Assembly (NCBI GenBank): GCA_009103225.1
Contig: RHPI01000575.1
Coordinates: 1-23,281 of the forward strand
Source of the DNA: Chlorokybus atmophyticus
Lineage: Eukaryota; Plantae; Mesostigma and Chlorokybus algae
Direction of reading: 5' to 3'
DNA: 23,281 nt
Shown: piece by piece, positions 1-23,281 of the stretch
How positions within the stretch are numbered: the first letter of the stretch is position 1
Layout: the number at the start of each line of letters is the position of its first letter
Notes under the pieces: model-generated
The model's database searches: none
Told to the model about the DNA's origin: nothing
What the model saw: the letters and a program-made list of their open reading frames with translations, nothing else
Program-made: the position numbers and the translations under genes

Positions 1-83
1 ACCCTAACCCTAACCCTAACCCTAACCCTAACCCTAACCCTAACCCTAACCCTAACCCTAACCCTAACCCTAACCCTAACCCT
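1..83 (+). repeat. Telomeric repeat (CCCTAA)n, about 13.8 units; left chromosome end
   Basis: Perfect CCCTAA array from base 1 to 83, C-rich strand 5', abrupt junction to unique sequence at G84. Confidence 0.97.
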
Positions 84-299
84 GATAAGCAATGCTATCT
101 GAAGGTGGCCATGTGTATCATAGCAATGCGCAAGTGCGCATGTATGCATGTACGTGCGCCTATGCGCGTGTCTATGTGTCTCGATGATGATGTATCATAG
201 TGTACATGACTCGGAGTGCAGCTCTTGACTGTCGTTACAATACCTACAGGAATTACATGTCTAGTACATTGCAACTAGCTTCATGCTAAAGGTGCACCC

Positions 300-972
300 T
301 TGCACAGTATAACCGAGTTGCATGTGCGCATATGTAGCATATATGACGGAGTTGTTGCTATTAGCGACATCGATGAGGATGATTGCATACAAGATGAGTG
401 GGATCCTGCAATGCCAGCATTGGCAATAGACCCTTTGTCCCCACCAGAGGCATACATTGACGTCATTCCACAAGTGAAACGCACTGTTGAAGTCATACCT
501 GCTGAACAACAATGCAGCGACATTCGCTCCGTATATGTGGAGCTGTCACAGGTGACAAACGGTTTGGAAGAATGTCCCACCTCAGCAATGCAATGGGCAG
601 AGCAACTACGCGCAGACACTTTGGATGCGGACAACTTTGTGGCAGCTTCTTTGCAGCAGCGGATAACCGCTTGGGCCACCTGGTTGCGACTGACCATGCA
701 AGGCAAGAAGAGCATTGTGCTGGATTGGTTGCGTGACGGGTATCGCTTACAATGGGTAGGCACTCAAGCATCTGATACACGCAAGTGGGACGAAGTGCAA
801 GCACTGTTGAAGGGCGAAGGCTTTAGAGATAATGATATTACAGCCATGCTGTCACGCAATTCTCCAACACCAGTTGTGTTTCGAAATCGCAAGTCCGCTT
901 CCATACATGGCAGTTATGTTGTCAGTGAATTGGCCAACTTGGTGAAAACAGGAGCAATTTCTGTTGTTAATT
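300..972 (+). CDS. N-terminal part of the DIRS pol protein (pre-RT region and RT start), one base out of frame with the rest
   Basis: FVAASLQQRITAW...VLDWLRDGYRLQW...FRNRKSA...VVSELANLVKTGAISVV matches the typical DIRS RT N-terminus (W..GY.l.f...N..Sa...ei..Ll..GAI). The homology continues in the frame of ORF 964-2646. Confidence 0.8.
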
Positions 973-2646
973 GCCAGCGATGTGGCAGTAGTCATTGGCA
1001 TAGGTGTGGTGGAACAAGAAAAGCGTTTGAGGCTCATTATGGACCTGAGATACATCAACCTCTTTTTGCGCCACATTCCCTTCAGCTATGAGCGGTTGCG
1101 CGATGTGTTGTTATACACCAAGCGTCATTTCTGGCAAGTTACCGCAGATCTCAAGTCAGGCTATCATCATGTGCCCATTCACAAAGACAGTAAGCCTTAC
1201 TTGGCTCTGCGCTTTGCTGGGGTCACCTACAGGTGGAATGTACTGCCGTTTGGCCTGAATCAAGCCTGCTGGCTGTTTACAACCTTGATGTCGACTGTGT
1301 TCACGCCTTTGCGGGCAATGGGTTTTCCCTGCCTTGCTTATATTGACGACATGCACTTCAGCCATTCCGATCGTTGGCATTTGTGTTGGCGCATTCGCCG
1401 CGTGCTGCGTCTTTGGAAGTTGCTTGGGATATTTGTCTCTGTGAAGAAAAGCCAATTGTGGCCAGTGCAAGTTGTGCAGTTGTTGGGTCTGCTGGTGGAC
1501 ACGGTCACTGGCTCTTTTGTCATACCCGCCAACAAGCTGGCTAAGATATTGCAGTTAATGAAAGACATCACGCACGCGCCTGTACTGACCAAGCGTCACT
1601 TCGCACGCATTGCTGGCAAACTCATTGCGTTGAAGCTCGCATTTGCACCTGCAAGCATTTATGCTCGCCACCTGATGGGTCTGGCATTGGCCACAGATGC
1701 ATGGGATGACAGCATCGGTGATTTGAGCGCCTTCAGACACTTTTGTGATTGGACTGCTGCGGGCTTGCAGACCTACAATGGCAATGCTTGGTGGAAGCCC
1801 CCTGTGCAGCTTGAGCTACATGTGGATGCATCCGGTACAATTGGTTGGGGGGCGACAGGACCTTGGCCTCGCATGGCAGGCAACTTCAAGCCTGAGCATA
1901 TGACACTGCCTTCAGCGGTTAAGGAGGCACTAGCCTATGTGCAAGCATTTACCGAGGTTGCGCGCGCGTTTCATCTCCAGCACTGTACAGTGCGCATTAT
2001 TGGCGATTGTCAACCAGCTATACAGATGTTGAACAAGCTGTCTGCATCAGACCCTCACGTGCTGCAGGCCTTACATCAATTGTGGTCCTTGTGCTGGGAG
2101 CGTGACATAGCGCTGACATGTGTGTGGCGCTCTCGCGATGCGCTGCGCGATGCGGACGCATTGTCCAAGTTTGTGGATAGAGGGGACTGGTGTCTAACAG
2201 CAGATGCAACTGCGCATGTGCAGCAACATGTTGGACAACCGGCGTTGGATTGTTTTGCAGCCGATTGGAACAGCAAAACACCCGCTTATTTCAGCTACAT
2301 ACACATGCCTGGAAGTTTGGGAAATGCTCTAACTACAAATTGGCGTGACGTTCTTCAACGCTTGGGTGGCGGCTTTGTTTGGTGTCACCCGCCATTGGCT
2401 CTCCTGCATGAAGCCATAGCATTATTGCAGTACTATCAGCTACCAGCTGTGGTGTTGGTGCCTGAATGGCACTCTGCTGTGTGGTGGCCAGTATTTCACA
2501 ATTGGCAATTCAGTTATTTTGAGAGGTTGGGCTCAAGACCTGAGTGGTTTCAAAGGGGTGCGCGAGTACCCGCAAACAGCATCAACCCTGGACGCTACCC
2601 ATACATTTGTGCTTTTGTGCACTGGGTAAGCATACCTCTCATGTAG
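964..2646 (+). CDS. DIRS reverse transcriptase - RNase H - N6-adenine methyltransferase-like (MT) polyprotein
   Basis: RT motifs: RLIMDLRYIN, DLKSGYHHV, WNVLPFGL, YIDD. RNase H: HVDASG..GWGA, EALA, GDCQPA, ADALSK. DIRS MT domain: LDCFAADWNSK, VWCHPP, LVPEW..AVWWP. Confidence 0.93.
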   Translation: MLIASDVAVVIGIGVVEQEKRLRLIMDLRYINLFLRHIPFSYERLRDVLLYTKRHFWQVTADLKSGYHHVPIHKDSKPYLALRFAGVTYRWNVLPFGLNQACWLFTTLMSTVFTPLRAMGFPCLAYIDDMHFSHSDRWHLCWRIRRVLRLWKLLGIFVSVKKSQLWPVQVVQLLGLLVDTVTGSFVIPANKLAKILQLMKDITHAPVLTKRHFARIAGKLIALKLAFAPASIYARHLMGLALATDAWDDSIGDLSAFRHFCDWTAAGLQTYNGNAWWKPPVQLELHVDASGTIGWGATGPWPRMAGNFKPEHMTLPSAVKEALAYVQAFTEVARAFHLQHCTVRIIGDCQPAIQMLNKLSASDPHVLQALHQLWSLCWERDIALTCVWRSRDALRDADALSKFVDRGDWCLTADATAHVQQHVGQPALDCFAADWNSKTPAYFSYIHMPGSLGNALTTNWRDVLQRLGGGFVWCHPPLALLHEAIALLQYYQLPAVVLVPEWHSAVWWPVFHNWQFSYFERLGSRPEWFQRGARVPANSINPGRYPYICAFVHWVSIPLM

Positions 2647-3771
2647 ATAACGATGCATGATAACAGGACTTCTCCATGTGCCTTGAGCTTGTATTTCTTC
2701 CAGGGTGACACCGGCATGAAAGGCACTCTGTGCAGCACCACGCCGAAAGGAATGCAACCCCAGGTGCGGCCTATAAATGCCACATGCCTTGCAGCAACGC
2801 ACGAAGGCATGATAAGCACAATTGCCTGACATGCAGTGTTCTTCCCACTTCAACCTATTCTTTGCAACAGGTCGGAATAAAGGACCAGCAGTGATGGCAA
2901 AGGAGCTGTTGCGACAATAGGTCAGATAGGCGTAGAGCACTTCAGAGAACTCCACAGGGAGACCACTGCTGCGCACTTGTATAGTAGGTGCACCTCCCGT
3001 GCTGTAATTTTTCAGATGTGTTAAAGTGGCCGCTAGCCCTGAGCTTGAATCAGCCGCTTGTATCTCGTGCATTTGTAAACGCGCACCTTCACCACCCCGT
3101 TGCCATGTGCACCACAGGTATATGCATAATGTGTAGTCGCGCCAGAGCACAGCCTTGTCATGTGTGACAGTAGATGGCTGAGGTATGGTAGACAGCTGTT
3201 GCTGGAAGTGGTAGATCAGCGTGCGCATGTCATCCATCGCCAGTGGTACAGCAGCAATAGGTTGCACGCCTTGCCGAGCAGCAATCTTCGCATACCCTTG
3301 GCGAAACTCGCGCACGTCTATGGACAGAAGCGGGTTGCCGACAGACCTGTCGCTGTCCCAAGGGCTGATGCGTCCCAGCAATCTGAAGGAGCATGTGAGA
3401 TGGGAAATGACATTGTCCAGTGTCGTGCTAGCGATCATGCGATGGCCATGGCGGTCAAGCCTGCGAGCTTTGCCAATGTGTGTGTCGGTCCAGTGCCCAG
3501 CAAGGTAGCTTGTGACGACTGCTGGGGTGACGTTGGCAACAGCAATACTCAGCTCAGGATGTTGCAGATAGTTGACAAACTCTTGCCACACGCGATCACG
3601 TTGATTGCGAGTCTCATCGCAGACAGCTTCACGGCTGATGCGCTCCACGTCTATCAGCGCTGCCGCAGCTCGCTCACGCAGATTACAACTGGTTATTGGT
3701 TGAGGACGAATTGCTGCGCGTGCGGTGCGTTGCACATCAGCGGTTTGCTGCAACCGCTGTGCAAAATCCAT
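2533..3771 (-). CDS. Tyrosine recombinase of the DIRS element
   Basis: Catalytic set R (WQRGGE), K (HLKN), HxxR (HSFRRG), W (GTWRS), Y (MHRY). ATG at 3771 directly follows an acceptor-like tccgcag; the ORF is open to 3792. Confidence 0.93.
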   Translation of the reverse strand: MDFAQRLQQTADVQRTARAAIRPQPITSCNLRERAAAALIDVERISREAVCDETRNQRDRVWQEFVNYLQHPELSIAVANVTPAVVTSYLAGHWTDTHIGKARRLDRHGHRMIASTTLDNVISHLTCSFRLLGRISPWDSDRSVGNPLLSIDVREFRQGYAKIAARQGVQPIAAVPLAMDDMRTLIYHFQQQLSTIPQPSTVTHDKAVLWRDYTLCIYLWCTWQRGGEGARLQMHEIQAADSSSGLAATLTHLKNYSTGGAPTIQVRSSGLPVEFSEVLYAYLTYCRNSSFAITAGPLFRPVAKNRLKWEEHCMSGNCAYHAFVRCCKACGIYRPHLGLHSFRRGAAQSAFHAGVTLEEIQAQGTWRSPVIMHRYLHERYAYPVHKSTNVWVASRVDAVCGYSRTPLKPLRS

Positions 3772-3901
3772 CTGCGGACACAGAGAAACCATTACTCAAC
3801 TACTAAACACAATGACCTTGACTGTAACTTTGGCAAGAAACTATACCAAGCTCTACACCTATAACCCTTACCTACTAATGTATGCTTGGGAGGGTGCGGT
3901 A

Positions 3902-4066
3902 GAATGTTTGATGCATCTACAGTTGTTCATCGTGTAAACCACAACTATAACGATGAATGCGTTGCATCGTAGGGCTTAGGTGTTCTTGCCAAAGTTGGAC
4001 TGTAGGTAGGATTGTTGTTTGCGACAAAAGGAATGTAAATCGCTCATCGTGTGCAAAGTAGTATAA
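3902..4066 (+). repeat. 165-bp direct repeat, copy 1 (B1 of split direct repeat)
   Basis: gaatgtttgatgcatc...gcaaagtagtataa, identical to 4481-4645. Confidence 0.95.
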
Positions 4067-4480
4067 TGGTCATTACTTGTTGAGGCTGACTATTGGTCAG
4101 CTAGATTGAAATAACAAACTGTTAACCATTTAATTAGTACTAGTTGTTAGCGCTAGGGTTAATTGACACACACACGTGTCAACTTACTGTTCAGTCGCGG
4201 CCGTCACCTCAGCGGCGTCGCTGGCGGCGGCGCTGACGGCCGAAAGTTCGCCCTTCCCGCCCCACCCTGTTGCGCCACTGCGCCGGACACATGCGCCCAG
4301 TCTCGATTGCGCTGGTCAGTGCGTACGCAATTGGTCATCAAACTGAGCTGATTGTGAATCCGAATGCGTTCATGACATGTAACGAAGATTCGGGTCATGT
4401 GAACAGCGTTTATCACCGTACGTTGGTGTCGTCACATCGACGATGATACGCGTCATTATCAACCACCGTCGGTTCGTCCC

Positions 4481-4645
4481 GAATGTTTGATGCATCTACA
4501 GTTGTTCATCGTGTAAACCACAACTATAACGATGAATGCGTTGCATCGTAGGGCTTAGGTGTTCTTGCCAAAGTTGGACTGTAGGTAGGATTGTTGTTTG
4601 CGACAAAAGGAATGTAAATCGCTCATCGTGTGCAAAGTAGTATAA
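4481..4645 (+). repeat. 165-bp direct repeat, copy 2 (B2, probable right terminus of the DIRS element)
   Basis: Identical to 3902-4066; flanks diverge on both sides. Confidence 0.95.
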
Positions 4646-4886
4646 CGACCAAAACCCAACGCTCACGGGGAGGCATTTGCCGTACCGGTGCTTATTGTCC
4701 CGGTGTGCTGCCCGACCGCGCCCATTACTATGATCGCAGCGTGCGACCCAGCGGTCGACGTCACATGCTAACACATCGATCAGGCGGCCACTATAGCGTC
4801 GCGCACCCTTCTCTGTGCTCACAGCGCGGTGAGGCAGCGGTCGAAATCCCTAACATTATAAACAGCGTTTTGTCAATTTGTATGAA

Positions 4887-4918
4887 CTAGTGCGTTAACC
4901 CGTGGCACAACCACGGGT
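4887..4918 (-). mobile_element. Helitron-like 3' terminus (GC-rich hairpin + CTAG|T)
   Basis: Minus strand reads ACCCGTGG-TTGTG-CCACGGGT-TAACGCA-CTAG|T: an 8-bp stem 7 nt before CTAG, followed by host T. The 5' end and RepHel were not found. Confidence 0.6.
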
Positions 4919-5648
4919 AAAAGGACATATATTGTTGGCATGTATGGTGTGTCTATCTGGTTTGATCGCACGCATGTGCAAACCTCATGGAATGTTGAGT
5001 TTAATTGTTATTATAGATTTATCCATAATGCAATAGAGTATGAGACAATTTCAATACATTGACACCATGAATGATCTACATACTACGTCGCAAATTTTAC
5101 ACGGTGACTGACTAAGGACTGAGGGACTGACTGGTGCCTGAGCCTGCCTGAGCCTGTTTGTTGCTGCCTGAAATATTACTTTTGGACTGTTGGGTTTGCC
5201 GTTGGCTTAAGTGGACTGACGCAGACGGCCGCGGGCCGAAAGTGGTTGTTAGTGGCACTAACCGGCCGAGAGTTGTCAACCAGTTACCCTTTGGTCGATG
5301 TGCACAGACGGCCGTTGACCGGTAGTTACGGACAGCTGACAGCAATAGCCGGCAGTTTCTTTGCCGTTACACTGCTGTTAATATGTGACCCTTGCCGTTT
5401 GACAAAAGTTGGCAATTCTTGCCGTAAGCCAACACTAACATGCCATGCAGCTTGTACAAACCTTGGACTGATTGTTTGGTCTTGCACCTAAAAGCCCACA
5501 ATATATACAATGTACGGGCAGTGGTGAGAGTATGTCCACTTACAACTGAGCAGCCGACTTGCGCATGAAACTATCCTATAACATTGAGTCTAGCTGTCGG
5601 ACTCATGCGCAGCTTGTCAACCCGTGGTGCCTGCTTCAGAACTCCTCC

Positions 5649-6494
5649 TCAACCCCCCTCCTCCTGTTCCTCCTCCGACGAGCCTTCTGCTTCAACGCCG
5701 GAGTCATCTTCATCCGCTGCCTCTCTCGCTGACAGTACAGCGGCTACTTCGTCCTTCGGCTTGAATGTCAGCGCCTCGCCGTGCACGCGCATGCGCTTGA
5801 TGGTCGCTTTGAGAGTGACCACCTGCATTTGGTAATGCTGTAAGAGTGGCGTGCTGCTAGAGGACTAGCCCATCAGCATACACACGCTTACCTCGTCTTC
5901 CGCTTTGTTGCACTCCGCCAGGCAAACAGTCAGCCTGCCGCGCTGCTCTTGGGTCACTCTGACCAATATGGCAATCTGCAAGCATACTGCTTAATACCGC
6001 TGGAAACATTAAACTAGGTCATGGATTACCCGTTCGTTTGACTCCGCAGCTTCTCTTGTGCGACTTGTAAGCTCCCGCAAGTAGAAATAGGCTGTGCATT
6101 TGCGAAATTGGTCATGCTGTTCATGTGCATGACACTGGAGGTTGTGCATGAGGGTGTGCATGTCGTATTGACAATGTATGTCAAGTGCAAGATACTTGAG
6201 GCTGTGCATGTGCAAGATAAAAGAACCCTAGCATGTGGCATTGACAGTGCATCGTAACCCACCTTGGTTATGCCAGTCTTGTTTGGTCTCTTCAATCATG
6301 TCGCCGTGGTCGCAGCTGCTGGTGGGTCGGATTTTCTTAGAGGCAGTATTGTGGTGTGCCTTTGCCCACTTGGAGGGGGAGCCCTGTAAGATATCGCCCG
6401 AGTCACTGTTGTCATTGGATGTGCCCTTGGTAGTCTTGGTGGGGTTTGACACCGAGGACACCCCTCCGGCACCCTGCCCGCCCTGTGCGAACAT
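5649..6494 (-). CDS. Four-exon orphan protein, low-complexity N-terminus, short coiled-coil, acidic tail
   Basis: Exons 6494-6263, 6091-6030, 5975-5892, 5822-5649 joined by GT-AG introns with compatible phases (...WHNQ/AYFYLRELTSRTREAAESNER/IAILVRVTQEQRGRLTVCLAECNKAEDE/VVTLKATIKRMRVHGEAL...EEEQEEGG*). Start codon uncertain. Confidence 0.6.
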
Positions 6495-6667
6495 GGAATT
6501 CATCCCGGACCTCGACCACAATGCCCACTACGCCCCTGGCAGCGCCGCCAACGATCTTCCAAACGCCACATACCCTCGGCATCACGCCCCTGTAAGGGCA
6601 TAGCTTGGCGGAGCTATCAATGGTGTTTTCATGCGCAGGGGGACTGACATTGCCAGAGTTGTCAATG

Positions 6668-6860
6668 GTACGAACTGCCATTGCCATTGTACAAAGGTAC
6701 CATTTCAATGGTCCTTTGTACAATGCCTATACCTTTTGGCAAAGGCATCTCCGTACCATTGAAACGGTTCAATCAGAATATATATGTATATAAAATATCC
6801 AGAGACTCACCCTGGACGTGCAATGGCTCGATCGTACCATTATAATGGTACGACGGAGCC
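6668..6860. promoter_or_regulatory. Divergent promoter region with 7 GTAC cores and two hairpins
   Basis: GTAC at 6668, 6689, 6697, 6718, 6753, 6834, 6848. Near-perfect hairpin 6685-6725. Perfect palindrome TCGTACCATTATAATGGTACGA at 6832-6853. Lies between divergent genes. Confidence 0.55.
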
Positions 6861-7013
6861 AGTGACTGGCGGCCAAGTTTCCCGCCTCTGGCATGCAAGG
6901 GTAGCGGTAGCGGTGGCGGTGGCGGCGGCGGCGGCGGCGGCGGCGGGTGTGCGTGTTGCTGGATATGATGCAGGTTACATTGGCGACACCTGTGTCGACG
7001 TTAGTAGTGAGAT

Positions 7014-10000
7014 ATGGGAGTCCTTTGTCCGTATTGCCACATGCGCTTCGCCACACGCAGCTCGGTCTACATGCACATTATTAGCAGCAGGGTGTGCAAG
7101 CAGATCAAGCTGTATGTCGGCCAGCGTCCATTACAGTACGATGCGGGTCATGTTGAACCGGGGAGTTCGATCCAGGATGCTCACATGCTTGATGCTGAAG
7201 GATTCCTCCAGGAGACACACGCACAACAGCAACAGGAGGAGGAGGAAGTGAACGAGGGCTTTCGATGTGTGCGTGTGCCTGAGAAACCTGTGGCACGCCA
7301 ACATGAAAGTGGAGGCGTCCCTTCGCACGCGTCGGAATCCAGGTGGTATGGCTCGGAGCATGCTCTTGCAATGGCATTCGTGCAATGCAACAACGGCCAA
7401 GGCCTGTCGGCCTCCGACATGGGGCGGATCATCAAGTGCATCCGAAATGCACACTTCCTGACGGAAGAGCTCCAGTGGGAGACCGGTGTGCATGCGGCCA
7501 GCTACCTCCGGACCACGATTGCTTTCTCTCAGTCTGAGGTATGTTTACGGTGTGCGGTGCATGTGCTTCAACCATCAGAGCCATGTCACATTTGCACATG
7601 CGAGTGTGCTGCCGTATCAGAACTACGTGACGGCTGACCTGCGCAAGCCTGGAGACCCTGAGGATCAGGACATCTGCGTCACATATATGCCGGCCAAGGT
7701 CTGTGAAATGCAGTACCTAATGCAGTATCGATGCAGTATCTATTCTGAGGCCAGCATAGTAAGTAATGCTCTTGGTCGGAGCAGGTATGGCTCGCGCGGT
7801 TGTATGGCAATCCACATGCCGCCAATGGCTTCAATCTCCAGTACACTGGTGACGAGCACAGCTTTGGCCATGGCCTTCCACGGGCGATTGGTGGAAGGAT
7901 GTGGAGGTGGATTTAAGGAGAGAGGTGGGGGAAGCGTCCTACTTGGCGCCTGCCATTCTGTACAGTGACAAGACCACGCTGGACAGCGCGGGCAAGCGCT
8001 CTGGCTACCCTCTGATGGCATCGCTTGCCAACTACAGTTGGGACATGTATGCTAGCAACATGGGGGTTGTTATGATAGCGCTTCTGCCGGTGTTTCACGC
8101 AGTGGCCGGGCATCCCACCTGGGCGCAGGGCAAGAAATCGTTCTCCATTCGGAAACGTGAGATTTTTCATGACGCTTTGAATGTAGTGTTAGGGGATGTG
8201 AAGCGGGCGAGTTGGGAAGGTCTGCAGCTCATCGACCCGAATGGCATCGAGCGTCGTGTGTTTCCCGCGCTTGCCAACTACATCAGCGATTTGCAGGTAG
8301 TGGGCATGAATGGTTGTAACCGGATGCAGCCCGCCAGCAAACAGTGCATGGAGGATGTTGTCAGTAGAACATCTGAGTTTGTCGTGTTGTAGGAGACTGC
8401 CACACTCGCACGCACTGTGTCGGGCAACCAAACACGACATCCTTGCGATGTTTGTCTCGTAACCAAATCAGATCTGTTGGAGATGGATGAGGACCGGGAA
8501 TTGAGAACCGAGGCCTTTTACACACCAGCACTACGTCAGCTGCGGACGGACCTGCATAGCGGTGTTAGGAATGCACGCCAGACAGCCAAGGCTTTCAAAG
8601 AGCAGCACTCCATGCATGTCGAGGAGGTAATGGTCATATTACCGGCATTCGTGAGGATGAATGGCTTTCCGTGAAACCAGGCAATGTGGTTTGGCAACAG
8701 AATGCACTGTGGGGTTGGCGACAGTCGCGGGTGCCGGGAGCTGACTGCTACTCTCGTCTTGCCCCTGACGCAATGCATGTGCTGGGAGGCATCATTGACC
8801 ACCTGCTTGCTGCTGTGTACGACGCCGCGAAGGAACCAATGCGTCCATCCACGAGACAGATTCTGCAGGCCAGGCACGTCTTTGGTGTTGCTTTTGTGTT
8901 GAACACAAAAGCCAACAACATGTGCTCACGAGCAGATGTGCACAGGCTGAATGCATGCAAGGCGACTCTGCGGGTTTCGCACTTCAAGGCACCCGCAAGC
9001 ACAATAGATTTCTTCCTGTCCGACCACTCCTTTTAGGTGGTGGAGAAAGTGGCGGTGCTGCAGCTGCTGCCGGTCCTCACAGACGGTTTGCTGCTCGACA
9101 GTGAGGGCAACGATTTCTTCACCATTGCTGCCGCATCGCTTGCCCAGTGGAACAAGAAGTTGCTGAAGGCGCATGAACACACAAGAGAGACCATGACCAC
9201 AGCCGACGACGAGCTGGCTGCCTTCAAAGCTGCAGTGTTGCATCCGCTACTGTCGTCATATTCTGCACAGAAGTCAGGTTGGAAGATCGAGAAGATGCAT
9301 CAGCTCACTCATTTTGGGCCGGCAATTGTTAGCAGTGGACACCCAGATTGGTTCAGCGCCAACCGCATGGAGCAGACGCACGCTCAAAATATCAAACGGT
9401 GGGCGCGTGGTGGCAACAACCGGGACTATCAGGCACGTATCCTAAAGGCATGGAGCTGTGCGAAATATGTGAGAGATGATGGCATGGTCGTGGATCCCGA
9501 GATGCGCTCGGTCACGGTGCAGGCGCGGCAGCAGTGCTGTAATGTCATGGAGAAGACGGACAAGTTGCTACGGATGGATGTGCTGACAAGGAGGGAGTCC
9601 AGCCCGTACTGGAGCGGATCTGCGCGTAGCCGCCAAGTCGCCTTGAAGACTCCATTTGCCGACAAGCTGCCTGCCACCCTGGACAGCTGGTTGAGGAGGG
9701 AACAACTGGAGTTGGCCGACGGGTGGCGTGCTGTTCGCGTGGTGAACGGAGGCGCAGCGGTGTACATGACATCAGGAGTCAGCATGGCGCGCGCAACTGG
9801 GATGTTCCATGGGCGGCCTTGGTTCTCTACACTTGAGTTGGAAGGTGATGAGGACGGTGTGAACGTGACGTGGTGGGCTCAGGCACTCCTTTTTCTGCGC
9901 GTGGTGGTGTGGGGTGGTAGCGGCGAGCGCGTGTGGAAGGAGGTCGTGTTTGTCCGCTGGTACACGAAGCTGGATGTGACGAGCGACACAAAGTGCATCG

Positions 10001-10158
10001 CTCCGGAATGGGAAAAGCGTCGAGGCGGTCCACATCTCGATGTCGTGACTCTGGAGCAAGTAAAAGGTATTGTCCAGCTGCTCCCCATGTTTGACAAGGA
10101 CAGCGCCCGTGTACAAGAGGGCAAGTATTGGGTGAACGTTCACTGCACTTCCACGTGA
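7014..10158 (+). pseudogene. Plavaka-family (CMC/CACTA-related) transposase, spliced, with one frameshift and one nonsense codon
   Basis: Exons 7014-7538, 7621-7698, 7785-8296, 8393-8626, 8701-10158 (a further intron near 8874-8935 is possible). Motifs: PSTGDWW, ILYSDKT, YPLMASLAN, IFHDAL, RRVFPALANYISDLQ/E, CDVC, PDAMH, KMHQLTH, NRMEQTH, ATGMFHGRPWFS. Frameshift at 7872-7873; in-frame TAG at 9034-9036. Confidence 0.85.
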
Positions 10159-10361
10159 CACATGTACTTGTCTCACTACTCTGAGTTTGGAGCATATCAG
10201 TCAGTTAGGCATTGCTAATCGTATGCTAAGACTTTTGCATGTGGACGTGTACAATACCGGGCAGCTGTCACTGCACAACTGTCACCACAATCGAATGATC
10301 CATGCAACATTCAACAATCAGTCCGCCGTGTGGCATTAAGCATCAATACAGTGCACCACAC

Positions 10362-11624
10362 TCAAGCCTCATAGTTCCATGACACAGGAGGGTAGTCACA
10401 GCGCATATCCATTGTTTCAAGCATGAGACGCCCTATGCACTCCGCCATTGCGGGAGGAACTGCATTCGCTATGGAAACGGCCAAGGTCATCCATGGCACT
10501 CCCAGCGCTGTTTGCCACGCAGCAATGCCGCCCCTGGTGCTTGGAAGACCATAGACCGGGTACATCTGCTGTGGCGCGTTTGATGTCACGATTGTCTTCT
10601 TCGCGCTAGCGGACAGGTGCGGCGATAGCAGTCCAACTGCCTTGCCCGCGTGCGAGCAGCGTGCTGGTGGGGTAGCTACCACTGGCTGTGTCTCAAACAG
10701 ACGGTGTCGGAAAGTTGATAGGCCAAACATCGTGCCACAAAGGGACAGATTGGGTCTGAATGAGGAAGCTGCTCCTGGCACATTCTCAATCACAAACTTG
10801 ACCTGGCTTGCAAGCAGCAGACGTCGGACGAGCGGTATCATATCCTGGTGTCTCCAGGATGTGCCATGTGCCGCCCGTTAAGGTGCCGGGATAGCACCTG
10901 AATAGGCCTGGCATGGTGGACTGGCCCAGATGAGCTCGTACTCGCTCAGCTCTCCTGCACTCAGGGTGCATACATCGCGGTGTATGAAGGGCAGCGGGTA
11001 CTCAGAGGAGGAACTTATGTCCATCCCGGTCACGTCAAAGCCTGCGTGGTATAGACCGATACTAGCACCGCCACCGCCGCAGAATAGGTCGAGTGCCCTT
11101 GGTCTGCGTGTGCGTCCCAGCTTGTTGTCAAATGGCGTGTATGTGGTCAAGGCTGGCCGTGGTGCTGGCCAGGGACTAACAATGATGCCGTCCGGGCTTA
11201 TTTTGCGACTGACGTTCTCCCCTCCGGCACGCAGATTATGGCGTGCCCCGTCAACTGATGTGTACGCGAATACGTTGTGCCCTTTGAAGTTGATGGTCTG
11301 TGGTCGAATACCGTCATCGAATACTATACGGTGCTGCCCTGCAAAGACACTTGCCATTGCACCATGCATATATGATGCGTCCTCAATCTCGCACGCCACG
11401 AAGCGATGCTGACCTGACGCTTGCTTGAATGATTCCACAACACCCGCATACCATTCCCCATCCAGCGGCCAATGCACCATGACACTCACACCGATCAGCT
11501 GCTCGCATCCCAACTTAACTGCGTTCCGCAGCCGATGCAGTGCGCTGTCCAACGGTCGATGGTCTGCCTCCTCTACAGCGGCCAGGGGATGGAACTGCCC
11601 ACGCCCACACCGTGCAAGACTGCT
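10362..11624 (-). pseudogene. Tudor-like domain fused to a phage/bacterial-type C5 cytosine DNA methyltransferase, with one in-frame TAA
   Basis: Tudor: IGVSVMVHWPLDGEWYAGVVESFKQASG/QHRIVFDDG after removing the 75-nt intron 11339-11413. C5-MTase motifs: I LDLFCGGGG, II GMDI, IV SPPCQ, VI VIENV, LCGTMFGL, VIII RHRLFET, X IANAVPP. ORFs 10878-11552 and 10362-10841 are in one frame, separated by TAA at 10878-10880. Confidence 0.88.
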
Positions 11625-11715
11625 CTGAATGCGACAACAGCTTCAACATGCATGAAATAAGCATACGCCCAACATAACATGCAGTGATACGTCGCGGTCC
11701 ACTCTTGTGGATTAC

Positions 11716-12089
11716 CTCCACAGCATCCACCACCTGTCCACTAACGACATGTCCTGGTGTTGTCCATGTGAGAAGCGCATGGGTTCCCCTCGCCACTCGA
11801 AGCATGAGCGCGAGCACGATTCGCACACGCACTGCACGCAATGGAAAAACTCGGGTTCCTTGCACAGCACTTGGCCGAGGCGGCAGCCAAACACGTCGAC
11901 ATTGTGTGTGGTGTGATGCCAGCAAGCAGCACTAAAACCGTGGCACACTGTCTGCACTCGCTGGCATTCGGTCAAGTGTGCTCGCATTTGCTGCCTACGG
12001 CCATTGGCACATACGTACGCATTGCATTGTGGGCACACCAAGCATGGTCTCCTAGGTGAGGGTGATTCAACTGCTGCCGCCGACATCAT
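11716..12089 (-). CDS. Cys/His-rich Zn-binding exon(s), probable N-terminus of the Tudor-methyltransferase gene
   Basis: CPQC-x15-H-x3-C followed by further C/H clusters. Strong donor ag|gtaatc at 11715 and acceptor ttcag at 11625. The frame joins the MTase only if an additional intron (e.g. 11734-11828) or an indel is assumed. Confidence 0.5.
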
Positions 12090-12132
12090 GCAAAATAGGA
12101 ATCGGCACGGCTGCCCACAAACTAAGCGAGAC

Positions 12133-12290
12133 TTTAGGGTATAGGCATCAATTTAGGGTTGCCAGCTTACGAACCCTAAATGGGTCAAACTTCAAGTGAA
12201 GCACGACTGTACCGCATACGCTATTGCAGTACCATGCATGGTACTGCATCAACATGAATGGTACTCCATCTGTTAATGGTACTACAGTAC
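12133..12290. promoter_or_regulatory. Promoter of the methyltransferase gene: three TTTAGGG telo-boxes and 6 GTAC cores
   Basis: TTTAGGG at 12133 and 12152, AACCCTAAA at 12172. GTAC at 12209, 12229, 12241, 12261, 12279, 12287. Perfect palindrome TGCAGTACCATGCATGGTACTGCA at 12225-12248. Confidence 0.5.
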
Positions 12291-12574
12291 AAGGATACTC
12301 GCATACTACCACGGTCGTAGAGTAATACTGTGTTATCATGCCATGGATCCCAGAGCGCTGTCAACCGAGTTTGTTGCTGTCAACCACGCTCTAAACCAGC
12401 GAGGTATGCAAGCCATGCATTGACTCATGCGCCGGGCAGTCATCATACACATGTACAGCCAATGCTTCTAAAACAGCAAATGTCTGGTGCACCATGCATC
12501 ATGCTGCAACTATACATGTACCTACATGGTTCACAGGAAGCCAACACAAAACTACAATACATGCACAATTGGCA

Positions 12575-13591
12575 TCAAGGCGGGGGCCAAATCACCGCCG
12601 ACACGTTGGCGTCTGGCATCAGGCGTGGCGACCAAAACGGGTGAGGTTGCTTGCAGAATGGACACGCTTGTAGATTCTTTGATTTATTTGCCACAGTCTT
12701 CGGATGTGCTATGATGCAGACATGGCACATCGCTTTCTTGCAACAGGGCGTCTCCCCATCCGCTGGGGGGGGTGGCTCTTCAATGCGACAAATCAGCACA
12801 CATGGTGCACGCGGGTGTGCAAGCTGCCTCTGCCACCAAACTCTGTTATCGCGTCGCAGGCGTAGCGACTCCCATCTGAATGGCGCAGCATAACGCTCCA
12901 CTGCCTGCTCGATCACCTGACGCCCATCTGCCGCCATACACCACCTGCTGGTCTTGGTGGTCTCGTCCAGCATGCGTTCATCCAGGCCCTCGACATGGCT
13001 GTCGTCACTCGTGTACTCCCCCGCATCGTCATTTTCTTCGAGCTTCCACAGAATCAGCTCGACGTGCCGTATGACATACAGCCACTGCCAGCCAAAGCAT
13101 GCCAAGTACAGCTCGAATGGTTTTACTTGCCACCCAGTATGTTTGCTCAGGTAGTGGCACACATCTCGACCCGCATTAGTCGACATCGACAGGTACATCT
13201 GCTGCAGCAGGTCGAAGTTCTGCTCCGCAGATAGCTCTTGCACATTGCCGGGGTGCTGCGGCAGCAGCAACACCATCATATCGAGGACGGAGAGGGGCAA
13301 CAACGTACTACGGATGGCCATATCGTGTATGGGTTCCAACCACGGCCAATCCCCAGAGGTCTGTTTGGACCGCATTCTCCTGGTTTGCTCCCACTTATTG
13401 CAAACTTTCGTCACCCACCTCGAGGCATGCCGCATGCGGTGATGCAGCGCGTCTTGGGCGTACTGTAGGGTGATCAACTCCTTTGCACTACGAGTCAGCC
13501 CCCCAAAGCGTCTGCGCGTCGGTGCTTTGAGCTTAGGCAGCTCGTGCCTCACCGGCTGTCTCTCTGAACGTTGCTGAGCAGCCATTTGACG
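12575..13591 (-). CDS. Terminal exon encoding a C-terminal RING-type finger
   Basis: 336-aa ORF ending C(VLI)C-x14-CC-x3-CHVC-x16-CPFC. Preceded by acceptor tttacag (13592) and donor aag|gtgagg (13685), giving a 94-nt intron. Confidence 0.7.
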   Translation of the reverse strand, partial: RQMAAQQRSERQPVRHELPKLKAPTRRRFGGLTRSAKELITLQYAQDALHHRMRHASRWVTKVCNKWEQTRRMRSKQTSGDWPWLEPIHDMAIRSTLLPLSVLDMMVLLLPQHPGNVQELSAEQNFDLLQQMYLSMSTNAGRDVCHYLSKHTGWQVKPFELYLACFGWQWLYVIRHVELILWKLEENDDAGEYTSDDSHVEGLDERMLDETTKTSRWCMAADGRQVIEQAVERYAAPFRWESLRLRRDNRVWWQRQLAHPRAPCVLICRIEEPPPPADGETPCCKKAMCHVCIIAHPKTVANKSKNLQACPFCKQPHPFWSPRLMPDANVSAVIWPPP

Positions 13592-13704
13592 CTGTAAACC
13601 CGCCTATGCCTACTCAGGACACACAGTCAGCCTCAGTGAGGCTTCAAGGCGCTGTGCTTCTTTTAATGTTGTAACGATGCCTCACCTTTCCTTTTTTGGT
13701 CCTG

Positions 13705-14964
13705 TTAGCGTCCTTTGTTCCAACAACCTTCTACTTTTTTTTTTTTGTCACCCAACACATCCTGGCAGGCGCTCTCCGTGGCACTGTCACTCAGAGGAGG
13801 TAAGGCGTTATCTTCTTGCTCCACAGCCTTGCGCTTGTTGGTTGCCTCCCGTTCCTCCACGACCTCATGTTGCTTCATGAGGTCGAGCATGAAGCCTTTG
13901 TCTTTCAGCGCAGCTTTCAGGACACCTCGATCAATCTCTTTACCAACAAGACAGGCTGGGATCAATGTGGCAAGCTTAGAGGGAGAGGGCGAGCTACAGC
14001 TGCTTCTTGATGGAGATGCCTCCGGATGGTCAGAGTGCGGTGGCAAGTGAGTCTCCGCGGCAGGAAGGGAGGGTGCTGAATTGGGATTGCGAGCATGTGG
14101 CTGTGGTTGAGGGGAGGCAGGATGTGCAGAACACTCGGCTACTTGTTGCCTAGCACACGAAGGCGAGGCCTGAGGCGTTGGCGCAGCACTCTGGGTCACA
14201 GCCGGTGGTAGCGGGGAATTGGCAACGCCATTTCGCCACTCTCCGATCAAGTGTGTTACCTCCGGTGGCACTGCATGCATAGGCCACGACCACTGTTCGG
14301 TGCTTGCAGGCTTGAGGAGCCAAAAGTGTGCTTCTGGCTCATCAGGAGCAGTGTTGTCCACCACCAGGACTGAGTTGGGGGCTTCTTTATTTCCAACCCA
14401 AACTGCGCTGCCGGGCCGTGGCACCCACTCCCCATGCTCGCGCTGAACGGTCACGCAGCCAATCAACAAGAACAGCTTGTTGGCAAACATGGTCATCTGC
14501 AAGTGCTCGACGTACACATCTTTTCTCCGCACGATCTGTCGCACCTTGGCCATGGTTAGGTCAATGTTGCAGTTGATATCAGTCAACATGGTCGCAGGCA
14601 GTTTGTCGTAATACTGCGCCATCTCTCCCGCGGCACCAGTGGCTCTGCAGAAGTCTAGGATTTTGCTCGCCACGCCTGCATCGACAGCCTTGGCGGTGAT
14701 TTTGCGGAGAGTGTGCCCCCTGCCATCGTCGTCCATGGTGTCCAGCATGGCCCAAAATCTGCTCGAGCTGGGGCACTTGTGATCATCCAGGACACTTTGC
14801 GCTATGGATGGCCTGGCGCGAAATACACAATGGTTGAGGCAATTACCATCCGTTGGCGCATTGAAGTGGTCCCATGAGGCGAGCTGGCCACCTAGCATGA
14901 CTTATGGCCGTATGCGGGTTGCGGCCAGCTCCTCTGATGACTCGCTGGCAGGTGGTGACCCCTG
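13705..14964 (-). CDS. Exon encoding an OTU-like cysteine protease (deubiquitinase) and Pro/Ser/Ala-rich linker
   Basis: NAPTDGNCLNHCV (OTU D-x2-C box), YVEHLQMTMFANKL (helix corresponding to wg..lEl.a), HFWLL (His box). In-frame TAA at 14902-14904 between the acceptor (14965) and the OTU domain. Confidence 0.75.
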
Positions 14965-15037
14965 CTGCATGCGCATACAGCACTCACATGGTGTGTCCAA
15001 CTGTGGACGGCAAGAGTCACAGTGACTGATAAAGTAC

Positions 15038-16427
15038 CTGAGTTTGGGGCAGACTGCCGGCTTCAACTTGCAGCGGGTGGGGTAAGGTAGGTGCAGAAGC
15101 CACATCGGTTGTTGCATTGTGCTGTGGTCTCGCCGGTGGCGGCAAGAAGGATTGTTGCCCCGCAATCACCGGTGCTGCTCGTGGAGAAGATGGCAGTGCA
15201 CGAAGGACTGGTGCCGCGGAAGGTGGTTGCGCTCTGGCTGGGAGGGGAGCAGGAGCTGCAGGTGAGACCACTTGCGCATGCAGCAAGGGGGGCTGTATAC
15301 AGAACCCAGGATAAGATGGCTCACAATGTTGCAAAGGACGAATATAAGCTTATGCAGTGCCTGACGCATTGTTACCAAGGCACGAGCATAAAAGACAGCG
15401 ACTTACCTCAATGGCCCGTGGGCTGCATGGAGCAGGGGAAGCCATGGGGGCTGACAAGGTGGTATTGGCCGCACTCTCCCCGCCACCCTTGATGGCAGAC
15501 TCGTCACGGAGCTCTTGAGCCATGGGCACATCATGCGCCACTGCCCCAATGGACATGTCGGGATTCAACAGGCCAACATGCATGTTAAACTGATGCCGCA
15601 TTGCCGCCGCGCCCATCAGCAAGTGGGATTGAAGGACCAGTTGATGGGATTGAATCCAGGCTTGCATAGGAGCTCCAACAGGACCTAGTGCACTGTGGTG
15701 CTGTCAACCAATCACATGTGGGTTAGCTGCATGCTTGCGACACTGCAATTGCAATAGTCAACTGCGTCACACCGTCATCAGTTGGTTGCTTCGAACAGTC
15801 ACCTGCGGCATTGCTGGTTGATGCACGAATGATTGCATGGACTGCGTCATTGCTGGTTGATGCACTATTGGTTGAATGCCGAACGAATGGCCACGCGCTC
15901 CTGTGCTCAAACCCAGCCTACTTCGTTCGGCACGCGCGCGCGACTTTGCACGCTCACGCACATCCTAGCATGCAAAGGTAGGCATGCATTGGAGCCGACA
16001 TTGCACTCGACATGCACAGCGAGATTGGCAACAACATACCGCCGCCCAGCTCTGTCTATCTGCTCTTGCTTCCGCAATGTCGGCTTGACTGTAGGGTGGG
16101 TATGGGTGAATAGTGGAGGCCTGCAGCCACGCTACATATATCACATGGACTGCGCTAAAAAACAAATTGCTCTTGCAAGGAAATGCATGTGACTGTTGAG
16201 CGTACCTCTGCATTCCTTTGTGCTTGTTCCCACAGCCGCAACTGGTCCCGCATGGTTCTGACAAGGGGCTCCAAGGACTGCAGCTCCTGATCCACTCCCT
16301 GTTGCAGAAAGCGAGCCACCAAGCAGCTCTCTGTGTGAAGATGGTCTTTAATGGCTTGCCTGCTGGTTTGTCCAATGTTGGTGATGCATGTTGGACAGCC
16401 CCATTGCTGACGCCTGCCATGATCCAT
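15038..16427 (-). CDS. Upstream exons (ZnF + low complexity) of the predicted ZnF-OTU-RING gene
   Basis: Exons 16427-16206 (MDHGRRQQWGCPTC-x14-H-x5-C), 16120-16040, 15964-15803, 15700-15407, 15292-15038. All are joined by phase-0 GT-AG introns of 73-114 nt that keep one open frame into the OTU exon. Confidence 0.6.
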
Positions 16428-16680
16428 GACGTGGCGACCGGTAGTAGCTGGCTTCGCTGCTTGAACTCTTACGACCACAACTTCTCGCAAGATGTGCCAC
16501 GCCGCCGCCGCCGCCGCCGCCGCCTCCGACTCCTGGTCCTCCGCCTCCTAGTCGAACCCAGGCCCATTAAGCCTGACATTCGACCCGTCATCGACCTGGT
16601 GCCCCTGCGTGCCATCATCCAACCATTAATGAAGCGTGTTTGGGTGAGTGCATGCTAACTCCCATTTGGGCTGATCGAGC

Positions 16681-16840
16681 AATGCCTCTGTCGTACCAAG
16701 GATGGTACGACAGAGCCATTGTACGGCAATCGCTGGGGTTGGACGAGAGATGCCTCTGTCGTACTATAAATGTTACGACACAACCATTGTTACCAATGGT
16801 TGTACGAAGCATGCATGGCACGAATGCATAAGTCGTACCA
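16681..16840. promoter_or_regulatory. Divergent promoter region with 6 GTAC cores and hairpins
   Basis: GTAC at 16693, 16705, 16721, 16761, 16802, 16835. 18-bp-arm hairpin 16681-16720 (1 mismatch). 9-bp-arm hairpin 16781-16802. Confidence 0.55.
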
Positions 16841-17023
16841 TCAACCATAGGAGCAAGGACGCACTACAAGTGCGACTCTAGTGCGGGACTCTAGACGTTC
16901 AAAACCGCCTCATTTTCGTTTTCGCGCCTCATACATTCGGGCGGGCCAACCGGCGGCGGCAGCGTTGGAGGCGGCAGCGCCACTTACAGCTAAACAGGCG
17001 GCACCCGACTATCAGTTGGAGAG

Positions 17024-18845
17024 ATGCCTCGTGGTCCATCCGTAAGTGCACCTCGTCGTGGAGGTCGGCGCGTTGTCCACATTGCCCCTAGTGTTCAACC
17101 AGGCAACCGTCGCCAACCAATCGCAGCAAGACCCCGCGCTAACGCCCAGCACATCACAACAACTCAACCTGACACCGCAGTCGCAAGGGCAAGCTGGACT
17201 GCATGCGTTCTTGATGCACTGTGCACGTTGCTTCTTGCTCAACTTCTAACTTGGATGCTTGCTTCTATCATGACTAGCACAGTGACTCACTGCATGCATT
17301 CTGGATACACTGTGCACGTTGTTCTTCTTTTGCAACTGTGAGGGTTGCATCTTTCATGGCTGGCAGCATGACTCATGTGGTTGTGCTTGCAGAGGGTCGA
17401 TTGGAACCCCCAACCCAAACGCATTTGGCCGTGACGAGACAACCTCGGCCATCAGCAACCCTTCCCCAAGCAAGTGGAAGATTGGCAACGAGGTAAGCAC
17501 TGTGCGACACTGTGACACTGTGTGTATGTGTGTAACGGATTGTTCTTCTATGGACAGCATTTGCGAGATGCCGTCGTTGAAATCATAAACGGCCATTGGG
17601 TAGAGAGCCACGTTTATCCCAAGGAGGACACTATTCGTAACGTCATGTGTCAGGTGCTGTGAATGCTTCATGACCGCACTGCACCGTGACACTGACCAAC
17701 CTGCCCGTGACAGGTAGTGGGCTTCGACCATGACGACGAGGCCGATGCGGCCAAGTTCTATGAGGTGTACTGGACTCCCAAGGAGTGCCCCTTCCACTGG
17801 AGTGTCGCCCTGAAGAAAGCTACGCAGGTCCGGTCTGAGAACGTCACCAAGATCAAGCATGTCCTTGAGAAGGAGTACAAGTGGACACTGTTTAACAGCA
17901 ACAAGCGCAAGTGAGTTGGGTCCCTCACCACCATGTCTGCTATGCAACACTGCCTTCTTACTCAGCCTCCATACACACGTACTCATCTCGCCTATTGTAA
18001 CCGATTCAATCAGGCACATCGACGCCCTAATGGACCCCGAGACCCAAAAAGCCCAGATGCGCAACGCGCTCCAAAGTAAGTCGCAAGCACTATTCCAGCC
18101 TGGTGCAGGCTCAACTGGAACTATCTATTTCGTGACTAATGCCTTGTCGGTATGACTGTCGTTGACAAGTCATGGCGGAGATTTGAGGTGACCGACACTG
18201 CAGACCCGGAGCGGAGGAGATACATCCATGAATGGGGCAATCCCATAATCTGGCAAATGATCGTGCAATGCTGGTCTTACGCCGTCACTACACCTGGTCG
18301 CCGGCAGCTGACAGTCAACCACCTCGCATACCTGTTGCTTACGGTGAGCACTCTGAACTCCATCATTAGCAATTCTGGAATGCTGTAGCCCCAAACTACA
18401 GGCTTGCAGACGCGTTGTAGTGAATAGTGGCTTTCGATGCCACTAAGACATGCCTGTAAACTACGCAGGTGGAGCGCATCCTAAAGGGCAAGGAGACCCT
18501 CTCCTAGCTGCCAGCATAGACACACATGAAGAGTACCTCAACGAAATCAACACCATGATCATGTCAATGAAGCGGGAGATGAGGCAATGGTACACGGCCC
18601 TCCAGCCATTCACCCTTGTGAAACGCCGCACTGCATCTTGTGTTGAATACCTGAAAGACCTCAATCGGCGCCGGCCGCAAGAGACAGCAGCTCGTGACCC
18701 GCTCGCTGAGGCAGAAGCGGCATTTGATTGGTTGGCACAACCGTTTGAGGAGGAAGAGCAAGCTCCGGCGTCTCTCCCACAGGCCCCAGCGCGTGGTGCT
18801 TTATTCCGTAATGACGAGACCAGCGATGATGGAGAGAAGCTGTAG
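17024..18845 (+). CDS. Multi-exon helical protein of unknown function, possibly DUF6532-like
   Basis: Several phase-compatible exons (MPRGPS|gtaagt; ...KWKIGNE|; HLRDAVVEII...VMCQ|; VVGFDH...SNKRK|; HIDALMDP...; WGNPIIWQMIVQCW...HLAYLLLT|; VERILKGKE...THEEYLNEINTMI). One junction (18081-18200) is unresolved and a frameshift near 18505 is needed. The DUF6532 resemblance is by eye only. Confidence 0.5.
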
Positions 18846-19278
18846 CGCAGTTGGTAGTCCGTTTAGCTGGTAGTGTACATAGCTACAAGGCTCTTGTGAC
18901 TGAGTGTTGTGCATCTTAAACCAGCTCAGTCAATCGTCATTATGCTCATGCACATCAATACTAGCATCCCTATGATATACAACAGAACTGCATTCGAGTC
19001 ACATAATCGAACTACAAGCCTTGGCAAGTGACTGAGAGACACTGTACACATTCCAGGTACATGTACACAGCACAGGCACATAACAATGCTGGAAGTTAGT
19101 GACAGTCGCGTGTAGTCAAGCTATGCAAATACATATGACGACAGTTAGGCATTGGTCACCTTCAGTTGTTAAAGAATGCCTTATTTTGTCGATAATTACC
19201 TAGTTGGTGCTTGTGAATTAGGCTTAGTCGCCTGCGCTGGACTGGTGTATAACCAGCACGTGCCTGCCACATAGGCTG

Positions 19279-19507
19279 AGTCACCTTAATAAGACTGATG
19301 TGTAACTTACAGGTGCCCGTTGATTAGTTGTAGTCACCTAATAAGGCCTGATGTGTAACTAACAGTTGCCTGTAAATTACACAAAGTCATTTGTTAAGGC
19401 CTGGTGTGTGACTAACAGGTGCCTGTTAATTATGTAAAGTCACCTGTTAAGAATTAATAGGTAACTATCAGGCGCCTGTTAGTTAGGCATAGTCAACTGT
19501 TAAAGAC
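19279..19507 (+). repeat. Degenerate 53-bp tandem repeat, about 4.3 copies
   Basis: Units start AGTCA(C/T/A) at 19279, 19332, 19385, 19438, 19491 and share the core gtgtaact.acaggtgcc.gtt. Confidence 0.85.
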
Positions 19508-19940
19508 TAAATTGTAAAAAAAAGGGCCTTGCAGTAACGAAAGTTACTATTAGGTCCCTGTATCAAGATTACAGGTGGCCTGAGCCACGACAGTCTAAAT
19601 TAGCGTCCTCAGGTGCACGGCCGTTGCCAATATTTAGTCGGCCGGCAGGGAAAAAACATATTGCGATGTATGTACGGTGTGTCTGTGGACGTTTCACATA
19701 TTACTAATGTCTGCATGCTCCAGGTGTCGATAATATGTGCTTGATGAATCTCTTCCTCAAGTTGCCTACCGTTGTTGTTTGTAGACTATGCTTGCATAAC
19801 ATGAATTGGGGTGTGCATTCAAATGCATGTATGCGTGCTGCATGCATATGCAATGGTGGGCGTCGCCGTGGTTATGGCCGTGGCCATATACGTGCGACGC
19901 TAGCAACCTGCCTGCGTGCAATCGCATGCACCGGCCGCCC

Positions 19941-19958
19941 GGGGGGGNNNGGGGGGGG
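19941..19958. other. Poly-G tract containing 3 N (assembly uncertainty)
   Basis: G7-NNN-G8; N at 19948-19950. Confidence 0.95.
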
Positions 19959-20733
19959 AGGGGCAATTTCCACACCTGCCCTGGCAATCCTGCGAACTCA
20001 GGACGGTAAGAGCAGAGCAGGGCAGGACGCCAGAGTCACAAAAACAACAAATACAACTTGCCTAGACCTGCCGCCGCCGCCGTCACACCTCTTGGCCTAG
20101 CCTGACCTGGCTGCCTTGCCAACCAAGGGCGATCAGGTCAAGGCAACGGCGCAAAGACAAAACAAACATAGACCACGTAACTCACCGGGTCGTTGCCCCC
20201 ACAGCTGTCGCTCTGCGGGCGTGCCTAAGGCCCGCCGTTGCCGCCGCCGCCCCAAGCTGCTGGCCGCCACCTTCCACCGCTTCTCTGTCCGCCAAAGCAA
20301 TTCTACCGCTGGTCGCCCCTTGCGAGATGGCAGGGGATGTCGCAGCCAGGCATTGTAACGGCTAGGCTAGCTAGGGTAAGATGCCCTATTGTCGGACACC
20401 TTTGAACAACTAGCGGTGCGGCTGATTGGGCGGGATTGGGCCACCCGGCCGGCCGGGAGGCCGGCATAAGGGCACAAAGACACATTACGCGCACTGAGGG
20501 CCATCACACACGCCACCTGAGACTACATACCGAGCAGCCCGCCTGCCTCTCATTAGCTATGCGACGTTTTTTAGCTATCAGCCATTCGATTTGTGTTAAA
20601 CAAATCTCAACCTTCCAAAGCACATTCCCATATCGTGCGATTGCACAAAGTATATGTGAGTGAATAAATAAAAGAATCCATTTATTTTGAGCACAACATG
20701 CACGGTGCACATATGCGTCATGTGTGCGTTGTA

Positions 20734-21193
20734 CAGTCCACCCCCGCTAAAAGACTTTGCTCCAAGAGAATAACCTCGCTTGTAGCATACAATTTTGGAT
20801 CACCAACGATGCTACAGGCAACTGTTAGTGCTTAAGAGAATATGACTAACCGCGAAGAGCATATTATTTTTCATGACATTTTTGCAAATATAAGTGGGCA
20901 TATTCTTATCATTGAGGGAGTAGCGCATGGTGTGTTATCAGGCGTAATGAGTGTGACAGACAAGGCGTGATGGGGACAATGTCACGCGTAATTAACGTAA
21001 TGAGCGTGATGGCATAATACGTGACGTAATGCGCGTGATGTAATGGGTGTGATGGGCGTATTAAACCGCTTTATAGCATACAGATGCTCTTAATGTTCAA
21101 GAGCATATTATGCTCTTTATCGCCAAGAGCATAACCCCGCCACGAGCAAACTATCTTGAAAATAAACAGCATGCTCTTAAAAGGGGTAGATTG
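20734..21193. mobile_element. MITE-like element 1, CAGT-starting TIR, TA flanks (Tc1/mariner-like)
   Basis: TA|CAGTCCACCCC ... GGGGTAGATTG|TA (9/11 inverted match). Internal AAGAGCA/TGCTCTT and CGT(G/A)ATG motif arrays; non-coding. Confidence 0.65.
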
Positions 21194-21247
21194 TACAATA
21201 AATGTTTTAATGTAATTAGGTACGTACCACTATGTACCTTAACTGTA

Positions 21248-21678
21248 CAGTCTACCTCCGCTATAAAAATCACATGTATCTTTCAGCGTTCATTCCATCA
21301 ACGGGGTTATTCTCTTGGCGTTTATAATAATATATACTCTTTTACTTCTTACATAATATATATTTTACTAACAGGGGTTTCGCAAAATAACCGTAAGCCA
21401 CGTTATGTTTTAACGTGGCATAAATTGAATTGATAATTGTCAACACTAAATTAATTATGTACGTAACTATATATGAGTTTTGCAATATGTTTATGCTTAT
21501 AATATAAAAATAACATGCCATTAACGAGGTATTCCCCCGTAACAAGACTGAGCTCACACAAAATTTTAACCCTCCGTTGTAGTCTTATAGCGTACAAAAC
21601 TATTCCACTAATCGATGATGTTTGCCTGTAAAACCATTGTATTCTCATAAACCGAAGTCTTTCAATGGGGGTAGACTA
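21248..21678. mobile_element. MITE-like element 2, same TIR family
   Basis: TA|CAGTCTACCTCCGCTA ... AAGTCTTTCAATGGGGGTAGACTA|TA; the right end inverted matches the left end of element 1 (gtcyacccccnntraaagactt). AT-rich interior. Confidence 0.65.
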
Positions 21679-21680
21679 TA

Positions 21681-21814
21681 TAGTCTACCCTTTTGTAAGA
21701 GCATACTGTTATCCTCAAAATTCGTATGCTCTTGGCGACTAAGAGCATCATATGCTCTTGAACGTTAAGAGCATATACATGCTATAAGCGCAGATTCATT
21801 ACGCCCATCACGCC
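21681..21814 (-). mobile_element. Partial inverted copy of the right end of MITE 1
   Basis: Reverse complement aligns with about 21046-21193 (atgctcttaa.gttcaagagcata..atgctctt..tcgccaagagcata). It shares the TA at 21679-21680 with element 2, creating the palindrome 21669-21690. Confidence 0.7.
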
Positions 21815-23243
21815 TATTGGTCGGGCCGGCCGGCCTGTCGGCATTCAACCTACATCACACATCCCGCGCGAGGGCCATCACACGGCACCCGCGACTGCCG
21901 GGCTGCGCGGCAGTATGTGCGACCCGCCTGCTTCTCATTGGCTAGGAGGCGAGAACAAGCGTTACACCGTTAGATCTGCCTAAACACGATCCTGACCGTC
22001 TAAAGCACATCCAATTGTTCAAGCGCATGCCAATAAATGTAAAATATTTTACATTTATTGGCAGCACAGTTCTGCATGTTGATCATTTCAATGTGTTACA
22101 TCAATAATATTGATAAATATGTTGCAATATGGTGCAATATGGCTAGCAGCCTGCAGTTAAGTGTTACAACTCAATCTACCATAACGTTCAAGCCACGGTA
22201 TGTGCTGCAAAATATAGTGAGTAATGCCAAGCTTACAAACATAAACATAATGCTAACCTGAATTACCTTAACGTTAAGATTCAACCAAACGAAAAATTGC
22301 ATTGTTAGGCCACCATTTGGTCACACATGAATTTGATCAAATGGGATCGCAACGGTGACAACAGCCGTTGCTCAAAAAAGCAGAATAGTGGCCAATCATT
22401 GCACAGATGCATAAAAGATACTGAAAACAATCTCGGCGGCAACTGCTAGCTAACGGCAACCCAAAATCGCTAGCGATTTGGTGCAATTGCAGCACAGTTA
22501 GTGGTCAAAACGGCCGCGTTTTTGGCGGTACGAGGTCGGGGCAGGCCCCATACCCCAAAGACGTGCCGCCACTACTCACCCTCGTTCTAACTAATCCACT
22601 TTACCATGTAACGCTAATTGATTACACGCTATAGTTACTGCGTCATTAAACATGGTCAACAGCCGAATAAGGCCATAGCGGACGGTAGGGTAAGTGTACC
22701 ATAGTTCGGACACCTAATTAAGGACAGGTTTTGTTCTATGACCTCCATGGCTGTTGCTGGTGTGCGACGGTGCGTGGGAAGACGAGGAGTTGACGGGTGT
22801 TATAGACGTGACGGCATATTTTTTGGTGCCGTACAGCCATCACTACACAACCTCAAAGTGGGGAGTATGTGATATCCTGGCAAAACGGCTGTTGTCGTAA
22901 GTTCGGACTGCCCAAAATGGCTGCATTTCACCCTGCTGTGGCGGCCAATCGGTGTTGGGCAGGCTTCAGATTGCGCTGGCGTGCTGTGCTGACATGCTGT
23001 GACCCGTCACGACGCTGTCAACGCCGCCGCCATCGCCACTGGTGCGGGCAGCGTCTACCTTGCTGTTGTATGCCGTCCGAACATAGGCGAGGTTGCGGGT
23101 ATGTGCATGCTGGGCGTTGTTGTCGTGGCCGTGGTGGTGGCCGGTGGCGCCTTTGCGCAAGGGTCGTCGCCTGCTGGTAAGCTTGCAGAGATGCGCTTGG
23201 GTGTGTGTTCTGAACCTGTTTGCCTGCGTGAGAGTGCTGCGTG

Positions 23244-23245
<2 letters not shown>

Positions 23246-23281
<36 letters not shown>
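23246..23281 (+). repeat. (TG)n microsatellite
   Basis: 18 TG units running to the window end. Confidence 0.97.

Follow-up and report, generated by a model that had tools for sequence, protein, structure and literature searches.

A Tudor-fused C5 DNA methyltransferase gene of phage and giant-virus type, inactivated in this copy, beside a Plavaka transposase in Chlorokybus atmophyticus: possible cargo of a DNA transposon

C5 methyltransferases of bacterial and viral origin have entered eukaryotes repeatedly, and epigenetic enzymes and chromatin readers have been picked up time and again by mobile elements. A locus of the alga Chlorokybus atmophyticus (GenBank assembly GCA_009103225.1, contig RHPI01000575.1; the whole stretch of 23,281 nucleotides is referred to here as the window) unites both trends, in that a minimal phage/giant-virus-type methylase is joined to a plant/alga-type Tudor domain, apparently in a DNA transposon. 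The question that it raises is whether such a gene belongs to the algal host, to a virus or to a mobile element. The original prediction was that a phage methylase had been captured, fused to a histone reader and domesticated for chromatin-guided methylation. The features of the gene are as follows.

12089-10362, minus strand: Tudor-methyltransferase gene, a single reading frame with three internal stops
11716..12089, minus strand: candidate exon 1, with an ATG at 12089, encoding a 124-aa Cys/His-rich N-terminus (14 Cys, 8 His)
11620..11715, minus strand: candidate intron 1, 96 nt, GTAATC...GAGCAG, read from the sequence
11714-11712 and 11645-11643, minus strand: first and second internal in-frame stops (TAA and TGA)
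11256..11516, minus strand: Tudor domain of RDM15/PDS5/MSH6 type, interrupted by candidate intron 2
11339..11413, minus strand: candidate intron 2, 75 nt, GTCAGC...TTTGCAG, inside the Tudor domain, in frame and stop-free
10881..11132, minus strand: methyltransferase N half, with motifs I and IV (Pfam PF00145, phrog_363)
11093-11067, minus strand: LDLFCGGGG (motif I, AdoMet site)
10925-10908, minus strand: ASPPCQ (motif IV, PCQ with the catalytic Cys)
10880-10878, minus strand: third internal in-frame stop (TAA), in coding sequence between motifs IV and VI
10365..10877, minus strand: methyltransferase C half, with motifs VI, VIII and X and a C-terminal DYPP tail
10796-10770, minus strand: FVIENVPGA (motif VI, ENV with the catalytic Glu)
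10742-10719, minus strand: LCGTMFGL
10712-10692, minus strand: FRHRLFE (motif VIII)
10508-10485, minus strand: ALGVPWMT
10472-10452, minus strand: IANAVPP (motif X, ANAVPP)
10445-10431, minus strand: AECIG
10364-10362, minus strand: terminal TGA stop of the methyltransferase gene

All of the motifs originally quoted for a compact C5 methyltransferase are present, with motifs I, IV, VI, VIII and X in the canonical order for C5 DNA methyltransferases, and the distance of approximately 72 aa from motif VIII to motif X leaves a very short target-recognition part. Across both halves, the domain keeps 40 of the 42 family-conserved positions, defined as columns that are at least 85% conserved among 72 relatives. 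The window methylase matches phrog_363 with an E-value of 3e-19, and its N half shares 55-63% identity with about 300 small methylases. Using tblastn, the C half alone matched 308 phage records (E 1e-19 to 1e-20), 292 of which cover at least 80% of it (E to 2e-20); it also has 1674 matches at E<=1e-3 among 1.84 billion representatives, and phmmer aligned it with the giant-virus enzyme P0001 at E 2e-28. The resemblance to this family greatly exceeds chance. Against Pfam PF00145, the N half scored 21.5 bits, which is below the gathering cut-off of 22, and a Pfam search with the C half gave no match. Among the 150 best representatives of the relatives themselves, only 84 reach E<=1e-3 for PF00145; this shortfall reflects the model and not the fold, and the subfamily is a divergent one. 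The only C5-methylase match among solved structures was M.HaeIII (E 0.14), the C half matched none, and no DNMT1, DNMT3, DNMT2, DRM or CMT chain was found in the PDB at E<=1. These results support the assignment to a small Dcm-like C5 methyltransferase of the phage family rather than to DNMT1, DNMT3 or CMT, with methyl transfer as the predicted activity.

The proposed actinophage-type origin held for the wider family, which consists of phage methylases, but not for the nearest kin, which on phylogenetic grounds are giant-virus methyltransferases. In a careful maximum-likelihood tree, the window falls in a 14-row clade with all of the enzymes that carry an MBD insert (UFBoot 95, SH-aLRT 88); its position inside this clade has a support of 86/0, and it would be either sister to these enzymes or nested among them. 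Its end branch has a length of 1.06, against a median of 0.43. The giant-virus MBD-insert enzymes (P0001, P0002, P0007, P0028, P0281, P0286, P0301 and others) are metagenomic and Nucleocytoviricota-like, are 42-47% identical to the window, and have in common with it a ‘C.H....G..SP.L’ extension after motif VIII and a C-terminal ‘G.T.DYPP..Y’ tail. At the target-recognition site, between motifs VIII and IX, they contain an insert of approximately 100 aa with an MBD (PF01429), whereas the window has no MBD insert and ‘SPHLSASAKKTIVTSNAPQQMYPVYG’ stands in its place. They also have neither the Tudor domain nor the Cys/His N-terminus, and are located in intron-less viral gene arrays. Members of the 14-row clade can be found on compact contigs with the giant-virus hallmark genes for topoisomerase II, RNR, mRNA triphosphatase and D5 primase-helicase, and P0005, from a neighbouring insert-bearing clade, lies on a 245-kb contig with PolB and Rpb1 with an intein.

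The phage phrog_363 enzymes occupy the other half of the family in the tree, and are stand-alone proteins with no reader domain, whereas the window enzyme is Tudor-fused and lies on a telomere-bearing eukaryotic stretch. From motif I to its C-terminus, the window is collinear with Mycobacterium phage U2 gp78 (223 aa) and likewise with Gordonia phage Kamaru gp76 (220 aa). It shares approximately 36-40% identity with the actinophage enzymes of about 220 aa, together with their motif set and very short target-recognition region, but differs from the phage enzymes in its DYPP tail and in a stretch of about 12 additional residues that follows motif VIII. An IMG/VR scan with a narrower alignment returned mostly phage-size versions.

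The best and only significant structural-database match for the Tudor domain is PDB 7DE9_A, the Tudor domain of Arabidopsis RDM15, with which phmmer aligned the first half (31-40 residues) at E-values of 1.8e-4 and 1.1e-4; the second half alone, which is too short to score, gave no match in the PDB. This alignment breaks exactly at candidate intron 2, and excision of the 75 nt restores the Tudor spacing. The residues of the aromatic cage, W in HWP, Y in EWY and F in IVFDDG, are then 7 and 18 residues apart, as are W616, Y623 and Y641 of RDM15, whereas retention of the 75 nt breaks the spacing by 25 residues. The Tudor domains of RDM15/PDS5C and MSH6 are H3K4me1 readers. Relative to RDM15, the window keeps the aromatic cage as W/Y/(Y to F) and Asp643 at identical spacing, but in its FDDGIRP segment Asp645 is replaced by Ile and Glu647 by Pro (numbering mapped by spacing from the text of the RDM15 paper), and the contact specific for monomethylation and that with H3R2 are thereby lost. 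The cage would predict that the window Tudor domain binds methyl-lysine, and the loss of Asp645 and Glu647 that the mark is not H3K4me1. A single-sequence AlphaFold model of the Tudor piece had a pLDDT of 39, too low to be of use. RDM15 and MSH6 carry this domain on cohesin or mismatch-repair proteins, whereas in the window it precedes a methylase and is interrupted by 75 nt.

Tudor and methylase motifs I to IV share one unbroken ORF (11552-10881); the predicted physical fusion of reader and methylase is therefore present in the DNA independently of any splicing. The claim that the gene is spliced finds candidates in two putative GT-AG introns of 96 and 75 nt, which may be removed. Candidate intron 1, whose length is a multiple of three, contains both of the upstream in-frame stops; the 75 nt in the Tudor domain could alternatively be an in-frame insertion. 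With both introns spliced, the predicted product has approximately 346 aa and ends at the TAA after motif IV. The zinc fingers suspected at the N-terminus fared less well: the 124-aa region matches no Pfam, PHROG or PDB family, so zinc binding is a guess from its Cys/His composition.

The catalytic Cys (PCQ) and Glu (ENV), originally described as intact, are both present, but they lie on opposite sides of the TAA at 10880-10878. Because this stop splits the two in coding sequence, the copy cannot make an active enzyme. The TAA is flanked by conserved residues (IPAP-stop-RAAHGTSW, against IPAYQRELHGHKW), six of the eight relatives in the alignment have Gln at its position, and homology to the relatives resumes at the first residue 3′ of it, which agrees with the earlier proposal of a TAA-to-CAA repair. 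An intron over the stop was rejected because homology runs straight through it; the GT-AG candidates that would remove it are 46 or 53 nt long, which are not multiples of three, and a 63-nt GC-AG intron would take the conserved AYS out of motif IV. RIP-type mutation was also rejected as the cause of decay (indices of 0.51 and 1.47, with no RIP signature). Since 40 of 42 conserved columns are kept, the decay is probably recent, and the copy looks like a recently inactivated pseudogene.

The gene is situated approximately 10 kb from the telomere in a transposon-rich subtelomere, the other features of which are the following.

1-83: telomere, TTAGGG
0.3-4.7 kb: DIRS-like RT/YR element
6655..6865: left cluster of the ATGGTACGA motif and palindromes of about 50 nt, putative left subterminal region
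6905-6946: (GGC)n run after the left cluster
6763..10158, plus strand: Plavaka-type (EnSpm/CACTA-related) transposase gene, in several frames/exons
13603-12578, minus strand: ORF of 342 aa inside the putative element
14901-13708, minus strand: ORF of 398 aa inside the putative element
16500..16850: right cluster, with (GCC)n at 16500-16548 followed by palindromes and ATGGTACGA at 16668-16841, putative right subterminal region

The TTAGGG telomere, the Plavaka and DIRS-like elements, the short candidate introns and the PDS5-type Tudor domain are in keeping with an ochrophyte or another alga, and less so with a basidiomycete. The Plavaka domain of the transposase (PF18759, 7901-8392; E 2.8e-19, scoring 70 bits where the cut-off is 26.3) lies 2 kb upstream of the methylase gene on the opposite strand, and the transposase and methylase genes converge tail to tail with 204 bp between their stops. 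The right cluster is in mirror order to the left, the two bracket a block of approximately 10 kb, and the palindrome at 6812-6864 matches 16671-16725. We found 11 occurrences of the ATGGTACGA 9-mer against 3.6 expected, all but one of them in the left or right cluster; this enrichment is modest, a point against cargo status. A GGACTGA motif is weakly enriched and uninformative. The scan of this single copy for terminal inverted repeats and target-site duplications returned only simple-repeat pairs, and CACTA/TAGTG motifs near 5257 and 16879 were rejected as element ends, having no matching duplication. Neither the 398-aa nor the 342-aa ORF matches a Pfam or PHROG family even at E 10 or has kin in the fetched giant-virus or phage loci, and the C-terminal part of the transposase has no homologue within the length window of the search. 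An exact look-up of 10 ORFs of the window in the protein collection found none of them. The transposase contains in-frame TAGs at 8390 and 9034; because these may fall in introns, general decay of the element is not established.

We see about an even chance that the gene is accessory cargo of a Plavaka/EnSpm-type DNA transposon of approximately 10 kb, and that it encodes an orphan-type DNMT that is inactivated in this copy. Its catalytic domain would descend from the phage-type small Dcm family via a lineage otherwise seen only in giant viruses. [quoted passage not shown] In this copy, the nonsense codon between PCQ and ENV would end translation after motif IV and leave a truncated product that keeps the reader but has no working catalytic domain. 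With a broken catalytic domain, a Plavaka transposase 204 bp away and a position between inverted motif clusters, the gene can only doubtfully be called domesticated. Cargo status is not proven, because a single copy with no pair of terminal inverted repeat and target-site duplication leaves the element boundaries undefined; the methylase could have inserted independently of the transposase, or could be a host gene that happens to lie next to it. The methylation target and specificity proposed here are likewise conjectural.

‘Orphan’ DNMTs that were gained by lateral transfer and are linked to transposons or viruses have already been described as a category (PMC12344493; PMC5890265), and active DNMTs are encoded by retrotransposons (PMC5890265). 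Those of SymbioLINE/SymbioDIRS, KnitGypsy and endogenous giant viruses resemble the window in being C5 methylases outside the DNMT1/3/5 core and tied to mobile elements (PMC5890265; PMC12344493; PMC11244446), but they reside in retrotransposons or viral insertions, whereas the carrier of the window gene would be a DNA transposon. Most of the Symbiodinium DNMTs have no other known domain, and those carried by DIRS elements originate from DNMT3, whereas the window combines a phage/giant-virus-type catalytic clade with a fused Tudor reader.

Plavaka/EnSpm and KDZ elements with DNA-modification cargo are also on record, including TET/JBP in fungi (Agaricomycotina; PMC12730594), a PAG2 N4/N6 methylase-SET protein as transposon cargo in red algae (bioRxiv 10.1101/2025.02.11.637652) and a ParB-methylase in Ectocarpus Sola1 (PMC12477816). 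Like the window, these cargo elements combine a Plavaka transposase with one or more opposite-strand DNA-modifying genes over about 10 kb or more (PMC12730594; 10.1101/2025.02.11.637652; PMC12477816). Neither a C5 cytosine methyltransferase nor a Tudor fusion is reported as cargo in the accessible text of the same three papers. We did not recognise in the window the published termini, which are TGT..ACA or CATCA..TGATG and are accompanied by duplications of 2-3 bp. The supplementary files of the Ectocarpus transposon paper, its ORF protein library included, contain no peptide words from the window methylase, Tudor domain or transposase. A reader domain ahead of a C5 methylase is known from DNMT5b of microalgae, which has N-terminal Tudor, LBR or MBD domains (PMC9998398); DNMT5, however, is large, SNF2-coupled and of another catalytic clade than the window domain. 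By sequence comparison, the catalytic clade is independent of the known eukaryotic families, as had been claimed, but orphan DNMTs (PMC12344493; PMC5890265) and the Tudor-bearing DNMT5b (PMC9998398) narrow the claim for the architecture as a whole.

A bolder reading, which we regard as unlikely, is that a Plavaka-type transposon family carries a Tudor-guided C5 methyltransferase of giant-virus ancestry, and that intact copies elsewhere in the genome are active and write 5mC at chromatin marked by a particular histone methylation. If this were true, it would provide the first case of a C5 DNMT carried by a DNA transposon in a cellular genome, and a combination of reader and writer built independently of DNMT1, DNMT3 and DNMT5. 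Intact copies, if they exist, would represent a fourth, independent coupling of histone marks to DNA methylation, and would offer a catalytic module of approximately 250 aa for studying a reader-directed methylase with almost no target-recognition domain. Because the present copy is broken, its use for the moment is to point towards the family and towards the unusual giant-virus relatives with an internal MBD.

Among the alternatives to transposon cargo, the one that survives best, although we judge it fairly improbable, is a host gene in which a methylase gained by lateral transfer was joined to a Tudor domain and used for chromatin-guided methylation. The TAA would in that case reflect pseudogenisation in the very recent past, polymorphism between strains or an error in sequencing, and the neighbouring transposase would be a coincidence. 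Such a gene would account for a domain that is nearly perfect save for one codon and for the intact aromatic cage; the candidate introns would suggest adaptation to a eukaryotic host, and the unproven transposon boundaries leave room for it. It has to contend with a stop that falls in coding sequence, with a subtelomeric position among a DIRS-like element and a Plavaka transposase, with the long terminal branch, and with the outcome of the searches for related proteins. No orthologue or paralogue of this architecture turned up in the JGI metagenomes, in 1.84 billion representatives or, within the length limits of the search, in 5.8 billion clustered proteins. The search for other Tudor-methylase fusions that had been called for also came back empty, with none among the 150 best representatives, among the matches to the 224-aa query or to the profile (lengths of 187-595 aa), in the JGI metagenomes or beside 96 family loci (389 proteins). 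This lack of a conserved host orthologue, or of a Tudor-fused relative in any search run, is a point in favour of cargo.

We assign a slim chance to an endogenised giant-virus remnant, in which the methylase would have arrived with viral DNA whose remainder has since disappeared or been overwritten by transposons. All of the nearest relatives of the catalytic domain lie on contigs that resemble giant viruses, and endogenised giant-virus DNMTs provide a precedent (PMC11244446; PMC12344493). However, no other ORF of the window has kin in the fetched viral contigs, and the window contains no viral hallmark gene. The viral relatives are all devoid of the Tudor domain and of this N-terminus, whereas the window copy is devoid of the MBD insert and has candidate introns.

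A C-to-T nonsense change arises only at Gln, Arg or Trp codons. That the TAA is instead read as sense, through a TAA/TAG=Gln code or programmed read-through, and the gene is intact, is very hard to credit: the stop aligns with Gln in most relatives, but this is expected either way given a C-to-T nonsense origin, and two in-frame TAGs join long same-frame transposase ORFs, but such a code was rejected because its codons would be scattered through long ORFs, whereas ORFs of 566, 420, 398, 373 and 342 codons contain neither TAA nor TAG internally, and in some of these ORFs the terminal stop is itself TAG or TAA.

The Tudor-methylase gene was confirmed as a single minus-strand frame of 576 codons (12089-10362), which contains three internal stops and ends at a TGA. 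Its parts were identified by translation, apart from the Tudor-like domain, which was located by its match to PDB 7DE9:

From ATG at 12089, minus: Cys/His-rich N-terminus, 124 aa
TAA 11714-11712 and TGA 11645-11643, minus: short stop-bearing segment
11516-11256, minus: Tudor-like domain
Between Tudor and methyltransferase, minus: linker, ~55 aa
11093-11067, minus: motif I, LDLFCGGGG
10925-10908, minus: motif IV, ASPPCQ
10796-10770, minus: motif VI, inside FVIENVPGA
Between motifs VI and VIII in this order, minus: LCGTMFGL
10712-10692, minus: motif VIII, FRHRLFE
10472-10452, minus: motif X, IANAVPP

All methylase strings quoted in the original prediction occur in this translation. Since one uninterrupted ORF (11552-10881) spans the Tudor domain and methylase motifs I-IV, the proposed fusion of a Tudor domain ahead of a C5 methyltransferase is a direct observation. 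A family match was sought for the Cys/His-rich region and none was found, so that "zinc fingers" is a guess only.

Against the PDB, the first half of the Tudor domain has as its only real match 7DE9 (E 1.1e-4 to 1.8e-4), the Arabidopsis RDM15 (PDS5C) Tudor in complex with H3K4me1; the 53BP1 Tudor gave no more than a faint signal. Two candidate introns lie in this part of the gene:

11715-11620, minus: candidate intron 1, 96 nt, GT-AG, holding both upstream stops
11413-11339, minus: candidate intron 2, 75 nt, GT-AG, at the break in the Tudor PDB alignment

Excision of the first puts the Cys/His region in frame with the Tudor exon, and excision of the second restores the exact spacing of the RDM15 aromatic-cage residues W616, Y623 and Y641 (PMC8184781), with 7 residues from W616 to Y623 and 18 from Y623 to Y641. 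Both lengths are multiples of three. From the sequence we infer splicing at both intervals; the alternatives would be an in-frame insertion and two more nonsense codons. Like RDM15, the window Tudor keeps the cage Trp and Tyr, plus Asp643; unlike RDM15, it has Phe for Y641, Ile for Asp645 and Pro for Glu647. Asp645 and Glu647 confer the specificity of RDM15 for monomethyl-lysine and H3R2 (PMC8184781). The window domain is plausible as a reader of methyl-lysine, but specificity for H3K4me1 is unsupported. Pfam did not recognise the domain, and an AlphaFold model built from the single sequence reached a pLDDT of 39, too low to be of use.

The remaining stop, TAA 10880-10878, separates the catalytic motifs PCQ and ENV. 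Alignments run through it without gaps against Mycobacterium phage U2 gp78, Gordonia phage Kamaru gp76 and the closest metagenomic relatives (window IPAP*RAAHGTSW, relatives IPAYQRELHGHKW), six of eight relatives have Gln where the window has the stop, and tblastn homology restarts at the residue directly after it. No GT-AG interval with a length divisible by three takes it out. On these three grounds the TAA is not intronic. An altered genetic code is unlikely, given window ORFs of 566, 420, 398, 373 and 342 codons without TAA or TAG, some of which end at TAG or TAA. The catalytic Cys and Glu had been described as intact; PCQ and ENV are indeed both encoded, but with the TAA between them the protein of the assembled gene stops after motif IV and no active methylase is possible. 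Across 72 relatives, 42 columns reach a conservation of at least 85%; the window methylase otherwise retains 40 of them, with V for I and M for Y in the other two, and this near-complete conservation indicates that the break is recent, polymorphic or an assembly error.

The domain had also been likened to small actinophage-type DCM enzymes rather than to DNMT1/3/CMT. Its wider family is that of the ~220-aa phage methylases (phrog_363), with 308 phage records matched, mainly from Mycobacterium, Streptomyces, Paenibacillus, Arthrobacter and Gordonia phages (identity 36-40% among the best-listed), and 70 IMG/VR loci, most of them phage-sized. Canonical eukaryotic DNMTs are not close: in PDB searches the methyltransferase part before the TAA found only M.HaeIII at E 0.14, and the part after it had no match. 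Exhaustive HMMER searching of 1.84 billion representatives yielded 1674 relatives, none above 50% identity, and the best matches were longer proteins with an insert between motifs VIII and IX, which in one group is a methyl-CpG-binding domain (MBD, PF01429). Careful maximum-likelihood analysis of 73 sequences groups the window domain with all the MBD-insert enzymes, in a clade of 14 members (UFBoot 95, SH-aLRT 88), and supports membership of that clade but not position within it; the actinophage enzymes occupy the other half of the tree. The distance from canonical DNMTs and the place in the wider phage family thus stood, but the nearest kin are not the actinophage enzymes. The window terminal branch is long (1.06 vs median 0.43). 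Window and clade share an extension after motif VIII and a C-terminal DYPP tail; unlike the clade, the window enzyme has no MBD, which may have been lost or never gained.

On the contigs bearing insert-type methylases, genes are tightly packed and lack introns, and hallmarks of giant viruses recur: topoisomerase II, the RNR small subunit and a U-box protein; PolB and an intein-bearing Rpb1, these on a contig of 245 kb; mRNA triphosphatase, kinases, topoisomerase II and YqaJ; and a D5 primase-helicase. The MBD-insert proteins (our numbers P0001, P0002, P0007, P0028, P0281, P0284, P0286, P0294, P0299 and P0301), small C5 methyltransferases whose MBD occupies the target-recognition position, come from giant-virus-like metagenomic contigs (loci L003, L004, L011 and L013). 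Judged by its domain order, such a reader-inside-writer enzyme could be a self-templating CpG maintenance methylase; no description of this layout was found in the literature searched. In one viral lineage (L011 9239-10534, L012 1064-2359) it is called as two adjoining ORFs, a 260-aa methylase front (P0312) and a 144-aa ORF with the MBD and methylase C-terminal part, which may be a split gene or an assembly frameshift. In P0099 (L007 1639-2940) an insert-bearing methylase follows an N-terminal zf-CW, a domain of the type that reads histone H3K4me, and P0003 and P0004 (~450 aa) carry the small methylase in two tandem copies.

Intact Tudor-DCM fusions, which the original prediction proposed to seek elsewhere, were not found. 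Neither a Tudor nor a Cys/His region accompanied the methylase family among the 150 best representatives, in a profile search (proteins of 187-595 aa) or in a JGI metagenome scan; all 315 matches to a Tudor-plus-N-half query were limited to the methylase part, and the spliced Tudor and Cys/His region had no tblastn or blastp match in 96 loci and 389 proteins. This absence is weak evidence, since the collections searched cover spliced eukaryotic genes poorly; none of 10 window ORFs looked up in the same protein collection was present.

The gene lies ~10-12 kb from a telomere, among mobile elements:

1-83: telomere, (CCCTAA)n, 13.8 perfect ACCCTA copies, a chromosome end of TTAGGG type
279-4700: DIRS-like retroelement directly after the telomere, with RT and tyrosine recombinase ORFs
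964-2646: its RT ORF (RVT_1, E 7.6e-16), with a weak Dam-like region
3792-2533: its tyrosine-recombinase ORF, on the strand opposite the RT ORF and overlapping that ORF's end
~6760-10158, plus: Plavaka transposase gene in several frames (PF18759, E 2.8e-19)
Beyond the Tudor-methylase gene, minus: ORFs of 342 aa and 398 aa, no family match

The transposase and Tudor-methylase genes stand tail to tail, their stops 204 bp apart. The 9-mer ATGGTACGA occurs 11 times in the window against 3.6 expected, and all copies except one are concentrated at 6665-6853 and 16691-16841; the outermost copies of these two clusters are inverted. Palindromes of about 50 nt match between the clusters, and each has a GGC or GCC run on its inner side. 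These mirror-image clusters resemble the subterminal regions of an EnSpm/CACTA-type element of ~10.2 kb around both genes; no pair of terminal inverted repeat and target-site duplication was definable from the single window copy.

The best explanation, to which we give an even chance, is that the gene is an accessory of a Plavaka-type element and encodes an orphan C5 methylase that is of giant-virus lineage and tethered by its reader domain, and which a nonsense codon would have inactivated in the window copy. Its main rival, that the host had domesticated the gene and that the stop either arose very recently or is an error of assembly, as the conserved columns would allow, is possible but rather doubtful. 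A giant-virus remnant, in keeping with the contigs of the relatives, is improbable, and stop-codon read-through, for which the protein would continue past the TAA, is very improbable indeed. Components of the accessory-gene reading have precedents: Plavaka elements bear TET/JBP genes in Agaricomycotina (PMC12730594) and, in red algae, a three-gene cassette including an N4/N6 methylase-SET protein (bioRxiv 10.1101/2025.02.11.637652); Ectocarpus has a ParB-methylase in a Sola1 element and a Tudor domain in one Gypsy element (PMC12477816); DNMTs, some shown active, occur in retrotransposons of dinoflagellates and a charophyte, and marine viruses have DNMT-encoding DNA transposons (PMC5890265); and virus- or transposon-associated "orphan" DNMTs are a named category (PMC12344493). 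With orphan and transposon-borne DNMTs, reader-DNMT fusions and Plavaka cargo already known, the window gene is a variant and no new category, and its significance hinges on intact copies in the source genome.

No RIP signature was found in the window. Its dinucleotide bias is strong and uniform over the telomere-proximal 20 kb and weaker in the AT-rich right end (observed/expected about 1.4-1.5 for TpG/CpA, 0.56-0.8 for TpA, about 0.8 for CpG and 1.2-1.4 for GpC). Two perfect 165-nt direct repeats (3902-4066, 4481-4645) lie in the DIRS-like element. In-frame TAGs at 8390-8392 and 9034-9036 connect long same-frame Plavaka transposase ORFs and could represent either nonsense codons or the ends of introns; the context of the latter, 'CTCCTTTTAG|G', resembles a splice acceptor. 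The 398-aa ORF (14901-13708, minus), which lies within the putative element, begins 'PTDGNCLNHCVFRA', resembling the catalytic-Cys motif of OTU-type cysteine proteases, a reading with no Pfam or PHROG match. Further right are a 53-nt tandem repeat array of about 4-5 copies (19239-19503), three N (19948-19950), a 63-nt inverted repeat pair (89% complementary, 591 nt apart) that resembles a small non-autonomous transposon in the AT-rich stretch 21042-21818, and, at the right margin of the window, (TG)18 (23246-23281).
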